Assembly: GCA_965248445.1 (NCBI GenBank)
Contig: CBDFJG010000004.1
Coordinates: 1,728,001 to 1,792,000, forward strand
Source of the DNA: Planctomycetota bacterium
GTDB lineage: Bacteria > Planctomycetota > JAJSAM01 > JAJVHW01
Reading direction: 5' to 3'
Length of the DNA: 64,000 nucleotides
The notes below the pieces were generated by a model. It saw nothing but the letters and a program-made list of their open reading frames with translations. It searched no databases and was not told the DNA's origin. Of the stretch, positions 1 to 64,000 are shown piece by piece. The position numbers and the translations under genes were made by a program. Each line of letters starts with the position of its first letter. Positions within the stretch are counted from its first letter, which is position 1.

Positions 1-640
1 TCGCGTTACCCGGGAGCGGCCAGGTGAACGGCCAGTCGGGCAACTCGCCGGCCAGCATGCGGTAGAGCACCAGCCCGACGCAGAAGACGTCGCTGCGCAA
101 CGACGGCCGTCCCATCGCCTGCTCCGGTGCCATGTACCCGAGGGTGCCGGCACCGGTGCCCCACAGCGTGCGCTGCGCGTGTTTCGCCAGGCCGAAGTCG
201 CCGAGCTTCGCGACGTTGCCTGGGAACAGGATCACGTTGTCCGGCTTCACGTCGCGGTGGACGATGCGGCGGTCGTGCGCGTACGCGAGTGCCTGGAGCA
301 TCTGCTCGAACATGTCGAGCGCTGTCTTCGCTCCCATGCGCCGCCGCATGCGCTCGTGCAGCGACTCGACGCCGAGCGGAGTCGCGACGACGAGCCGGCT
401 GTTGATCTCGTCCGCATTCTTGATCGGCAGGATGTTCGGGTGATCGAGCCGGACCATCAACCGGATCTCGCGCCGCATGAGATCGCGATCCGATGCCTTC
501 GCATCCTTCGGCAACACCTTCAACGCGACGCGGATGTTCTCGATCGTGTCGCGCGCCTCGTACACCGAACCGAATCCGCCACTCGCGATGTGCCGCACGA
601 TGCGGTACTTGCCGAGTCGGGTTCTGGCGCGGAGTGGCAT
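1..640 (-). CDS. Serine/threonine protein kinase (3' end runs off the window edge)
   Basis: Manual translation from ATG at 640: MPLRARTRLGKYRIVRHIASGGFGSVY...VALKVL...HRDVKPDNV...DFGLAK...GTLGYMAPEQ...SDVF. Complete Hanks-kinase motifs. Missing from the ORF track because it has no stop inside the window. Confidence 0.92.
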   Translation of the reverse strand, partial: MPLRARTRLGKYRIVRHIASGGFGSVYEARDTIENIRVALKVLPKDAKASDRDLMRREIRLMVRLDHPNILPIKNADEINSRLVVATPLGVESLHERMRRRMGAKTALDMFEQMLQALAYAHDRRIVHRDVKPDNVILFPGNVAKLGDFGLAKHAQRTLWGTGAGTLGYMAPEQAMGRPSLRSDVFCVGLVLYRMLAGELPDWPFTWPLPGNA

Positions 641-982
641 GGTTGGATGCGCCGCTCCGAGGGTCCCTCGGAGGCGGACCCGAGAGGTTACGAGAAGCAC
701 CGACACAGGCCGAGCGCCGGCTCGGTCCGCGGACCGAATTCCGCGCGCGATGGCTCGGGGGTGGACACCCGCCCGGACCGGGGCTTCCGGTGCCGGCCTT
801 CGCGTTCCCGCTACCTGCGAAGCCAAGGCGGCGCGGCGGTTGCCACGCGACCGCCGTGACGCCGTAGTAGGCCGACCGGGCGTCCCGACCGAGAGGGATC
901 ACCCTCCTCAGACGACCGCTTCGGGCGCTCGGACGGCCCCAGCAACACGTAACGCGCGGAAGTTGCCCCGCAACTGACGTGA

Positions 983-1693
983 CTACAACTCGAGGACGAG
1001 GATGCGGTGGCAGTTGCGACAGAGGATGACCTCTGTGCCCGCGTGCAGGTCCGAGATGTCCTGCGGCCGGACGGCCATCTGGCAGCCCTGGCAGTACTCG
1101 CCATGCACGGCCACGACGGCGGTCCCGCTCGAGAGGTTGCCGGAGCGGATGCGGTCATACAGCGTGAGCTTGGCCGGGATGATCGCCCCCGCCAGTTCGC
1201 TCCGGGCGGCCTGCTGGGTCTCGAAATCGGCCTCCAGACCCTGACGCTGCCCCTCCAGCCGGGACTCCGCGGCCCGCAGGGCCGCCTCGGCGTCCTTCTG
1301 CAGGCCCCGGGCCGCGTCCTCGGTGCGCTCCTTCTCCTCGACGTCGTCCATGGCCAGGAGGATCAGCTCCTCGAGCTTGCCGTTCTCGGCCTGCTTGGTC
1401 CCGATCTCGAGCTGGATCGCCGCGAACTCCTTGTTGGTCGAGGCGGTGTTCAGCTTGACCTGGAACCTCTTGACCCTGTCCTCGCTGGCCTGGAGGTCGG
1501 TCTCGTGGGAGTGCAGTGCGGCCTGGGAGTGTTGGAGCACCCCGTGGGCCGCCTCGACCACGGCCTTGGCCTTCTCGAGGTCCGCCTGGGCGCCGTGCAG
1601 GCCCTTGTGCAGATCGTCGATCCGGGTCCGCAGCGCGTTGAGGTCCAGATCCATCCGCTGCAATGCGATCAGCTGCTCGAGCGTCTCTCTCAC
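983..1693 (-). CDS. Coiled-coil protein with C-terminal C4-type zinc ribbon (CT398/zf-RING_7-like)
   Basis: Long coiled coil followed by CQGC...CRNC; lies downstream of rpoD; GTG start at 1693 (VRETLEQLIALQ) preferred over 1726. Confidence 0.85.
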   Translation of the reverse strand: MRETLEQLIALQRMDLDLNALRTRIDDLHKGLHGAQADLEKAKAVVEAAHGVLQHSQAALHSHETDLQASEDRVKRFQVKLNTASTNKEFAAIQLEIGTKQAENGKLEELILLAMDDVEEKERTEDAARGLQKDAEAALRAAESRLEGQRQGLEADFETQQAARSELAGAIIPAKLTLYDRIRSGNLSSGTAVVAVHGEYCQGCQMAVRPQDISDLHAGTEVILCRNCHRILVLEL

Positions 1694-1741
1694 GTCCGTC
1701 GTCCTTCGCTTCTGCGCATGATGCACACCGCCCTACCAACG

Positions 1742-1773
1742 CGAAAGGGCCCGGCTCGCGCCGGGCCCTTTCG
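1742..1773 (-). terminator. GC-rich hairpin, probable intrinsic terminator or processing stem after rpoD
   Basis: Perfect inverted repeat cgaaagggcccgg-N6-ccgggccctttcg just 3' of the rpoD stop; U-tract is short. Confidence 0.65.
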
Positions 1774-1778
1774 GGGTG

Positions 1779-3479
1779 TCACTCGTTCCCCACCGAGTCG
1801 AGGAAGCCCTCGAGCTTCCTCGCTCGCACCGGGTGCTGGAGCTTTCGCACCGCCTTCGCTTCGATCTGGCGCACGCGCTCGCGCGTCACCTTGAAGATGC
1901 GACCCACCTCCTCGAGCGTGTAGGTGTAGCCGTCGCCGATGCCGTACCGCAGCTTGATGATCTCGCGCTCGCGGAACGTCAGCGTCTGCAGGACCTTCTC
2001 GATCTTGTCCTTCAGCATCTCGTGCGTGGCCGCGTTCACCGGCGACTCGGCGCTGCCGTCCTCGATGAAGTCGCCGAAGTAGCTGTCGTCGCTGTCGCCG
2101 ATCGGGCAGTCCAGCGAGATCGGATGCTTGGCGATCTTGAAGACGCGCTTCGTCTCGTCGACCGAGATCTCGGACGCGGCCGCGATCTCCTCGATCGTCG
2201 GTTCGCGACCCTTCTTCTGCACCAGGTCCTTGGTGACGTTGCGCAGCTTCGACATCGTCTCGATCATGTGGACCGGGATACGGATAGTGCGCGCCTGATC
2301 GGCGATCGACCGCGTGATGGCCTGGCGGATCCACCAGGTCGCGTACGTCGAGAACTTGTATCCGCGGCGGAACTCGTACTTCTCGACCGCCTTCATCAGG
2401 CCGGTGTTGCCCTCCTGGATGAGGTCGAGGAACGAGAGTCCGCGGTTCCTGTACTTCTTCGCGATCGAGACCACGAGGCGCAGGTTGCCGCTCGAGAGGT
2501 TCTGCTTCGCCAGTTCGTAGCCGTTGAACTCGTGGCGGATCTGCTGGCGCAGGCGGCGGCGCAGGCGAGCCGGCGCCTCGCACGCGTTCAGCGTGATCTG
2601 CGCGATGCGGTCCTTGACCTCTTCGCGCTCCTGCACGACGGCGGCGCTCGACGAGCGCGACGCATCGAGGTCACGCACTCGGCGCTCAAGGCGGTCGAGC
2701 TCGCGCACGGTCGCAGCGATCTCGTCCATCACAGGCTTCAGCTTCTTGATCTGGATGTTCAGCTCTTCGAGCAGCCTGCGGCCGCGGCGCCGGCGCTCGC
2801 AAAGCCGGCGGGACACGAGGACGCGCTTCTTCTTGCTGCGCGCGACGGTCAGCTCGAGTAGGTCACCGCGCATCGCGTTCAACATGGCGCGAAGAGTGGC
2901 GACGTGCTCCGGCAGCCGCTGCTGCGTGTTCTGCTTGCTGTTGTCGATCTGCGGGTTGACCTTGAGGGTCCGGTCGAACGCGAGTTCACCGCGCATCACG
3001 TCCTCGAGCAGGCGCACCGACAGTTCGAGCGCCATGCCGCAGGACAGCAACTTCTCGCGATAGCGCTTCCGCGTCCGCTCGATGGTCTTCGCAAGCCAGA
3101 TCTCCTGCTCGCGCGTCAGCAACGGGATCTCGCCCATCTGCGTCAGGTACATGCGGACGGGATCGTCGATGCGCTCGACGGGCGTCTGCATCGTGAGCGG
3201 ATCGATGGCCGACTTCTGCACCGGCTCGAGCGTCTTCTTCTGGCGCAGCTGACGCGCATCGACGTCTTCGGCGGCTGTCGCCTCGGCGTCGTACGTGTGC
3301 GCCTCCTCGACGAGCTCGATGTTCAGCTCGTCGAGCTGCTGCGCGATCTTGTCGAGTGCCTGCTCCGACGCAGTGATCTCATCGGGCAGCATCCGATGCA
3401 CTTCGTCGATGGTGACGTAGCCCTTGCGGCGCCCCTCTTTGATGAGGGCCTTGAGCTCGGGGTCGATCCGGTCGTTCAT
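1779..3479 (-). CDS. rpoD: RNA polymerase primary sigma factor RpoD
   Basis: Region 1.1, [17 protein letters not shown] (1.2), [56 protein letters not shown]...[12 protein letters not shown]; follows dnaG. Confidence 0.97.
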
Positions 3480-3530
3480 GGGCGGATTCGTGCTCCGGTC
3501 GGGGTCGTCAGAAACGGCGGAGAAGGGCGC

Positions 3531-3571
3531 CCTGTGCACCCCTCACTGGATCCTGTGCACCCCTCACTGGA
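3531..3571. repeat. Perfect 20-bp direct repeat (cctgtgcacccctcactgga x2, 1-nt spacer) upstream of rpoD
   Basis: Copies at 3531-3550 and 3552-3571, read directly from the sequence. Confidence 0.9.
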
Positions 3572-3738
3572 AGACGTGCGGCGGAAAGCTGTGCCGAACT
3601 CCTGAATCTACAGTCTCAATGCGATGGGGAGAAGCTCCCACCGCTTTGACTCATTCCGAGAATCGGACCTCCCGGAGCGTACCCCACGATTCGGACGAGC
3701 CCATTCGGACGAGAGCGGCGAGCCTGGACAGGGTCGCA

Positions 3739-5607
3739 CTAAGCGGGGTTCCCGTCGGGGGCTCCCGGGAGTTGATCCGGGCTGCCCTCCGGTCGATCTG
3801 CTGCCTCCGAATCGAGGGGCTGGCCCGCCGCGCCGGACGCCCGGCGCCGGTGGAAGTCGACGAGGTCGCGCAGCCGGGCCGCCTCCTCGGCTCCCCCGTC
3901 CGCCTCGCGCAGGGCGTCGTGGAGTCCGCGAGCCTCGACGCGCTGGCGGAGCCTGTCGAGGCAGTCGCGGCCCTGGCGCAGCAGGTCGGTCTTGCCGGCG
4001 GCCTGGTCGAGGAGCGCCGCGCCGAGAGCCGCCAGTTCGGGATCAGCGAGGCCTCCCACGACGGCCTCGCCGGTGCTGCCTCGCTCGCGACCGTCGCGGA
4101 GCGCCGACACCAGGCCGCGCACGAGCGAGTGTCCGAGGAGCCCCGCGTCCTCGTCCGTGATCTGGTCGAGGAACTCGGTGGAGCAGAGCGCCGACTCGAG
4201 GAGCAGTCTCTCGAGAGTCGTCGGCGGCCGCTCGGGCGGACGGACCTCGTCGTCAGAGGCAGGAGCGGGCTGAGCGGGTAGCGCCGCGGCCGGGCGGGCG
4301 GGCCGGCGCAGGGCGTTCAGGCGCTCCTCGACCGCGTGCTCGGGGATGCCGAGTTCATCGGCGAGTTGGCGCACGAGGAGCGCAGAGCGAACCGGGTCGG
4401 TCACGTCGGCGACGACCTGCAACACGTCCGCCGCCGCTGCAGAGAGCGCAGCCGTCCCCTCGCCGCCGTGCGCGGCCACCCGCGCCCGTACCAAGAAGCG
4501 GAAGGCGTCCTGGCTCGTGTCGAGGTGGCCGCGCAGCGCGTCGAGCCCGCCGCCGACGACGATGTCGGCCGGGTCGCTGCCGGGGGGCAGAGTGACGACC
4601 CGCGGGTTCGCGTCTTGGGCGAGGAACGCCGCGGACGCCCGCTCGGCCGCGCGCTGGCCAGCTGCATCGCCGTCGTAGAGCAGGAACACGCGGCCGGGCA
4701 ACCTGACGTGCCGAGCGAGGAGCGCCGCCTGCCGCTCGGTCAGCGCCGTGCCGAGACCGGCAACCGCCACCTTGTACCCGTGCTGGTGGGCCAGGACCAC
4801 GTCGGTGTAGCCCTCCATGACGGCCGCCTCGCGGTCCTCCTGCATGGCTGCGCGCGCGAGGTGCAGGGCGTAGAGGTGGCGGCCCTTCTGGAAGAGCGGC
4901 GTCTCCGGCGAGTTCAGGTACTTCGGCTCGTCGTCGCCGAGCGTGCGGGCGCCGAATGCGATCACGCGGCCCTGCGTGTCGGCGATGGGGAACACGACGC
5001 GATCACGAAAACGGTCGTAGGTCTTCTCGCGGTCTCCATCCGTGCGATGCACCACGAGACCGGCGTCCACGAGTTCGGGGACGCTGAATCCGCCACGTTG
5101 TGCTGCTCCGAGGAGGCGGTCCCACCCGGGCGGCGCGTACCCGAGCCGGAAGTCGCGCGCGGTCTCGCCGCTGATCTCCCGGCGCTGGAAGTACGCGCGG
5201 GCGCGCTCTCCGTCCGGCCCGCGGAGCGCGGCCTCGAAGAAGCGGCACGCCCACTCGCACGCCTCGAGCAGGCGCGTGCGGCGGCCCGTGCGCTTCGCCT
5301 CCTCGGGAGTCGCGGACGGAGGCGAGATGCCGGCTTGGCGGGCGAGCTGCAGGACGGCTTCGCGGAACGTCGCGCCCTCCTTCTCGCAGACGAAGCCGAA
5401 TACGTTCCCGGACTTGCCGCAGCCGAAGCACTTCCACGTCGTTGTCTCGGGCCACACGACGAACGACGGCGTCTTCTCGCGGTGGAACGGGCACAGGCCC
5501 TTGAGGGAGCCGCCCTGTTTGCGCAGCGTCACGTGCCGTCCGATCACCTCCGCGGCGTCGACGGTCAGTCGCACCTGTTCGATGAAGTCGTCGGGGAGGA
5601 GGGCCAC
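3739..5607 (-). CDS. dnaG: DNA primase
   Basis: Zinc-binding CPFHREKTPSF...CFGC, DRFRDRVVFPI, KYLNSPET, MEGYTDV, Toprim YDGDAAG. Real start is GTG at 5607, not the track start 6372. Confidence 0.97.
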   Translation of the reverse strand: MALLPDDFIEQVRLTVDAAEVIGRHVTLRKQGGSLKGLCPFHREKTPSFVVWPETTTWKCFGCGKSGNVFGFVCEKEGATFREAVLQLARQAGISPPSATPEEAKRTGRRTRLLEACEWACRFFEAALRGPDGERARAYFQRREISGETARDFRLGYAPPGWDRLLGAAQRGGFSVPELVDAGLVVHRTDGDREKTYDRFRDRVVFPIADTQGRVIAFGARTLGDDEPKYLNSPETPLFQKGRHLYALHLARAAMQEDREAAVMEGYTDVVLAHQHGYKVAVAGLGTALTERQAALLARHVRLPGRVFLLYDGDAAGQRAAERASAAFLAQDANPRVVTLPPGSDPADIVVGGGLDALRGHLDTSQDAFRFLVRARVAAHGGEGTAALSAAAADVLQVVADVTDPVRSALLVRQLADELGIPEHAVEERLNALRRPARPAAALPAQPAPASDDEVRPPERPPTTLERLLLESALCSTEFLDQITDEDAGLLGHSLVRGLVSALRDGRERGSTGEAVVGGLADPELAALGAALLDQAAGKTDLLRQGRDCLDRLRQRVEARGLHDALREADGGAEEAARLRDLVDFHRRRASGAAGQPLDSEAADRPEGSPDQLPGAPDGNPA

Positions 5608-5829
5608 GGGTCGTCTCGCCGGTCGTTTGGGTCGTCGCGCCACGGAGAGCCGCGGGCCGCACATGGTAGCGGCCGGATGCCCCGACGGCCTGTGCGACCG
5701 CCCGCTATCTGTCGTGTGCGGCCGAGCGTGAGCCGAGCCTGGGTCGGCGGCTGCCCTCAAGCGTCGCCGCCACAGCTTCCGATGCTTCTCAGGGGCACCA
5801 CTGCGGCTGGCCGCAGGGAGAGAGCAACG

Positions 5830-6537
5830 ATGTTCCGAGTGACGCTCGTCGAGGGCGAGGACGAACTGGCCGAGTTCACGTTCGACCAAGAAGTCGTGAC
5901 GATCGGCCGCGACCGTCACTGCGACATCATCGTGGCCAACGCGCGGGCGTCGCGCTACCACGCGACCATCGAGCGGACGCACCGTGGGTACGTGCTGGCG
6001 GACCTGAGCAGCCACAACGGCACGTTCGTCCACGGGAAGCGGGTCCGCCATCACCGCCTCGACGACGAGGACGCCTTCTCGATCGCGCGGCAGACGTTCC
6101 GGTTCCTGCAGACCGAGTCCACCGACGAACTGGATGAACTCGAGGAGGAGCTCAGCTTCTCGTCGTCGCAGTCGCAGCCCGTGGTGATCGAGCCGGGACT
6201 CGAGACGGAGCCCGACCTCGATGTGGTGCTCCAGGAGATCAAGGCGTCGCCGCCGGCGCGGCTCGTCCAGCTCGCACCAACCCGCCGGGTCTTCGACATC
6301 GACGGCGAACGTGTCGTGATCGGCCGCAACGCCGCTTCTGAGATTCGCCTCCACGGTCTCCTGGTTCCGCATCAGGCGGCTGTGCTGGTGCGAGAGGACG
6401 ACGCCTACCGCGTACTCGGTGTGTCACGTCGGTTCCGTCTGAACGGACGGCGCGCGGAAGGGGTGGCGCTGAAAGACGGCGACCTCCTCACGATCGGGCG
6501 GCACCGCTTCCGCTACGTCATCGACCAGCGGGACTGA
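5830..6537 (+). CDS. Protein with two FHA domains
   Basis: IGRDRHCDI...ASRYHA...DLSSHNGTFV (FHA 1), acidic linker, VIGRNAASEI...LKDGDLLTIG (degenerate FHA 2); ATG at 5830 after gggagag. Confidence 0.88.
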   Translation: MFRVTLVEGEDELAEFTFDQEVVTIGRDRHCDIIVANARASRYHATIERTHRGYVLADLSSHNGTFVHGKRVRHHRLDDEDAFSIARQTFRFLQTESTDELDELEEELSFSSSQSQPVVIEPGLETEPDLDVVLQEIKASPPARLVQLAPTRRVFDIDGERVVIGRNAASEIRLHGLLVPHQAAVLVREDDAYRVLGVSRRFRLNGRRAEGVALKDGDLLTIGRHRFRYVIDQRD

Positions 6538-6603
6538 GGTTCTCGCTGCGGACCCACGCGAGCGCGTCTCGACTCATCGCCACCAGCTCAACGGGACACC
6601 GGC

Positions 6604-6981
6604 TCAACCGGACACCGGAACCGTCCACATGAACGCGAACCCCACGGTGCGCGCGACGAGCGCGGTGCTCGCGATCCAACGATGCCACAGGCGCACACGC
6701 GGGGCCGGTCCGCCGAGGAGCAACCGCGCACCCAGCGCGAGCGTCGGGAGGTAGAGCACCACCGCCACGACACTCGCCACGACGTGCCAGGTCTCGCCGG
6801 TTCCCATGGGCTCGGTGCGGACCTGTGCGATCACGCTCCGCTGGACCTCGAGCGCGACCACGATTCCGAGGTCGAGCAGGATGCCGGCGAGCACGAGCGG
6901 AACGTGTACCCGGCGCCGCTTCCGGGCAGCCCAACCGGCGACCAGGAGGACGAACGCGATCGATGCGAGCGCGAAGTGCAC
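6604..6981 (-). CDS. Four-helix membrane protein, DUF420-like
   Basis: Four hydrophobic segments with spaced His residues (RVHVP, WHVVAS, WHRWIA); aaggag SD before GTG at 6981. Confidence 0.65.
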   Translation of the reverse strand: MHFALASIAFVLLVAGWAARKRRRVHVPLVLAGILLDLGIVVALEVQRSVIAQVRTEPMGTGETWHVVASVVAVVLYLPTLALGARLLLGGPAPRVRLWHRWIASTALVARTVGFAFMWTVPVSG

Positions 6982-7159
6982 GGTCTCCTTCCCAGTCAGG
7001 CCACCCGAGGATGTCACCTACCACGTGGACGAGCCTCGGATTGTGCCGCCTGCGGTCGGGGCCGAGGAACTTCCCTCCGGAGACGCCCGGCGAGCCTGGC
7101 ACAGCTTGGATCAGGCCTTCTCTCTCAGGCTGGAACGGCCGGGTGCCCGATGAGGATGC

Positions 7160-8953
7160 GTGGCTGCGTACCCAGACCCTGTAGCACCCCTCGAGGAGAG
7201 ACTCCCCGACTCCGGGCCCGCCCGCGAGCGAGCCCGCGTGGCGAGGCTCGAGGCCGATCTCGGCCGCGCCGTCGAGGAGCGGGCTCACCAGTCTCGGATG
7301 GTGCGTGAGGAGCTGGACCGCCTCTCCAAGATCTACGACCGTCTGCGCGCTGACCTCGCGGGCGCGCAGGGCGAACGCGATCAAGCGCTCGAGGACGCCC
7401 GCCGCGAGCGCGAACTGCGGGCCCGGGAGACCCTCGAACTCGCCGAGCAGTTGGAGGAGGCGCGGCAGAACGCATCGTCCCCCGCCGCCGCCGGTGCCGA
7501 GGAGTCCCGCGCGCGATTCGTGGAGGAGCGGTTGCGCCTCGTCCCAGAGGAACGCCGGGAGCTCGCTCCGGGTGAACTGCCCGAACTCGAAGGGTTCCGG
7601 ATCATCGAGGAGATCGGTCGCGGCGGCATGGCCACGGTGTTCCGCGCCGAGAACAAGGCGGACGGCGAGACCGTCGCGATCAAGCTGCTGCACGAAGGCA
7701 GCAAGGCGAACCGCACGCGCACCGAGCTGTTCCTCCGCGAAGCCGCAGTCATGCTGCAGCTCGACCACCCCGCGTTGCTCCGCGCGATCGACGCCGGTGA
7801 CTGCCGCTACGGCCGGTACCTCGTGCTTCCGCTGGTACGCGGACGGAGTCTCGCCGCGCGCGCGCGGCGCGAAGGACCGCTCGGCGAAGAGGAGTCCGTG
7901 CGCATCGCGCTCGAGATCGGTCGCGCGCTGCGCTACTGCGCGCGCATCGGACTGACGCATCGCGACGTCAAGCCGAGCAACATCATGCAGGACGAAGAGG
8001 GGCGCGTGCGTCTCTGCGACTTCGGCCTCGCGGCGCTGGACGACGGTGACTCCGGGCGGCCCTACGGCTCCCCGGGATACGCGGCGCCGGAACAGCTCTC
8101 GACGCCCGACGAGGTCGACGAGCGCGCGGACATCTACGCGCTCGGATGCTCGCTGTGGCACTTGGTCGTCGGCCGCCGGCCGTTCCCGGGGTCGCCGCGC
8201 AAGTCGTTCGAGGAAGCGCGCCGCAACGACGTCCCCGACCCGCGCTTCGAGGGCGCCGACGTCTCCCGCCGCCTCGCCCAGGTGATCCGCCGCATGACGC
8301 GCTGCAAGCGCACACGTCGTTACCGCAACTGGGACGAGTGCCTCCTCGACCTGATGCTCGTCGAGAAGGGCAATCCGCCGTTCGCGGCGCACCTCGCCGA
8401 CGCGCTCGCTCCGGAGCTGCGTCACGACGGCGCCGGCGCGGTGCCGCCGGTCGCTCCGATCGGCGGCACGCTCAACGCGTCGCCGCCGCTGACCGGTGAG
8501 TCGGGGCAGTTCCCTTCGCCTGTTCGCCCGTCGATCACTGCGACAGGCACGGGCGAACAGATGCCGGAAGAGCGGACAGCGTTCGATCGTCTCTCTGCCG
8601 CCCTGCGCGGGGCCGAGGACGCAGCCGGCGACATCGCCGTTCCCGACGAGTCGGGCGGCAGCGAATCCGGCCTCGTGAAATTCGACAACGCGCTGGCTCG
8701 CCTGCTCGACGTTGCAGCCTCCCACCGGGGGCTGCTCGTCACCGTGGCGCTCGCGTTCCTGCTGATCGGGCTCCTGGCGGGCGCGCAGTTCGGCGGGGAC
8801 TCGACGGTCTCCCGGCTGAGGGACGAGGCCATCGTCCTGGCCTCCCGCGGCGAGGGGCGCGAGGCCGCAGCCTCCCTTCGGGCCGCCGCCCGCCTCGTGT
8901 CCAGCGACGAGGCCGAAGAACTCCTCCAACTCGCTCGCGAGCTCGAGAAGTAA
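7160..8953 (+). CDS. Membrane-anchored Ser/Thr kinase with N-terminal coiled coil
   Basis: IGRGGMATVF, VAIKLL, HRDVKPSNIM, DFG, GSPGYAAPEQ, DIYALG; one TM segment near the C-terminus. Confidence 0.92.
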   Translation: MAAYPDPVAPLEERLPDSGPARERARVARLEADLGRAVEERAHQSRMVREELDRLSKIYDRLRADLAGAQGERDQALEDARRERELRARETLELAEQLEEARQNASSPAAAGAEESRARFVEERLRLVPEERRELAPGELPELEGFRIIEEIGRGGMATVFRAENKADGETVAIKLLHEGSKANRTRTELFLREAAVMLQLDHPALLRAIDAGDCRYGRYLVLPLVRGRSLAARARREGPLGEEESVRIALEIGRALRYCARIGLTHRDVKPSNIMQDEEGRVRLCDFGLAALDDGDSGRPYGSPGYAAPEQLSTPDEVDERADIYALGCSLWHLVVGRRPFPGSPRKSFEEARRNDVPDPRFEGADVSRRLAQVIRRMTRCKRTRRYRNWDECLLDLMLVEKGNPPFAAHLADALAPELRHDGAGAVPPVAPIGGTLNASPPLTGESGQFPSPVRPSITATGTGEQMPEERTAFDRLSAALRGAEDAAGDIAVPDESGGSESGLVKFDNALARLLDVAASHRGLLVTVALAFLLIGLLAGAQFGGDSTVSRLRDEAIVLASRGEGREAAASLRAAARLVSSDEAEELLQLARELEK

Positions 8954-8974
8954 GCCGCACTTGCCGGTTTCCCG

Positions 8975-8991
8975 GCTGACGTAACGTCAGC
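8975..8991. promoter_or_regulatory. Perfect 8-1-8 palindrome GCTGACGT-A-ACGTCAGC, candidate operator
   Basis: Read directly from intergenic sequence; the binding protein is unknown. Confidence 0.4.
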
Positions 8992-9261
8992 TTTACGTTC
9001 TCGCGACGCGTCCGAGCCTGAGACTCCCGGCACGGGGGTTGCAAAACAGAGAGCAAGTTCCCGCTTGGGGACGGACAGGCAAAGTCCCCCTCGCGAGGGA
9101 GAAGTGCTCTCCGCGAGGTCCGGGACCGGTTCCCAGGGTTTCACCCGTGTGGGTGAGGCGGATGCGCCGCCAAGGACCCATCCTGGTGTTCCGGTCCCGG
9201 TGTGGGACGCCGCACTCGCGGCACGAGCGCCCCTGACTCGAGCGCGCGGTACGATCCGCCA

Positions 9262-10638
9262 GTGCAGGACGCCCCCACCACGTTCGACGGTCTCGGCCTT
9301 CCGCCGGAAATCGTCACCTCGCTCACGGACGCAGGCTTCGTCACACCGCTCCCGGTGCAGGTGCGGGCGATCCCCCCTCTCCTCGAGGGCGCGAGCGTGG
9401 TCGTATCGGCGGAGACGGGCAGCGGCAAGACCCTGGCGTATGCCGCCCCTCTCGTCGCGTCGCTCCTGGACGGCCCCCCGGCCGCGGCGCCGCGGGTGCT
9501 CGTTCTGGTACCGACCCGCGAGCTTGCGTCGCAGGTCGCCGGCGTCTTCGAGTCGGTCGGCGCCGCGCACGGCATCGTCACCGCGGCCACGCATGGCGGT
9601 ACGCCGGTCCGCATCGACGAGCGGGCGCTGGAGGCCGGTGCGCACGTCGTCGTCGCGACACCCGGCCGCCTGCGCGACCTGGCCCGGCGGGGCGCGTTCC
9701 TGTCCGGCGCGCTCGAGACGGTCGTCGTCGACGAGGCCGACCGCATGCTCGCGCGGGACTTCGCGCCCCAAGTGCGGAAGCTGATCGAGTTCGTTCCGCC
9801 CACGACGCGACTCGTCCTCTGCTCCGCCACGGTCGACAACCGCGTGCTCGATCTGGCTGCCGGACGTCTGGACGACGCGGTGCGCGTCCACGGCTCGCTC
9901 GAGGGTGACCGCGCGCTCCCCCCGGGCATCCGTCACACCGCAGTCGTCGTGCGGCAACCGCTCAAGCGCCTGCTGCTGGTGCACCTGCTCACGACGGATG
10001 AGACCACACGGCTTCTGGTGTTCGTCGGCTCTCGGTTTCGCTGCCGTGCGCTCGCCGAGGCGCTTGTGGCGGACGGCGTGACCGCCGAGTCGCTCTCAGG
10101 CGGACGCAAGCAGGAGGACCGCGACGCGGCGCTGGCGGCGTTCCGCGCGGGGCGGCTCCGCGTGCTCGTCGCCACCGATCTGGCCGAGCGCGGCATCGAC
10201 CTGCCCGGACTGACGCACGTCGTGAACTTCGACCTGCCGAGGAAGGTGACGCGCTACGCGCACCGGGTGGGGCGCACGGCACGCGCGTTCGGCGAGGGCG
10301 TGGTTCTCGCGTTCGTCACGCCACCGGAACAGGGGTTCCTGGACGCGGCGAGGAAGCTCCTCGACGTGCCGATCGAACTGGCCGAGCTACCGGGGTTCGA
10401 CTTCGAGCAGAAGCCCGTCGGCCCGGACCCGCTGGTCGAACCGCTGGATCTATCCAAGGGCAGGTCGGCGAGGACACCAGATGGACCGAAACGGCCACGC
10501 ACGGGCAACCCCGCACAGCAGAAGAGGGCTTTCTGGGATCGCGCCCGCAAGTCACGCGACGAGCGCCGCGCGCGACGAGGAGGCCCACCGGCGCGCGGTA
10601 AGCGCGGCGGACCGAAGCCGGACAAGCGGAGCAAGTAG
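9262..10638 (+). CDS. DEAD-box RNA helicase
   Basis: Q motif GFVTPLPVQ, AETGSGKT, PTRELA, TPGR, DEADRM, SAT, RGIDL, HRVGRTAR, basic C-terminal tail; GTG start 6 nt after TACGAT. Confidence 0.95.
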   Translation: MQDAPTTFDGLGLPPEIVTSLTDAGFVTPLPVQVRAIPPLLEGASVVVSAETGSGKTLAYAAPLVASLLDGPPAAAPRVLVLVPTRELASQVAGVFESVGAAHGIVTAATHGGTPVRIDERALEAGAHVVVATPGRLRDLARRGAFLSGALETVVVDEADRMLARDFAPQVRKLIEFVPPTTRLVLCSATVDNRVLDLAAGRLDDAVRVHGSLEGDRALPPGIRHTAVVVRQPLKRLLLVHLLTTDETTRLLVFVGSRFRCRALAEALVADGVTAESLSGGRKQEDRDAALAAFRAGRLRVLVATDLAERGIDLPGLTHVVNFDLPRKVTRYAHRVGRTARAFGEGVVLAFVTPPEQGFLDAARKLLDVPIELAELPGFDFEQKPVGPDPLVEPLDLSKGRSARTPDGPKRPRTGNPAQQKRAFWDRARKSRDERRARRGGPPARGKRGGPKPDKRSK

Positions 10639-10641
10639 CCG

Positions 10642-11718
10642 TCAGGAAGCGGACGAGACGAGCCGTGGATCGGTCACGTCGCGGAGCGCGTCACCGATCA
10701 GGTTCATCACGAGCACCGTGAAGAAGACCGCGATGCTCGGCGGGTACATCAGGTGGGGCGCGATGCGCAGGTTGTCCCAGCCGGAACGAAGGATGTTGCC
10801 CCATGTCGCTTCGGGCGGTTGCACGCCGAACCCCAGCCACGACAGCCCGGTTTCCGTGAAGATCGCGCCCGCCACGCCGAACGCGACCACGACCAGCACC
10901 GGCGCCAGAGCATTCGGCATCAGGTGCCGGAAGATGATGCGCGGCGCCGACGCGCCGAGCGCGCGGGCTGCCAGCGCATAGTCGAGGCCCTTCAGCTTCA
11001 TCATCTCCCCGCGCGTGTAGCGAGCGATGCCCGTCCACGCGAACAGCCCGATGACGACCATGATGTTCCAGATGCTCGGCTCGAAGATGAGCAGGCAGAT
11101 GAGGATCACGTAGAAGACCGGCACGCAGATGAAGACCTCGATGATGCGCGAGAGCGCGATGTCCCACCATCCACCGAGGTAGCCCGCCACGCAGCCCATG
11201 ATGATCCCGATCACGGCCGCGATGCCCATTGAGACGAATCCGATCAGAATCGCGATCGGCGTGGCGTGGAGCATGCGCGACATCACATCGCGACCGATCT
11301 CGTCCGTGCCGAGTCGATGCTCCGCGCTCGGCGGCTCCAACTTGCGCAGTGGCGCGGTTTGATTGGGTCCGTACGGCACCGGCGGCCACGTGGCCCAGTT
11401 CGCGTCGTCCTGCGTCTCCGCGTAATACTCCTGCGCGCTGAACTGCGGGAAACGGAAGGGCTTCGGCATCGCGTGCAGATCCTCGCCGAACGGCACCTGG
11501 TGCAGCACGTCCACGAGAGCGGGGAAGAAGATCTCGCCCTGGTACTTGCAGACGAGCGGCTTGTCATTCGCGAGGACCGGGCTCAGGAACGCGACGAGGG
11601 CGAGCAACGCGAGCATCGACACGCCGAACATGCCGGAGCGGTGTTTCTTGAGACGTCCCCACGTCGCACGCCAGAAGCCCTGCGGCGGCGGTGGGTCGGC
11701 TGGCCGCGGATCAGTCAT
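10642..11718 (-). CDS. Peptide ABC transporter permease (OppC/DppC-like)
   Basis: LGTDEIGRDV and EAA-like loop YALAARALGAS...IIFRHLMPN. Confidence 0.93.
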   Translation of the reverse strand: MTDPRPADPPPPQGFWRATWGRLKKHRSGMFGVSMLALLALVAFLSPVLANDKPLVCKYQGEIFFPALVDVLHQVPFGEDLHAMPKPFRFPQFSAQEYYAETQDDANWATWPPVPYGPNQTAPLRKLEPPSAEHRLGTDEIGRDVMSRMLHATPIAILIGFVSMGIAAVIGIIMGCVAGYLGGWWDIALSRIIEVFICVPVFYVILICLLIFEPSIWNIMVVIGLFAWTGIARYTRGEMMKLKGLDYALAARALGASAPRIIFRHLMPNALAPVLVVVAFGVAGAIFTETGLSWLGFGVQPPEATWGNILRSGWDNLRIAPHLMYPPSIAVFFTVLVMNLIGDALRDVTDPRLVSSAS

Positions 11719-12685
11719 AGCGGATCCTCGGGTCGGCCACCGCGTACAAGAGGTCAGCCAGCAGGATGCCGCCGAGCACGAGGACCGAGCTGATGATCAA
11801 GCTCGCCATCATGATCGGGTAGTCGCGCGCGAGCATGCCGTTGAAGAACAGACGGCCGAGACCGGGCCAGTTGAAGATGACCTCCAAGATCACGCTGCCC
11901 GAGATCAGCGCAGGCACCAGCGCGCCCAGGCGCGTGAGGAGCGGAATGAACGTGTTGCGGAAGGCGTGCTTGAACAGCACGCGCCGCTCGGACGCGCCCT
12001 TGGCCCGCGCGGTCCGCACGTAGTCCTGACGCAATACCTCGAGCAGCGTGCTGCGCGTGAAACGGGACTGGAACGCCAGCCCGCCGAACGTGAAGCAGAA
12101 CGTGATCAGCACGTAGTGCGCGATCGCGTCCTTCCACTTCCCCGCAAGGGACATCGTGTCGTATGCGTCGGACTGCATCCCGCGGAACGGGAGCAGGTCC
12201 CACTGGACACCGACCCAGTAGATGAGCACGACTGCTGCGACGTAGCTGGGCACGGCGTACAGGGCGTAGAGGAAGACCCCCGAGATCGTGTCGAACAGAC
12301 CCCCCTGGTGCGCCCCCTGGTAGAGGCCGATCGGGATGGCTGCGGCGAGCATGAGCAAGATGCTCAGAGTGGAGACGCTCAGCGTCGGCCACAGCGACTG
12401 CATGACCTTGTCCGCGACCGGGCGGCCGTCCTGGAACGACGTCCCGAAGTCGCCCTGCAGCATCTTCCCTAGCCACGACAGGTAGCGCTCGTGCAGCGGC
12501 TTGTCGAGGCCGAAGTGCTTGCGCAGCATCTCCGCCATCCGCGCGGAGACCTCGGGGTCCTGCACCTCCGACATGATCGCCGCGGGGTCACCCGGAATCA
12601 TGTTGATCAGAGCGAACACGATCACGGAGATCCCGAGGAGCGTGAACGCTGCGATGAACAGGCGCCGGACGGTGTACTGGAACAT
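11711..12685 (-). CDS. Peptide ABC transporter permease (OppB/DppB-like)
   Basis: PGDPA, GDFGTS, QDYVRTARAKG, DPRIR. Confidence 0.94.
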   Translation of the reverse strand: MFQYTVRRLFIAAFTLLGISVIVFALINMIPGDPAAIMSEVQDPEVSARMAEMLRKHFGLDKPLHERYLSWLGKMLQGDFGTSFQDGRPVADKVMQSLWPTLSVSTLSILLMLAAAIPIGLYQGAHQGGLFDTISGVFLYALYAVPSYVAAVVLIYWVGVQWDLLPFRGMQSDAYDTMSLAGKWKDAIAHYVLITFCFTFGGLAFQSRFTRSTLLEVLRQDYVRTARAKGASERRVLFKHAFRNTFIPLLTRLGALVPALISGSVILEVIFNWPGLGRLFFNGMLARDYPIMMASLIISSVLVLGGILLADLLYAVADPRIRYD

Positions 12686-12697
12686 GCGCCGGTGCGG

Positions 12698-14446
12698 CTA
12701 CTTCATGCCGTGCATCTGTTCGTCCTTGGTGACCCACCAACCGAGATACGACGGATCGAAGTTCCAGACGCCGCGCGGACTGAAGTGGATCCCACGCATG
12801 CGCTTGGCGAACCCCCACAGCACCCGCCGATTCCACAGGAACGTGTACGGCTGCTCGTCGTAGATGATCTTCTGCATCTCGGCGTAGTACGCGGCACGCT
12901 TGGTCTGATCGAACTCGAAGCGCGCGAGCTTCAGGAGCTCATCCACGCGCTCATTGTTGAATCCGCCGTAGTTGCGACCACCGTCGTACTGGCTCGAGTG
13001 CCAGAGGTTCCAGCCGGTGTCCGGGTCGGTACCCGTGCCCCAGGCCGCGATCGATGCCTGGAACTCATGCTCGCGGGTGCGCTGCTGGAACGTGGCCCAC
13101 TCGAGGACGATCTGCTTCATCTCGACGCCGATCTTGCGCAGGTCCTGCTCGAAGATGGCCGCGATCTGCGGCGACGTCGTACTGCCCTGCGGAATCAGCA
13201 GCGTGAACGTGAACGCAGTGCCGTCTCTCTCCCGCCAGCCGGTCTCGTCATTGACTTTCCAGCCGGCCTCGTCCAGTAGGCCTGCGGCCTTCTCCAGATC
13301 GAATCCCAGGAGCTTGACGTCCTTGTTGAACATCCACGAGTCGGGGTGATAAACGCCGTAGCACGGATCGACGATGTTGTAGCCGATCTGCGAGATCATC
13401 AACGGCAGGTTCATCGCATGCGTCATGGCACGGCGAACGCGGACGTCGTTGAAGAACGGGTTCGAACCGTCCTGGTTCCAGCCGACGTACGAGAAACTCC
13501 ACTGCTTGCCCATCGCCTTGTACGCGGCCCGCGTGTAGCTCTCCGACCCCACCGTCTCCACCGCGAACTGCTTCGGCGACATCCGGAACTCGTCGGTCTC
13601 GCCCTTCTCGAGCGTGAGCAACGCCACGTTGTTGTCCGGGATGATCCGGCACACGATGCGCTTGAAGTGGGGCTTCGCTCCGTGGAAGTCCTCCCAGCGC
13701 TCGAGGACGATCTTGTCGTTCTCCTTCCACTCCACGAACTTGTAGGGCCCGCTGCCCACGGGCTCGCGGTTGACGCGCGCGTGGTACTCGTTCGTCTTCA
13801 GCGTCGGGTCCTGCTCCTTCTCCACCTCGTAGATGTGCTTCGGGATGATGGAGAAGAAGACGTTCCACTTGCTGGTCGGCAGCGGGTCCTTGTGCACGAA
13901 TCGCACCGTCAGGTCATCGACGGCCTCGCACAGTTCGATCTCGTCCGTGCCGGGCTTCTGCGACGGACACGGCACGCGGTCATCCAGGATGTTCTTCCAC
14001 GAGAACGCGATGTCGTGCGCCGTGTACGGGTGGCCGTCGTGCCACTTGAGGCCGGGCTTCAGCTTGAGCGTCCAGACCTTGTGGTCCTCACTCTCCTCCA
14101 AGCTCTCGACCATCGCGTCGTTCAGCATCCAGTTGAGGTCTCGGTCGAATGTGAAGGGACCGTTGAACAGGAAGGCGTTCAGCCGGAACTCGTACGTGGA
14201 CGACCCGAACAGCGGGTTCAACGTGGCGGGGTTGCCGTCGAGCGTGCAGTAGAACCACTCGTCCTCCGTGGCCTCGGCTGCGTCGTACTCCTGCAGCAGC
14301 GTCGCGGGATTGACGAGCGGGTCGTTGGCAGGATCGTACGCATCGGTTGCGCCGGCTGCGCCGCCGCCGCCCGTCGGTGCGGGACCCGGGCACGCGGTCG
14401 TGGCGATGGCGGCGAGTGCCAAGAGACAGAGAGACGACATACGCAT
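12698..14446 (-). CDS. Peptide ABC substrate-binding lipoprotein (family 5, OppA/AppA-like)
   Basis: Lipobox-like TTAC, KWHDGHPYTAHD, PVGSGPYKF, DVRVRRAM; ggagg SD. Confidence 0.92.
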   Translation of the reverse strand: MRMSSLCLLALAAIATTACPGPAPTGGGGAAGATDAYDPANDPLVNPATLLQEYDAAEATEDEWFYCTLDGNPATLNPLFGSSTYEFRLNAFLFNGPFTFDRDLNWMLNDAMVESLEESEDHKVWTLKLKPGLKWHDGHPYTAHDIAFSWKNILDDRVPCPSQKPGTDEIELCEAVDDLTVRFVHKDPLPTSKWNVFFSIIPKHIYEVEKEQDPTLKTNEYHARVNREPVGSGPYKFVEWKENDKIVLERWEDFHGAKPHFKRIVCRIIPDNNVALLTLEKGETDEFRMSPKQFAVETVGSESYTRAAYKAMGKQWSFSYVGWNQDGSNPFFNDVRVRRAMTHAMNLPLMISQIGYNIVDPCYGVYHPDSWMFNKDVKLLGFDLEKAAGLLDEAGWKVNDETGWRERDGTAFTFTLLIPQGSTTSPQIAAIFEQDLRKIGVEMKQIVLEWATFQQRTREHEFQASIAAWGTGTDPDTGWNLWHSSQYDGGRNYGGFNNERVDELLKLARFEFDQTKRAAYYAEMQKIIYDEQPYTFLWNRRVLWGFAKRMRGIHFSPRGVWNFDPSYLGWWVTKDEQMHGMK

Positions 14447-14533
14447 CGGCGAACCTCCCGTTCCGGCCGCTACAGCCGGGCGGGCGAGTCTATCGGACCC
14501 GCCACACGAACGAACGCCGCAACGGGCACGTGA

Positions 14534-15558
14534 CTACGCGGGCGGCGCGACGGTCGTCTGGCCGGTGACGATCGGGCAGGCGACCTGGCGTCGGGCATCG
14601 ACCTGCACGAGCGGCGGAATCTCCTCGGCGCACGACGGCTGCGCGAGCGGGCAGCGCGTGCGGAAGCCGCAGCCGGAGGGCTTGTTCATCGGAGTCGGGA
14701 TGTCGCCCACGAGCATCGTCCGCTTCTCGCGGCGGCGGTGGGGATCGGGTTGCGGAACGGCCGACAGCAGTGCCGTCGAGTACGGGTGGACAGGGTCCTT
14801 GTAGACCTGCTCCGAGTCCGCCAGTTCGACGATGTTACCGAGGTACATCACCGCGATGCGATCGCTGATGTGGTAGACGACCGACAAGTCGTGGGCAATG
14901 AACAGGTAGGTGAGCCCGAACTCCTCCTGCAGGTCCTGCATCAGGTTCACGACCTGCGCCTGCACCGAGACGTCGAGCGCACTCACCGGCTCGTCGCCGA
15001 TGATCAGCTTGGGGCGCGTGGACAACGCCCGCGCGATGCCGATGCGCTGCCTCTGACCGCCCGAGAACTCGTGTGGGAACCGGCCGGCGTACTGCGGCTG
15101 CAGACCGACGCGGTCGAGCAGGTCGAGCACACGCTTGCGGCGCGCGCGACGGTCGAGTTTCGTGTGCACCTTCATCGGCCCGCCGACGATCTGCTCCACG
15201 GTCATGCGCGGATTGAGCGACGAGAACGGGTCCTGGAAGATGAGCGCGATCTCGGACCGGTACGGGTGCATCGCCCGGCGCGACAGTCCGTGTACGTTCA
15301 CGGGGCCACGGTCGGAGTGGAAGATGATCTCTCCCTCGAGCCGCGTGCCGGGAACGGTCGGCCGAATCAAGTTGATGATGGCCTTGCCGATCGTCGACTT
15401 CCCCGAACCGGACTCCCCCACCAGGCCGACCGTCTCGCCCTTTTGGATGTCGAACGTCACGCCGTCCACGGCCTTCACGCGCCCGACCACGTGGCGCAGC
15501 ACGCCGCCGTACACGGGGAAGTGCACCTTCACGTCCCGCATCTCGAGGAGTGGCTCGC

Positions 15559-15562
<4 letters not shown>
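14534..15562 (-). CDS. Peptide ABC ATP-binding protein (OppF/DppF-like)
   Basis: GESGSGKS, FSGGQRQRIGIARAL, DEPVSALD, HPY, C-terminal GC.F.TRCP. Confidence 0.95.
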
Positions 15563-16545
<983 letters not shown>

Positions 16546-16549
16546 CCGT

Positions 16550-17680
16550 TCACCGCAGCCTCGAGAAGACCTTCGGGTCGAACGCCTCGCGGATGCCCTC
16601 GCCGATGAAGACCACGAGGTTCAGAGTGAGGAACAGCGCCGCCAGCGGGAACGTCACCAGGTGCCAATGCTGGATGTTCTCCTTGCCCTGGTTCACCAGT
16701 TCACCCCACGACGGAGTCGGCGCGGGCAGCCCGAAGCCGAGGAAGTCCAGTCCGACGAGTGACACGATCGCGCCGACGGTTGCGAACGGTGCAAACGTGA
16801 TGATCGGCGTGAGCGAGTTCGGCAGGATGTGCGAGAACATGATCGCCCGCCGTGAGTCGCCCTGCGCGATGGCCGCAGAGACGTAGTCCTTGGCCTTCTC
16901 GCGGTAGAACTCGCCACGCATGTAGTAGCTGATCCCGACCCATCGGAACACGCTCAACAACAGCGCCAGTCCGAGCAGCTGCGGCTTCAGTAACGCGCTG
17001 ATAATGATCACCGTGTACAGGAACGGAATCGACCCCCAGATCTCAACGAGCCTCTGCCCGAGGAAGTCGAGCTTGCCGCCGAAGAACCCCAGCAGGGCGC
17101 CGACGCTCGCGCCGATCACGTAGGCAATCGAGATCACGAGCAACGCGAATGTGATCGAGATCCTGAACCCGTACGCCAGGCGCGCGAATACGTCGCGTCC
17201 CCGGTCGTCCGTCCCCATCCAGTGTCCTCGCTGCGGCTTGTGCGGCGGCGCACCAGACAGCGCTGGATCCGTGAGCAACGACTCGTTCGGGTGGTACGGA
17301 TACAGCGGCATCACGAGCCAGCTGTCGGTCTCACTCTCTGCCCAGTCCTCAGCCAGCTTGCGGTAGTTAGCCTCGCCGATCGAGCGCTGCCCGAACGTCT
17401 TCGCAGCGTGCTGCTTGCCACTCGTCCACTCGGCCAGCGCCGGGAAGTAGGTCTCGCCGCCGTGACTGACGATCAGCGCGCGGCTATTGATCAGTAGCGG
17501 GTTGAACACGCTGATGACGTACAGCCCGACGAGCAGCAGGAAGCACCACCAGCCGCGCTTGAGCGTGCGGAACTTGCGCCATCGGCGGCGCAGCACCGAG
17601 ACGGACCGCTGTATCTCCGCACGCTCCCCCGCGACCTCTTCGGCCGTCGCGCCAGTGACAACAGGTTCGGCGTCGTCCAT
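16550..17680 (-). CDS. Peptide ABC permease, YejE-like
   Basis: GTDDRGRDVFARLAYGFRIS, LDFLGFGLP, IREAFDPK, typical of YejE-type permeases. Confidence 0.9.
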   Translation of the reverse strand: MDDAEPVVTGATAEEVAGERAEIQRSVSVLRRRWRKFRTLKRGWWCFLLLVGLYVISVFNPLLINSRALIVSHGGETYFPALAEWTSGKQHAAKTFGQRSIGEANYRKLAEDWAESETDSWLVMPLYPYHPNESLLTDPALSGAPPHKPQRGHWMGTDDRGRDVFARLAYGFRISITFALLVISIAYVIGASVGALLGFFGGKLDFLGQRLVEIWGSIPFLYTVIIISALLKPQLLGLALLLSVFRWVGISYYMRGEFYREKAKDYVSAAIAQGDSRRAIMFSHILPNSLTPIITFAPFATVGAIVSLVGLDFLGFGLPAPTPSWGELVNQGKENIQHWHLVTFPLAALFLTLNLVVFIGEGIREAFDPKVFSRLR

Positions 17681-17686
17681 CGCCGC

Positions 17687-18742
17687 CTACGCGAATCTGA
17701 TCCGCGGGTCTACGAGCACGTACAGAACGTCGCTCAGGATGTTGCCGAACAGTACGAGCACGGCGTTGATCGCCAGCACACCCAGCACAACTGCGTAGTC
17801 GCGCCCGACGATCGACGTGTAGCCGAGATACCCCAGCCCGTCGATGTTGAACACGTACTCGATCAGATAACTGCCGGCCATGATGATGCCGATGGCGTGG
17901 CCGAGGCCCGTGCAGATCGGTATGAGCGAGTTGCGCAGGGCGTGTTGGAACACGACGCGCTTTTCTGAGAGTCCCTTGGCGAACGCCGTCCTCACGTAGT
18001 CGGCGCCCAGGTTCTCCATCAGCGAGTTCTTCATGAGCAGCGTGAGCGTCGCAAAGCTTCCGATCATGTAGCAGATGACCGGTGCGATCGTGTGGTGCAG
18101 CTTGTCCTTGATGCACCACCAGTACTCACCCTTGTCCCACATGGCGTTGAACTCGGGAGAGTGGAATCCGCCGAGCGGAATCCAATCGAAGAAGTTGCCG
18201 CCACCGAAGTACACGAGCAGCAGTGCACCGAGCGCCCAGCCGGGAATCGAGTATCCGATGAACACGAGCAGACTCGAGCCGACGTCGAAGACGCTGCTGT
18301 GCTTGACGGCCTTCATGACCCCCAGCGGGATGCAGACCAGGTATGCGAGAGTGAACCCGATCAGACCGAAGTAGATCGAGATGGGGAAGCGGTCCTTGAT
18401 CAGGTCGACGACCGGCGTGCTGTACTTGTACGAGTTGCCCAAGTCCCCACGGACGACGTCGCCGAGCCAGTGGACGTACGCAACGGGCAGAGGCATGTCC
18501 AAGCGAAAGCGCTTCTCGAGTTCCTTCATCGCTTCTGGCGGGATGGCTGCGCCCCCACCGGCCTGCTCTCCGCCGCCGGACGCGCCCCCTTCGCCGCCCT
18601 GCTCGCCGCCCATCTGGATCTGGACCATCATCTGGTCGATCGGTCCGCCGGGGACGAACCGGGTGACGCAGAAAACGAGGAATGTGATCCCGATGAAAGT
18701 CGGGATCAGGAGCAACAGCCGGCGTGCGAAGTAGGCGCCCAT
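17687..18742 (-). CDS. Peptide ABC permease, YejB-like
   Basis: RRLLLLIPT...PGGPI, DYVRTAFAKGL, DPRIRF. Confidence 0.9.
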   Translation of the reverse strand: MGAYFARRLLLLIPTFIGITFLVFCVTRFVPGGPIDQMMVQIQMGGEQGGEGGASGGGEQAGGGAAIPPEAMKELEKRFRLDMPLPVAYVHWLGDVVRGDLGNSYKYSTPVVDLIKDRFPISIYFGLIGFTLAYLVCIPLGVMKAVKHSSVFDVGSSLLVFIGYSIPGWALGALLLVYFGGGNFFDWIPLGGFHSPEFNAMWDKGEYWWCIKDKLHHTIAPVICYMIGSFATLTLLMKNSLMENLGADYVRTAFAKGLSEKRVVFQHALRNSLIPICTGLGHAIGIIMAGSYLIEYVFNIDGLGYLGYTSIVGRDYAVVLGVLAINAVLVLFGNILSDVLYVLVDPRIRFA

Positions 18743-18763
18743 GGCGAGGCCGCGTGGTCCTGC

Positions 18764-20782
18764 CTACTCGCCGCCCTTGTTGCGCTGCCAGGCGTTCCAC
18801 GCTTCCCAGAAGCGGTTCTGCTTCTCAGGGATCGGCATGGTCTTCGAGTCGTCCTTCTTGGCGGCCTCGAGCTCTGCTTCCTTCTCCGGATCGATCCAGA
18901 ATCCGTAGTAGTAGGCGCGGCTCTGGGACACGCGCGAGCAGCCCCACGGCGGCATGCCGACCTTGTTCCAGTACATGAAGCGCAGGTTGCCGCCGTACCA
19001 CCCGAGCACGTACGGGTGCTGCTTGTAGATCAGTCCGTCGATCTCACCCACCGTCCGGATGCGCTCGGAGACCTCGTATGACGCGTCGTACTCCGCCATC
19101 AGGGCATCGACCGCGTCGTCGGCGAACGCCGTGATGTTGTTGTTGCCGGTCTGCTCCGCGAGCTCGCCCTTCCACGACGACTCGGGGTTCGGGAACACGA
19201 GCGCGCCCCAGGCCTGGCTCGAGAGCTCGTACTCCTTGCCGGTGACCGCTTTCCACTGCTCCGCCGGCGTGATCCGCCGCAGGTTGATCTTGATGCCGGC
19301 TTTCGCACAATCCTCCTGGAAGATGGTCAGGCTTCGCTCGGTGAGCGCGCTGGTGTAGAGGATCTGGAACTCCATGAGCTTGCCGTCCTTGACGCGCAAA
19401 AGCTGATCGTTCACCTCGGTCCACCCGGCGGCTTCGAGGAGTTCGACCGCCCCCACCGGATCGTACGGCAGGTCTTCGTTGTCGGGGTTCGCGTACATGC
19501 CGCCCTGCCAGTAGCTCGTCAGAGGCTTGTACTCGTTGAAGTAGAGCTTCTCGATCATCAGCTCGCGGTTGTAGAGGAACTGCAACGCCTTGCGGATGCG
19601 CACGTCGTCGAGCGGCGCCTTCTTCATGTTGATGGCGATGCCGCTCGTCCCGATCGGCCCGTCGTTGAAGATCTTCTTCATGACGAGCAGACCGCGCTTC
19701 ACCGGGTCGAGGTGCAGGATCTCGGTGGCCCACCACTGCGCTTTCGGCACGTAGTAGATGTCGAGTTCGCCCTTCTTGGCCTTCTCGTACGCGAGGCTGA
19801 TGTCCTTGACGATCTCGTACTCGAAACGATCGATGTTCGCAGTTCCGGCAACAGAGGGATCACCGTCGCGCCAGTAGCTCTTACGCTTCGAGATGGCCAG
19901 GGAGGCGCCGAGCTGGACGTCCTCCATCTTCACTTCGTACTGTCCGACGGCCGGGAAGTACGAGTTCTGGTACTTCTCGAGGAACTCGTCTCCTGGCATG
20001 TCGATGTACTTCGCGGGCATCACAAAGCTCTCCGCGAAGTACTGGAAGTTGCGCCAGTTGTCCTGCTTGCACGTGACTCTCACGATGTACTTCGACTCCG
20101 CGGTGGGCGTCTCGAACTTCCCCCACGTGATGAGCGAGGACGGGAAACGCGCCTTCGGATCCATGCGCAGCTTGTACGTCGCGATCCAATCGTCCGCCGT
20201 GACCTCGGCGCCGTCGCTCCAGCGCGCCTCCGGATTGATGCGGAACCGGTAGGTCTGCTTGTCTTCCGAGATCTGCCAGTGCGTGGCGAGGCTGGGAATG
20301 AACTCCAGCGTGGTCGGGTGAATGGAGAGCAGGCCCTCCGTGCAGAGGTCCATCACGATGTAGTTGAACTGTGTGTTCCAGTTCTCGCCATGGAGCCGGA
20401 GCGTCGCCGGCCAATCCAGCAGGTAGCCGCGCAGCGTCCCGCCCTGCGGCGCGTCCGGCCACCCAAGAGCCGGAAACGTCATGTTCGTGGTCCAGCCCTC
20501 GCCGGTGAACCCGGGTCCGCCCATCTCGGCGGGTACCGAGGAGTCGCCGACATCCTTGTTCCAGCGGTAGGTCACGTCCGGGAAGTCGAGGTGGTCCTTG
20601 TACCTCTCGATCAGCTCGGCGTTCGTGTCCGTGGAGACGTTCACGTCGCCGTCACCACCTCCGCCGCCGCCTCCCCCGCCGCCTCCCCCGGTGTTTCCGT
20701 CGTCACCGCACGCCGGCAGCGCCAGGGCGATCGCGGCGAGAAGCAAGGCTTGGCCCAGGCGCGAGGTTGAGATCGACGACAT
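18764..20782 (-). CDS. Peptide ABC substrate-binding lipoprotein, YejA-like
   Basis: Lipobox LPAC, poly-Gly linker, PDAPQGGTL, INPEARWSDG, DVRIRKAL; ATG at 20782 after gaggag. Confidence 0.88.
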   Translation of the reverse strand: MSSISTSRLGQALLLAAIALALPACGDDGNTGGGGGGGGGGGGDGDVNVSTDTNAELIERYKDHLDFPDVTYRWNKDVGDSSVPAEMGGPGFTGEGWTTNMTFPALGWPDAPQGGTLRGYLLDWPATLRLHGENWNTQFNYIVMDLCTEGLLSIHPTTLEFIPSLATHWQISEDKQTYRFRINPEARWSDGAEVTADDWIATYKLRMDPKARFPSSLITWGKFETPTAESKYIVRVTCKQDNWRNFQYFAESFVMPAKYIDMPGDEFLEKYQNSYFPAVGQYEVKMEDVQLGASLAISKRKSYWRDGDPSVAGTANIDRFEYEIVKDISLAYEKAKKGELDIYYVPKAQWWATEILHLDPVKRGLLVMKKIFNDGPIGTSGIAINMKKAPLDDVRIRKALQFLYNRELMIEKLYFNEYKPLTSYWQGGMYANPDNEDLPYDPVGAVELLEAAGWTEVNDQLLRVKDGKLMEFQILYTSALTERSLTIFQEDCAKAGIKINLRRITPAEQWKAVTGKEYELSSQAWGALVFPNPESSWKGELAEQTGNNNITAFADDAVDALMAEYDASYEVSERIRTVGEIDGLIYKQHPYVLGWYGGNLRFMYWNKVGMPPWGCSRVSQSRAYYYGFWIDPEKEAELEAAKKDDSKTMPIPEKQNRFWEAWNAWQRNKGGE

Positions 20783-20940
20783 GGTAGGAGTCTCCTCTCG
20801 ATCGGGTTTGCGGGCGGCGTCCGCCACCCAGCTTCCGGGGAGGGCGGTTCTACCGCAAGCGAGGGGGCGGATGCAGCCGTTCGTCCCCACTCTCGGGCCC
20901 GCTCTCGGGCCCGTGACCGCCCCCAGCGTGACGCGGCCAG

Positions 20941-21837
20941 TCAGTCGGTCCACTCGTCGCGGAAGATCTCGGCCCACTCACGCGCGATCCGCGCGGCGTG
21001 CGGGGCCTCTTCCTCAACGGTGTCGGCGAGGTCGATCAGGCCCTTCGCCCGCTTCGCGAGGTCCTTCGCCTTCAGCCGCTTCTTGCTCGCGGCCGGTCCG
21101 TGAACCCCGCCGACGAGCTTCGCGACGCGCCGCTGCGCGGCGAACTCGGCCTCGTGGTCTCCCTCGCGGAGCGCTTGCGAACGGGCAGCCGCGGTCTCAG
21201 CAGCCTCAGTACGCGCGAATCGCTCCGCGGCGCCGTCGAGGACCTCGGTGGCTTCGAGCACTCGGCCGGCTTCGACCAGCGTCTCCGCCCGTGCGAGCAT
21301 CCGACCGGCAATGACTGCCTGCGTCTCGGCATCGGCGCGTTCCAGATAGCGAAGTTGTTTCTCGAGGTCGCGCTTGCTGAGTCCGCCCGGTCGTCCTTCC
21401 CACTGCACCGTACCGTTGCCGTCGATCAGAACCGCGTGCGGCAGCATCTTGACCTCGTAGCCGGAGCCGCCGCCGAACGCCATCGGGAAGCCCACGCGCG
21501 GCGCACGGTGGACGAGGTAGCGCAGACCCGTCGCGCGCTCTTCGTGCGTCACACCGACGACGTTCAGTCCCTTGCGGCGCAAGGCCTCGTCGAGACGCGC
21601 GAGTTGCGGGAGCGCGCTCCGCGAGGCGGGACAGTCCGTCTTCCAGAACGCGAGGAGGACCATCTCGCCATCGAAGCCTGCGATCTCGGTGCGTCCGTCG
21701 CCGCGGGACCAGTCGCGGGCCGTCAACTCGGGAGCCGTCTCACCGACCAGCGTGTGCCGCGCGTCGGCACCGCTGGGGGTCGCGATGACCAGAGCAGCAG
21801 CCAGCACTGCGAGCAGACGGAGTGGAGTGATGCGCAT
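20941..21837 (-). CDS. Secreted TlpA/redoxin-family protein (CxxS) with helical C-terminal extension
   Basis: Signal peptide, VGETAPEL, LLAFWKTDCPAS, LPHAVLIDGNG (cis-Pro loop). Confidence 0.8.
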   Translation of the reverse strand: MRITPLRLLAVLAAALVIATPSGADARHTLVGETAPELTARDWSRGDGRTEIAGFDGEMVLLAFWKTDCPASRSALPQLARLDEALRRKGLNVVGVTHEERATGLRYLVHRAPRVGFPMAFGGGSGYEVKMLPHAVLIDGNGTVQWEGRPGGLSKRDLEKQLRYLERADAETQAVIAGRMLARAETLVEAGRVLEATEVLDGAAERFARTEAAETAAARSQALREGDHEAEFAAQRRVAKLVGGVHGPAASKKRLKAKDLAKRAKGLIDLADTVEEEAPHAARIAREWAEIFRDEWTD

Positions 21838-21863
21838 AGCGATGACACCCCGCGCGGGAGTCG

Positions 21864-24833
21864 CTAGGTAGGACGGTCCTGTTCGGGGGCTGGTTCCGGC
21901 GCCGCATCGGCGCCGGCGCCGTCTGCCACGACTTCGGGGGCGGGCGGCGCAGCCGCCGCCGCGCTCGCAGCCTCGACCGGAAGCTCAGCGGGCGTCTCGG
22001 GCTTGGGCTTCGTAGGCTTGGGCTTCGCAGCCGTCTTGCTCGGCTTCGGCTTCGTCTCTGCCTTCGTCTCCGGCTTCGTCTCCGCCTTTAGCTTCGGCTT
22101 CCTGGGCTTCGCAGCCCTCGCCTTCTTCGCGGGCTTGGCGGGCTTCGCGGCTTTCGGCGGAGGCGGCGGCTCGAGTCCGAGTTTCTCGCGCAACGCAACC
22201 AACTGCTGGTGGAACGGGTCGTGTTCGCGGGGCACGCCGCGGATCGCCGGTGTGCGGACAGAGGGCCGTCCTCCGCCGGGTCTGCCGCGATCGCCCCGTC
22301 GGCCGCGGTCCCCGCGTCCACCGGACCGCTGCCCTCCCGGACTCCGACCTCCCGGCCGGCCGCCGCGCCGGGGCTCGCGACCCGGACCACCCGGACCGCC
22401 GGAACGACCCCGCTCGCCGCCTTCTTGCCGCGGCGGCGGTCGCTCTGACTCGGGTGGCGGCGGCAACAGCGCCTTCACGCTCAGGGAGAGACGCCGCTTC
22501 TCCGGCTCGACGCCGACGACGCGCACGCGAACCGGGTCCCCGACCGACACCACGGCCGCCGGATCCTCCACGTAGCCATGCGCCAGTTGCGAGACGTGGA
22601 CCAGACCCTGCTCGCGCAACCCGACGTCCACGAACGCTCCGAAGTTCGACAGACCGGCGACGACGCCGTCGAGTTCCATGCCCTCCTGGACGTCGTTGAA
22701 CCGCCGCACGCCGGGGTTGTGCACGGGCGGCTTGAACGCACCACGGGGATCGCGGCCGCCGCGGGCAAGCCCGCGCAGCACCTGACGGACGCTGTCCACG
22801 GAGTGAACCTCGCCGGCGATCTTTGCGACGTCCACCGCTGACTCGAAGTCCTTGCGGCCGATGAGTTCGCGGATCTCCACGCCCACCTTGGTTGCGACCG
22901 CGCGGGCGATGGGCAACGCGGTCGGGTGCACGCCGCTCGCGTCGAGCGCCTCGCTGCCACCGGCCACGCGCATGAAGCCCGCGGCGCGCTGCCAGGCGTC
23001 GTCCGACACGCCCTCGACCGCGCGCACGTCCGTGCGGCAGGCGAACGCTCCGTGCGTGTTGCGGTGCGTCTCGATGGCCTGGGCGGACGGGCCGTCCAGT
23101 CCGGGCAGGCGCGCGAGGATGCGGGCGGGCACGGCGTTGACGTCGACGCCCACGGCGGCGAGGCACTCCGTCGCCACCTCGTCGAGGGAACGCCGCAACT
23201 CGCCCCGGTCCACGTCCCGCTGATTGGGGCCGAGCGGGAGGTCCGTCATGTCGTAGCGCGCCAACTCGAGCAGCGGATCCTGCACGCGACGGGCCAGCGC
23301 CACAGCCACACGAGCCGTGACCGGGAGTTCGGGCGCGGCCGCTTTGCCCGCATCCGTGCCCGCGTACCGCTCCGCCGCGGCCTCGTGCACCGGTGCGAGC
23401 ACCGCGCCCAGCTCCCGGTTCGCCGCGAGCACGTCCCCCACCCACGACCGGAGCGCCGTCGCACGGCCGCTGCCGGCGACGGCCACGAGCTTGGCACCGC
23501 TCTCGGCGATCACGTCAGTCAGGAGCTTCGCGGCCTTCTCCCGAGCTTCGCCCTCCTGCGAAGGCTTCATGGTCTCGGTACGGCCGGCGCGGCCCTCCGC
23601 GTCCACGGCGAGCATGCGTGCGGTCCCGGCGGCTCCCGGGACCACCGCAACCACCGCGACGCCGCCCGCAGGGGGTGCCATCAACCGCGCGCGAAGGCCG
23701 TCGGCAAAGCGCGACACGAGACCGCGTTCGAGCGACCGCTTGCGTTCGTTGACGAGTTCGTTCGACGCCTCGCGCACCATGCGGTCGAGCGCGGCTTCGG
23801 TTGCCGTCTTCAGCAGGTCCGCGTAAGGGTGCGCGACATCGACGCCGAGCGGCCCCTCGAGGATGGCACTCTTCGTCTCGTCGGGCGGCACGATGCGTAC
23901 GTCGAGCGCACCGCTCTTCTTGCCGCGCCGCACAAGCATCAGCCGGCGCGCGTCGACCTGGCCGAGCGGGATGCTGAGTGCCGCAACGGGTTGCAGATGC
24001 GGTTTCAATTCGCGCCCCGCACTCGCGGACGTCGTCAGCACGCCGCGCTTGCGCAACGCACGGCGAAGCTGCTGACGCGCGAGCGCGTTGTCCGCGATGG
24101 TCTGCGCGACGAGACCGGTCAGGCGCGTGTGCTGATCCGCCGCGGTCGGTGGCGCGCCGTCCGTGCCGCAGAACGGTGCAAGCAGGTCCTCGACGGTCGG
24201 AGTCTCGGCTCCGGGTGTCTCGGCTCCGGGTGTCTCGGCACCGGGTGTCTCGGCACCGGGTGTCTCGGTCGCCGGTGTCTCGGTCGCCGGTGTCTCGGTC
24301 GCGGGTGTCTCGGTCGCGGGTACCTCGGTCGCGGGTGTCTCGGTCGCGGGTACCTCGGTCGCGGGCACCTCGGTCGCGGGCGTCGCGGTCGCCGGTGTCG
24401 CGGCGACGATCTGTGCCGCGACCGCCGACATGGGGTCCTCCGCCGCCGCGCGGCCGCGGCGGGCGTCTCTGATCGGCCGCAGCAGATCTTCGAGCAGCGA
24501 GAGATCGCGCGTCTCGCGAACCTGCTTCGCCAGTGCGTCAGTCATCAGGCTCTCGGACTCGAGAGCGCGACGCGTGGTGCCGCGGCGGCGCGCAAGTTCG
24601 CGCTCTTCGCGCCAGGCGTGCCGCAGCTTGCGGAACGCGACTGCGTCCAAGTCGCCGAGCAGATCGCGGCGGAAGTGCCACAGGAAGGCCGGCTCCTCGC
24701 CCGCCTCGAGGGCAGCGAGCAGTGGTTCCATGCGATCAGCCACCGCCGTGAAGCGGCGTCTCATCACACCAAGGAGTTCGTCGTCTTCGTCCGCCAAGAG
24801 GGCCTCGTCGTCGGGGAGGGGGAGTCGGCGCAT
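21864..24833 (-). CDS. Divergent Tex-family protein (YqgF-like, HhH and S1 domains) with low-complexity inserts
   Basis: ARRVQDPLLEL, VGVDVN, AAGFMRV, LDASGVHP, S1 motif FGAFVDVG...GLVHVSQLA; ATG at 24833. Confidence 0.88.
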   Translation of the reverse strand: MRRLPLPDDEALLADEDDELLGVMRRRFTAVADRMEPLLAALEAGEEPAFLWHFRRDLLGDLDAVAFRKLRHAWREERELARRRGTTRRALESESLMTDALAKQVRETRDLSLLEDLLRPIRDARRGRAAAEDPMSAVAAQIVAATPATATPATEVPATEVPATETPATEVPATETPATETPATETPATETPGAETPGAETPGAETPGAETPTVEDLLAPFCGTDGAPPTAADQHTRLTGLVAQTIADNALARQQLRRALRKRGVLTTSASAGRELKPHLQPVAALSIPLGQVDARRLMLVRRGKKSGALDVRIVPPDETKSAILEGPLGVDVAHPYADLLKTATEAALDRMVREASNELVNERKRSLERGLVSRFADGLRARLMAPPAGGVAVVAVVPGAAGTARMLAVDAEGRAGRTETMKPSQEGEAREKAAKLLTDVIAESGAKLVAVAGSGRATALRSWVGDVLAANRELGAVLAPVHEAAAERYAGTDAGKAAAPELPVTARVAVALARRVQDPLLELARYDMTDLPLGPNQRDVDRGELRRSLDEVATECLAAVGVDVNAVPARILARLPGLDGPSAQAIETHRNTHGAFACRTDVRAVEGVSDDAWQRAAGFMRVAGGSEALDASGVHPTALPIARAVATKVGVEIRELIGRKDFESAVDVAKIAGEVHSVDSVRQVLRGLARGGRDPRGAFKPPVHNPGVRRFNDVQEGMELDGVVAGLSNFGAFVDVGLREQGLVHVSQLAHGYVEDPAAVVSVGDPVRVRVVGVEPEKRRLSLSVKALLPPPPESERPPPRQEGGERGRSGGPGGPGREPRRGGRPGGRSPGGQRSGGRGDRGRRGDRGRPGGGRPSVRTPAIRGVPREHDPFHQQLVALREKLGLEPPPPPKAAKPAKPAKKARAAKPRKPKLKAETKPETKAETKPKPSKTAAKPKPTKPKPETPAELPVEAASAAAAAPPAPEVVADGAGADAAPEPAPEQDRPT
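24199..24405 (-). repeat. Coding 15-bp tandem repeat, about 13 copies (ATE[T/V]P / GAETP)
   Basis: Periodic ggtgtctcggtcgcg / ggtgtctcggctccg units, in frame within the Tex gene. Confidence 0.92.
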
Positions 24834-24933
24834 CGTACGAGAAGCTGCCTGGGGGCGAAACGAAGCCGCCCCTGATTGCGCGCCGGCGGATACAAGGGAA
24901 CACCGCGATGTCGCACGACGTGGAGGTGGAACG

Positions 24934-27027
24934 GTGAGGCTTCGGCCGCGGGGGACCGGCGAGCAACTCGTCGGCTTCCTGAGGGCCGCCGTGATCGGTC
25001 TCTGCGGGGGGCTTGCGTCGCTGGGGTTCCGCAGCGCCACCGACTGGGTCCAAAAGCTGATCGGCCTGGGCGGGGAGGTGCTCGAGGGCGCGCGCGTGAA
25101 CATCCTCGCGGGGGCGCGCCACGTCGGCTCCGAGACGCCGTGGCTGATGGTGCTCATCCCGGCTGCCGGCGGCCTGGCCGCGGCGCTCGTCCACCGGTTC
25201 TGCGTCAGGGGGGAATCGGGGACGGGCCTCTCCGACGTGATGGAAGCCGTCTCGTTGCGCAGCGGCCCGATCCGCCTGCGGACCGCGCTCATGCGAGCGG
25301 CGTCGTCTCTCGGGATCATCGCAACCGGCGGCTCCGTCGGACGCGAGGGTCCGATCATCACGATCTCCGCCGCGGCATCTTCGACGCTGACGCGGCTCCT
25401 GCGTGCGCCGGCACGGGACCGTGGCCTCCTCCTCGGGTGTGGTGTCGCTGCCGGGTTCGCGGCGGCGTACGGCGCCCCCATCGCCGGCGCGCTGTTCGCC
25501 ATGGAGGTCGTTCTCGGGAACTTCGCGGTCGAGCTGTTCGCGCCCGTCGTCATCGCGTCGGTCACGAGCACGCTGTTCACGTGGCACCTGCGCGGCAACG
25601 AGCCGCTCTATCAGATGCCTCACTATCAGTTGGAGACGCTGGCGGAGCTCGTCCCGTACCTCTTCCTCGGTGTCGTTGCGGGGTTCGTGGCTGTCGGCCT
25701 GCAGCGCCTGCTCTCGCTCTCGGAGCGCTTCTTCCAGTCGTTACCGGGCGACCGCATCTGGAAGACGGTTGTGGGCGGCGCGCTCATCGGGGGAATCGCG
25801 CTCGCGTTTCCAGAGGTGTGCGGCAACGGCTACGAGGCCCTCAGCGAGTTGCTGAACGGTCGCGGCCCGCGATTCGAGGAGGCCGAGTGGGGACACCTTG
25901 TGCTCATCCTCGTCGCGCTGGCGCTCGTCAAGGCGTTCGGCACGGCGATCACCGTCGGATCCGGCGGTGCGGGCGGCGTGTTCACGCCGAGCCTGTTCAT
26001 CGGCGCCGGACTGGGCGGCGCGGTCGGCGTGCTGGTGAACCACGTCGCTCCGGATATTTCGGGCGACTACGGCGGGTATGCGCTCGTCGGCATGGGCTGT
26101 GTCGTCGCCGGCACCACGCGCGCACCGATCATGGCGATCGTGGTGATGTACGAACTGACCGGTGACTACGGCATCGTGGCGCCGCTGATGCTCGGGTGCG
26201 TCGCGTCGTCGGTCGTGGCCCGTGCGATCTACGAGCCCAGCATCTACACGGAAGAGCTGCGCGCGCGCGGGGTCACGCAGCCGGTCGGACTCGAGGAGAC
26301 CGTCCTCGTGACCACGCGTGTCGGCGACGTGATGCGCGAGGACCCCATGGTCTGGGTCGGCCGTTCCATGACGTACGCCGAGATCGTCCCGCTCGCAAGC
26401 GCCGCACGCGTCTCGGTCGTCTACGTGTGCGACGACCTGCGCAGACTGCGGGGGGCAATCCGCGTGCAGAGTCTGATCGACCTCGCTTCCTTCGGCGATC
26501 TCGGGCCCGGAATCGTGGCGGAGGACCTCGCAGCCCCGGTCGAGGCGGTGCTTCGTGGCGACCGGCTCTCCGACGTCTTCGACCAGTTCGGCCGCTCCGA
26601 CATCGACGAACGGCCAGTCGTGGATGACGAGCAGAGCCTCCACCTGAGGGGTGTCGTGACACGGCGGGACGTCATGGCAGCACTCCACCTGGAAGTGCTG
26701 AAGACGCAGAACCTGCGTGCCAAGTTTGTGCACCGGGACGACCCCGACGGCGGCGCGGACTACATCGAGCTGCCCGAGGGAGCCGAAGTGGCGCGCGTCC
26801 GGGTGCACCCGGATCACGTCGGGCGAACGCTGTTCGAGTGCCAGATCCGCACGAACCACCGCGTGACGGTGCTGAACGTACTGCGCAAGGACGTGGACGA
26901 CCACGAGATGCGAGTCGTGCCGGACAGTGAGTTCGCGCTCCGTGCGGGCGACTCACTCATCGTGATCGGCGACCTGGAGGCACTGGCGAAATGGCGGCGG
27001 GAGACGGAGGGCGGAGGCAACACGTGA
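24934..27027 (+). CDS. ClC chloride channel/antiporter with CBS pair and TrkA_C (RCK_C) domain
   Basis: GTGLS (GSGIP position), GREGP, GGVFTP, SIYT; CBS region; C-terminal VGRTL...LRAGDSLIVIG; GTG after ggagg. Confidence 0.92.
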   Translation: MRLRPRGTGEQLVGFLRAAVIGLCGGLASLGFRSATDWVQKLIGLGGEVLEGARVNILAGARHVGSETPWLMVLIPAAGGLAAALVHRFCVRGESGTGLSDVMEAVSLRSGPIRLRTALMRAASSLGIIATGGSVGREGPIITISAAASSTLTRLLRAPARDRGLLLGCGVAAGFAAAYGAPIAGALFAMEVVLGNFAVELFAPVVIASVTSTLFTWHLRGNEPLYQMPHYQLETLAELVPYLFLGVVAGFVAVGLQRLLSLSERFFQSLPGDRIWKTVVGGALIGGIALAFPEVCGNGYEALSELLNGRGPRFEEAEWGHLVLILVALALVKAFGTAITVGSGGAGGVFTPSLFIGAGLGGAVGVLVNHVAPDISGDYGGYALVGMGCVVAGTTRAPIMAIVVMYELTGDYGIVAPLMLGCVASSVVARAIYEPSIYTEELRARGVTQPVGLEETVLVTTRVGDVMREDPMVWVGRSMTYAEIVPLASAARVSVVYVCDDLRRLRGAIRVQSLIDLASFGDLGPGIVAEDLAAPVEAVLRGDRLSDVFDQFGRSDIDERPVVDDEQSLHLRGVVTRRDVMAALHLEVLKTQNLRAKFVHRDDPDGGADYIELPEGAEVARVRVHPDHVGRTLFECQIRTNHRVTVLNVLRKDVDDHEMRVVPDSEFALRAGDSLIVIGDLEALAKWRRETEGGGNT

Positions 27028-27518
27028 GTGTCCCCGTGGTCCTGATCACCGCCGCGCACTCGAACGCGGGCAAGACCACCGTCGCCGTCGCGCTCATCGA
27101 GGCACTCACAGCCCGCGGTACGCGCGTGGCCTACGTGAAGCGCGCGCACCACGCGGTGGACGCCGACACGGCCGGCAAGGACACGCACCGCGCCCGGACG
27201 GCGGGCGCCGTAGCGACGGTCCTCGGTTCCACCGAGGTCGCGGCCGTGTTCGTTCCACAGCCGTCGCGCGATCCGGGCGACCTCGCGGCGCTCGCCTGTG
27301 CGACCGCAGACGCAGACGTCGTGCTCGTCGAGGGCGGCAAGGAGTACACGGAGCACCCGCGCATCGTGGTCGTGCCGGACGGCGAGGCGTTCGAGACGCT
27401 TCCCGATGCCGTGGTCCTGGCCGTGGTCGGCCGCGGCGTCAGCGCCCCGGACGGAGTGCCCGTGATCGCGCCCGACGAGATCGGCCGGCTGGCCGATCTG
27501 TTTGTTCACATCAAGTAG
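27024..27518 (+). CDS. mobB: Molybdopterin-guanine dinucleotide biosynthesis protein B
   Basis: SNAGKTT P-loop, VKRAHH, DTAGKDTHRARTAGA, DVVLVEG; GTGA overlap with the ClC stop. Confidence 0.85.
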   Translation: MSVPVVLITAAHSNAGKTTVAVALIEALTARGTRVAYVKRAHHAVDADTAGKDTHRARTAGAVATVLGSTEVAAVFVPQPSRDPGDLAALACATADADVVLVEGGKEYTEHPRIVVVPDGEAFETLPDAVVLAVVGRGVSAPDGVPVIAPDEIGRLADLFVHIK

Positions 27519-27719
27519 AGGCGAGCTTCTCACTCCGCGCGCGCAACGGAGTCGCTCTCCAGATGCAGCGAGTAGCGAGGGCGCGCGGATTGCGGAGCAA
27601 GGCGCGTGACCGCAGCCCTCCGTAGCGGTCGGAGACCGCGTAGGAGGGAGACATGCGCCCGAAGCGTGGCCGAGGATCGCCGCGCGATCCGCAGGCGACG
27701 CGCGCGAGTGCCCCCGCCC

Positions 27720-28640
27720 CTACTCGTCGTCGCTAGCCGGCTTCAGCTTCTTCAGCTGGTGCGCGAGCGCGTTGCCCGTGATCTTCCCGCCCAGGTCGCG
27801 CGGCTTCTCCTCACCGGGCAGGAGGACGAGCAGAGTCGGCACCCTCTCCACTCCCAGGTCCCGGGCGAGAAGTGCGTGATCCGCGTTCTGCAGGTCCAAA
27901 CGCAAGAGCGCCCATCCCTCGGCGGCCGTCGCCGCGCCCTTGGACCCGAGTGTCCCCTTCTCGAACTTACGCGACGCCTTGACCTCGAGCCGCGCCTTCT
28001 TGTTGTCGTCAGCGCCTTCGCTGCGCCCGACGTACACGAGGACCGGCTTGTCGTCTTCGCGCGCCGCGTCCAGTTGCTCGCACGAAACCGTCCGCTCTTC
28101 GCCCTCGCCCTCACCGACGACCGTCGCGCGTGCGAGCGGGACGCGCGTCTTCGGGTGATCGCGCTCGTACTTGTCCGCGGCGTCGTCGAGCCACTTCGAC
28201 AGCGGCGATGCCGCATACGCGTTCGGCGCGCGATCGATGACGGTTCCGTCCGGCTTCGCGACGAACACGAGGATCGACGGATCCTCGTTCTCGTTCCCCT
28301 GATCGTGGGTCCAGGGGATGATCTTCCCGTTCAGCCCGTCGTACAGCCACTCGACGGCCTCGAAGCGCGCGACGACCTTCTGGAAGTCCTCGTCCTTCTG
28401 CACCCGGTCACGCCAGGTGTCGCACGGTACTCATATCCTGGACTTCCACGCCGTCACGATGAGCAGCGGCTTGCCGCTCTTCTTCGCACTCTCCACGCCC
28501 TTGTCGAGGGTCGTGTGCCAGACCTTGTCGCCCGCGAAGACGTCCCCGGGCACGAACGCAGTGGCGGCAAGGAGCGCCAGGCCGCCCGCAGCAATGCGGA
28601 CCGCGGCGCTCAGGGTCGGGGCTCTCGCTCGCATGGCCAT
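27720..28640 (-). CDS. Secreted thioredoxin-fold selenoprotein (U-V-P-C), 306 aa, Sec at codon 70 (TGA 28431-28433)
   Basis: Track ORFs 28431..28670 and 27720..28403 are in the same frame and joined through one TGA: ...AKKSGKPLLIVTAWKSRI-U-VPCDTWRDRVQKDEDF...; signal peptide; SECIS-like hairpin follows. Confidence 0.85.
28399..28430 (-). promoter_or_regulatory. Candidate bacterial SECIS element
   Basis: UGA-GUACCG-UGC(GA)CACCUGG-CGUGA-CCGGGUGCA: 7-bp upper stem, GU-containing loop starting 18 nt after the UGA. Confidence 0.7.
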
Positions 28641-28779
28641 TCTCGGTCTCACAACATCTCTCCGTCTCACAGCGTCTCATTCCTGTCCGTGGGACACCGC
28701 ACGCCCCACAATTCGCTGGTCGCCGGGGGTACGACGCCCGCTCCATCGCGGGGGTTCCGCCCGCCGACGGCCCACGGCC

Positions 28780-29304
28780 ATGGTATCGACCCAGCGACTG
28801 TCCCTCCTGATCTCGCTGGTCGCGGCGTGCCTGACCGCAGCCTGTCAGACGCCGCGTCGCGTCTGCGGCACCGCGCCGGAGGGCGGGGGCCCGCCGGTCC
28901 TCACGACGCGCGAGGACGAGATCTGCGAGAGCGTGCGCTGGCGGGTGCTCGAACAGATGCGCGTCCGCGAGGAGTTCTCGTACGCCCACGCCGAGCGGTT
29001 GTTCACCGCGGCGGAGACGTGGAGCACCTCGACCACGCTCGAGGACCTGCGCCGGCGCGTCGCCGCCGTCGACGACGAGCAGGCTATGGCCACCACGATC
29101 GTGGACGCGGCCCGCCACGCGTGGGAGACGTCCAAGGCTCCGGTCAGCACCGGGTGCGAGACGGACGAAGCGTGCGTGGCGGAGGCGGCCGCGCACGGTG
29201 CGCGGGTCGCGCTACGACGCCGCTCGGCCTACCTCAAGATCACACCGGAGATGATCGAACAGGACCGCGACCTCGACCGCGACTGGGACTACCTGTTGCG
29301 CTGA
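28780..29304 (+). CDS. Hypothetical lipoprotein
   Basis: MVSTQRLSLLISLVAACLTAAC lipobox; host-like codon usage; no recognised domain. Confidence 0.7.
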   Translation: MVSTQRLSLLISLVAACLTAACQTPRRVCGTAPEGGGPPVLTTREDEICESVRWRVLEQMRVREEFSYAHAERLFTAAETWSTSTTLEDLRRRVAAVDDEQAMATTIVDAARHAWETSKAPVSTGCETDEACVAEAAAHGARVALRRRSAYLKITPEMIEQDRDLDRDWDYLLR

Positions 29305-29313
29305 CCTCTGGTC

Positions 29314-29727
29314 CTATCTCGTCCTGATCGACTCCACGTAGGCCGCGATGGCGGCGAGGTCGGTGGAGTCGCCTTCGAGTTCCTTGCCGCGGGCCTTGTA
29401 CTTGATCATCTCGTTGATCTTCTGCTGCAGCGTGACCACCGCCTTCTTGCGGCGGCTGTACTTCGGGTAGGCGAACTTCGCGGTGCGCAGATCGTCCTGC
29501 GGCTTGTCCGGGTCCTCGTGGCAGGTCGCGCAGCTCTTGCGCCCCAGCTCCTTCGAATGGAAGAGCTCCTTGCCCCGCTCGACCGCCTTCGTCAGCGCCT
29601 CGGCCTCCGCCTTCGCGCGGGCCGCCTCGTCGTCCTGGGCGTTGGCCGGCGGGCGCACGGCAAAGGCGGCCAGACCAGCCAGTCCGGCGATGAGGACGGC
29701 CGCGAGGGTGAAGCGGGATGGGCGCAT
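29314..29727 (-). CDS. Secreted monoheme cytochrome c, SoxA/TsdA-like domain
   Basis: Signal peptide ending ANA-Q, CATCH, YPKY...VTLQQKINEM...LAAIAAYV; aggag SD. Confidence 0.82.
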   Translation of the reverse strand: MRPSRFTLAAVLIAGLAGLAAFAVRPPANAQDDEAARAKAEAEALTKAVERGKELFHSKELGRKSCATCHEDPDKPQDDLRTAKFAYPKYSRRKKAVVTLQQKINEMIKYKARGKELEGDSTDLAAIAAYVESIRTR

Positions 29728-29833
29728 GGGTGTCTCCTGGAGGGGGCGCGCAGTCTCGGCGCACCCGTTCTCTGAGGATATCGACGCAATCCCGATGCCG
29801 CTTGGTTCCCCGGGAGCGTCGCTTCTCGCGCCG

Positions 29834-31594
29834 CTACTCGCGGGCCGCCCGGAGCAGACCCGCGGGAACACCCTCGAAGACCCTCTCGTGGCCGTCCGGC
29901 CAGCGCACGAGGACCCGGTCGACAGGCCCGTGGTTTCCCAGCCCGAACGTCAGGACGCGCTCGCTCTCGGAGAGGTATCCGGCCCCGCTGCGGACGTCGC
30001 GGATCTGCGTACGCTCGCCGGTCGTGACGGTTACGCGCGCCCCCAGCGCGTCCGTCGCGGGCGGCGCACCGATCACGTGCACGCGCAGCGACCGCTCCGC
30101 CGCGCCGTCCAGGTCGCAGCGCAGAAGTCGGGCGGGGCCGCCGTTCACCGTGACGCAGAGATCGAGGTCGCCGTCTCCGTCCACGTCGGCCGTTGCCAGC
30201 CCGCGGTGCACGCGCGGCACGGCGAAGTCCGGTCCCAGGCCCGCCGACACATCCACGAATCGCGGGTACCGCTTGCCCGGAACGTTGCGCAGCAACTGCA
30301 TCGGTTCTTCGTACGCGATCTCGGCGTGCACCGTCTGGATGGTCGGCTCGATGTGCCCGTTCGCCAGCAGCAGGTCGGGGCGGCCGTCGAGATCGGCGTC
30401 CACGAAGCGGAGTCCGAACGTCAGCGGATGGTGCGTCGCGAGGGAGACTCCCGAGATGTCCGACTTGTTGACGAACAGCTCGTCCTTCAACAGTTCGAAG
30501 AACGAGACCGGTTCGCCGCTGAAGTTGCCGACGGCCAGCACCGGCTTTCCCGTGTCCGGCAGCACGATCGAGTCGACGCCCATTCCAGCGCGTGCACGGG
30601 CCGTGACGGGGTCCACTGCGACTCCGGCGGCGTATCCGATCTCGGTGAACGTCCCGTCACCGTTGTTCCGGTACAGATAGTCGGGCTGTGTGTCGTTCGC
30701 GACGGCAATGTCCGGGCGCCCGTCGTCGTTGAAGTCGAGGATGCAGACGCCGAGGCTCTTGCCGTCGTCGTTGCGGACGCCTGCCGCGTCCGTGACGTCC
30801 TCGAACTTGTTGCCGCCTAGATTCCGGAACAGGCGGCAGCTCTCGCCGTCGTACTGCTTCGGGATGGCGTACGACTTGGTCGTGCCGTCCATCGTCGAGA
30901 AGACGTCGGTCTCCTTCGACCAGTGGACGTAGTGCGCCACGAACAAGTCGACCAGGCCGTCGCCGTCGTAGTCCGTGAACGCGGCGCCCGTCGCGAACGG
31001 CCCATGTTCGTTGCCCTCGGCATCCGTCCACGTCGCCGGCGCGAGGCCGGCGATCTCCGTGATCAGCGTGAACTTGTCGCCGAGGTTCTCGAAGAACTGG
31101 TAGCCGCCCACGCCCGCGATGAACAGGTCCTGGTCTCCGTCGCCGTCGGTGTCCGCGACGGCGCAGCCCATCGCTTGCATCCGGTCACCGATCCGCACCG
31201 CTCCCGTCACATCGACGAACTTCCAGTCCCCCTCGTTGCTGAACAGGCGCGTGCCATACGTCGGCCCCTCCTTGTCGTGACCCGGCCACGTGTCGCCGTC
31301 CAGCAGGAGCAGGTCAGGGTCGCCGTCCTGGTCGTAGTCGAAGAACGCGCAGCCCGCGCCCATCGTCTCGGGAAGCAGCTTGTCGCCGTACGCCCCGTTG
31401 GTGTGACTCCACCGAATCCCGGCGGCCTCGGTGACGTCTACGTACGACAGCGCGTTCATCGGGTGCTCGGAGTCGGTGGGCGCGGCCTCCGGATAGGACC
31501 TCGTGTAGGTCGGCGGAGTGACCGGCTCGGTCGCGTCCGGGTTGCCGCAGGTCGGGACGACCAGCAGCACGCAGAGCAACCCCCAGCGCCTCAT
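29834..31594 (-). CDS. CRTAC1-family FG-GAP repeat / ASPIC-UnbV protein (probable lipoprotein)
   Basis: Repeated DxDxDGxxDL motifs, C-terminal ALGARV...GAGYLS...LTFGLG...VRWPDG; ATGA overlap with the upstream gene. Confidence 0.92.
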   Translation of the reverse strand: MRRWGLLCVLLVVPTCGNPDATEPVTPPTYTRSYPEAAPTDSEHPMNALSYVDVTEAAGIRWSHTNGAYGDKLLPETMGAGCAFFDYDQDGDPDLLLLDGDTWPGHDKEGPTYGTRLFSNEGDWKFVDVTGAVRIGDRMQAMGCAVADTDGDGDQDLFIAGVGGYQFFENLGDKFTLITEIAGLAPATWTDAEGNEHGPFATGAAFTDYDGDGLVDLFVAHYVHWSKETDVFSTMDGTTKSYAIPKQYDGESCRLFRNLGGNKFEDVTDAAGVRNDDGKSLGVCILDFNDDGRPDIAVANDTQPDYLYRNNGDGTFTEIGYAAGVAVDPVTARARAGMGVDSIVLPDTGKPVLAVGNFSGEPVSFFELLKDELFVNKSDISGVSLATHHPLTFGLRFVDADLDGRPDLLLANGHIEPTIQTVHAEIAYEEPMQLLRNVPGKRYPRFVDVSAGLGPDFAVPRVHRGLATADVDGDGDLDLCVTVNGGPARLLRCDLDGAAERSLRVHVIGAPPATDALGARVTVTTGERTQIRDVRSGAGYLSESERVLTFGLGNHGPVDRVLVRWPDGHERVFEGVPAGLLRAARE

Positions 31595-34332
31595 CTGACA
31601 CGCTCCAGCCGATGGACGTGCACGGGCTGATCCTCGCGATTCACTTCGGGGTGCTCCCGGCGGTAGGCCTCGGTCCACTTCTGAGCGCTCTCGTCCGGGG
31701 CGAACTTCCGGTATGCCTGTTCGGCGGCGGACGCGGCTTGCTCCTCGCCCAGCGCGCGGTAGATCTGGAACCGCATCCAGTGAGCGACGCGGTCTTCGGG
31801 GTCGATCGCCAGCACACGCAGGGCGCTCGCCATCGCTTCGTCGTAGTCGCCCAGCTTGTAGTGGATACGAGCGAGCGACCGATGAATGGTGCGGTCGTTC
31901 GGGAATGTCTCGAGCGCCCGGCCGTACGCTGCGATGGAACCGTCCTGATCGCCGGCCTTCTCGAGCGCCACCCCGAAGAAGAACGCGTTCTGCGGGTCGG
32001 CGATCCTGCGTTCGTCCGCACGGCGCAGGTGCGCGAGCGCCCCCGCCACGTCCCCGTCCCGCAGTGCCACGCGGGCCAGGTTGCGCGGGCCGTCGGGTTT
32101 CTCGGGGACGAACGCGTCCACCGTCTCGAACGCGATCCGTGCGGTGACGGTGTCCCCCTGCAGCAGCGCGCCGATGCCCCAGTCGTTCCAGCGCACCCAC
32201 GCTTCGGCTGCTCCGTTGGGGGCCACCGGCAGCTCGCCCCCACCCGAGACCGGCAGATCGACCGTGGACGTCGCCAGATCGGTGACCGGGAAGTCGGGCA
32301 CCGGCCTCCCGGCCATCACACGGGCATACGTATACTCCGTGTACTTGCGGTTGAACTTCCGCCAGCGCAGCCGCGCCTCCACACGCAACGCCCGTGGCGC
32401 CTCGTCCTGCGGGACAGAGAAGGCGAAGCGGACCAGATCGGCCGTGCCCGGCCCGATCGTGTTCACGTGCACCGGCGCCCGGAAGTCCGAGGGGTTGCGC
32501 CGGTCGGCCTCGACGCCGTCCTCGTCCACGAACACGACGCGATAGAAGTGTGCGTCAGTGTCCACGTACCTCGTGTCGGCGTCGAGCGCACCGCTCTCGA
32601 ACAACACGCGGCTCGCGTCGTCCGCGTCGCTGATGCGCAGGTGGATCCACGACTCGTTGCTGTCGAGCGTGCCGCCGGGGAAGGTGTGCCCGTTCCCGGC
32701 ATTGCGCACCACGACGTGCAGTTCGACGTTCTCGCCGGGCGCCACGGGGACCGGGCGGAGATCCGGCGCGGAGACTGGAGCGCTGCCGTCCCGGCGCACC
32801 GCGAAGACATCGAGGCGCAGCGAGTCCTGCACGAACTTCTCCTTGTCGCGCAGACCCTCTTCGTCGCCGATCAGATGCGAGATCGCTGTGTTCGGACCGA
32901 GGAACAGGTGCGACCGGACCATGCCGTCTTTCGCCGCCAGATCTCCGAGAGTCGCGGGGACGCGGGGCATGTGGCAGTCCTGACAAGAACGCGCTTTCTC
33001 GGGGAGGTAGAACGTGCGCGCGGCGTTGCGCGACACGCCCGAGTCGTGCCACGCGTCGTACTCGTCCTGACCGCGCAGCCAGCGATAGCCGTTGACCGGC
33101 TTGTCGAGCGAGACCTTGTGGCACGTCGCGCAGAACTCCGACTTGCGGTGCAGCGGCACGAGCATCTGGCGCTTGTGCACATCGGGCTTGGCCCTGATCA
33201 ACAGTTCGTGGATCTCGGCGAGCACGCCCGTCTTCGCGCCCGCGAACAGGTACGGGTCCGGCGCGTCGTCCGCGACGATGTAGTTTCCGTTGCCGACGAC
33301 GCCGTGCGCGCCGTCGATGGCGTGGCACGCCAGGCACGTGAGCCCGGCCTGCGACTCGGGCACGGTCGGATCGACCTCGTCCATCCACTTGCCGGTCAGC
33401 ATGACCGCCGGATCGTGACATCCGGCGCACCACTGCGAACGGCGCCGTCCGTCGTCCTCGGCTCGCAGATCCTCGATCGCAGCGCGGTAGAACGGGTTGT
33501 TGAACGAGGAGTAGCGGTGCACGGACCGCGACCACTGCTCGGTCACGTCTGGATGGCACGTCGCGCAACTGGCCGAGCCGAGCGCCGTCCCCTTCACGAA
33601 GCCGAACTCCTCGAGTTCCGCGGCGTGCTGCGCGGGGTCGAGCAGGTCGCCGTCGACGAGCAGGCGTCCGGGCAGCGCGCCGCCCGTTCGCGTGCGTGTG
33701 GCCGCGGGGAAGAAGATGTTGTCGGGGTCGCCGCCTGCCGGCCCCTCCGGCGGCCAGTAGTCGCGCCACGGGTCGATGCCGTCGCCCGCATTCGGCGCCG
33801 GCAGCGGTGGACGCGGCGCCTCGCCGGGGTGCGTCGCGTAGTGCACGCCCAGGAAACCGAGCGTCAGCGCGATCGGCACGCCCACGCCAATCCACTTCGC
33901 GCGTCTGGAGGGCTTGTGGTGCGAGATCAGCCGGTGCGCGGCGAACACTGCGGGCACGAGCAGAGCCAGCACGCGGTGCGACTGGAAGAACACCGCGTTG
34001 TCCGCGCTGTTCGCCTTCTCCTTGATGAAGATCCCCGTGACCGCCAGCCCCACCATGGCGACCGTGAGTCCGATGCCGGTCCAGATCGCGCGGCGGTTCC
34101 GCATCGCCAGCGCGCGCTTCATGTGCCACACGATGAACCAGGCCATCGGGGCCAGGATCAGCAGCCCCACCACGACGTGGAGCACCAGCATCCACTGGTA
34201 GAACGTGGGCAGCACCGACGCGCGCGGCTGCGTGAGGAACAGGTAGGCGGCATTCCCGATCAGGAATGCGCCCGTCGCCAGCAGGACGACGAGAAGCCGC
34301 CGCTGCCCCGGGGTGAGGATCGTCCGCGCCAT
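31591..34332 (-). CDS. Membrane-anchored pentaheme cytochrome c with C-terminal TPR repeats
   Basis: About five N-terminal TM helices, four with His; five CxxCH motifs (CATCH, CAGCH, CLACH, CATCH, CQDCH); GHTFPGG region; TPR-like helical repeats. Confidence 0.9.
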   Translation of the reverse strand: MARTILTPGQRRLLVVLLATGAFLIGNAAYLFLTQPRASVLPTFYQWMLVLHVVVGLLILAPMAWFIVWHMKRALAMRNRRAIWTGIGLTVAMVGLAVTGIFIKEKANSADNAVFFQSHRVLALLVPAVFAAHRLISHHKPSRRAKWIGVGVPIALTLGFLGVHYATHPGEAPRPPLPAPNAGDGIDPWRDYWPPEGPAGGDPDNIFFPAATRTRTGGALPGRLLVDGDLLDPAQHAAELEEFGFVKGTALGSASCATCHPDVTEQWSRSVHRYSSFNNPFYRAAIEDLRAEDDGRRRSQWCAGCHDPAVMLTGKWMDEVDPTVPESQAGLTCLACHAIDGAHGVVGNGNYIVADDAPDPYLFAGAKTGVLAEIHELLIRAKPDVHKRQMLVPLHRKSEFCATCHKVSLDKPVNGYRWLRGQDEYDAWHDSGVSRNAARTFYLPEKARSCQDCHMPRVPATLGDLAAKDGMVRSHLFLGPNTAISHLIGDEEGLRDKEKFVQDSLRLDVFAVRRDGSAPVSAPDLRPVPVAPGENVELHVVVRNAGNGHTFPGGTLDSNESWIHLRISDADDASRVLFESGALDADTRYVDTDAHFYRVVFVDEDGVEADRRNPSDFRAPVHVNTIGPGTADLVRFAFSVPQDEAPRALRVEARLRWRKFNRKYTEYTYARVMAGRPVPDFPVTDLATSTVDLPVSGGGELPVAPNGAAEAWVRWNDWGIGALLQGDTVTARIAFETVDAFVPEKPDGPRNLARVALRDGDVAGALAHLRRADERRIADPQNAFFFGVALEKAGDQDGSIAAYGRALETFPNDRTIHRSLARIHYKLGDYDEAMASALRVLAIDPEDRVAHWMRFQIYRALGEEQAASAAEQAYRKFAPDESAQKWTEAYRREHPEVNREDQPVHVHRLERVR

Positions 34333-34402
34333 GGGCTCAGGTGGAAGATGCCGGAGTGACGGTCAGGCAACGAGCCGAAAGCAGTCCAGCACCGGAATGA
34401 CG

Positions 34403-36289
34403 CTACCGCTTCGCTGCCGAGACTCGTTTCAGCGTCTTCTCGACGTTCTTCGCGCAGCGCGGGGTCCACTCGGCCCACTCGAAGTCGAGGCCGCCGCCGT
34501 CCACGACATTCATGATGCTGCGGGGCGTCTCTTGGTCGTGTCCGTTGCCGCACAGGTGGCCGAGCTCGTGCGCGCCCGTCAGCGCCATGCCCTGGGAGAA
34601 CCCGTCCACGAGCGAGCGCACCTCGCCGTTGCGGATGTTCTCCTCCGCGGAGGTGTCCCACTTGTAGCCGCCGGCCATGTGCGGCCGGTCAGCAGCGGAC
34701 ACGGGCTTCGCGAGCTTGTACTTCGAGTACATGGTGCGCTCGAGGAACGTCGAGAAGACGAGCGCGGTGTTCCCGAACGCCCGCCCCCCCGCCGCCGGAT
34801 CGTCGCCTCCGATGATGACTTCCAGCTTGCGACCGGACGCTGCGTCCGGCGGCGGCTCGGTCGAGAAGCTGACGTTGAACGAGACGCCGGGTATGGCCGT
34901 GCCGTCGGGATTGCGCAGGAACAGGCGGTGCAGCCGCGAGATCATGCGCCCGAGCAGGTCGTCGAGGATGCGCTCCTCGAGGTTCTCCTCGTAGCCCTTC
35001 GTGTTCAGCCCGATCTTGAACATGTCCGTCTCGATCGTGCGCGACTCGCCCTCGCGCCAGTGCACCCACACATGCGTCGTGCCCGGCTCCCACTTGAAAC
35101 GGCTCGCCGAGAAGAAGCCGACGTGCGGGATGCTCTGCACGGGCACGCGCGTCTCCGGACGGCGATGACATGCCCCCATCTTCTCGATCTCGATCGGTGC
35201 CGAGTGCCAGAGTTCGAGTCGTGCGAGACATGCCCAGCCCCACGGCTCGAACACCCGCTTGCCCGCGGCGCCCGGCCTGTTCACGTCGCGCAGCGACGGC
35301 ACGAACTGCTTCATGTCGCCGTCCGCCGCCTCGAACGCGGCGCGCAGCCACAGGCCGATCCGATGCCCGCGCTCGTGGTTCGCGCGGACGCTCAGCTCGG
35401 CCGCCGCGAGCGCATCCACCAGCGGATAGCGCTCGTCCCGCCCGCCGTTTCCTCTGTCATCGAAGAACCGGGTCTCCATCGACCAGGCGGTCTTCGCGCT
35501 TCCCGAGTGGAACGACGGGACCGCCGCGGACGCCGAGCCCTGACCGAGCAGGACCGGGAGCTCCGCCGCGGCATCCGCCTGGAGGGCTAGAAGCGCCTCT
35601 GCACCGGCTGGACCGCCGAAGTACAGGAGGCCGTCGGCGCCGTCCGAGATGTGCTGCGCGAGAGCCGGGCCGTCCAGCGACGACACCTCCACGGGACCGC
35701 GGGGCGTCTGCGCCGCGTGCCGGAAGAAGCTGCACGCAGCGGTCACGTCGACGCCGCGGGGGCTGCCGTCGTGCACGATGAGCGGCTGCATGCTCGCGAG
35801 CGGCTGCATCATGTAGTCCATACCCTGCAGCGCCTCGTCCTGAGGCGCCACGCCTCCGGCCCAGAACACCTCGCGCTTCGGGTCGAGGGATCGCATCGTC
35901 GCCTCGGGAGACGTCACGAGCAGCGGCAGCTTCGCCTTGACGGCCGCAGCTGTGACGGCGGTCGTGCGTCCGTGCGGGAGGTACACCACCAGAAGGCGCG
36001 TGCCGCCCTTCTTCAGCTTGGCAAACGCGGACTTCAGATCGCCGTCTACCGGCAGGTCCCCCTTCGCGAGCGCGAACGCGTCCGGCTCGTCCTCGCTGCC
36101 GGGCAGCCGCGCCGAGATGGCCGGACGGATGCCGAACAGAACTTCGGTTGCCGCCGCCGCGTCCGGACCGTCAGCCGGGGCCAGGAACGTGACCGTGGGC
36201 GGCCCACTGCCCTTCTTGGCGTACCCGTGGGACGGCGCAACGGAGACGACCGCAGCCGCGAGGGCGAGCAGTACGGCCGGGCGCCTCAC
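34403..36289 (-). CDS. Secreted protein: periplasmic-binding-protein-like N-region fused to a metzincin metalloprotease domain
   Basis: Signal peptide; HELGHLCGNGH (HExxHxxGxxH) and SIM Met-turn; N-half alpha/beta pattern resembles type-1 binding proteins (weak). Confidence 0.72.
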   Translation of the reverse strand: MRRPAVLLALAAAVVSVAPSHGYAKKGSGPPTVTFLAPADGPDAAAATEVLFGIRPAISARLPGSEDEPDAFALAKGDLPVDGDLKSAFAKLKKGGTRLLVVYLPHGRTTAVTAAAVKAKLPLLVTSPEATMRSLDPKREVFWAGGVAPQDEALQGMDYMMQPLASMQPLIVHDGSPRGVDVTAACSFFRHAAQTPRGPVEVSSLDGPALAQHISDGADGLLYFGGPAGAEALLALQADAAAELPVLLGQGSASAAVPSFHSGSAKTAWSMETRFFDDRGNGGRDERYPLVDALAAAELSVRANHERGHRIGLWLRAAFEAADGDMKQFVPSLRDVNRPGAAGKRVFEPWGWACLARLELWHSAPIEIEKMGACHRRPETRVPVQSIPHVGFFSASRFKWEPGTTHVWVHWREGESRTIETDMFKIGLNTKGYEENLEERILDDLLGRMISRLHRLFLRNPDGTAIPGVSFNVSFSTEPPPDAASGRKLEVIIGGDDPAAGGRAFGNTALVFSTFLERTMYSKYKLAKPVSAADRPHMAGGYKWDTSAEENIRNGEVRSLVDGFSQGMALTGAHELGHLCGNGHDQETPRSIMNVVDGGGLDFEWAEWTPRCAKNVEKTLKRVSAAKR

Positions 36290-36681
36290 TCCTCGTCGGC
36301 TGGTTCCGCTTCACGCGTGCGCGCCAGGACGCACGTCACCTCGACGTCCCCCGTGGGAGCCCGATCGAGGTGCGCCAGGTCTTCCGGCCAGTGATATGTG
36401 CGCGACGCATGCCCCGGGGCGCTGATCACGACGTCGAAGCGGGCGTCCGGGTGGAGGTTCTCGACCGCGAAACGGCCGTCGCCGAGCGGCATGAGTAGTG
36501 GCGCAGGACCCTCGTGCACCTGCAAGAAGGCCGACGAGCCGGTCAGGCCGCCGATGCCTCCGGCGATTGCCTCAACGGCGCTGAAGAGCAGCTTGAAGGG
36601 CAGCATGAGCAGCGTCAGCAATGCACATCCGGTCAGGACGGTGGACGCAAGCAGCAGTGTGGGGACGGTGAGGCGGCGCAT
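36286..36681 (-). CDS. Hypothetical lipoprotein/membrane protein
   Basis: MRRLTVPTLLLASTVLTGC lipobox; 4-nt overlap with the next gene. Confidence 0.7.
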   Translation of the reverse strand: MRRLTVPTLLLASTVLTGCALLTLLMLPFKLLFSAVEAIAGGIGGLTGSSAFLQVHEGPAPLLMPLGDGRFAVENLHPDARFDVVISAPGHASRTYHWPEDLAHLDRAPTGDVEVTCVLARTREAEPADEE

Positions 36682-36747
36682 GCCGTCAGGATACCCCTCG
36701 CAGCGCGTTGAAGAAGCCGGCGGAACGCGGATACCCTCCCGCGACGC

Positions 36748-37029
36748 ATGGCGATCCTGGTCGACTCCGCACGCTGGCCGTTCAAGGGCCGGCGCTTCGC
36801 CCACCTCGTGAGCGACACGAGCCTCGCCGAGTTGCACGCGTTCGCCGCGCGGCTCGGGCTCCCGGATCGCGCGTTCTCGGGCGACCACTACGACATCCCG
36901 GCAGACGTGCGCGAACAGGCCCTTCTGCTGGGCGCCCGAGCGGTGCCGTCGCGCGAGGTCGTGGAGTCGCTTCGCGCGGCCGGACTGCGGCGACGAAAGC
37001 GACCCGCTCGGGACCCCGATCCGGCCTGA
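36748..37029 (+). CDS. DUF4031 domain protein
   Basis: ILVD...W...HLVSD...ELHAFAARLGL...DHYDI...ALLLGA pattern. Confidence 0.85.
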   Translation: MAILVDSARWPFKGRRFAHLVSDTSLAELHAFAARLGLPDRAFSGDHYDIPADVREQALLLGARAVPSREVVESLRAAGLRRRKRPARDPDPA

Positions 37030-37167
37030 GCGAGCCTGCGCGGGCCTGACCCCGGGGCCGCGCAGGCCCCGACGTGGGCAGCATTTACGTTCATGGGACC
37101 CCCCTCGGGACGGGTAGAATGCCGGGTCGCGTGGCGCCCGGCGTACGCGACCCCCGGAGGACATCCC

Positions 37168-37665
37168 ATGGCCGAAACCACCACCGAGTTCGTAGCCCTC
37201 GAGCGAGCCATCGCACCGTTCGCCGAGGGCTTCTCCGTGCGCAGCGGCAACGACGGGAAGCTCTCCGGCGTGTACCTGTTCCGCAACGGCGGAAAGCAGG
37301 AGATCGGGATCTTTGCCGGGCTTCTGCTCAGCGAGAAGGCCTATCCCCATCTCGACCGGGTCGAGGCCCCCGAGGCCCTGGTGATGGCGTACGTCAAGCC
37401 GCTCCGCGGCAAGGCCCGCGAGGAGCTCGTCGGCGACGAGGAGAGCGTCTTCGAGACTGCCCACCGCACGCTGATGCCTCTGGCCAGCCCCGAGCCGTTC
37501 CAGCTGTTCGAGGACAAGGCGGGCGCACTTCTCCGCACCCGCAGGCTCCCCGAGGGGGCCGAGGAGCTGACCGACCGCCGGCTGCTCGAGTTCTGCCGAG
37601 GCAGCCTGGCTCTGCTGGGCCAGGTTGACCTGCTCGACGAGCTCCGCGAGTACGAGCTGGCCTAG
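37168..37665 (+). CDS. Hypothetical protein
   Basis: ggagga SD before ATG at 37168, upstream TAGAAT -10-like hexamer, host-like codon usage. Confidence 0.7.
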   Translation: MAETTTEFVALERAIAPFAEGFSVRSGNDGKLSGVYLFRNGGKQEIGIFAGLLLSEKAYPHLDRVEAPEALVMAYVKPLRGKAREELVGDEESVFETAHRTLMPLASPEPFQLFEDKAGALLRTRRLPEGAEELTDRRLLEFCRGSLALLGQVDLLDELREYELA

Positions 37666-37771
37666 GCCGCTCATCTCTGGCCCATCTGCTGACGCAGATG
37701 GCGCGATCGCGGCGCCCGTTCATCGGCTGAGCCCTCCGGCCCGATTGCGTGGCGCAAGACGGCCTGTGGTC

Positions 37772-37788
37772 TTGAGACTGAGTCTCGA
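37772..37788. promoter_or_regulatory. Fur-box-like palindrome TTGAGACT-G-AGTCTCGA upstream of suf
   Basis: 8-1-8 inverted repeat with one mismatch, resembling TGAGAnTnAnTCTCA Fur-family boxes. Confidence 0.5.
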
Positions 37789-37818
37789 GCCAGGCTCCGC
37801 TCAGTCTCGGAATGATAG

Positions 37819-37843
37819 AAATCCGACAAGACTGTATGGTTTT
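37819..37843 (+). promoter_or_regulatory. IscR/Rrf2-type operator AAATCCGACAAGACTGTATGGTTTT
   Basis: 25-bp AT-rich imperfect palindrome matching 8 of 9 fixed positions of the IscR type-2 pattern AxxxCCxxAxxxxxxxTAxGGxxxT (pattern recalled from memory); operon encodes an Rrf2 protein. Confidence 0.6.
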
Positions 37844-37963
37844 CGGTGATGCCGGGCCCGGGAGACCCGAGAATCAGGGGATGGACGGGGCTTTCGCCCC
37901 TCCGCACCACCGGACACCCAGGAGACGCCGCCGCCCGCGATCGCGGACGAGAGCAGCACACTC

Positions 37964-38725
37964 ATGAGCGAAGACAACCCGACCCCCATCCTCTCCGTCC
38001 GCGACCTGCACGTCGCCGTGGACGGCAAGGAGATCCTGTCAGGCCTCGACCTGACGGTGAACGCGGGCGAGACGCACGCGATCATGGGCCGCAACGGCAG
38101 CGGCAAGAGCACGCTGTCCGCCGCCATCATGGGCCACCCGAACTACGAGGTGACGCAGGGCTCGATCGAGTTCCGCGGCGAGAGCCTCCTCGACCTGCCG
38201 GTCGATGAACGGGCTCGCAAGCGGATCTTCCTGTCGTTCCAGTACCCGATGGCGATCCCCGGCGTCACGGTCGCGAACTTCCTGCGCCACTCCGTGCGCG
38301 CGGTGCGGCCGAACGAGGTCCCCGCCAAGGAGTTCCGCCCGCTCGTCAAGGCGAAGCTCAAGGAGATCGGCGTCGACAACTCGTTCATGACGCGCTACGT
38401 CAACGACGGCTTCTCCGGCGGTGAGAAGAAGCGCCTCGAGATGCTGCAGATGCTGCTGCTCGAGCCGCATCTCGCGATCCTCGACGAGACCGACTCCGGA
38501 CTCGACATCGACGCGCTCAAGGTCGTCGCCGACGCGATCAACTCGCTGCGCGGCGAGAACCGAGCGCAGCTGCTGATCACGCACTACCAGCGCATCCTCG
38601 AATACGTCACCCCGGACCACGTGCACGTGCTGCTCGGCGGCAAGATCGTGCGCAGCGGCGGACCCGAACTCGCACACGAGCTCGAAGCCAAGGGCTACGA
38701 ATGGCTCGAAAAGGAAGCAGCGTAA
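37964..38725 (+). CDS. sufC: Fe-S cluster assembly ATPase SufC
   Basis: [36 protein letters not shown]. Confidence 0.97.
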
Positions 38726-40200
38726 TGTCAGACAGCAACACGGACGGCGCGGTTGGAGCGATCACCACGACGGAGCCTCTCAAGGGCGCCGCAGGAGCCG
38801 AGGGCATCAACTCGGACTACGACGAGCGCTACGGCTTCCACGACGACGAGAGCCAGTACGACTTCAAGTCGAAGCGCGGCATCGACCACGAAGTCGTGGA
38901 GATGATCTCGCAGTACAAGAAGGAGCCTGAGTGGATGCGCGAGATGCGCCACAAGGCGCTCGACATCTTCCTCAGCAAGCCGATGCCGCGCTGGGGCAAC
39001 TCCGCGCTTCTCGATGACATCCACTTCGACAACATCCACTACTACGTCCGCGCCTCGGAGCGACAGTCCCAGAACTGGGAGGACGTCCCCGAGTCCGTCA
39101 AGAACACGTTCGAGAAGCTCGGCATCCCCGAGGCCGAACGGAAGTTCCTGGCCGGCGTCACGGCGCAGTACGAGAGCGAGGTCGTTTACCACTCGATCCG
39201 CGAAGACCTCGAGAAGCTCGGCGTCATCTTCACGGACATGGACACCGCCCTGCGCGAGTACGAGGACGTCATTCGCGAGCACTTCGCGACCATCATCCCC
39301 GCCGAGGACAACAAGTTCGCCGCGCTGAACACGGCGGTGTGGTCCGGCGGCTCGTTCGTGTACGTGCCGAAGGGCGTCGAGGTGTCGATCCCGCTGCAGG
39401 CCTACTTCCGGATCAACACGGAGAACATGGGCCAGTTCGAGCGCACGCTGATCATCGCTGACGAGGGCAGCAAGGTGCACTACATCGAGGGCTGTACGGC
39501 CCCGACGTACAGCTCCGACTCGCTGCACTCCGCCGTCGTGGAACTCATCGCCCGCAAGGGTTCGACGATCCGGTACACGACCATCCAGAACTGGTCGAAG
39601 AACGTCTACAACCTGGTCACGAAGCGCGCCGTCGCGCACGAGGACTCACGCGTCGAGTGGATCGACGGCAACCTCGGTTCGAAGCTCACCATGAAGTACC
39701 CGGCCGTCTATCTGGTCGGCGAGCGGGCGCACGCCGAGATCCTCTCGGTCGCGCTGTCGACGTCCGACCAGCACCAGGACGCCGGCTCCAAGGTGATCCA
39801 CGCCGCGCCGAACACGACCTCCGTGGTGACGTCGAAGTCGATCTCGAAGGACGGCGGCCGCGGGACGTACCGCGGGCTCGTCAAGGTCCACAACGGGGCG
39901 CACGGTTCGAAGGTGAACGTCAAGTGCGACGCGCTCATCCTGGACGCACGGTCTCGCTCCGACACCTATCCCACGATGGAGGTGGACGAAGAGCGCGTCG
40001 GCATCGAGCACGAGGCCACCGTGTCGAAGGTCGGCGAGGAGCAGCTCTACTTTCTGATGAGCCGCGGCCTCTCCGAGGAACAGGCGACGCTGCTGATCGT
40101 GAACGGGTTCATCGAACCGTTCACGAAGGAGCTCCCGATGGAGTACGCAGTCGAGTTGAACCGTCTGGTCCAGCTTGAGATGGAGGGATCGATCGGCTGA
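38725..40200 (+). CDS. sufB: Fe-S cluster assembly protein SufB
   Basis: [37 protein letters not shown]...EGSIG; TAATG overlap with sufC. Confidence 0.97.
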
Positions 40201-40219
40201 CCGCCGAGCGATCAAACCC

Positions 40220-41527
40220 ATGAGCGAGACACTCTTGACCGATGCCCTCCGTGCGGCCGTCGAGCGACGCGCTGCGGACGAGCCCGACTGGATCGCTGCG
40301 GCCCGCAGACGCGCCTTTGCTGCGTACGGCCAGGCATCTCTTCCGGACCGTGTGCAGCACGTCTGGCGCTACACGGACCCCAGGCGCCTGCTGCCCGGAG
40401 ACAGAGTTCCGGAGCGCCCCGAGGCGCAGTTCGGCGACTTGCCGGAGGACTGCAAGGACGGGACGTTCGAGTACCACGCAGGCGTCGCGCTCGCCCTCGA
40501 CGGGCGCGTTCTCCGCGTGGCGCAGGACCCTGAACTGCTCGACAGCGGGATCGCGTTCGGAGACGTGCGCACCCTCGCGGCCGAGTGTCCGGATCGCGTG
40601 CGGCCGCACCTGTTCCGACTGGTGGATCCCGCCGCCGATCTGTTCGAACAGCTCTCCTGCGCGCTGTTCGCAGGTGGCACGTTCCTCGACATCCCGGACG
40701 GCCTGGCGATCGATCGGCCGTTCCACATCGCCCACCGCGTGGGCGGCGACGGCATCGCCGCATCACGATCCGTGGTGACCCTGGGAGAGAATGCCGAGGC
40801 GACGGTCGTGTTCGATCTCGCATCCGGCGAAGACGGCGGGGAGACGCTGCTGCACGAGGGCATCGAGATCCACGTCGGACCGAACTCCCGGCTACGCGTC
40901 GTCTTCGTGCAGGAGCTCGACTCTCGCGCGATCCACGCGCCGGTGATCCGCTGCCGCGTCGATCGCGGCGCACAGCTCGAAACCGTCACCGTGTCCCTCG
41001 GTGGCAGCGTCGTGAAGAGCCGGCAGTCCGTCGAGGTCGCCGGCCGCGGCGCCAGCGTCCGTTCGCTCGGCATCGTCTTCGCGAACCGGCGCCAGCACAT
41101 CGATCACCACACGCTCATGGACCACATCGTCGGCCACGGGTCGAGTGACCTGGACTACCGCACCGTGGTGGCCGACCGCGCCCGCTCGGCCTATACGGGC
41201 AATCTGCGCATCGGTCTCGAGGGCGATCAGTCCAACGCGCATCAGCGCAACCACAACCTGCTCCTCAGCGACCATGCGCGCGCCGACACGATCCCTGAGC
41301 TCGAGATCCTGACTAACGACGTGCAGTGCTCGCACGCCGCAGCCGTCGGTCCGCTGGACGAGGAACTGCTGCACTTCTGTCAGTGTCGCGGGCTCGCGCG
41401 TCCGGACGCGAAGCGCCTCGTGGTGCTCGGGTTCCTCGAGCCAGTCATCTCGCGCGTCCCCGGCGACGCACTCGTCACCCGCGTCCGCGATGCGCTCGCG
41501 CGGCGCCTGGAGGGCGTCCTGCTGTGA
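40220..41527 (+). CDS. sufD: Fe-S cluster assembly protein SufD
   Basis: WRYTD, NLLLS...ADTIPELEI...DVQCSHAA; position in the operon. Confidence 0.94.
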   Translation: MSETLLTDALRAAVERRAADEPDWIAAARRRAFAAYGQASLPDRVQHVWRYTDPRRLLPGDRVPERPEAQFGDLPEDCKDGTFEYHAGVALALDGRVLRVAQDPELLDSGIAFGDVRTLAAECPDRVRPHLFRLVDPAADLFEQLSCALFAGGTFLDIPDGLAIDRPFHIAHRVGGDGIAASRSVVTLGENAEATVVFDLASGEDGGETLLHEGIEIHVGPNSRLRVVFVQELDSRAIHAPVIRCRVDRGAQLETVTVSLGGSVVKSRQSVEVAGRGASVRSLGIVFANRRQHIDHHTLMDHIVGHGSSDLDYRTVVADRARSAYTGNLRIGLEGDQSNAHQRNHNLLLSDHARADTIPELEILTNDVQCSHAAAVGPLDEELLHFCQCRGLARPDAKRLVVLGFLEPVISRVPGDALVTRVRDALARRLEGVLL

Positions 41528-41841
41528 GCCGCCATGTGCTCTGCACGCTGGAGGACCTGCCGCACGGCGCCGTCCGCGTGTTCGAGGTCGGCGGGTTCCG
41601 CGTGGCCGCCGCCCGCGCGGGCGACGCGGTGTTCGCCCTGGAAGACCGCTGCAGCCACGACGACGGCGAGCTGGGCGCGGGGACGCTCCACGAGGACGGC
41701 GAGATCGAATGCCCGCGGCACGGTGGGCGTTTCGACATCCGGAGCGGAAAAGCAACCCAGATGCCCGCGATCGCACCCATCGAGGTGTTCCCCACCGCGA
41801 TCGAAGACGGCGTGATCTACGTCGAGGTGCCCGAGTGGTGA
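41524..41841 (+). CDS. Rieske-type [2Fe-2S] ferredoxin
   Basis: DRCSH...IECPRHG.RFDIRSG motifs; GTGA overlaps at both ends. Confidence 0.93.
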   Translation: MSRHVLCTLEDLPHGAVRVFEVGGFRVAAARAGDAVFALEDRCSHDDGELGAGTLHEDGEIECPRHGGRFDIRSGKATQMPAIAPIEVFPTAIEDGVIYVEVPEW

Positions 41842-43088
41842 ACGAGACGTCCACCGCCCGGTCGCCGCTCGACGTCGCACGCATCCGCGCCGATTTCGCG
41901 ATCCTGGACCAGGAGATCCACGGGCACCCGCTCGCCTACCTCGACAACGCCGCGACCTCACAGCGACCGCGGCAGGTGATCGACGCGCTGGTCCGGTACT
42001 ACGAGACGTCGAATTCGAACGTCCATCGCTCCGTGCACACGCTCGCCGCGCGGGCGACGGAGCAGTACGAGGCCGCCCGTGTGCGCGTTGCGCGCTTCGT
42101 AAACGCTGCGTCCGACGAGTCCGTCATCTGGGTCCGCGGCACGACCGAAGCCGTCAACCTCGTCGCCCACGGCTGGGGCCGCAAGCACGTCGCCGCAGGC
42201 GACACGATCCTGCTGACCGAGATGGAGCACCACAGCAACCTCGTGCCGTGGCAGCTCCTGGCACAGCAGGTCGGCGCGAAGCTCGCGTTCGTCCCCGTCA
42301 CCGAGGACGGCCGGCTGGACATCGGCGTTGCGCACACCCTGCTCGCCGAGCGGCCCGCGATCTTCGCGTTCACGGGTAAGTCGAACGTCCTGGGTACCGC
42401 CAATCCCGTGCGTGAGCTGTGCGACGTCGCGCGCGAGCATGGCGTCACAACGCTCGTCGACGGTGCACAACTCGCGCCCCACGGCAACGTGGATGTCCAG
42501 GCGCTCGGCTGCGACTTCTTCGCGTTCTCCGCGCACAAGATGTGCGGCCCCATGGGCGTCGGCGCGCTGGTCGGCCGCCCCGAAGTTCTCGCCGACATGG
42601 ACCCGTTCATGGGCGGCGGCGACATGATCATGCGCGTGAAGCTGGAGAAGAGCAGCTACAAGGACGCGCCGCTGCGCTTCGAGGCGGGGACGCCGTCCGT
42701 CGCCGACGCGATCGCGTTCGCTGCAGCGCTCGACTACCTGGAGTCCGTCGGCCTCGACGCCGTCCACGCGCACGAGACGCGCTTGACGCGCCTCGCACTC
42801 GACCTCCTCGCCGAGCGCGGGATACTGACGCACGGACCGGACGACGCCGCACTGCGGGCCGGCATCGTCTCGTTCGTCGTGCCGAACGTTCACCCGCACG
42901 ACGTCTCCCAGCTGCTCGACCAGCGGGGCGTCGCGGTGCGCGCCGGACACCACTGCTGCCAGCCTCTGATGCGGAAGCTGGGAGTCGTGGCGACCGCCCG
43001 CGCGAGCTTCTACCTCTACAACACCGAGGACGAGGTGCGCCGTCTCGCCACGGGACTGGGCGACGTCATGGGGTTCTTCGCGCGGTGA
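41838..43088 (+). CDS. sufS: Cysteine desulfurase SufS
   Basis: YLDNAATSQRP, EHHSNLVPWQ, SAHKMCGP, RAGHHC. Confidence 0.96.
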   Translation: MNETSTARSPLDVARIRADFAILDQEIHGHPLAYLDNAATSQRPRQVIDALVRYYETSNSNVHRSVHTLAARATEQYEAARVRVARFVNAASDESVIWVRGTTEAVNLVAHGWGRKHVAAGDTILLTEMEHHSNLVPWQLLAQQVGAKLAFVPVTEDGRLDIGVAHTLLAERPAIFAFTGKSNVLGTANPVRELCDVAREHGVTTLVDGAQLAPHGNVDVQALGCDFFAFSAHKMCGPMGVGALVGRPEVLADMDPFMGGGDMIMRVKLEKSSYKDAPLRFEAGTPSVADAIAFAAALDYLESVGLDAVHAHETRLTRLALDLLAERGILTHGPDDAALRAGIVSFVVPNVHPHDVSQLLDQRGVAVRAGHHCCQPLMRKLGVVATARASFYLYNTEDEVRRLATGLGDVMGFFAR

Positions 43089-43585
43089 GCACGTTCGATC
43101 CGGCCACCGCCCCCGAACCTCAGGACTCGCTCTATCGCGAAGTCGTGCTCGACCACAACTTCGCGCCGCACGGCCAGGAGCCGATCGAGAACGCGGACGT
43201 GCACGGCGAGGGCATCAACCCGCTCTGCGGCGACGAGCTCGACCTCGCGCTGCGGCTGAGTCCGGACGGCCGGATCGAGGCCTTGCAGGTGGACGGTCGC
43301 GGCTGCGCGATCTCTGTCGCCTCGGGCTCGATCCTGCACGACATCGTCGCGGGCGGGACCCGCGAGGACGCCCGTCGCGCGATCGCCGCCGTGCTCGAGA
43401 CGATGCACGGCGCGCCCCTCCCGACGGAGCCGGACCTCGGCGACTTCGATGCTCTCGAGGGCGTCAAGTCGTTCCCGGTGCGCATCAAGTGCGCGCTGCT
43501 CCCGTGGACCACACTCGAGGAAGCACTGAACGACGCGGACAAGGTGCTCACCCAGCGCACCGCCCTGAACGGAGAAGAACGATGA
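43085..43585 (+). CDS. sufU: SufU (NifU-family) sulfur transfer protein
   Basis: NPLCGD, GCAISVAS, RIKCALLPW. Confidence 0.93.
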   Translation: MSTFDPATAPEPQDSLYREVVLDHNFAPHGQEPIENADVHGEGINPLCGDELDLALRLSPDGRIEALQVDGRGCAISVASGSILHDIVAGGTREDARRAIAAVLETMHGAPLPTEPDLGDFDALEGVKSFPVRIKCALLPWTTLEEALNDADKVLTQRTALNGEER

Positions 43586-43992
43586 GCGACCCCACTGACG
43601 CGACCCCCGGCGGCTACCCCGGCTACGGCCAGATGGACATGACCGTCCACGAGGGCGGAGCGCTCGAACTCGCAGAGGGCGAGAAGGTCACACCCGACTT
43701 CATCCTGCGCTCGCTCGAGCCGGTCAAGGACCCGGAGATCCACCTGTCCATCGTCGCGCTCGGTCTCATCTACGGAGTCGACATCGCCGAGGACGGCAAG
43801 AAGGTCACCGTGCGGATGACGCTGACAGGTCCCGGCTGCCCCGTCGGCCCGCAGATCATGGCCGCGGTGCACGCGACCGTCGCGAAGCAGCCGGGTGTCG
43901 AGATCCCTGACATCCAGCTCGTCTGGGATCCGCCGTGGAACCCGGTCGTGCATGCGAGCGACGAGGCCAAGGACGTCCTGGGAATCTGGTGA
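43582..43992 (+). CDS. sufT: SufT/DUF59 metal-sulfur cluster biosynthesis protein
   Basis: DPEIHLSIVALGLIY, MTLTGPGCP, VWDPPW. Confidence 0.9.
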   Translation: MSDPTDATPGGYPGYGQMDMTVHEGGALELAEGEKVTPDFILRSLEPVKDPEIHLSIVALGLIYGVDIAEDGKKVTVRMTLTGPGCPVGPQIMAAVHATVAKQPGVEIPDIQLVWDPPWNPVVHASDEAKDVLGIW

Positions 43993-43996
43993 ACCG

Positions 43997-44470
43997 ATGA
44001 AGATCTCAGCACGCGAAGAGTACGGACTGCGCTGCCTCGTCCAGCTGGCGCGGGAGCACGCCGAACCCGGTGCCGGCGTGAAGCTGTCCGCGCGAGAGAT
44101 CTCCGAACGCGAGGGTCTCTCGAGCGAGTACGCGGCGCAGATTCTCTCGGCTCTGCGGCGCGCGGGGCTGGTGGAGTCGCAGCGCGGCGTCAACGGTGGA
44201 TTCCGGCTCACGAAGCCCGCTGCCGAGATGACGGTCGGCGAGATGTTCCACGCGTTCGAGGGGCCGTTCGCGGACTCGATCTGTGACTCGTACACCGGCC
44301 AGCTCGAAATCTGCGCAAACGCCGGGAACTGCGACGTGGCTCCGGTGTGGAAGGAGTTGTCCACCCGGATCTACGGGTTCCTGGACTCGATCTCCATCGC
44401 CGATGTGGCCGCCGGCGCGTTGCGCAACGAACCGCAGATCGTGCCGCTGACGTCGCTCAAGCGGCGCTGA
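43997..44470 (+). CDS. Rrf2-family transcriptional regulator with three Cys
   Basis: YGLRCL...GLVESQRGVNGGFRL, C-x9-C-x5-C cluster ligands. Confidence 0.93.
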   Translation: MKISAREEYGLRCLVQLAREHAEPGAGVKLSAREISEREGLSSEYAAQILSALRRAGLVESQRGVNGGFRLTKPAAEMTVGEMFHAFEGPFADSICDSYTGQLEICANAGNCDVAPVWKELSTRIYGFLDSISIADVAAGALRNEPQIVPLTSLKRR

Positions 44471-44479
44471 CCGCGCCGG

Positions 44480-45022
44480 TCACTCGGGCTTCTCGCAGGT
44501 CGTCTTGACCTCGAGCAAGATGCCCTGGAACGCCTTCTCCAACTGCGAGCTGAGCGCCATGCCGAACCAGGGCCCGGCGACCGGGATCCCGAGCTCACCC
44601 TTGTCGGTCCACGTCACCAGTGTCCCGCCTTCGACGGCCTTGTAGGTGATCGAGCCGTGGTCGTTGACCTCGTCCTTCTCGATCGCGCCCTCGTACTCAA
44701 TGCCGGTCGCGGCATCGGATTCGGTGATCCAGATCTGAACCCTCGAGTCGTCTGTCTTCGAGATCCACCACGCGCCCTTGCCGGACTCGACGGACCCGAA
44801 GTCGTACTCGAAGGAGCCGGTGTAGCCCTGGGACTTCGCGCTCTTCTCCGCGTGCTTCACGAAGTTGCGTGGCGTCGCGATCTCCTGATGGACGCGCTCC
44901 GGCGTGGCGTTGACGACGATCGAGGCCTCTACCTTCCAGTGATCCGGGAGGATCAGGCCGCCGACCACGCAGATCACGAAGAGGGCCGCGAGCACGATCC
45001 CGAGGAACTTCACGACCTTCAT
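44480..45022 (-). CDS. SRPBCC (polyketide cyclase 2) family protein
   Basis: N-terminal TM, VEASIVVNATPERV, GTLVTW, C-terminal helix. Confidence 0.8.
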   Translation of the reverse strand: MKVVKFLGIVLAALFVICVVGGLILPDHWKVEASIVVNATPERVHQEIATPRNFVKHAEKSAKSQGYTGSFEYDFGSVESGKGAWWISKTDDSRVQIWITESDAATGIEYEGAIEKDEVNDHGSITYKAVEGGTLVTWTDKGELGIPVAGPWFGMALSSQLEKAFQGILLEVKTTCEKPE

Positions 45023-45070
45023 GCAGAGCTTCCACCTTCCCGAACGGCGCAGCGTATCCGTCGCGCGCCG

Positions 45071-46201
45071 TCAGGTCTCGCTTCGCTCGGGTGTGGCGGG
45101 GGCACCGGCCGCCGCGGCGGCGGCGGCCGCGGCAACGCCTGATTTCGGCCGCCCCGCCTCGTCGCCACCCGCCGGTCCCAGCAGGACTGCGATCCAGCGG
45201 AGGTCCTCGCTGTGCTCGAGGAAGATCTTCACGATCATCGTCAACGGAACGGACAGGAGCATCCCGATCGGTCCCCACACCCAGCCCCAGAACACGAGGG
45301 AGAGCCAGACGACGAGACTCGACAGTCCCAGCTTACGCCCCATCATCTTCGGCTCGATGACGTTGCCCATGACGGTGTTGATCACGAAGTAGCCGATCGT
45401 GACGGCGAGCGCGCGCTGCCACCCCCACTCGATGTAGGCAAGCAAGACGGCAGGAATCGCCGCGATCATCGAACCGATCGTCGGCACGAAGTTCAGCACG
45501 AACGCGGCCAGACCCCACAACACCGCGTACCGCACATCGGCCACCGAGACGAGCAGCGACGCCAGGGCACCTGTCGCGAGGCTGACGTACGCCTTGATGC
45601 GAATGTACTCACGCACGGACCCCACGACCCCTGCGTACCGTTCGGCCACGCCCCCGGTGCCGATCGCCGCCGCACGCAGCTTGCGCGGGAAGCCGGCAGC
45701 TTCGCCCAGAATGAACACGACGGTCAGCAACACGAAGAACGTGTTCGAGAGGAGATCTGCAAGCGCTCCGGCCGTCTTGGCGACCGCATCGAGAAAGCGC
45801 TCCACGTCGACCAACTCCTGCGCGTCCTTCACGTACGTCTTGAGCGCCGGCGGTGCGAGTTCGAGCAGCTCCGTCTTGCGTTTCTCGACTCCCGTGTTGA
45901 GAGACGAATCCGTGTCGGCGAGTTCGGCGCGGAAGTCGGCCACCGCGTCGCCGACCAGGAGCGAGAGCCCCACGATGGCCACGAGCACGGCCATGAACAC
46001 GATCGCCACCGACGCCCACTCCGGCACGGACCAGCTCTTCAGGCGATTGACCGCGGGAATGCAGAGCACCGCGATCATCGCCGACGCCAGCACCGGCACG
46101 ACGATCGAGCCCGAGGCTTTGAGGCCGGCGATCACGATCACGAGCGACGCGATCAGGATCAGCGTTCGGCGCCCTGCGTCCTGACGGTCCCCCTCCGGCA
46201 T
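45071..46201 (-). CDS. AI-2E family transporter
   Basis: LNFVPTIG, NVIEPKMMG, WGWVWGPIGMLLSVPLT. Confidence 0.93.
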   Translation of the reverse strand: MPEGDRQDAGRRTLILIASLVIVIAGLKASGSIVVPVLASAMIAVLCIPAVNRLKSWSVPEWASVAIVFMAVLVAIVGLSLLVGDAVADFRAELADTDSSLNTGVEKRKTELLELAPPALKTYVKDAQELVDVERFLDAVAKTAGALADLLSNTFFVLLTVVFILGEAAGFPRKLRAAAIGTGGVAERYAGVVGSVREYIRIKAYVSLATGALASLLVSVADVRYAVLWGLAAFVLNFVPTIGSMIAAIPAVLLAYIEWGWQRALAVTIGYFVINTVMGNVIEPKMMGRKLGLSSLVVWLSLVFWGWVWGPIGMLLSVPLTMIVKIFLEHSEDLRWIAVLLGPAGGDEAGRPKSGVAAAAAAAAAGAPATPERSET

Positions 46202-46242
46202 CGCGCGAGTCTACCTGCGAGGGCTCCCGGTAGAGTCCGTTC

Positions 46243-47118
46243 GTGCCCGAGTATCCGGACGTGACGGTCTACGTAGAGCGGTTGCAGGCGTTCCTCGTCG
46301 ATCGCGTGGTGACCGGCCTGCGACTGCAGAGCCCGTCCCTGGTCAAGACGTTCGACCCGCCCGTGCGCTCGATCATCGGGAAACGGATCACCGGCGTCCG
46401 CCGCATCGGCAAACGCATCGTCCTGGAACTGCCGGACGAGCTGTTCGTCGTCCTACACCTCATGATCGCCGGCCGCCTGAAGTGGCGGCCACCCGGCGCG
46501 AAGCTCGTGCGAAAGCGGATGCACGGTGCGATCGACTTCGAGCACGGCACGGTTCTCCTGACCGAAGCCAGCACGAAGAAGCGCATGTCGCTGCACGTAG
46601 TGCGAAGCGAGGACGAACTCGCCGCCTTCGATCCCGGAGGCCTCGACGTCTTCTCTGCGACGACCGTCGAGTTCGCCGACCGACTCCGCCGCGAGAGTCA
46701 CACTCTGAAGCGCGCACTCACGGATCCCCGCACGCTGGACGCAATCGGCAACGCCTACAGCGACGAGATTCTGCACCGAGCGCGACTCTCGCCGCTCCAG
46801 CGGACGGTCAACCTTGACGACGAACACGTGGCGAGTCTGCACGCCGCCTGCCGCGACGTCCTCACGGAGTGGGCGGAGCGCAGCCGTCGCGAAGTAGGAG
46901 ACGGGTTCCCCGAGAAGGTGACTGCGTTTCGTCCGGAGATGGCGGTGCACGGAAAGAACGGCGAGCCGTGCCCGGTCTGCACGACTGCTGTCGCGCGCGT
47001 CATTCTCGCGGAGCGCGAGTGGAACTACTGTCCGGGCTGCCAGACGGGTGGCCGCCTGCTCAAGGACCGCGTCCTGTCGCGTCTCCTCAAGGAAGACTGG
47101 CCCGCACGAGCGGATTAG
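46243..47118 (+). CDS. Fpg/Nei family DNA glycosylase
   Basis: N-terminal PE, RRIGK, HLMIAG, IGNAYSDEILH (H2TH), zinc finger CPVC...CPGCQ. Confidence 0.93.
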   Translation: MPEYPDVTVYVERLQAFLVDRVVTGLRLQSPSLVKTFDPPVRSIIGKRITGVRRIGKRIVLELPDELFVVLHLMIAGRLKWRPPGAKLVRKRMHGAIDFEHGTVLLTEASTKKRMSLHVVRSEDELAAFDPGGLDVFSATTVEFADRLRRESHTLKRALTDPRTLDAIGNAYSDEILHRARLSPLQRTVNLDDEHVASLHAACRDVLTEWAERSRREVGDGFPEKVTAFRPEMAVHGKNGEPCPVCTTAVARVILAEREWNYCPGCQTGGRLLKDRVLSRLLKEDWPARAD

Positions 47119-47138
47119 CGGATACGGTCGCGCGCGCG

Positions 47139-48155
47139 ATGAGCAAGGCGGGGCAGGTAAGGGAGGACCGGTCGTTGCCGCGGCGTATCGAGTACGCCGC
47201 CGCGCGCGTCGTCGTCGCCGTCGTACACCTGCTTCCGGAGCGCGCCGCGTACTTCCTCGCGGAGTTGCTGGTGCTCCTGATCGTGTGCTTCGCGCGGCAG
47301 TTCCGGCGCCGTGCGGTCGAACACCTCGAGATCGCATTCGGTGATGACTACGACCTCGCGTGGCGACAGCGCACGGCATCCGAGTCGCTGCGGCAGTTGG
47401 CGTGGTACTTCATCGACATCCTGACGGCGGCCAAGAAGCTCCGCACGCCCGAGGGACTCGCGCACGTCGATCTCTCAGAGCTCGAGGAGTCGTTCAAGCG
47501 CGACGGTGTCACGGAGACGACCGGTGCTCTGATCGTGTCCGGCCACATGGGCGTGCCGGAGGTCGCCTCGCTTGCGATGGCGATGGCCGGGTGGCCGAAC
47601 TCCGTGATCGTGCGCAAGCTCGATAACCCGTTCTTGTGGGACTGGATCCACCGTCAACGGGAGGGCATTCCCCGCGTCATGATGACGAAGCACGGCGCAC
47701 TGCGCGGCGCCTACAAGGTGTTGCGCAAGAAGGGGCTCGTGGGGATCCAGATCGATCAGGACGCGCGGCGCAAAGGCGTGTTCGTGCCGTACTTCGGCCG
47801 GGCCGCCAGCACTCACGGCGGCGCGGCGACACTCGCGCTGACGTCCAAGGCGCCCGTATACATCGTGAACGGCTTCCGCACGGGGCGCCGGCGGTTCCGA
47901 TACCGCGTGCACTGTCAGGGTCCGCTCGACTTCACTCCCTCGGGTGACCACGATGCCGACGTCAAGGAGCTCACCACGCTGATGACCGCGGCGCTCGAGC
48001 ACGACGTGCGGCGCTACCCCGAGCACAACATGTGGGCGCACCGCCGCTGGAAGACCCGCCCCCCGTGGACCGTCAAGGGAAAGGAGCAGCTGGCGCGCAG
48101 GGCGAACCAGGTCGAGCGCCAGCGCACACCGGACGCCGCCGCGGAGGCCGGCTGA
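47139..48155 (+). CDS. Lipid A/lysophospholipid acyltransferase (LpxL/HtrB-like)
   Basis: SGHMGVPE (HxxxxE), IDQDA...VFVPYFG, YPEHNMWAHRRWKTRP. Confidence 0.9.
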   Translation: MSKAGQVREDRSLPRRIEYAAARVVVAVVHLLPERAAYFLAELLVLLIVCFARQFRRRAVEHLEIAFGDDYDLAWRQRTASESLRQLAWYFIDILTAAKKLRTPEGLAHVDLSELEESFKRDGVTETTGALIVSGHMGVPEVASLAMAMAGWPNSVIVRKLDNPFLWDWIHRQREGIPRVMMTKHGALRGAYKVLRKKGLVGIQIDQDARRKGVFVPYFGRAASTHGGAATLALTSKAPVYIVNGFRTGRRRFRYRVHCQGPLDFTPSGDHDADVKELTTLMTAALEHDVRRYPEHNMWAHRRWKTRPPWTVKGKEQLARRANQVERQRTPDAAAEAG

Positions 48156-48226
48156 GACGCTCTGCGGTATCGTCTGGACACGGCCCGTCCCGATTCCCCG
48201 TTCGGCGCCGTCTCATTCCCTGAGCG

Positions 48227-50506
48227 ATGTCAGCACGCCCCGACGCCATCGACCCCGCCCGCTTCGAGGAGTTGTTCGCGCACCGCGAGTGGGTGCGGCG
48301 CCTGGCGCGCACGCTGGTCGGGGATCACGCCTCAGCCGACGACGTGGAGCAGGAGGTGTGGGTCCGGGCACTGCGCGCTCCGCCCCGGGCGCTGAGATCT
48401 GCGCGTGCATGGCTGGGCACGGTCGCACGCAACGCGGCCCACGACAGCCGGCGTTCCACGAGCCGGCGGGCGGCGCGCGAGGCAAGAACCCGCGTCCGGC
48501 AGACCAGTTCATCGGCCTACGACGTCGTGTCACGCGCCGAGACGCACCGCGACCTCGTCAACCGCGTGCTCGCGCTGCCACAGCCGTACCGTTCGGTGGT
48601 CCTCCTGCGGTTCTACGACGGCCTCCCGCCGCGGGAGATCGGAGCGCGCACCGACACGACTGGGGAGACCGCGCGAAAGCGCGTCCAGCGCGGAGTCGCC
48701 ATGTTGCGCGACGGCTTCAGTGACGATCTCCACGTCCTGCTGCTCCCGCTCCTGGCGGGAGCGTCCAAACTCGCGAAAGGGGCCGCTGTGGGTACCAAGT
48801 CGAAGTCCAGCATCGCGCTCGTGCTTCTTCTCCTGCTCGGTCTGACCGTCGGGGCAGGCTGGATGGTGATGTCCAGCGCCGGAGGTGCAGGCAACGACCC
48901 GGACGTCGCCGCACTCGGAGCCAGTGGCGACGCGGTGGGAACCACGCGCAAGGGCGAGTACGGAGACGACGCAGCGGTCGACGACAGCGCCGAGGACCGA
49001 CCGGGAGCAGCCGGCGGCGGCAGCGCATCCACCGAAAACGCCCGCGCGCGCGAGCGGGTGGAAATCGGCGAGACCGCCGCCGCAGAAGCTGCGGACGAGG
49101 ACGCCGAGGATGCCGCCAAGCGGCGTGTCCGCGGCGCCCTCGTGTTCGCGGACGGGAGCGGACCCGTCGCCGGCGCCGTCGTCTATCTGCGCCCGTCGAC
49201 CGGATCGATGGTCGCCGTGCGCCGCGTCGTATCCGACGCAACCGGTGGGTTCTCGTTCGATGACCTGGACGAGGACGCCTACCGCCTTCAGGTGGGGGAT
49301 CGGATGGCCGTGGACAACCCGCCTGTCGAGTTCGTCCCCCACGACGTGTCGCGCGTGCGCGTGGGCACCGAGCCACTCGCCATCGACATCGAGCGGGGCC
49401 TGACCATCGAGGGCGTGCTGCTCGACTCGGCCGGTCAACTGATCACCGAGAAGGTCGTGGTGCGTCTGGACGGTCCCAAGGGGAGCGGGCTCACGCAGGG
49501 GGAGTCACTGCGCATGCTGCGCATCGTGAACGGGCATCTGCGCGTGCCGGGTCTGCGGCCGGGCAACTACGACATGAGCTTCCGTGCGGAGTACCCGGCA
49601 CTGGGAGAAGCGGCGCCGAGCGTGGGTTCCACCGTCATGGAGGACGTGGCAGCGGGCACGACCGACCTGACCGTCCGATTCGGTCCGGTTGGGAGGATCT
49701 CGGGCCGGCTGGTCGATCGCACGGGGAGCCCGATCGTGGCGAAGGGCGGCTGGCTCATGGCCACGCCCGCCGGGGGAGAGTCGGGATCGCTCGGCTCCGT
49801 CTGGATGACGTTCGCGGAGGATGGCACGTTCACCTCGCTGCCGCTCGACGGGAACCGCACGTACGACCTCATCGCCGGAAACTTCGAGGGGTTCGACGGG
49901 GGACGTACCAACACGGTCGTTCCCGGAGCCACCGACGTCCTCGTACGGCTGCGCCGCTCCGGCCGGATCACCGGACGCATCGTCCGCGCAGACGGCAAGA
50001 CCGTGCCCATCGGCCTGTACGTGCTCGCGCAGGCGACGGACGCTCCCTCCGGCCGGCCGGAGGGGAGTTTCTCGTTCGCGTACTCACAGGCCGACGGCTC
50101 GTTCGCGCTGGAGGGACTCGGCGAGTTCACGTTCCGGGTCGTGGCAGGCGGAGGTACGAGCGACCTCGCACTCGTCGAGGCATTGAACGGCATCCAGCCC
50201 GGCGCGACGGACGTCATCGTGCGCGTCCGCCCCGGCGAAACGGTGACCGGCCGGCTCGTGAACGCGGAGGGCGGCGCGGTGAGGACCTCACGGCTCAGCG
50301 CGTTGCGCGACGACCCGGTGCAGCCGACGCCCTCGGTGACGGTGGACTCCGCGGACGGTGACTTCGAGTTCCGCTCGCTGCGCCCCGGCCACTACCGGTT
50401 CTTCGCGCTGATCGGCGAGGAGAGCGTGCTGGTCGGCGACGCCGTTGCGCCGGCGACGGACGTCGTGCTCCGCCTGCCCGGCGGGAAGCGCGTCTCAGCG
50501 CGCTGA
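48227..50506 (+). CDS. ECF sigma factor with TM helix and extracytoplasmic carboxypeptidase-regulatory-like repeats
   Basis: ADDVEQE, AWLGTVARN (region 2), LPQPYRSVVLLRFYDG (region 4), TM, then repeated I.G.(L/V)...G beta-sandwich units. Confidence 0.88.
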   Translation: MSARPDAIDPARFEELFAHREWVRRLARTLVGDHASADDVEQEVWVRALRAPPRALRSARAWLGTVARNAAHDSRRSTSRRAAREARTRVRQTSSSAYDVVSRAETHRDLVNRVLALPQPYRSVVLLRFYDGLPPREIGARTDTTGETARKRVQRGVAMLRDGFSDDLHVLLLPLLAGASKLAKGAAVGTKSKSSIALVLLLLLGLTVGAGWMVMSSAGGAGNDPDVAALGASGDAVGTTRKGEYGDDAAVDDSAEDRPGAAGGGSASTENARARERVEIGETAAAEAADEDAEDAAKRRVRGALVFADGSGPVAGAVVYLRPSTGSMVAVRRVVSDATGGFSFDDLDEDAYRLQVGDRMAVDNPPVEFVPHDVSRVRVGTEPLAIDIERGLTIEGVLLDSAGQLITEKVVVRLDGPKGSGLTQGESLRMLRIVNGHLRVPGLRPGNYDMSFRAEYPALGEAAPSVGSTVMEDVAAGTTDLTVRFGPVGRISGRLVDRTGSPIVAKGGWLMATPAGGESGSLGSVWMTFAEDGTFTSLPLDGNRTYDLIAGNFEGFDGGRTNTVVPGATDVLVRLRRSGRITGRIVRADGKTVPIGLYVLAQATDAPSGRPEGSFSFAYSQADGSFALEGLGEFTFRVVAGGGTSDLALVEALNGIQPGATDVIVRVRPGETVTGRLVNAEGGAVRTSRLSALRDDPVQPTPSVTVDSADGDFEFRSLRPGHYRFFALIGEESVLVGDAVAPATDVVLRLPGGKRVSAR

Positions 50507-50734
50507 GATATTCGTCAGGATGTCGCCGACGGTGTCCATCGCAGCGGCTTCCTCGTCGCTGATCTCGATGCCGAGCTTGTCCTCGAGGTCCACCAGCAAG
50601 CGGAGTGCGTTCGGGGAGTCGATGCCCAGGTCTGCGACCAGGTCTTGCTCCGGCTTGATCTCGGCGCGGTCCAGACCCGTGATGTCGCAGAGGACCGCGT
50701 ACACGGCGTCTTCCTGGCTCACAGCGTCACCCAT
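50495..50734 (-). CDS. Acyl carrier protein
   Basis: Acidic ~75 aa, DLGIDS (phosphopantetheine Ser), LEDKLGIEI, TVGD. Confidence 0.92.
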   Translation of the reverse strand: MGDAVSQEDAVYAVLCDITGLDRAEIKPEQDLVADLGIDSPNALRLLVDLEDKLGIEISDEEAAAMDTVGDILTNISAR

Positions 50735-50761
50735 CGACCCATCCTCCCGTGACTCCCGCCG

Positions 50762-52468
50762 CTACCCGCTCTCCGGCCGCGACTCGGGGGCGTCCAATCG
50801 CGCGATCTCGCGCGCAAGGTAACGCCGCCGCAGCTCACCCCGTTTGACCTTCCCGCTGGACGTCTTCGGAATCTCGCCCCGCCGCACGAAGGCAACGTCG
50901 GCGAGCGGCAGGCCCATGTCCCTCCCGATGCGGCGGCGCACGTCGGCGGTGATCCCGTCGAGGTCCGGCCCGGACTCCGGATCGACCTCGATGACGAGGA
51001 CCGCAGCCTCCGTTCCCGATGCGGCCGGCACCGCGAATGCGCCGGTGCGGCAGGTGCCGCCCCCACCGGACGCCTCCTCGGCATGGCGCTCGAGTTCGGT
51101 CGGCATCACGTTGTCGCCACCGACGATGATCAGGTCCTTGATGCGGCCGGTGAGGTACAGCTCGCCGTCGGCCACGAAGCCGAGATCACCCGTGTGCAGC
51201 CAGCCGTCCCGCACGCACTCGGCAGTTGCCTCCGCATCGTCGTGGTAGCCGGAGAACAGCCCATCACCCCGCGTGCAGACCTCGCCGACCGTCTCCTCGG
51301 GGAGCGCGGAACCGTCCGGTGCGGAGACGCGCACTTCCATCCCGAGCACGGGCGCTCCGCAACTCGCGACGTCGCCGGCCTCGGTCGAACCCTCCGGCGC
51401 CGGTCGCGAGCGCACGCCCTCGCGCCGCTTGTCCATGCTGACGGTGAGCGTCGTCTCGGCCATGCCATACGCCGCCACGAGCGCCGCGCGGTCGAATCCG
51501 AGTGGCGCGAAGCGCTCGCAGAACGCGGCCGAGGTCGCCGGACGGACCATCTCGGCGCCCGTCACGGTCGCAGCCCAATTCGACAGGTCCACGCCCTCGA
51601 GCCGCTTCGCTTCGGCCCGGTCCACCAGAGTCTGGTAGGCGAAGTTCGGCGCGCCGCTGAACACGTGATCCGCCGCCGAGATTGCATGGAGCCACGACTC
51701 GGGCCGGCCGAGGAACGCGCGCTGCGAGTGGAACCAGACGGAGTGCCCCTGCACGAGCGAGAACAAGAGACACCCGACGAGACCCATGTCGTGGTGCAGC
51801 GGCAGCCACGAAACGAGCGCCCCGCCCGCGTCGCGCGTCTGCGGACGCGGCGTGGCGTCCGCAATCGCCTCGGTAGTGGCGACCGCCGCGCGGTGCGAGA
51901 TCGAGACCGCGCGCGGCAGTCCCGTCGAACCGCTCGTGAATTGCAGGAACGCGACGTCCTCACCGGTGCGGCTGACTACGCCGCCTCGCGACACGTCGCG
52001 AGCGGCGAACGCCTCGGAGGTCGTCATGCGCGCTGCCAGCTCGGCCTCGCCGAGCTCCGCCGCGCGCTTCACGGTGAGTTCGCTCGCGACGACGAGCGGC
52101 GGATCCAAGCGCGTGGTGAGCTCTGCGAGGACGCGGAACTGCTGGCCCGACGCCCCCAGCGCACTAGGCGGCGCAACGGCCACCGGATACGCGCCGGCGA
52201 GCAGCGCACCGAACCAGACGTCCAGGAACTCCCACGAGGCCGGCAGGCACACGAACACCGGCCGCCGTTCGTGGTTGACCAGCGAGGCGACGCGCCCGGC
52301 TGCGCGCTTCCAGGTGCGCTGCAGCGCGGCCCACGAGCGCAGCTCGCCTGGGCGGCCCCGGCGGTCGGTGAACAGGATCCCGCGGCCGGGTGACCGCTCC
52401 GCGGTGCGCGCGAGCGCGCCGAGGAGATCGTCGGGGAGGTCGCCCGCGAGGGTCACGACCGTCGACAC
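50762..52468 (-). CDS. Fatty acyl-AMP ligase (FAAL)
   Basis: LQFTSGSTGLPR, SWLPLHHDMGLVG, APNFAY, YGMAE, TGDLG, GRIKDLIIVGG, IPKTSSGK; adjacent to an ACP. Confidence 0.9.
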   Translation of the reverse strand: MSTVVTLAGDLPDDLLGALARTAERSPGRGILFTDRRGRPGELRSWAALQRTWKRAAGRVASLVNHERRPVFVCLPASWEFLDVWFGALLAGAYPVAVAPPSALGASGQQFRVLAELTTRLDPPLVVASELTVKRAAELGEAELAARMTTSEAFAARDVSRGGVVSRTGEDVAFLQFTSGSTGLPRAVSISHRAAVATTEAIADATPRPQTRDAGGALVSWLPLHHDMGLVGCLLFSLVQGHSVWFHSQRAFLGRPESWLHAISAADHVFSGAPNFAYQTLVDRAEAKRLEGVDLSNWAATVTGAEMVRPATSAAFCERFAPLGFDRAALVAAYGMAETTLTVSMDKRREGVRSRPAPEGSTEAGDVASCGAPVLGMEVRVSAPDGSALPEETVGEVCTRGDGLFSGYHDDAEATAECVRDGWLHTGDLGFVADGELYLTGRIKDLIIVGGDNVMPTELERHAEEASGGGGTCRTGAFAVPAASGTEAAVLVIEVDPESGPDLDGITADVRRRIGRDMGLPLADVAFVRRGEIPKTSSGKVKRGELRRRYLAREIARLDAPESRPESG

Positions 52469-52478
52469 TCCACGGGGA

Positions 52479-53306
52479 TCAGCCCTCTTCCGAGACCGCC
52501 TCGGTGAGCGAGGCGTTCTGCCACTCACGCTGGCCCGTCTCGATCGACTTCATGAGCCGCGTACGGCACTCCTCGCGCAGCTGCTCGAAGAAGTCGTCGG
52601 GGGACTCCATCCCGAATTCGTCCGTGTCGGCTTCGAGCGCCTGCAGGATCGGCGGCACGCGCTCGAGCACGTACTCGAGCCGCTCGAGAAGCGTCTCGGA
52701 CATCTCGCCCGCGCTCGCCTCGTTCTCCGCGAACGCCCCCTGAAATCGGTCGGCGAGGAAGATGTGATTGAAGCCGAGGTGTCGGGACTCGTCCTCCAGC
52801 ACGCGTGTGCACGCGTCGTCGAGCACGGGGTCCACGTGTGCGTCGCGGATCTGCTCGAGCGAGCGCTTCGCGAGTACCTCGGAGATGAGCGAGCCGGTGA
52901 GCCACTGCATCGGGTCATCGCACATGATCGCGCTCTGGAACAGGTAGCCCGGGGGGAACCGCCGGATCGACAGGGGCTCGCTGTCGATCCGGCCGTAGTA
53001 CCGCGTGAACAGCTCAACGTGCTTCGACTCGTCCATCAGCATCGAAGTGAGGAAGAACTGCCCCTCGACCTCCGAGGTGCGCCCCAGGATCTGGATGATC
53101 TGCGTGATGGAGTAGAGCGCGGCCTGCTCGCCCATCAAGATGGGGCTGAGCGCGCGTGCGAGCGAGCGGCGGTGGCTGTCCTTCTCGAGCGCGCCCGGCG
53201 CGAACCAGTCGATGTCCGCCGGCGACCAAGTGATCTTGATCGCCTTGTGCCAGAGCTTCATCTGCTTGCGCTGCTTCAGATCGGGAAGCGTCTTGTAGAT
53301 CCGCAT
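52479..53306 (-). CDS. Ferritin-like dimetal-carboxylate enzyme (R2lox/AurF/RNR-beta-like)
   Basis: Ligand pattern GEQAA...DESKH...SEVLA...DESRH; N-terminal WHKA...WSPADIDW. Confidence 0.85.
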   Translation of the reverse strand: MRIYKTLPDLKQRKQMKLWHKAIKITWSPADIDWFAPGALEKDSHRRSLARALSPILMGEQAALYSITQIIQILGRTSEVEGQFFLTSMLMDESKHVELFTRYYGRIDSEPLSIRRFPPGYLFQSAIMCDDPMQWLTGSLISEVLAKRSLEQIRDAHVDPVLDDACTRVLEDESRHLGFNHIFLADRFQGAFAENEASAGEMSETLLERLEYVLERVPPILQALEADTDEFGMESPDDFFEQLREECRTRLMKSIETGQREWQNASLTEAVSEEG

Positions 53307-53395
53307 CGCGGCCCTCCGCCGCCCGGTATACCGCCCCGCCCGGGAGGACTTCCCGTTCTGGCGGGGCGAGGCGCCGGGGGCGCTACCCTTCTCCG

Positions 53396-55642
53396 ATGCG
53401 ACTCCTCTCCCTCGCCGCTCTCGCCGTGGTCGGTGCCGTCGCACCTGCCGCCCTCGCCCAGGACACGGCTCCGCGGCACAGGCCGCTGGTCGAACTGTTC
53501 ACCTCACAGGGTTGAAGCAGCTGCCCGAAAGCCGACGAGTTCGTCGGCGAGTTGACGACGCCCGAGTTCCTCGCCGGTGCCACCGTCATCACCTGGCACG
53601 TGGACTACTGGGACTACCTGGGCTACGAGGATCCCTACGGCAAGTCAGAGCACACGCGGCGACAGCAGCTGTACCGAAAGCACCGCGCACCGAAGCACTT
53701 CGGTACACCACAGATCGCGATCGCGAACGAGTTCCTGCCCTGGGAGAAGGGCGCGTACGCGCGGGTTCCGGATCTCATCGCGGAGGCGAAGAAGAACGCG
53801 CCGTCGTTCAACCTCGTCGCGTCCATCGAGCGCGATGAACGAGGCGTCGTCGTCCACGCCGAACTGGATGCGATCGGCGAGCAGAGCACCGACGGTCTGG
53901 TGCTCCGCCCGGTACTGCTGCTGCGCGAGGCGAGGACCGACGTCACTGCAGGTGAGAACGAAGGAAAGACGCTGACGGAGTGGTTCGTGGCGCTGACAAC
54001 GGCCGTCCTGCCGGCGTCGCAAGCCGTCGACGGCGTGGCGAAGTTCCACCTGAAGGACACGACCGCGCACAGTGCGGAGCAGCTCGCAGTCGCCGTGCTT
54101 GTCGAGCGCGTCGACGACCTGCGCACGCTCGACTCGTGGTTCCTCGGCGTTGCTCCGCCGGCCGAGAGGCCCGACCGCGAGCACGACGACCAGCACATGG
54201 AGTCGGCGCTCGCCGCGGCCGGTGACAACGCCGTACAGCTCGAGCGGTTCCTCAAGCACTACGAAGACGACGAACAGAAGAGCACTGCGGCCCGCTGGCT
54301 CGTGGAGAACATGGAGGGCAAGGGCTACGTCGTCACCGAACTGCGCAACGCCAAGGGCGAGACGGTGCCGTTCGACACGCTCTCGTACAAGACGTACGCC
54401 GAATCGCTCTCGGCGATCGAGGCGCTCGAGAAGGAGCACGGCGAACTCGAGTTCGCGCGGGACCGGATCGTCGAGGACCTGGCTACAGTCACCGCGGAGT
54501 TCCTGATTCGCCGTACGGACCAGGCAATCGCAGCGTGGCGTGCGCAGCCGGCATCCCGGCGCGTCGACTTCGACACGTTCCTGAACCACGTCCTCCCCTA
54601 CCGCGGCAGCCAGGAGCCTCTGGACGACTGGATCGGCCCGCTGCGTGAGCGGACGGGTGAGATCGCCGCGGGACTGCCCCAGAACGCCGGGATCGACGAG
54701 CTCTACCGGGCGCTCAACAAGGACGTGAACTCCCGGGTGAAGTTCAACGAGCGCTTCTACCTGCACCCGACGGACCAGAGCTTCGGTGAGATGCTCGAGA
54801 GCGGCCAGGGCCGCTGCGAGGACATCACGAACATGATCACATACGCCGCGCGCAGCGCGGCGCTGGCGACGGCCGCGGACTACACGCCGTGGTGGGCGCA
54901 CCGCGACAACAACCACGCCTGGAACGTGCTCCTCGACCAGAACGGTGTGGGCGCCGACAAGGCGCAGTCCCATGCGGCGAAGATCTACCGCAAGACGTTC
55001 GCCGTCCAGCGGAACGCGCTCGCGTTCCAGCTACCTGAGGGCCGCGAGGCAGCAAACCGGTTCATGGCGAGCACGACGTACGTGGACGTCACCGACCAGT
55101 ACCGCGAGACCAAAGATGTCGGCACGTGGATCATCTCACCCGATCATGCCCTCGAGCGCTTCGCGTACCTCTGCGTGTTCAACGGCGGCGAGTGGAAGGC
55201 GATCCAGTGGGCGCCGGTCCACTACGCGTACGCGAAGTTCGCAAAGATGGGCCGCGACATCCTGTACCTGCCGGCGCTGCACGACGGCGACCGGCTGATC
55301 CCAGCGAACGCACCGCTCACCGTCGACGACGAAGGCGAGCGTTGGCCGCTGGCGGGCAAGGACCCCGGCACGAGCTTGCTCGCTACCTCCACCAAGCCGA
55401 GGCAGAAGAGCGCGGAGACCGGCGAGGTCACGCCCATCTCGCACCTGACCGCGGGCACCGAGTACACGCTGAAGCGGTGGGCTGACGGGGACTGGGTCGA
55501 CGTCGCGACGGTCATCGCCGGCAAGGAACCGCTGCGTTTCGACGACCTGCCGGAGGACGCGCTCTACTGGCTGGTGGCCAAGGACTCACGCAGGCTCGAG
55601 CGCCCGTTCACGATCCAGGAAGGCCGCCAGCGCTTCTGGTAG
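53396..55642 (+). CDS. Secreted selenoprotein: DUF1223 (U-S-S-C) fused to a transglutaminase-like domain, 748 aa, Sec at codon 40 (TGA 53513-53515)
   Basis: MRLLSLAALAVVGAVAPAALAQ signal, VELFTSQG-TGA-SSCPKAD in frame with HVDYWDYLG..DPY, TPQ, GENEGKTL; then GRCED and NHAWN. Confidence 0.9.
53516..53554 (+). promoter_or_regulatory. Candidate bacterial SECIS element
   Basis: UGA-AG-CAGCU-(GCCCGAAA)-GCCGACG-AGUU-CGUCGGC-G-AGUUG: perfect 7-bp upper stem, GU in the loop 22 nt after the UGA, 5-bp lower stem. Confidence 0.78.
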
Positions 55643-55705
55643 CTGACGCGGCGATGCGTGTGCGGGCGAGGGCGAGGGTGGAACCCCGCCCGGAATCGGC
55701 AGGGA

Positions 55706-55939
55706 CTAGCTGGGCCCGCCACCGAAGCCGTCATCGACGCTGCCGGTGACGCTCTCATCTCGCTGGCGCCCGCCGAGCCACAGCCCGGCGCCCACGACAC
55801 CGAACCCGATGCGGATCACCCAGGCGACGGTCTCGCCCCAGTTGTTGATCCACATGAGGAGCCGCAACTCGCGCCCCATCATGTGCCAGATCACCGAGAA
55901 CACCGCCGCGAGCACCATGTACATGCCGATGCGCTGCAC
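55706..55939 (-). CDS. Small membrane protein
   Basis: gaggagg SD, hydrophobic segments, LMWINNWGETVAWVIR motif. Confidence 0.7.
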   Translation of the reverse strand: MQRIGMYMVLAAVFSVIWHMMGRELRLLMWINNWGETVAWVIRIGFGVVGAGLWLGGRQRDESVTGSVDDGFGGGPS

Positions 55940-56011
55940 CTGAACCTCCTCGCCCGGACGGGCTCTTCTCTCCTCTACTTCGTCCGAGGGCGGCGGCGCC
56001 CTCAGCGAGGC

Positions 56012-56407
56012 TCAGCCGTCCTGCCGGTCGTCGAGCTGCAGACGCTGCCACTCGCGCTCGCGTCGCAACCCGGTGAACAGCCACACCAGGCCGGGGACTG
56101 CGAGACACGAGAGCGGGATCATGACCAGGCAGTGGACGAACGTGGCGCTGGCCGCATAGCGCCAGCCGCGAAGGCGCGCAATCGCCACGGGAGCGGTCAC
56201 GACTGCTGCGTACGTCCAGACCGCGACGGGCAACCCCAAGACCCACGGATCGCCGTCATCTTGGCGTGCCAACAGCATCGCGACGAACAACAGCGACAGC
56301 ACTCCCGTGAGGCCGAGTAGCGCCAGCACCGAAGTCCACATCGTGTAGCCCCGGCTCAACTGCGGCGGTTCGGGGGCGCCGGAAGTCGAGGACAGATCGT
56401 CGCCCAC
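56012..56407 (-). CDS. Hypothetical membrane protein (3-4 TM)
   Basis: Hydrophobic helices; ggagga SD before GTG at 56407. Confidence 0.6.
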   Translation of the reverse strand: MGDDLSSTSGAPEPPQLSRGYTMWTSVLALLGLTGVLSLLFVAMLLARQDDGDPWVLGLPVAVWTYAAVVTAPVAIARLRGWRYAASATFVHCLVMIPLSCLAVPGLVWLFTGLRREREWQRLQLDDRQDG

Positions 56408-56437
56408 GCGTCTCGTCTCCTCCGGACAGGCCAACGA

Positions 56438-57664
56438 CTACAGGAAATAGTCGAGGCGTTCGTCGCCGGCGAGGGCGTGTGCGTCGATGTCGTCGTCGCT
56501 CTTGACCAGACCGTCCAGCCACCAGTTGACGTCGTGGTAGAGGCAGGTGACCTCCGCGCACTCGGCCTGGGCGTCGAACGTGGCGAGCTGTCCGGAGAGG
56601 CTCTCGTTCGTCGCGTTCGCCGTGCCGTCGTCCTGGAACGCCTCCTTGCCTGCGATGCGCGCGCGGTCCACGCCGCGATAGGCCGGGCAGTTGTAGAGGC
56701 CGGTCGGCGTGAGCACCTGGCGGAGCGCCTGCATGTGGCACATGTGCGGCTGGTGCGTGAAGTCACGCCAGTTGCCCGCTTCGAGGACGCGCAGGTTGGT
56801 TGACTCGAGCACCTGGAACGTGTCCGTCGCGTACGTCTTGCACTCGTCGACCAGCCCGCGGATGCGCTTCGTCATCGCCGCGAGCTCGTACTGCGCCTTC
56901 TCCGGATCCATGACCTCGGAGCCGGTCTCGCTGCGGACCAGGAACGGTTTGAGCGAGATGTAGTCGAACTGGTGGTCGCGGGCGAGCTTGGTGGCGGTCA
57001 CCATCTCGTGGAAGTTCTCGACGATGTTGACGTCGTCGCGCATGGCGCCCTTCCACACGATGATGAAGCTGAAGCCGTAGCGGAACTTCGGGTTGACGAG
57101 CTTGGTCTTCGGCACCCACTCGCACAGCGACTCGAGCGTGATCGACTTGTTGATCGGCTTGTGCATGCGGATGAATGTGTCGTTCGTGCCGGAGTCGAGG
57201 GACAGGCGCACCCAGTCGCGCTCGTCGAGGCAATCCGCGACCTCGTGGATCTTCTTGCCGCCGCTGCCGTTGGTGACGACCGCGATCTGCAATCCGAGGT
57301 CCTTCATGTAGCGCACCATGCCCACGAAGCCCGGGTACACGGTCGGTTCGCCGCCGCCGATGATGATCACGCTGCGCAGGCCACGGTCGCGCATCTCGCG
57401 CAGCGAGTCGCGCAGGACCTGCTCGTCGTGGTTGTTCTTCGTGTTGAGGATGTCCCAGTCGATGCAGTGATCGCAGCGGTAGTTGCAGGCGGTCGTGAGA
57501 TCGAGGTTGATCGAGATCGGCGCAATGCGCGGCGCCACCGGCGGTGTCTCGCCGGCCGCTTCGGCCCGGCGCACGCCGCGACGCCAGTTCACGTAGTCGA
57601 GAACCAGCGGCAGCACGGCGGGCTGCCGCAGCTTGCCGGTGAAGTCATGGATCGCGTGAGCCAT
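56438..57664 (-). CDS. Radical SAM protein with Cys-containing C-terminal (twitch/SPASM-like) extension
   Basis: CNYRCDHC (CxxxCxxC), GGGEP, VTNG, RLSLD; C-terminal CHM...YNCP...CAEVTC. Confidence 0.92.
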   Translation of the reverse strand: MAHAIHDFTGKLRQPAVLPLVLDYVNWRRGVRRAEAAGETPPVAPRIAPISINLDLTTACNYRCDHCIDWDILNTKNNHDEQVLRDSLREMRDRGLRSVIIIGGGEPTVYPGFVGMVRYMKDLGLQIAVVTNGSGGKKIHEVADCLDERDWVRLSLDSGTNDTFIRMHKPINKSITLESLCEWVPKTKLVNPKFRYGFSFIIVWKGAMRDDVNIVENFHEMVTATKLARDHQFDYISLKPFLVRSETGSEVMDPEKAQYELAAMTKRIRGLVDECKTYATDTFQVLESTNLRVLEAGNWRDFTHQPHMCHMQALRQVLTPTGLYNCPAYRGVDRARIAGKEAFQDDGTANATNESLSGQLATFDAQAECAEVTCLYHDVNWWLDGLVKSDDDIDAHALAGDERLDYFL

Positions 57665-57676
57665 CGAGTCTCCTGC

Positions 57677-58633
57677 CTATCCCGAACGCGCGAACCCGTC
57701 GACCACGTCCATCAGCGCTTGCATGCGCCACGTGATCGACTCGCCCCGCGCGAACTCCGGCCCCGCCGCCTCGCCCCGCACGGCCGCCACGAAGCCGGCC
57801 ACGAGTCCCGCGAGCGGGTCGGGCACCGGCACCGTCCGGCCGTCGTGCTCGAACGACAGCGCGTAGTCCTCCATGCGCACGCGGCGTTCGGCGGACACGC
57901 CGTTCAGCGCATACCCCGCCGGACGCGGCTGCTCGCGCTTTCGGGCGAGCCGCACACGCACCACCGACCCGCCCTCCACCGTGGAGACCCGGAACAGTGC
58001 TTCAAGTCTCCCCGCGTCCTGTGCAACCGTCGAGAAACACAGCCCCTCGATCGGTCCGGAGGGCGCCATCAGCGCCTGCACGAGGCTGAGCGGATGGCTC
58101 ATCGAGTCCGCGATCATCCCGGCGCCGCCGCTGGTGGGAGACAGCCACATCTCGACGTGCCGCACGGGCGCGTCCCTGACCGTCGGGTGCAGCTGACGGT
58201 AAGCCGGCAGCGTGAGCGGCCACTGGACACACTCCCACAGCGGCAGGCCCGCCGCGGCAAACGTGGAGACGTGGTGCGCGGTGCGCACGGCGTCGTCCTC
58301 CGTCCCCCACACGAACGGCTTCTCGCACAGGACCGGCAACCCTGCGGCACAGGCCTCTGTGAGGTACCCATCGTGCGTTGCGGGAGGCGCGGCGATGACC
58401 AGCCCGTCCAGGGGGTGGTCGTCCAAGAGGCTCGCCAGAGACGGATAGCCCGCGGCCTGGATCCCGTGTCCCGCCAGAACCGTTCTGCCCTCGTCGAGAG
58501 TCTCCTGCCGGCTGCCGATGAACGCCGGCACCTCCGCCCCGGCCGCGACCAACCACCTCGCGATGTGCTCGCCGAGCCCCTGTCGTCGGCGGACGACGCC
58601 GACGACACCGATCCGAGGGGCTCGCGCAGTCAT
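57677..58633 (-). CDS. Gfo/Idh/MocA-family oxidoreductase
   Basis: RIGVVG, IAAPPATH, VLCEKP, DSMSHPLS. Confidence 0.88.
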   Translation of the reverse strand: MTARAPRIGVVGVVRRRQGLGEHIARWLVAAGAEVPAFIGSRQETLDEGRTVLAGHGIQAAGYPSLASLLDDHPLDGLVIAAPPATHDGYLTEACAAGLPVLCEKPFVWGTEDDAVRTAHHVSTFAAAGLPLWECVQWPLTLPAYRQLHPTVRDAPVRHVEMWLSPTSGGAGMIADSMSHPLSLVQALMAPSGPIEGLCFSTVAQDAGRLEALFRVSTVEGGSVVRVRLARKREQPRPAGYALNGVSAERRVRMEDYALSFEHDGRTVPVPDPLAGLVAGFVAAVRGEAAGPEFARGESITWRMQALMDVVDGFARSG

Positions 58634-58821
58634 GCCGACGACTCCGCGCGCGCAGCAGCGCGTCCTCGCAACCGTGTCGACTTGGGCGGGACGCCAATCG
58701 GGAGGGCGCGCCGGATGCGCAGCAAGCGGCGTGACCGACCTCCTCCGAAGCGGTCGAAGACCGCGGAGGAGGGTGTGATGCGAGCGCCGGGTGGCGCATC
58801 GAGCGCAGCGCGATCGGCGTG

Positions 58822-58893
58822 CCACCTGGCAGTGAGCCCCTGCCGTCGTCGGACGACACCGACGACTCCGATCCGGGGCGGGCTCGCGGCCAT
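58822..58893 (-). pseudogene. Diverged 5' fragment duplicating the start of the Gfo/Idh/MocA gene
   Basis: MAASPPRIGVVGVVRRRQGL-TARW versus MTARAPRIGVVGVVRRRQGL-GEHIARW; nucleotide differences are mostly third-position. Confidence 0.7.
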
Positions 58894-58956
58894 GCGTGCG
58901 GTTGTACCCGACCCCGCGGCCGCTCAGGCCGCGAGCCGGAGGGCCGGCCCTTAACT

Positions 58957-58984
58957 ATTTAACTATTTCGCTATATTGTTAAAT
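58957..58984. promoter_or_regulatory. AT-rich inverted repeat ATTTAAC-N14-GTTAAAT, probable ArsR autoregulatory operator
   Basis: The most AT-rich patch noticed in the window; overlaps the TATTGT -10 and abuts the ArsR ATG. Confidence 0.7.
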
Positions 58985-58985
58985 T

Positions 58986-59306
58986 ATGAAGCAGTCAGCG
59001 CGGGTCTTTCGCGCCCTGGCCGATCCCACGCGGCGGCAGATCCTGCAGGAGCTCGGCGACGACGAGCTCTGCGCGGGGGACATCGTCTCCCGCTTCTCGA
59101 TCTCGGCGCCCGCGGTCTCGCGGCACCTCTCGATCTTGAAGTCCGCCGAACTGATCGACGAGCGGCGCGAGGGCACGCGCATCTACTACCGCGTGATGGC
59201 CGAACGGCTGGCGCACTGCCTCTCCGCGTTCCTCGGATCGGTCTGCCCTACGCAGGTCGGCATTCGGCGCAAGGCGGCGAGGCGAACGAAGGGCAGGCGT
59301 ACATGA
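58986..59306 (+). CDS. ArsR/SmtB family repressor (SdpR-like)
   Basis: FRALADPTRRQIL...SAPAVSRHLSILKSAELI...REG..IYY. Confidence 0.93.
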   Translation: MKQSARVFRALADPTRRQILQELGDDELCAGDIVSRFSISAPAVSRHLSILKSAELIDERREGTRIYYRVMAERLAHCLSAFLGSVCPTQVGIRRKAARRTKGRRT

Positions 59307-60250
59307 GAGTCGCGATCACGGGCGGGACGGGGTTCGTCGGGGGGCACCTGGCGCGCCGTCTCGTCGCGGAGGGACACGACGTCGTGCTCGTGGCGCGAGG
59401 CGAGGACCGCCGGGACTCGTCGACTGCCGCGTTGCGAGGAGTCACTCTCGCCCGCGCGAGCGTGCTGGACGAGGGCGCGCTCCGCGGTGCGTTCGAGGGC
59501 TGCGACGCCGTCGCACACTGCGCCGGCATCAACCGCGAGATCGGCGCACAGACGTACGAGCGCGTGCACGTCGTGGGAACGCGCAACGTGGTCGCCGCGG
59601 CCGAGGCAGCGGGCGTGCGCCGACTCGCACTCGCGAGCTTCTTGCGGGCGCGACCGGAGTGCGGTTCGGGCTACCACGAGTCGAAATTCGCCGCGGAGGA
59701 GATCGTCCGCGCGAGTTCGCTCGAGTGGACCGTGCTACGCGCCGGGATGATGTACGGCCGTGGCGACCACATGCTCGACCACCTGAGCCACCTCTTCCAC
59801 ACGTGGCCGCTGCTGGCGACGGTCGGGTTGGCGGAGCGCGCAGTACGCCCCCTGGCCGTCGCGGACGCCACGCGCATCTTGTTTGCGGCGCTCGTGGACG
59901 GCCGGCTCCCCCGCCGTACCGTCGCCGCGGTCGGCCCCGACGAACTCACGCTGGCCGAGTCGGTGCGCCGCGTGGCGCGCGTCGTCGGCCGCCCTGCCTG
60001 GATCTTCCCGATGCCCGTCGCGTTCCACACGGCGTTCGCGTGGCTGCTGGAGGCCACGATGACGGTCCCACTCGTGGCGCGCGCGCAGGTGCGCATCCTG
60101 TCCGAGGGCGTCGTGTCGCCGGCGCTTCGCTGCGATCCGCTGCCCGAGGATCTCGTCCCGGACACGCCGTTCACGGACGAGGGGATCCGCGTCGGGTTGC
60201 CTGCGCCGGGACGGTTCGGGCTCTCCGACCTGCGCTGCTGCGCGGCCTGA
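59303..60250 (+). CDS. NAD(P)-dependent epimerase/dehydratase (NDUFA9-like SDR)
   Basis: TGGTGFVG, HCAG, YHESK (YxxxK); ATGA overlap with the ArsR gene. Confidence 0.9.
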   Translation: MRVAITGGTGFVGGHLARRLVAEGHDVVLVARGEDRRDSSTAALRGVTLARASVLDEGALRGAFEGCDAVAHCAGINREIGAQTYERVHVVGTRNVVAAAEAAGVRRLALASFLRARPECGSGYHESKFAAEEIVRASSLEWTVLRAGMMYGRGDHMLDHLSHLFHTWPLLATVGLAERAVRPLAVADATRILFAALVDGRLPRRTVAAVGPDELTLAESVRRVARVVGRPAWIFPMPVAFHTAFAWLLEATMTVPLVARAQVRILSEGVVSPALRCDPLPEDLVPDTPFTDEGIRVGLPAPGRFGLSDLRCCAA

Positions 60251-60257
60251 CGCCCAG

Positions 60258-60533
60258 CTAGCCGCGACCGAGCAGCGTCTCGGCCGTCTGGATCGCCACC
60301 TCGTGCTCGGCCGGCGAGACCGCCGGGTCGGCCTCGAGGACGTCGCGCAGCGCGCTTCGCAGTCCCACGATCTCGCGACACAGCCAGTGGGTCACCATGT
60401 CGACGGCGTCGCCTACGCGGGCATCCACGGCGCCTGCACCCACAGCGGCGCGCGCCTCGTGCTGAACGCGAGCAGCCTCCCGCGCACTCTCGCTCCTCCT
60501 CGTGACGTCGGGCGTCTTGACCATCTTGACCAT
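60258..60533 (-). CDS. Hypothetical protein
   Basis: Strong aggagga SD; fills the gap between convergent genes. Confidence 0.6.
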   Translation of the reverse strand: MVKMVKTPDVTRRSESAREAARVQHEARAAVGAGAVDARVGDAVDMVTHWLCREIVGLRSALRDVLEADPAVSPAEHEVAIQTAETLLGRG

Positions 60534-60598
60534 GTTGTCCTCCTGCTACCCGGCGGAGCGTACCGACGCGGGGGGACAGGCTCGCGCCGCGGAGCCCT

Positions 60599-61342
60599 TC
60601 ACGATCCGGGCGGCGCGAAGCGGGCTCGTACGTCCCCCGGCAGATCGTCGACGAACGCATCGAGTTGCGGGATGTACCCGAGATCATCTGCGAGCCGCAG
60701 CAGCGCGATCTCGGTCTTCATGTCCGGGATCTCGCCGCGACGACACTGCGCGATCGCCTCGCGGAGCGGCAGCACGATCTGGCGTGTACCTTCCTCCATG
60801 CCCGAGCCGTCTCCGCCGGCCTGCGCGAGCCCGTCCGCGTCGACGGGGGCGCTCGCGAAGAACACCTTCTCGTCGGTCACTCCCGGTGACGGGAACATCG
60901 GCGCGGCGAGCGGCCGGACATCCGCAACCGACACGTCCGCGCCGCACTCCTCGCGCGCCTCGGCCACCGCCCGCCGCTCCACGCCGTCCGCACCCTGATC
61001 TTGAGGTTCCAGCATGCCGGCGCACATCTCGGTGACCGTCGCGAACGTCCGGAGATCCGGCTGCACGAGTGTGCGGTCGCGACGCAGTGTGACCGCCGGC
61101 CGCGCCCCGTCCTTCAGCACGACGCGAATGTCCCGGCGCTCGCCCGTGTCGCGGTCGTCGTAGAGCACGACGGCCACGGCATCGACGTTCTGCCGCGACA
61201 AGACGTCACAACTGTAGGGCTCCCCCCGCGATCCGTCCTCGCGGACGCTTCGCACGAGTAGCCGCTTCACGCGAAGGAACCCCTCGTCCGCGAGGCTCCC
61301 GGCCGTGCGGTCCTCGACGACTTCGATGTCGGTGATGCGCAT
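60599..61342 (-). CDS. NUDIX hydrolase (ADP-ribose pyrophosphatase-like)
   Basis: EMCAGMLE...AVAEAREECG Nudix box, SPGVTDE, IPDMKT. Confidence 0.88.
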   Translation of the reverse strand: MRITDIEVVEDRTAGSLADEGFLRVKRLLVRSVREDGSRGEPYSCDVLSRQNVDAVAVVLYDDRDTGERRDIRVVLKDGARPAVTLRRDRTLVQPDLRTFATVTEMCAGMLEPQDQGADGVERRAVAEAREECGADVSVADVRPLAAPMFPSPGVTDEKVFFASAPVDADGLAQAGGDGSGMEEGTRQIVLPLREAIAQCRRGEIPDMKTEIALLRLADDLGYIPQLDAFVDDLPGDVRARFAPPGS

Positions 61343-61364
61343 GCGTCGGTTGTACTCCCTCTAG

Positions 61365-62841
61365 CCCGAATCGTTCACCAGCCGGGAATCTGAGCGGGCC
61401 GTCGTCTGTCTAAGTGCTCGTACTCGCTAGTACTTGCACCGACAGGAGCGCCGGCCCGATGACGACAGACTGTAGCCCGCAGGGGACCCTCTTCGCGGGC
61501 ATCTGTGGACGCACCGCGGTGACGCGCTTCGACGCCGGTACCGTGACGAGCGACGGGGGCGTGCTGCTGCTCGAGCGGGTCGATCGTCGCATCGATCTGC
61601 TCTCGCGGTTTGCGCGCTGCTTCGGGGACCACCGGGACCCGCGTCGGGTCGAGCACACGGTCGGCCAGATGCTGCGTCAGCGGGTCTTCGGGCTGTGCGC
61701 GGGCTACGAGGATCTGGTGGACCACGACCATGTCGGCAAGGACCCGCTGTTTGCCGCGGCGTGCGGCAAGCGCGAGGGTGCTCTGGCCACGCACCCGACG
61801 CTCTCGCGGCTCGAGACCACGCAGCTCGGCGCCACGGCACAGACGCGCTACGCCAAGATCGAGATGGACCAGGAGCGCGTGGACAGCGTGCTCAGCGACG
61901 TCTTCTGCGAGGCCATGGGGCCGGAGGATCCGGGCCTGCTCGTGCTGGACCTGGACCACTCCGACGTGCGGCTGCACGGCCGGCAGGAGGGCCGCTTCTT
62001 CCACGGCTACTACGGGCACTACTGCTACCTGCCGCTGTACGTCTTCTGCGGCGAGCACCTCTTGCTCGCTCGGCTCCAGACCGCTGACAGAGATCCCGCG
62101 CGCGGAGTCGTGGACGAGCTCCGTGCGCTGGTCTTACGTCTGCGGCGCCGCTGGCCCCGGGCCAAGGTGCTCGTGCGCGCAGACTCGGGCTTTTGCCGCG
62201 AGGAGCTGATGGCCTGGTGCGAGGCCGCCGGCCACTTCTACCTGCTGGGCATGGCGCGCAATGAGCGCCTTGAGCGACACGTCGAAGACGCGCTCGATGA
62301 GGCCGCAGCCCGTGCCGTGCAGACCGGCCGAGCAGCCCGGGTCTTTCGCGACTTTGCCTGGACCACGCTGGGGAGCTGGAGCCAGAGGCGTCGCGTGGTC
62401 GCCAAGGCCGAGCACCTGCCGGGCGGCAAGCGCAATCCCCGCTTCGTGGTGACCAATCTGCCGCCTCGTAGCTGGAGCAGCAAGCGTCTCTACGAGCAGC
62501 TCTACTGCGCCCGGGGCGAGGCGGAGAATCGCATCAAGGAGCAGCAGCTCGAGCTCTTCGGCACCCGTCTGTCGGTGCACACGATGCAGGGCAACGCCGT
62601 GCGGATGGCCATGTCGGCCATGGCCTACGTCCTGACCTGTGCGCTGCGACGCATCGGTCTCGCCGGCACCGAGATGGCGCGTGCGCAAGCCGGCACGATC
62701 CGCCTGCGGCTGCTCAAGATCGGCGCGCTCGTGCGGATCACGACGCGCCGGATCTGGGTCTCGATGTCCTCGTCGTGGCCCTGGCAGCACGTCTTCGAGA
62801 CTTGTGCACGGCGACTGCTGGCATCCCCGAAGCCGACCTGA
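61365..62841 (+). mobile_element. IS1380-family insertion sequence (right end not resolved)
   Basis: Transposase plus a probable left end ctag|CCCGAATCGTTCACCA; no matching IR found immediately after the transposase. Confidence 0.8.
61459..62841 (+). CDS. IS1380-family DDE transposase
   Basis: TSDGG, DPR, GYED, LDLD...HGRQEG.FFHGYY..YCYLPL, VRADSGF, Y..RG.AENRIKE. Confidence 0.94.
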   Translation: MTTDCSPQGTLFAGICGRTAVTRFDAGTVTSDGGVLLLERVDRRIDLLSRFARCFGDHRDPRRVEHTVGQMLRQRVFGLCAGYEDLVDHDHVGKDPLFAAACGKREGALATHPTLSRLETTQLGATAQTRYAKIEMDQERVDSVLSDVFCEAMGPEDPGLLVLDLDHSDVRLHGRQEGRFFHGYYGHYCYLPLYVFCGEHLLLARLQTADRDPARGVVDELRALVLRLRRRWPRAKVLVRADSGFCREELMAWCEAAGHFYLLGMARNERLERHVEDALDEAAARAVQTGRAARVFRDFAWTTLGSWSQRRRVVAKAEHLPGGKRNPRFVVTNLPPRSWSSKRLYEQLYCARGEAENRIKEQQLELFGTRLSVHTMQGNAVRMAMSAMAYVLTCALRRIGLAGTEMARAQAGTIRLRLLKIGALVRITTRRIWVSMSSSWPWQHVFETCARRLLASPKPT

Positions 62842-62907
62842 CGTCCCGCCGCGCCGTCCGCCACACCACCGCCCGGCCTACGGTCCCCTCCGCTCCGCGG
62901 CGACCGG

Positions 62908-64000
62908 CTACCTCCGCCGCCAGATCTGCAGCAGGAGTCGGCACCTCCCGTTCACGAGCCGCTGCACGCGGTAGTGCACCAGGCGGGCGCCGGACTTGTT
63001 GCCGAACGTGGATCGTCCCGTCCAAGCGTCGCTCGCCGCCCGATACCCAACCTCTCGCTGGAACCCCGCGTCGCCGACCTCGTACGCGATGTCGAGGAGC
63101 GCACTCGTGACGGGGACCCCGTGCCTCCAAGACTCTTCGCATCGAACTACGGTGACGTGCACCGCGTGGTCTCCCAGCTGCCGCTCGACTCCGATCTGAA
63201 TATCGGGGTCTACGACGTTCAGATCCTCGACCCAGGCTTCGTCCTCTGGACTGAACGGGAAGCCCGCCTTCTCCGCCTTCCACCAAGACTGAAGAGAACC
63301 CGCTGTCTGGTCCAACGGCGGGTGCTGCTCTAACCAGGGACTAAACGCGATCTCCTCCAGCCGGCCCAGAGTCCACAGCCTGATCTGGTCCCCTACCCGC
63401 TCTCCAGCGACTTCGGCTCCTACGAACCAGGGCAGCTCCGTGTCCGCGATCTCCCGATCGTCGTCCACGCACTCGAACAGGGCGTCGAAGACGCGCGGGC
63501 GCCGGGTCTCGAACGCGATGTGCACTCCCGTCAGGTATGCGACCCGCGGGTCCTTGTCGATCAGGAGGTTGGAGATCACGCGGTCCGTCGCGTCGCTCCC
63601 TCCGCCGAAAGCACTCACGATCCCTGCCAACCTTCCGGCCGCCGCCCGGAAGTCCGCCCGCCGGGACCGCGAGAGCGTGATGGCAGCCCGACGGACCACC
63701 TTGAGGTCCGGCTGCGCCCCGATGAACCGGACCCCCTCGAGCAGGTCGCGGGAGTTCCCGGTACTCAGCAAATGCGCGATGGTACTTCGCTCAAGGGCTG
63801 CCGGATGGAGTTCACGGTATCGTACGACGGCGGCGACCATCTCCTCGATGGGCCAGCGAGCGTCGGCGTCCTCCGTGGAGTCTGCCGTTCGATGATCGAC
63901 GATCGCGCGGAGCGTGTCCGACGAGATCTCGCTCAGAGCCCAGCAGAGCGACTCCACCGCCTCCGGGCTAGATGTCCTGCTTCCGTGCGTGCGCAGCGTT
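62908..64000 (-). CDS. Hypothetical protein, possibly HEAT-like helical (5' end beyond the window)
   Basis: Frame stays open from 62908 to the window edge; more A/T third positions than neighbouring genes. Confidence 0.6.
   Translation of the reverse strand, partial: TLRTHGSRTSSPEAVESLCWALSEISSDTLRAIVDHRTADSTEDADARWPIEEMVAAVVRYRELHPAALERSTIAHLLSTGNSRDLLEGVRFIGAQPDLKVVRRAAITLSRSRRADFRAAAGRLAGIVSAFGGGSDATDRVISNLLIDKDPRVAYLTGVHIAFETRRPRVFDALFECVDDDREIADTELPWFVGAEVAGERVGDQIRLWTLGRLEEIAFSPWLEQHPPLDQTAGSLQSWWKAEKAGFPFSPEDEAWVEDLNVVDPDIQIGVERQLGDHAVHVTVVRCEESWRHGVPVTSALLDIAYEVGDAGFQREVGYRAASDAWTGRSTFGNKSGARLVHYRVQRLVNGRCRLLLQIWRRR

Follow-up and report, generated by a model that had tools for sequence, protein, structure and literature searches.

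The window, by which we mean the whole 64 000-nt stretch of Planctomycetota DNA analysed here, carries on its minus strand two ORFs of 79 aa (28670–28431) and 227 aa (28403–27720) that lie in the same frame, and the single stop codon between them is the TGA at 28431–28433. The initial annotation had described these as two ORFs of one frame parted by the TGA only, and this was borne out when the frame was read from 28640 to 27720. With the TGA taken as selenocysteine (Sec, U), the frame specifies a protein of 306 aa that runs ...AKKSGKPLLIVTAWKSRI-U-VPCDTW... and carries the motif U70-V-P-C73 (features are collected in Table 1). The ATG at 28640 was assumed to be the start codon, with ATG 28634 and GTG 28670 as possible alternatives. 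Four sequencing runs of a single sample, probably the one the window came from, gave contigs that agree base for base, with zero differences across 27677–28800, which makes an assembly slip an unlikely origin of the TGA. The 227-aa downstream half is present in a public protein collection as a protein of its own (P0002); thus, gene callers do split this gene, as had been expected of standard callers.

Table 1. Features of the predicted selenoprotein gene; positions are those of the window
Feature	Position	Strand	Basis and remarks
Whole gene, 306 codons, Sec at codon 70	28640–27720	minus	ATG 28640 taken as start; stop TAG 27722–27720; supported by full-length Cys homologues of 287–323 aa
Predicted Sec-pathway signal peptide	28533–28640	minus	n-region rich in Arg, then a hydrophobic core and a V-F-A cleavage site; lipobox and twin-arginine motif both absent
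Domain 1, catalytic thioredoxin fold (Thioredoxin_7/DsbD-gamma/DsbH-like), mature residues 1–126	28155–28532	minus	PF13899, structure model and fold search
In-frame TGA, predicted Sec70	28431–28433	minus	Start of helix 2, the place of the nucleophilic Cys in thioredoxins; codon census and model
Cys73, second residue of UxxC, predicted resolving cysteine	28422–28424	minus	Cys in 55/55 loci, Cys or Sec at this place having formed part of the search pattern
Predicted bacterial SECIS, CACCUGG-CGUGA-CCGGGUG	28401–28419	minus	7-bp stem; 12–30 nt past the TGA; loop 18 nt after the UGA; −11.5 kcal/mol
Family signature EWLYDGLNGKIIPWT...G...DP, strand 3 to likely cis-proline, mature E58–P85	28278–28361	minus	Invariant and near-invariant columns; most conserved stretch of the protein
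Third cysteine, mature C151 (C187 of the precursor), start of domain 2	28080–28082	minus	In 33/42 near-full-length loci
Domain 2, DsbD-gamma-like thioredoxin fold without CxxC, likely cis-proline kept (V-P-T)	27741–28145	minus	Fold and profile match

We surveyed homologues of the gene at the DNA level, examining 65 loci. Three had no motif in frame (two start past the motif, at the edge of a contig, and one carries a frameshift), and the remaining 62 collapsed to 55 distinct sequences, the window included. At the Sec position these 55 loci, which are related and non-independent, carry TGA in 45 cases, TGC in nine and TGT in one, with no other codon and never TAA or TAG. A search for CxxC or UxxC at the TGA position, the check proposed in the initial annotation, thus returned 45 Sec-type TGA codons, 10 Cys codons and nothing else. 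At the protein level, scoring 8000 candidates gave 42 matches, namely the half from the window itself, 11 full-length proteins and 30 short ones of 205–233 aa. When 34 of the 41 other database proteins were aligned, all 11 full-length sequences had CxxC and all 23 short ones began right past the motif, the pattern expected if callers restart downstream of the TGA. The two halves occurring as separate genes elsewhere would have counted against a single gene; instead, the 11 Cys homologues are single full-length proteins (287–323 aa). Sec and Cys forms are ∼50 % identical, and in a sample of the phylum 25 of 401 genomes had a match at E < 1e-50 (six candidates scored per genome). Recognizing the gene corrects a systematic annotation error, in that 30 of the 41 homologues in the database appear there as short 'hypothetical' fragments that have neither signal peptide nor active site.

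A second architecture, in which domain 1 is fused to a helical C-terminal domain, was also observed (locus L110 of genome G130, and proteins P0107, P0108, P0111, P0112, P0115, P0119 and P0123). Six such database proteins are cut right past the motif; L110, read at the DNA level, has TGA and the motif U-G-P-C, and P0119 reads S-E-G-C at the motif. Separately, one genome (G307; loci L050 and L113) holds a broken copy of the family gene at about L050:4980–5330, in which the frame shifts directly past the motif and ∼170 bp have been inserted; the insert has inverted ends and resembles a small mobile element.

The host genome encodes the full machinery for selenocysteine insertion, the absence of which would have counted against the proposal. 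A tRNA-Sec was found at 68 bits (cut-off 47), along with SelA, SelB and SelD, each above its curated cut-off; SelD is of the Sec type and has an in-frame TGA of its own. SelA was present in 30 of 30 genomes tested (family carriers and relatives from the same order), and also in 31 of 43 other genomes of the phylum; being this common, its presence in carriers adds little support. We also scanned the host genome for stop codons with coding-like sequence to either side. Of 187 such TGAs, 28 lie in a UxxC or CxxU motif (some of these 28 being false), versus three of 230 TAG/TAA controls. This enrichment of read-through-like TGAs at CxxC positions bears on a reading in which UGA is decoded as Cys or Trp, through a change of code or leaky read-through. 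Cys homologues do exist, and Sec-tRNA pathways can misinsert Cys, both of which speak for such decoding; the enrichment speaks against it, as do the finding that the sole TCA-anticodon tRNA listed is tRNA-Sec and the fact that the homologous genes L024, L030 and L098 themselves end in TGA. We consider such decoding scarcely credible.

The same host is rich in thioredoxin-fold selenoprotein candidates. An in-frame TGA occurs in eight of its 11 Thioredoxin_7 matches, and the UxxC/CxxU candidates include what we take, from the look of their sequences, to be TlpA-like, AhpD-like, DUF3179-like and Thioredoxin_7 proteins. The sole DsbD of the genome (L119, G000:C1:397752–398936) is likewise predicted to contain Sec: read-through of a TGA gives U-I-N-C in the gamma domain, and a hairpin is present. 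Two Trx7/PDZ genes elsewhere in the genome, true members of NF041199, have the motif UxxU, and the genome further encodes a single VKOR and a single haem-copper oxidase subunit I. Within the window itself, the frame 53240–55639 (plus strand) contains an in-frame TGA at 53513–53515, which gives U-S-S-C in a secreted DUF1223 domain (127 bits) whose fusion partner is a transglutaminase-like domain; a hairpin lies downstream of this TGA, and DUF1223 was not seen in Table 1 of PMC13188914. The window also holds, at 20941–21837 (minus strand), a secreted AhpC/TlpA-like protein with the motif D-C-P-A-S (CxxS) followed by a helical domain.

A hairpin downstream of the TGA formed part of the initial annotation, and the sequence CACCUGG-CGUGA-CCGGGUG is present at 28419–28401. 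Taken alone, it is no more stable than shuffled sequences (z about −1) and is unremarkable for DNA of 69 % GC, such that its significance arises only across homologues. Using our own implementation, we applied the bacterial SECIS consensus given in the legend to Fig. 2 of PMC13188914 (loop of 3–9 nt, stem of 4–16 bp, G in the first two loop positions, spacing of 16–37 nt and MFE ≤ −7.5). The loop pattern was found in all 45 TGA loci, and 42 of these also passed the energy cut-off; upon synonymous recoding of the TGA loci (60 rounds) a mean of 7.9 and a maximum of 15 passed, against the 42 observed. Cys loci passed at chance level (2/10, recoded mean 1.8). Codon choice within the hairpin followed the same line. 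CGT encodes the loop Arg in 33 of the 44 TGA loci that have Arg at that place, compared with 38/562 Arg codons in the rest of these genes and 1/38, 1/30, 4/27 and 3/32 at four other conserved Arg sites; likewise, the stem Thr codon is ACC in 34/34 TGA loci, compared with 109/362 elsewhere and 6/38 at another conserved Thr site. Comparison with other conserved Arg and Thr sites controls for the relatedness of the loci. Judged by these patterns, selection on the putative SECIS is confined to TGA forms.

Moreover, the hairpin lies 6–8 nt further downstream in nine TGA loci, seven of which have a GGU loop; such relocated hairpins show SECIS turnover within a conserved coding sequence. Covariation of the hairpin, proposed as a check at the outset, turned out to lend weak support: 86.7 % of stem cells are paired, versus 20–48 % with the partners slid, but compensatory cells number just five, in two of seven pairs, and RNAalifold on the 45-row alignment missed the SECIS stem and returned a weak, unrelated 3-bp structure instead. 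Support for the SECIS thus comes from synonymous-codon selection and from hairpin relocation in nine loci, with classical covariation being weak.

These observations also bear on whether the TGA could be a real stop, be it in a pseudogene, a split gene or through assembly error. That gene callers recorded the 227-aa half as a protein, and that one homologous locus (L050/L113) is truly broken, would fit such a stop. It is hard to reconcile, however, with the occurrence of TGA at this very codon in 45 divergent loci and of TAA or TAG in none, with SECIS selection confined to TGA forms, with contigs that agree throughout, and with a downstream half that would be left with neither signal peptide nor active site; as such, we regard a real stop as very improbable. 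The two ORFs very likely constitute one gene whose internal TGA encodes selenocysteine, and that the window protein is a selenoprotein we hold to be close to certain.

The exchange of Sec and Cys within the family was followed on a midpoint-rooted tree of 44 rows, 11 rows with <200 residues past the motif having been left out. Its seven Cys rows need four changes (bootstrap 5–95 % range 4–4), of which strongly supported branches alone force one, and the AU test rejects a single Cys clade (P=0.014); the Cys forms thus do not group together. Two Cys loci, L025 and L028, retain an intact SECIS pattern, and both are lone tips on the tree. The most distant readable loci (L083, L110 and L111) have TGA, and distant Cys proteins (P0082 and P0085) also exist. 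Sec-to-Cys reversion appears the likelier direction, subject to the midpoint rooting of the tree. Loss of the Sec machinery was considered as the cause of the Cys forms and rejected, since genomes G001, G002, G004 and G005 all keep SelA and tRNA-Sec; G005 carries one Sec form and one Cys form. Several SelB matches in this survey of genomes cover just the first 350 profile positions and may represent related GTPases rather than SelB. According to a 2026 review (PMC13188914), bacteria show few Sec-to-Cys changes, for the most part in FdhA and SelD, and selenoproteins are rarely kept by aerobes. The present family, and a host with a haem-copper oxidase, may be counter-examples to these two generalizations as worded there. 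The family also offers a natural test set for why Sec is kept over Cys, given pairs that are ∼50 % identical, both forms in G005, and Cys forms in genomes that make Sec.

The protein is predicted to be secreted. A hydropathy window detected a hydrophobic core in 54 of the 55 loci, with no lipobox in any and a Tat-like match in one. The lead-in and CxxC had been read as a Thioredoxin_7/DsbD-gamma-like pattern, and we found that the Pfam Thioredoxin_7 (PF13899) match spans the TGA, at E = 3e-10 and 40.5–41.5 bits, above the cut-off of 27. Among 38 aligned family members 23 matched PF13899 at E ≤ 0.01, and 15 are truncated ahead of the motif. Structure prediction of the read-through product, likewise suggested beforehand, yielded a model (pLDDT 92.5, pTM 0.73) with two thioredoxin folds, in which helix 2 of domain 1 starts one residue past Sec. 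Among the matches listed for domain 1 were 3f9u_B, a domain from Bacteroides that is related to cytochrome c biogenesis (Z 13.6, rmsd 2.6, 122 aligned), and DsbH 2ju5 (Z 12.6, rmsd 3.5, 117 aligned). Domain 2 matched DsbD-gamma 1vrs_D in fold (Z 13.0, rmsd 2.2, 113 aligned) and in a sequence profile (E = 4.5e-4). Many ordinary thioredoxins lie within 2–3 Z units of the best folds, and so function is not fixed by the fold.

That the second thioredoxin-like domain has no CxxC proved correct; yet a lone cysteine, which had gone unmentioned, stands at the start of this domain (C187 of the precursor). At the motif position of domain 2 the window protein has no Cys, and across 42 near-full-length loci a full CxxC occurs in two and one Cys in nine more; from this comparison, domain 2 looks like a decayed catalytic domain. 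BLASTP finds no similarity between the two domains (E = 35) and so lends no support to a recent internal duplication. In domain 1, the residue ahead of the likely cis-proline is Asp, or His in some loci.

The window gene is flanked by opposite-strand genes, and a dispersed intergenic repeat of ∼130 bp lies between it and mobB (27570–27705), with 67 other blastn matches in the genome, 35 of which are at least 100 bp, and high depth in the run contigs. Beside the gene, at 28779–34332, is a block conserved in the host's family that comprises a small lipoprotein-like ORF (no Pfam match), a SoxA/TsdA-type cytochrome c, an FG-GAP/ASPIC-UnbV protein and a multihaem cytochrome with TPR repeats. In five loci of one lineage (L042, L059, L061, L065 and L069) opposite-strand genes are convergent to the family gene and encode a VKOR and DsbA-like fusion, Pfam-confirmed in L061; a second similar-looking convergent gene in L069 had no Pfam match. 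No functional neighbour is conserved in common between lineages, and the family gene is not adjacent to dsbD; the flanking genes vary by lineage and give no clue to the substrate.

Taken as a whole, the data are in our judgement probably best explained by a Sec-containing, predicted secreted protein with two thioredoxin folds, which likely acts in the cell envelope as a disulfide reductase or isomerase. It would be fed by DsbD, a reducing or isomerizing role to which both its fold and the presence of DsbD in this genome point. Mechanistically, UGA would be read as selenocysteine via the SECIS hairpin just downstream. From established thioredoxin chemistry it is highly probable that the Sec70 selenolate would attack the substrate disulfide and that Cys73 would resolve, leaving an Se–S bond. 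We lean slightly towards a scheme in which the single-copy DsbD (U-I-N-C) would keep the enzyme reduced, specificity for the substrate would lie in the conserved EWxYDG...WT...DP loop, and domain 2, devoid of CxxC, would bind substrate or partner in the manner of a PDI b domain.

Two other functions were weighed against this one. The first is that of an oxidase, which would insert disulfides into exported proteins and be re-oxidized by VKOR. The closest folds, DsbD-gamma, DsbH and thioredoxins, are reducing enzymes and DsbA is absent among the 50 matches listed, which argues against this function. The genome does have one VKOR, and the VKOR–DsbA fusion lies convergently downstream in L061, within the neighbour cluster of five loci, but this neighbour lies on the other strand and is confined to a single lineage. 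The X-P dipeptide inside 29 of the 45 UxxC motifs leaves the direction unfixed. On balance, an oxidase appears improbable to us. In the second, the UxxC would act not on general protein disulfides but on a small molecule or metal, such as peroxide, sulfenic acid, a heavy metal or apocytochrome thiols. A specific ligand is suggested by the near-invariant aromatic, Gly-rich loop and by the Asp or His before the likely cis-proline, a position that, according to the accessible part of PMC2665069, is usually Ile, Val or Thr in thioredoxin folds and tunes their function. A c-type cytochrome gene upstream in the host's family, and a top fold match that is a cytochrome-c-biogenesis-related domain, point the same way. 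Nevertheless, the cytochrome neighbours are limited to one lineage (12 loci), and UxxC is unlike the TxxU or UxxT peroxidase motifs of Table 1 in PMC13188914; we therefore judge action on such a ligand to be unlikely, if less so than oxidation.

Beyond the envelope reductase or isomerase that we prefer, a broader picture can be put forward as speculation that, taken in full, we think doubtful. The protein would be a selenium-based, PDI-like a-b enzyme within a largely selenium-run Planctomycetota envelope relay, where a Sec-DsbD would supply a group of exported Sec-thioredoxins, the host also encoding a haem-copper oxidase. Sec would be ancestral and have reverted to Cys several times in genomes keeping the Sec machinery, leaving an intact fossil SECIS in two Cys genes, and the SECIS would have moved to a new position in other lineages.

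To place the family among known selenoproteins, we compared it with public catalogues and literature. No matching row was recognized in Table 1 of PMC13188914, a catalogue of about 119 prokaryotic selenoprotein families, and the word stem 'Planctomyc' is absent from the accessible text of that review and from the main text of the BSepDB paper (PMC13326102). A search of published papers found none on this family and none pairing a selenoprotein with PF13899; the entries of BSepDB and the groundwater candidate lists may still bear on its novelty. Four terms looked up in one, possibly incomplete, BSepDB supplement gave no match, and the family could be listed in BSepDB under a generic thioredoxin label. 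In NCBIfam, neither the window protein nor the six proteins compared reached any family cut-off (best 17 bits versus 300).

Similarity to NF041199, the Trx7/PDZ (seleno)protein, lies in a secreted-type N-terminal Thioredoxin_7 domain with Sec in the CxxC position and in its occurrence in the same genome. The match to the window protein is weak, however (mature residues 4–59; 16.8–17.3 bits versus a cut-off of 300), and where NF041199 has a PDZ domain the window protein has no PDZ match in Pfam and a thioredoxin fold as its second domain. The motifs also differ: that of NF041199 is catalogued as CxxU (Table 1 of PMC13188914) and is UxxU in the two true members found here, whereas the window protein has UxxC. 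The VPGUxxT thioredoxin-like selenoproteins NF041382/NF041383 are set apart by the window motif I-U-V-P-C (12.5 bits versus 350). Thioredoxin-fold UxxC selenoproteins in Table 1 of PMC13188914 include Trx PF00085, the thiol:disulfide interchange protein PF13098, the thiol-disulfide isomerase-like cd02966, SaoT, the HUIPC motif NF047660 and TsoB NF045694. With these the family shares UxxC in a thioredoxin fold, a coding-region UGA with SECIS, and Cys homologues; among the rows of that table we recognized none with a tandem catalytic and CxxC-free thioredoxin layout or the EWxYDG...WT...DP signature. TsoB was weakly matched by three of 38 family members (best E = 4e-6).

In structure, DsbD gamma (1vrs_D) is the best match of domain 2, and 3f9u_B and DsbH (2ju5) those of domain 1. 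At 12–20 % identity, the window protein differs from DsbD gamma and DsbH in having two folds in one soluble chain, Sec for Cys, an inserted conserved loop, and no DsbD membrane or alpha domain; the gene has no PF02683 match, and the single DsbD of the genome is on another contig. PDI a-b domains and QSOX Trx1–Trx2, which were top Foldseek rows, are likewise secreted and have a catalytic followed by a non-catalytic thioredoxin domain. They are eukaryotic, however, and align at a TM-score of about 0.3, rmsd of 10–15 Å and 10–14 % identity; as modelled, the likeness is one of tandem layout, with no shared orientation and no homology shown beyond the thioredoxin fold. The proposal of a candidate new selenoprotein family is supported: this is an uncatalogued Planctomycetota family, tempered by the fact that the thioredoxin-fold UxxC class, Thioredoxin_7 types included, is already well known, so it is not a new kind. 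It is a real family of a familiar kind, set apart from the catalogues checked (NCBIfam and Table 1 of PMC13188914), and adds one well-supported family to the roughly 119 prokaryotic selenoprotein families catalogued.

Follow-up and report, generated by a model that had tools for sequence, protein, structure and literature searches.

Ferritin-like diiron enzymes activate O2, and those that act on acyl-ACP include the castor delta-9 and mycobacterial DesA desaturases and BioE. The acyl-ACP desaturases draw on the housekeeping acyl pool, with no private ACP loaded by a fatty acyl-AMP ligase (FAAL). Characterised FAALs load holo-ACP; up to now they have been linked chiefly to PKS/NRPS products and to the lipids of mycobacteria. 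In the mycobactin module MbtM-MbtL-MbtN-MbtK, a ligase, a private ACP, a chain modifier (MbtN, a flavin dehydrogenase) and an acyltransferase (MbtK, a GNAT acting on the siderophore) are combined; in JamABC, JamB is a membrane desaturase. LpxL and LpxJ are the late acyltransferases of lipid A, and LpxL uses acyl-ACP. The C28 chain of AcpXL is made by dedicated elongation enzymes, and LpxO acts on a lipid A chain with a different cofactor.

Structures of R2lox and its relatives have been available for about 15 years, with no agreed physiological substrate. The defining features of R2lox are an R2-type ferritin-like fold and a set of four Glu and two His ligands, of which the first is Glu (PMC4118035, excerpt). 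It copurifies with hydroxy fatty acids and binds free fatty acids, their carboxylate lying at the metals; a positive patch on its surface has been suggested to contact a partner or the membrane (PMC9314684). A preliminary description of the locus analysed here stated that R2lox has no assigned substrate; this stands for an agreed physiological substrate, but one paper has reported alkane hydroxylation by GkR2loxI (PMC10867098, excerpt).

The window, a stretch of 64,000 nucleotides from a Planctomycetota bacterium, contains three co-oriented neighbouring genes of the families first proposed, an oxidase (P0001), a FAAL (P0002) and an ACP (P0003), all on the minus strand (Table 1). The cassette follows the same logic as the mycobactin module. 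It resembles CylABC, NocLMO and JamABC in bringing together a FAAL, an ACP and what would be O2-dependent tailoring of a carrier-held chain, and differs from them in lacking CylC motifs and a downstream PKS/NRPS. It also resembles the rhizobial AcpXL/LpxXL system, which has a specialised ACP, an unusual chain and a dedicated LpxL-type lipid A acyltransferase (PMC4402001, excerpt), but differs in its FAAL-loaded carrier, its interchangeable LpxJ/LpxL partners, its ferritin-like oxidase and the lack of recurring elongation genes. Literature searches found no description of an oxidase-FAAL-ACP cassette, and the available portions of PMC11631085 and PMC8406957 hold no account of one.

Table 1. Genes of the cassette and the nearby acyltransferase gene in the window
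Gene	Predicted product	Coordinates	Strand	Remarks
P0001	Ferritin-like dimetal-carboxylate oxidase	53306-52479	minus	275 aa
P0002	Fatty acyl-AMP ligase (FAAL)	52528-50762	minus	588 aa as called
P0003	Dedicated acyl carrier protein	50734-50495	minus	79 aa; PP-binding; Ser40
P0272	LpxL-family acyltransferase	47139-48155	plus	338 aa; H-x4-E dyad kept

The oxidase, the ligase and the carrier protein

Judged from its sequence, P0001 belongs to a dimetal family that is nearest to R2lox and is placed in no named family: it has neither the Tyr-Val pair of R2lox nor the signatures of RNR, AurF or CylC. The motifs first listed for it are all present (WHKA 19-22, WSPADIDW 27-34, E60, DESKH 92-96, E143 and DESRH 172-176). 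R2lox is its best sequence match, with a best score of 50.6 bits that does not reach the NCBIfam R2lox cut-off of 194. The predicted model is all-helical and soluble, with no predicted membrane segment, and its nearest solved structure is R2lox 4hr0 (Z 23.4, rmsd 2.6 over 249, 20% identity), in keeping with the resemblance originally noted; this lead over an RNR R2 is within 1 Z, that is, a tie (RNR R2 structures, Z 21-23). Aldehyde-deformylating (ADO) structures follow at Z 19-21 (best 21.3; E about 1e-16 with a wide profile), then AurF (15.2) and the acyl-ACP desaturases 1oq4 (13.7) and 1za0 (13.5).

Residue counts were made over 200 family sequences. The predicted metal ligands E60, E93, H96, E143, E173 and H176 are kept in all 200, giving the four Glu and two His of R2lox. 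Two small channel residues are also R2lox-like: A146, which is Ala in 200/200 and aligns with R2lox A171 across a one-residue gap, and G59, the counterpart of R2lox G68. W27, D172 and H96, the R2-type electron-transfer triad, are kept as well. The radical tyrosine of class Ia/Ib R2 lies four residues after the first His; here that position is F100 (Phe 196, Leu 4, no Tyr), and R2lox likewise has Phe. The first ligand is Glu, where RNR R2 has Asp, and the position of A171, Ala in R2lox, is Phe in every RNR R2 group, not excepting class Ic (PMC6399176, PMC4118035, excerpts). The oxidase is thus set apart from RNR beta subunits. The preliminary description had named two results that would refute it, a linkage that is not conserved and a grouping with true RNR beta subunits; neither was seen.

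R2lox no longer binds fatty acids once A171 is replaced by Phe (PMC6399176, PMC4118035, excerpts), so the matching A146 suggests an acyl channel in P0001. Unlike R2lox, the family comes with FAAL and ACP genes and lacks the Val72/Tyr162 cross-link pair, position 63 being Ala (178) or Gly (22) and position 138 Gly (199) or Ser (1). Since the Mn preference of R2lox needs the native Val/Tyr pair (PMC6399176, excerpt), a diiron centre would be the likelier default in P0001. Acyl-ACP desaturases share the ferritin-like fold, but P0001 has no PF03405 match at E 0.01, and the positions that, going by helix register, would correspond to the castor proton-relay residues Asp101 and His203 are Val/Ile/Leu (56) and mostly Met/Leu/Ser (150). 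In an Atlas feature search, acyl-ACP desaturase clusters were among the lower matches (0.92, a lead only), and the nearest clusters were unnamed.

The proposed FAAL identity of P0002 is upheld by its best matches. Among 98 NCBIfam families the best model is NF006624 (354 bits, below its cut-off of 600); the MbtM model gives 260 bits (cut-off 621), and the best PDB match is the E. coli FAAL 3pbk (E 3.5e-63). The segment of the FAAL-specific insertion is there but short, with 31 residues, 13 fewer than the 44 of 3pbk; of the 31 family copies in which its length was taken, 16 have 34, and the FadD-like ligase of the window's genome has 18. An alternative start at 52468 or 52456 (568 or 564 aa) is probable and avoids the 50-base overlap with P0001. 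P0003, correctly called an ACP, carries its Ser40 within a family-specific D-S-P motif, is distinct from the housekeeping ACP of the plsX-fabD-fabG-acpP-fabF cluster, and adjoins P0002, as expected of a cognate ACP for a FAAL. P0002 very probably loads a fatty acid on P0003.

Conservation and acyltransferase partners

The oxidase-FAAL-ACP module is conserved in Planctomycetota, Acidobacteriota and Opitutales. Among 68 genome loci with the oxidase, a FAAL is present in 40 (directly downstream in 38) and an ACP in 35; judged by these raw counts, the three-gene linkage appears to exceed chance and, as first proposed, is conserved. A FAAL orthologue and a dedicated ACP occur in all 50 oxidase-positive genomes tested, those with unlinked oxidase genes included. 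Because FAAL carriers often lack the oxidase (18 of 29 in one class sample) and the reverse was never seen in the 50 genomes, the oxidase is an optional add-on. An even draw from one Acidobacteriota class gave the oxidase in 11/201 genomes, all FAAL-positive, and the FAAL in 33/201; for Planctomycetota, the window's phylum, the figures were 10/301, again all FAAL-positive, and 18/301. Fisher tests applied to these draws (p 5e-10 and 3e-14) serve for description only: related genomes are not independent samples, and the positive genome at the centre of each draw is counted in it. The carriers are related, and the counts consequently overstate independent events.

The module can also be split. 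The ACP is kept with the oxidase in L010, L038, L055, L092 and L095 (one branch) and is divergent from it in L102, L103 and L134; in at least 13 genomes the split is the opposite, with the oxidase apart and the ACP beside the FAAL. Overall, of the 51 loci with sufficient flanking sequence, 15 show no linkage of the oxidase gene to the FAAL and ACP genes, and seven loci have an oxidase-FAAL pair with no adjacent ACP. Fused, longer forms were absent from 7991 candidates, which is weak evidence.

The cassette was initially thought to stand alone. In 32 of the 50 oxidase-positive genomes, however, an acyltransferase gene of the LpxJ (DUF374) or LpxL type adjoins a component (30 and 2). The two families are non-homologous and alternate, the LpxL type coming from three branches. 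The fourth gene of the cassette's relatives matches PF04028 (DUF374) at 78.6 bits (cut-off 26.8), and all 19 DUF374 proteins from cassettes in the first set of loci keep the WH, D, PDG and WD motifs, which hold the residues essential to LpxJ, W60-H61, D86, D132 and W172-D173 (PMC6148475, excerpt). P0272 matches PF03279 at 113.6 bits (cut-off 22.3) but does not reach the NCBIfam LpxL and LpxP cut-offs (107 bits vs 248; 81 vs 298). Thus, the acyltransferases resemble LpxJ and LpxL in their Pfam scores, essential residues and H-x4-E dyad, and would differ in their predicted supply from a FAAL and private ACP, an arrangement not found described for LpxJ/LpxL in the literature searched. The same loci hold an MsbA-like gene in 11/50 genomes, its proteins not reaching the NCBIfam equivalog cut-offs; an O-antigen ligase gene follows the ACP in four oxidase-negative loci, and LpxC is present in 49/50 genomes and in that of the window. 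A late-acyltransferase homologue as the usual fourth partner points to a cell-envelope lipid rather than a free natural product.

In the window, the genes next to the cassette encode an ECF-sigma fusion (convergent) and a DUF1223/transglutaminase protein (divergent). As the preliminary description stated, no PKS, NRPS, thioesterase or reductase is among the immediate neighbours, but the P0272 gene was overlooked. It lies 2340 bases beyond the ACP gene, with the ECF-sigma fusion gene in between, on the strand opposite to the cassette, where the genes for Fpg and an ECF factor belong to the same run. P0272 is one of only two LpxL-like genes in this genome; it falls together with the copies that are cassette-linked in Opitutales (support 100/99) and apart from those of the relatives of the window's genome; its clade (34 rows, support 99) mostly has H-x-G-x-P-[DE]. 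The 62% relative of P0272 and the 67% relative of the oxidase are each found on an ENA contig that is 76,853 bases long, presumably the same contig. The clade is missing from 48/50 oxidase-positive genomes, and two genomes (G471 and G510, 86-87% complete) have it with no oxidase or FAAL orthologue found. On balance, P0272 is probably the acceptor-side partner of the cassette.

A possible route to lipid A and its alternatives

Taken together, the sequence evidence makes acyl tailoring the likely and best reading of the cassette's role. In the model tentatively put forward here, which is somewhat short of an even bet, P0002 would activate a free fatty acid and load it on P0003, P0001 would oxidise the carrier-held chain, and a late-acyltransferase homologue, probably P0272 here and LpxJ/DUF374 in most relatives, would install it on lipid A in a secondary position. 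A general-purpose ferredoxin or flavodoxin would have to supply the electrons, because no reductase or ferredoxin recurs in the oxidase loci. This lack speaks against the model, as do the short insertion of P0002, the carriers with no acyltransferase beside a component and the splits that part the oxidase from the ACP. Considered separately, lipid A is a probable acceptor, and the ACP-bound chain a fairly probable substrate. For an ACP-bound chain, C-H hydroxylation is slightly favoured, desaturation is a less likely outcome, and any other reaction has a small chance. This lean follows from R2lox as the nearest solved relative, with its hydroxy fatty acids (PMC9314684) and reported alkane hydroxylation (PMC10867098, excerpt), and from positions 56 and 150, the presumed counterparts of the castor proton-relay residues, not being Asp and His, since replacing these residues in the castor desaturase gives more hydroxylation (PMC8940945, excerpt). 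Without the oxidase, the FAAL-ACP-acyltransferase core would carry a free fatty acid to lipid A, bypassing the FAS II carrier. More generally, but with less assurance than the model itself, tailoring enzymes on a FAAL/private-ACP route may be swappable (a P0001-type oxidase; radical SAM elsewhere), with LpxJ or a special LpxL clade installing the chain.

An unlikely alternative keeps the same loading and on-ACP tailoring, with a glycolipid, a phospholipid or an aminolipid of the envelope as acceptor in place of lipid A. In 18 of the 50 genomes, 12 of them Planctomycetota, no acyltransferase lies beside any component in the stretches fetched, and none of five such Planctomycetota carriers tested has DUF374 anywhere in its genome; in three of these 12 carriers (L274-L276) the ACP is beside a GT4 glycosyltransferase. 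In addition, LpxL-family proteins weakly match PatA-type models, genes of the sister clade have DAGK, CDP-alcohol phosphatidyltransferase and desaturase genes around them, and glycolipids other than lipid A could be acylated by either acyltransferase family. However, each of the neighbour types (LpxJ, LpxL-type, MsbA-like and O-antigen ligase) speaks for LPS, and no PlsC, PlsB or OlsB/OlsA is among the annotated recurring neighbours.

It is rather unlikely that the oxidase works off the carrier, on a free fatty acid before the FAAL or, LpxO-like, on the chain after transfer. The free fatty acids and positive patch of R2lox (PMC9314684) would suit such a reaction, as would the unlinked oxidase genes and the pairs with no adjoining ACP. 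A carrier-bound substrate is instead suggested by the two sets of split loci in which the ACP stays with the oxidase or is divergent from it; ferritin-like CylC and NocO, encoded with FAAL and ACP, act on acyl-ACP (PMC12101540, excerpt), and P0001 has no predicted membrane segment.

Chain cleavage, either BioE-like C-C cleavage to a short dicarboxyl-ACP, which would serve as a biotin precursor or a shortened lipid A chain, or ADO-like alkane formation, is improbable. BioE is ferritin-like, about 20% identical to ADO, and cleaves long-chain acyl-ACP/CoA, its gene lying in a bioF/D/B/A cluster with bioL (PMC12704756, excerpt), and the ADO structures score well against P0001. Yet gene context sets BioE apart, with no biotin gene among the annotated recurring neighbours; no acyl-ACP reductase is among those of the 68 oxidase loci, and cleavage is disfavoured because the acyltransferase partner needs an intact acyl thioester.

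Quite improbable is a natural-product role, as a CylC-like halogenase, an AurF-like N-oxygenase or a JamABC-like alkyne starter. The gene trio is the starter layout of cyl, noc and jam (PMC11837247, PMC12101540, excerpts), and the AurF model PF11583 comes close to its cut-off (29.3 vs 29.6 bits, residues 85-193 only). The third His ligand of HxxDExxH, which defines the AurF/CmlI and CylC types (PMC12101540, excerpt), is nevertheless replaced at position 169 by Ile (190), Val (9) or Thr (1), and the Gln of QExxH is D92 in 200/200; with both CylC motifs missing throughout, the halogenation once suggested is disfavoured. AurF also scores far below R2lox (Z 15.2 vs 23.4), and no PKS/NRPS recurs in the 68 loci, where envelope genes recur instead. 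Finally, an RNR beta subunit or stress ferritin travelling with FAAL-ACP genes is hardly credible despite the tied R2 scores and the kept triad, given Phe/Leu at the radical position, Ala at the R2 Phe position, no NrdA neighbour, and an oxidase never found without a FAAL.

Implications and local setting

If the route to lipid A is correct, P0001 would give the R2lox neighbourhood its first physiological substrate defined by genetics, and LPS biosynthesis its first ferritin-like enzyme. It would place a FAAL in lipid A assembly, within an undescribed remodelling route from free (scavenged) fatty acids, and would predict that little-studied Planctomycetota, Thermoanaerobaculia and Opitutales carry unusual secondary acyl chains in their LPS. 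An enzyme for the selective C-H oxidation of acyl-ACP would also make a useful biocatalyst. A partner protein is what R2lox work needs (PMC9314684); since this neighbouring family comes with a probable carrier and loading enzyme, three small soluble proteins would allow a direct assay.

A scan of 46000-54000 gave 0 promoter-like sites and 5 terminator-like sites (2.4 +/- 1.5 in shuffles), none at the cassette end. The cassette matches its flanks in both GC and GC3, and there is accordingly no compositional sign of recent transfer; the oxidase was found in 0/40 relatives of the window's genome. No donor lineage is claimed from the FastTree oxidase tree, and a simple transfer of the window oxidase from Opitutales was considered and rejected, the tree placing the window copy in its own 17-row branch.

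Organization and conservation of the cassette

The preliminary description had reported three co-oriented genes, and these do adjoin one another on the minus strand, from 53306 to 50495. The motifs that it quoted for the ferritin-like oxidase are found in P0001, and its naming of the fatty acyl-AMP ligase (FAAL) and the ACP is borne out by the best matches of P0002 and P0003. The FAAL start is more likely to be 52468 or 52456, i.e., 10-22 bases past the oxidase stop, and a GGAGG lies 8 bases 5' of the ACP ATG. The genome itself (G000, a 5.4 Mb, 92% complete member of the Planctomycetota) has a single oxidase copy and encodes LpxC; it also has two genes of the LpxL family and one DUF374 gene that is not linked to the cassette. 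Its housekeeping ACP is separate from P0003, in a plsX-fabD-fabG-acpP-fabF cluster.

Features of the window, with the basis of each assignment or a remark
Feature	Position	Strand	Basis or remark
Oxidase P0001, 275 aa	53306-52479	-	ORF and motifs
FAAL P0002	52528-50762 (as called)	-	FAAL models and structures are best matches
ACP P0003, 79 aa	50734-50495	-	ACP models are best matches
LpxL-family acyltransferase gene	47139-48155	+	2340 bases from ACP
ECF sigma factor fused to membrane segment and carboxypeptidase-regulatory-like repeats, 759 aa	48227-50506	+	3' end overlaps ACP stop by 12 bases; separates acyltransferase from cassette
DUF1223 domain fused to transglutaminase-like domain	53552-55642	+	Divergent from oxidase
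Radical SAM protein and GFO/IDH/MocA oxidoreductase	56438-57664 and 57677-58825	- and -	Adjoining genes
475-aa ORF	61414-62841	-	Translation reads like an IS1380-type transposase

A scan of 185,579 genomes yielded 68 oxidase loci from Planctomycetota, Acidobacteriota, and Verrucomicrobiota. FAAL is present in 40 of the 68 (directly downstream in 38), ACP in 35 (33 above the score threshold plus L055 and L059), DUF374 in 19, and an LpxL-like gene in seven. Thus, the three-gene linkage proposed at the outset is conserved in three phyla, and a metagenome scan gave the same pattern. Where 3.5 kb or more of downstream sequence is available (51 loci), 34 have FAAL, 29 have an ACP above threshold, and 15 have neither.

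Fifty of these loci entered the whole-genome tests. Most of the other 18 were short contigs or duplicates; L014, L041, L044, and L048 are among these 18. A FAAL orthologue (E 1e-110 or better) and a dedicated ACP are present in all 50 of these oxidase-positive genomes, and LpxC in 49. Two even draws, each of which contains its positive centre genome, gave the oxidase in 11/201 and FAAL in 33/201 genomes (29 below 1e-115) for the class of genome G058, and in 10/301 and 18/301, respectively, for the phylum of the window; every oxidase carrier was FAAL-positive (11/11 and 10/10). The oxidase occurs in 2/151 Opitutales and is absent from 40/40 relatives of G000. Among the 50 carriers and the two draws, it was never found without FAAL, while 18 of 29 genomes with a FAAL orthologue in the class sample lack the oxidase; when five of these 18 were searched again at E 0.001, four gave no match and one a weak partial match. 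Such an occurrence profile is what one would expect of a tailoring enzyme that is an optional addition to a FAAL-ACP core.

The oxidase family

Among 1916 candidates, 302 relatives of P0001 were found at E <= 0.001, and the best 119 (self excluded) share 46-90% identity with it. A profile search of 1.84 billion representatives returned one full-length cluster at 1e-137 together with fragments, and then, from 4e-46, a sister clade; this gap in score sets the oxidase apart as a close-knit family of its own. The AlphaFold2 model of P0001 (pLDDT 95.9) best matches R2lox (Z 23.4, rmsd 2.6, 249 aligned), tied with RNR R2 (Z 22.7) and followed by ADO (21.3), AurF (15.2), and castor desaturase (13.7). 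With Foldseek, ranks 1-32 are all R2lox.

Residues were surveyed in 200 unique full-length sequences from 214 rows, partial matches of <230 residues or <37% identity being left out. All six metal ligands are invariant in this set. At the two positions that form the Val/Tyr cross-link in R2lox, the family has Ala/Gly and Gly, which places P0001 outside R2lox proper. It falls outside AurF and CylC because their third His is replaced by Ile/Val and, for CylC, because QExxH reads DExxH; membership among the soluble desaturases, to judge by the castor enzyme's Z of 13.7, also failed. The radical position of RNR is Phe or Leu, and A146, which aligns with R2lox A171, is Ala in 200/200. The latter position is reported to be Ala in R2lox and Phe across all RNR R2 groups, and the A171F change to stop fatty-acid binding by R2lox (PMC6399176, PMC4118035). 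P0001 thus falls outside RNR beta as well, and the resemblance to R2lox noticed in the preliminary description holds. Because of these residue tests, A146 included, P0001 is predicted to work like an R2lox-type ligand-binding oxidase.

Probable acyltransferase partners

DUF374 is the sole recurring fourth gene in the oxidase loci. This family is described as LpxJ, a lipid A late acyltransferase, and the essential residues given for it (PMC6148475) are present in 19/19 cassette copies. The cassette had been called stand-alone, a misleading term, as 32 of 50 genomes have an acyltransferase in a fetched component-bearing stretch (DUF374 in 30, LpxL-type in two). The other 18 (12 of them Planctomycetota), whose fetched stretches have none, speak against such a partner; a genome-wide search of five of these found DUF374 in 0/5. 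An MsbA-like gene is in such stretches of 11/50 genomes. Eighteen oxidase-negative FAAL loci have ACP in 17 cases, DUF374 in 12, an MsbA-like gene in 14, and an O-antigen ligase-type gene in four.

Several other arrangements were observed. The run MsbA-like - FAAL - ACP - DUF374 is seen in 18 loci (L221-L231, L234-L239, L245), 11 in genomes without the oxidase and seven in genomes with it elsewhere. Another Planctomycetota family has LpxL-like - FAAL - ACP without the oxidase (L265/L302 of genome G502, L264, L267, L268), and the insertion segment of its FAALs is shorter still. Mla genes for outer-membrane lipid transport (MlaA, C, D, E, and the ABC subunit) lie upstream of the cassette in Opitutales loci L014, L015, L041, L044, and L048, and the oxidase-positive Opitutales G053, G082, G087, and G088 have a second, divergent LpxC match (E ~1e-27 to 1e-30).

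The LpxL-like gene of the window is not co-transcribed with the cassette. A 19-row tree, whose rows differ in letter make-up, groups it (100/99) with the copies of L014, L041, and L048, which lie 2-3 kb upstream of the oxidase, and apart from the copies of five oxidase-less genomes of the same family. In a quick tree of 80 rows, it falls inside a 34-row clade (99) that includes eight whole genomes, six with the oxidase (G000, L014, L041, L048, G053, G082) and two related ones, G471 and G510, in which the oxidase was not found. This clade occurs in 1/151 Opitutales, an oxidase carrier. Among relatives on long contigs, those closest to the oxidase and to the LpxL-like gene are P0005 and P0275, respectively; each is on one 76,853-base ENA contig, which they probably share. 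Since the window copy falls apart from Opitutales in the oxidase tree, the pairing of oxidase and LpxL clade seems to hold in two lineages. As a cassette partner, the LpxL-like gene thus has moderate support, with two lineages for and one against. The stand-alone DUF374 gene of G000 (G000:C4:1555194-1555994; L069:10312-10995), which lies ~220 kb off behind an aspartate kinase and is 33% identical to a cassette copy, is a candidate alternative acceptor enzyme.

A possible route to lipid A and related cassettes

Characterised FAALs are reported to activate a fatty acid and then load holo-ACP (PMC12820801, PMC11837247); the FAAL insertion is present, in shortened form, in P0002. Acyl-ACP is described as the donor for LpxL-type enzymes, with rhizobial LpxXL taking the special carrier AcpXL (PMC4402001). 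The simplest reading, held tentatively and at slightly less than even confidence, is that a free fatty acid would be placed by FAAL on the private ACP, modified on the way by the oxidase, and finally transferred to lipid A as a secondary acyl chain. Every element of this reading has a precedent. Full-text searches of open-access PMC and bioRxiv brought up no paper that describes a FAAL-ACP-late acyltransferase module or gives a ferritin-like enzyme a part in making lipid A; a FAAL survey (PMC12820801) may show the cassette in its supplements.

ACP lies beside the oxidase, with FAAL elsewhere, in five loci of one branch (L010, L038, L055, L092, L095), and divergent from the oxidase, again with FAAL elsewhere, in L102, L103, and L134. 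Such loci, together with the reported action of CylC/NocO on a carrier-bound chain (PMC12101540), suggest that the oxidase may act on the carrier-held chain. The reverse split, ACP with FAAL and the oxidase apart, is the commoner.

As for the reaction, hydroxylation is slightly favoured and desaturation would come close behind. Desaturation would parallel LpxP, whose chain is palmitoleate. The lean toward hydroxylation arises because hydroxy fatty acids are reported to copurify with R2lox (PMC9314684), because alkane hydroxylation by R2lox has been reported (PMC10867098), and because the Asp and His described as relay residues of castor desaturase (PMC8940945) have no counterpart in the oxidase, judged by helix register. 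C-C cleavage of acyl-ACP, as reported for BioE (PMC12704756), is also open to this superfamily, but the recurring neighbours of the oxidase loci include no biotin gene.

The sister clade of the oxidase (P0132-P0148; L107-L135, L137), at ~26-37% identity, mostly has Asp where the oxidase has its third Glu ligand, and it lies beside genes that are HMG-CoA-reductase-like (16 ORFs in cluster) or DAGK/YegS (11), or that encode a membrane desaturase for fatty acids, FAAL, or FabF; these loci are a separate lipid cassette. Radical SAM/SPASM and glyoxalase-fold genes, possibly a second tailoring unit, are divergent from the oxidase in six loci (L009, L051, L057, L066, L078, L099), and in L278 the pair (57-64% identity) precedes an ACP with the D-S-P motif; it was not found in the genome of the window. 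The radical SAM protein of the window, which among NCBIfam models scores highest with viperin (65 bits vs a cut-off of 180), is unrelated to the cassette-linked radical SAM. Finally, locus L263 (G686:C13) reads radical SAM (DUF4070) - ACP - FAAL - DUF374 in a genome in which the oxidase was not found, and here the radical SAM enzyme occupies the oxidase's place.
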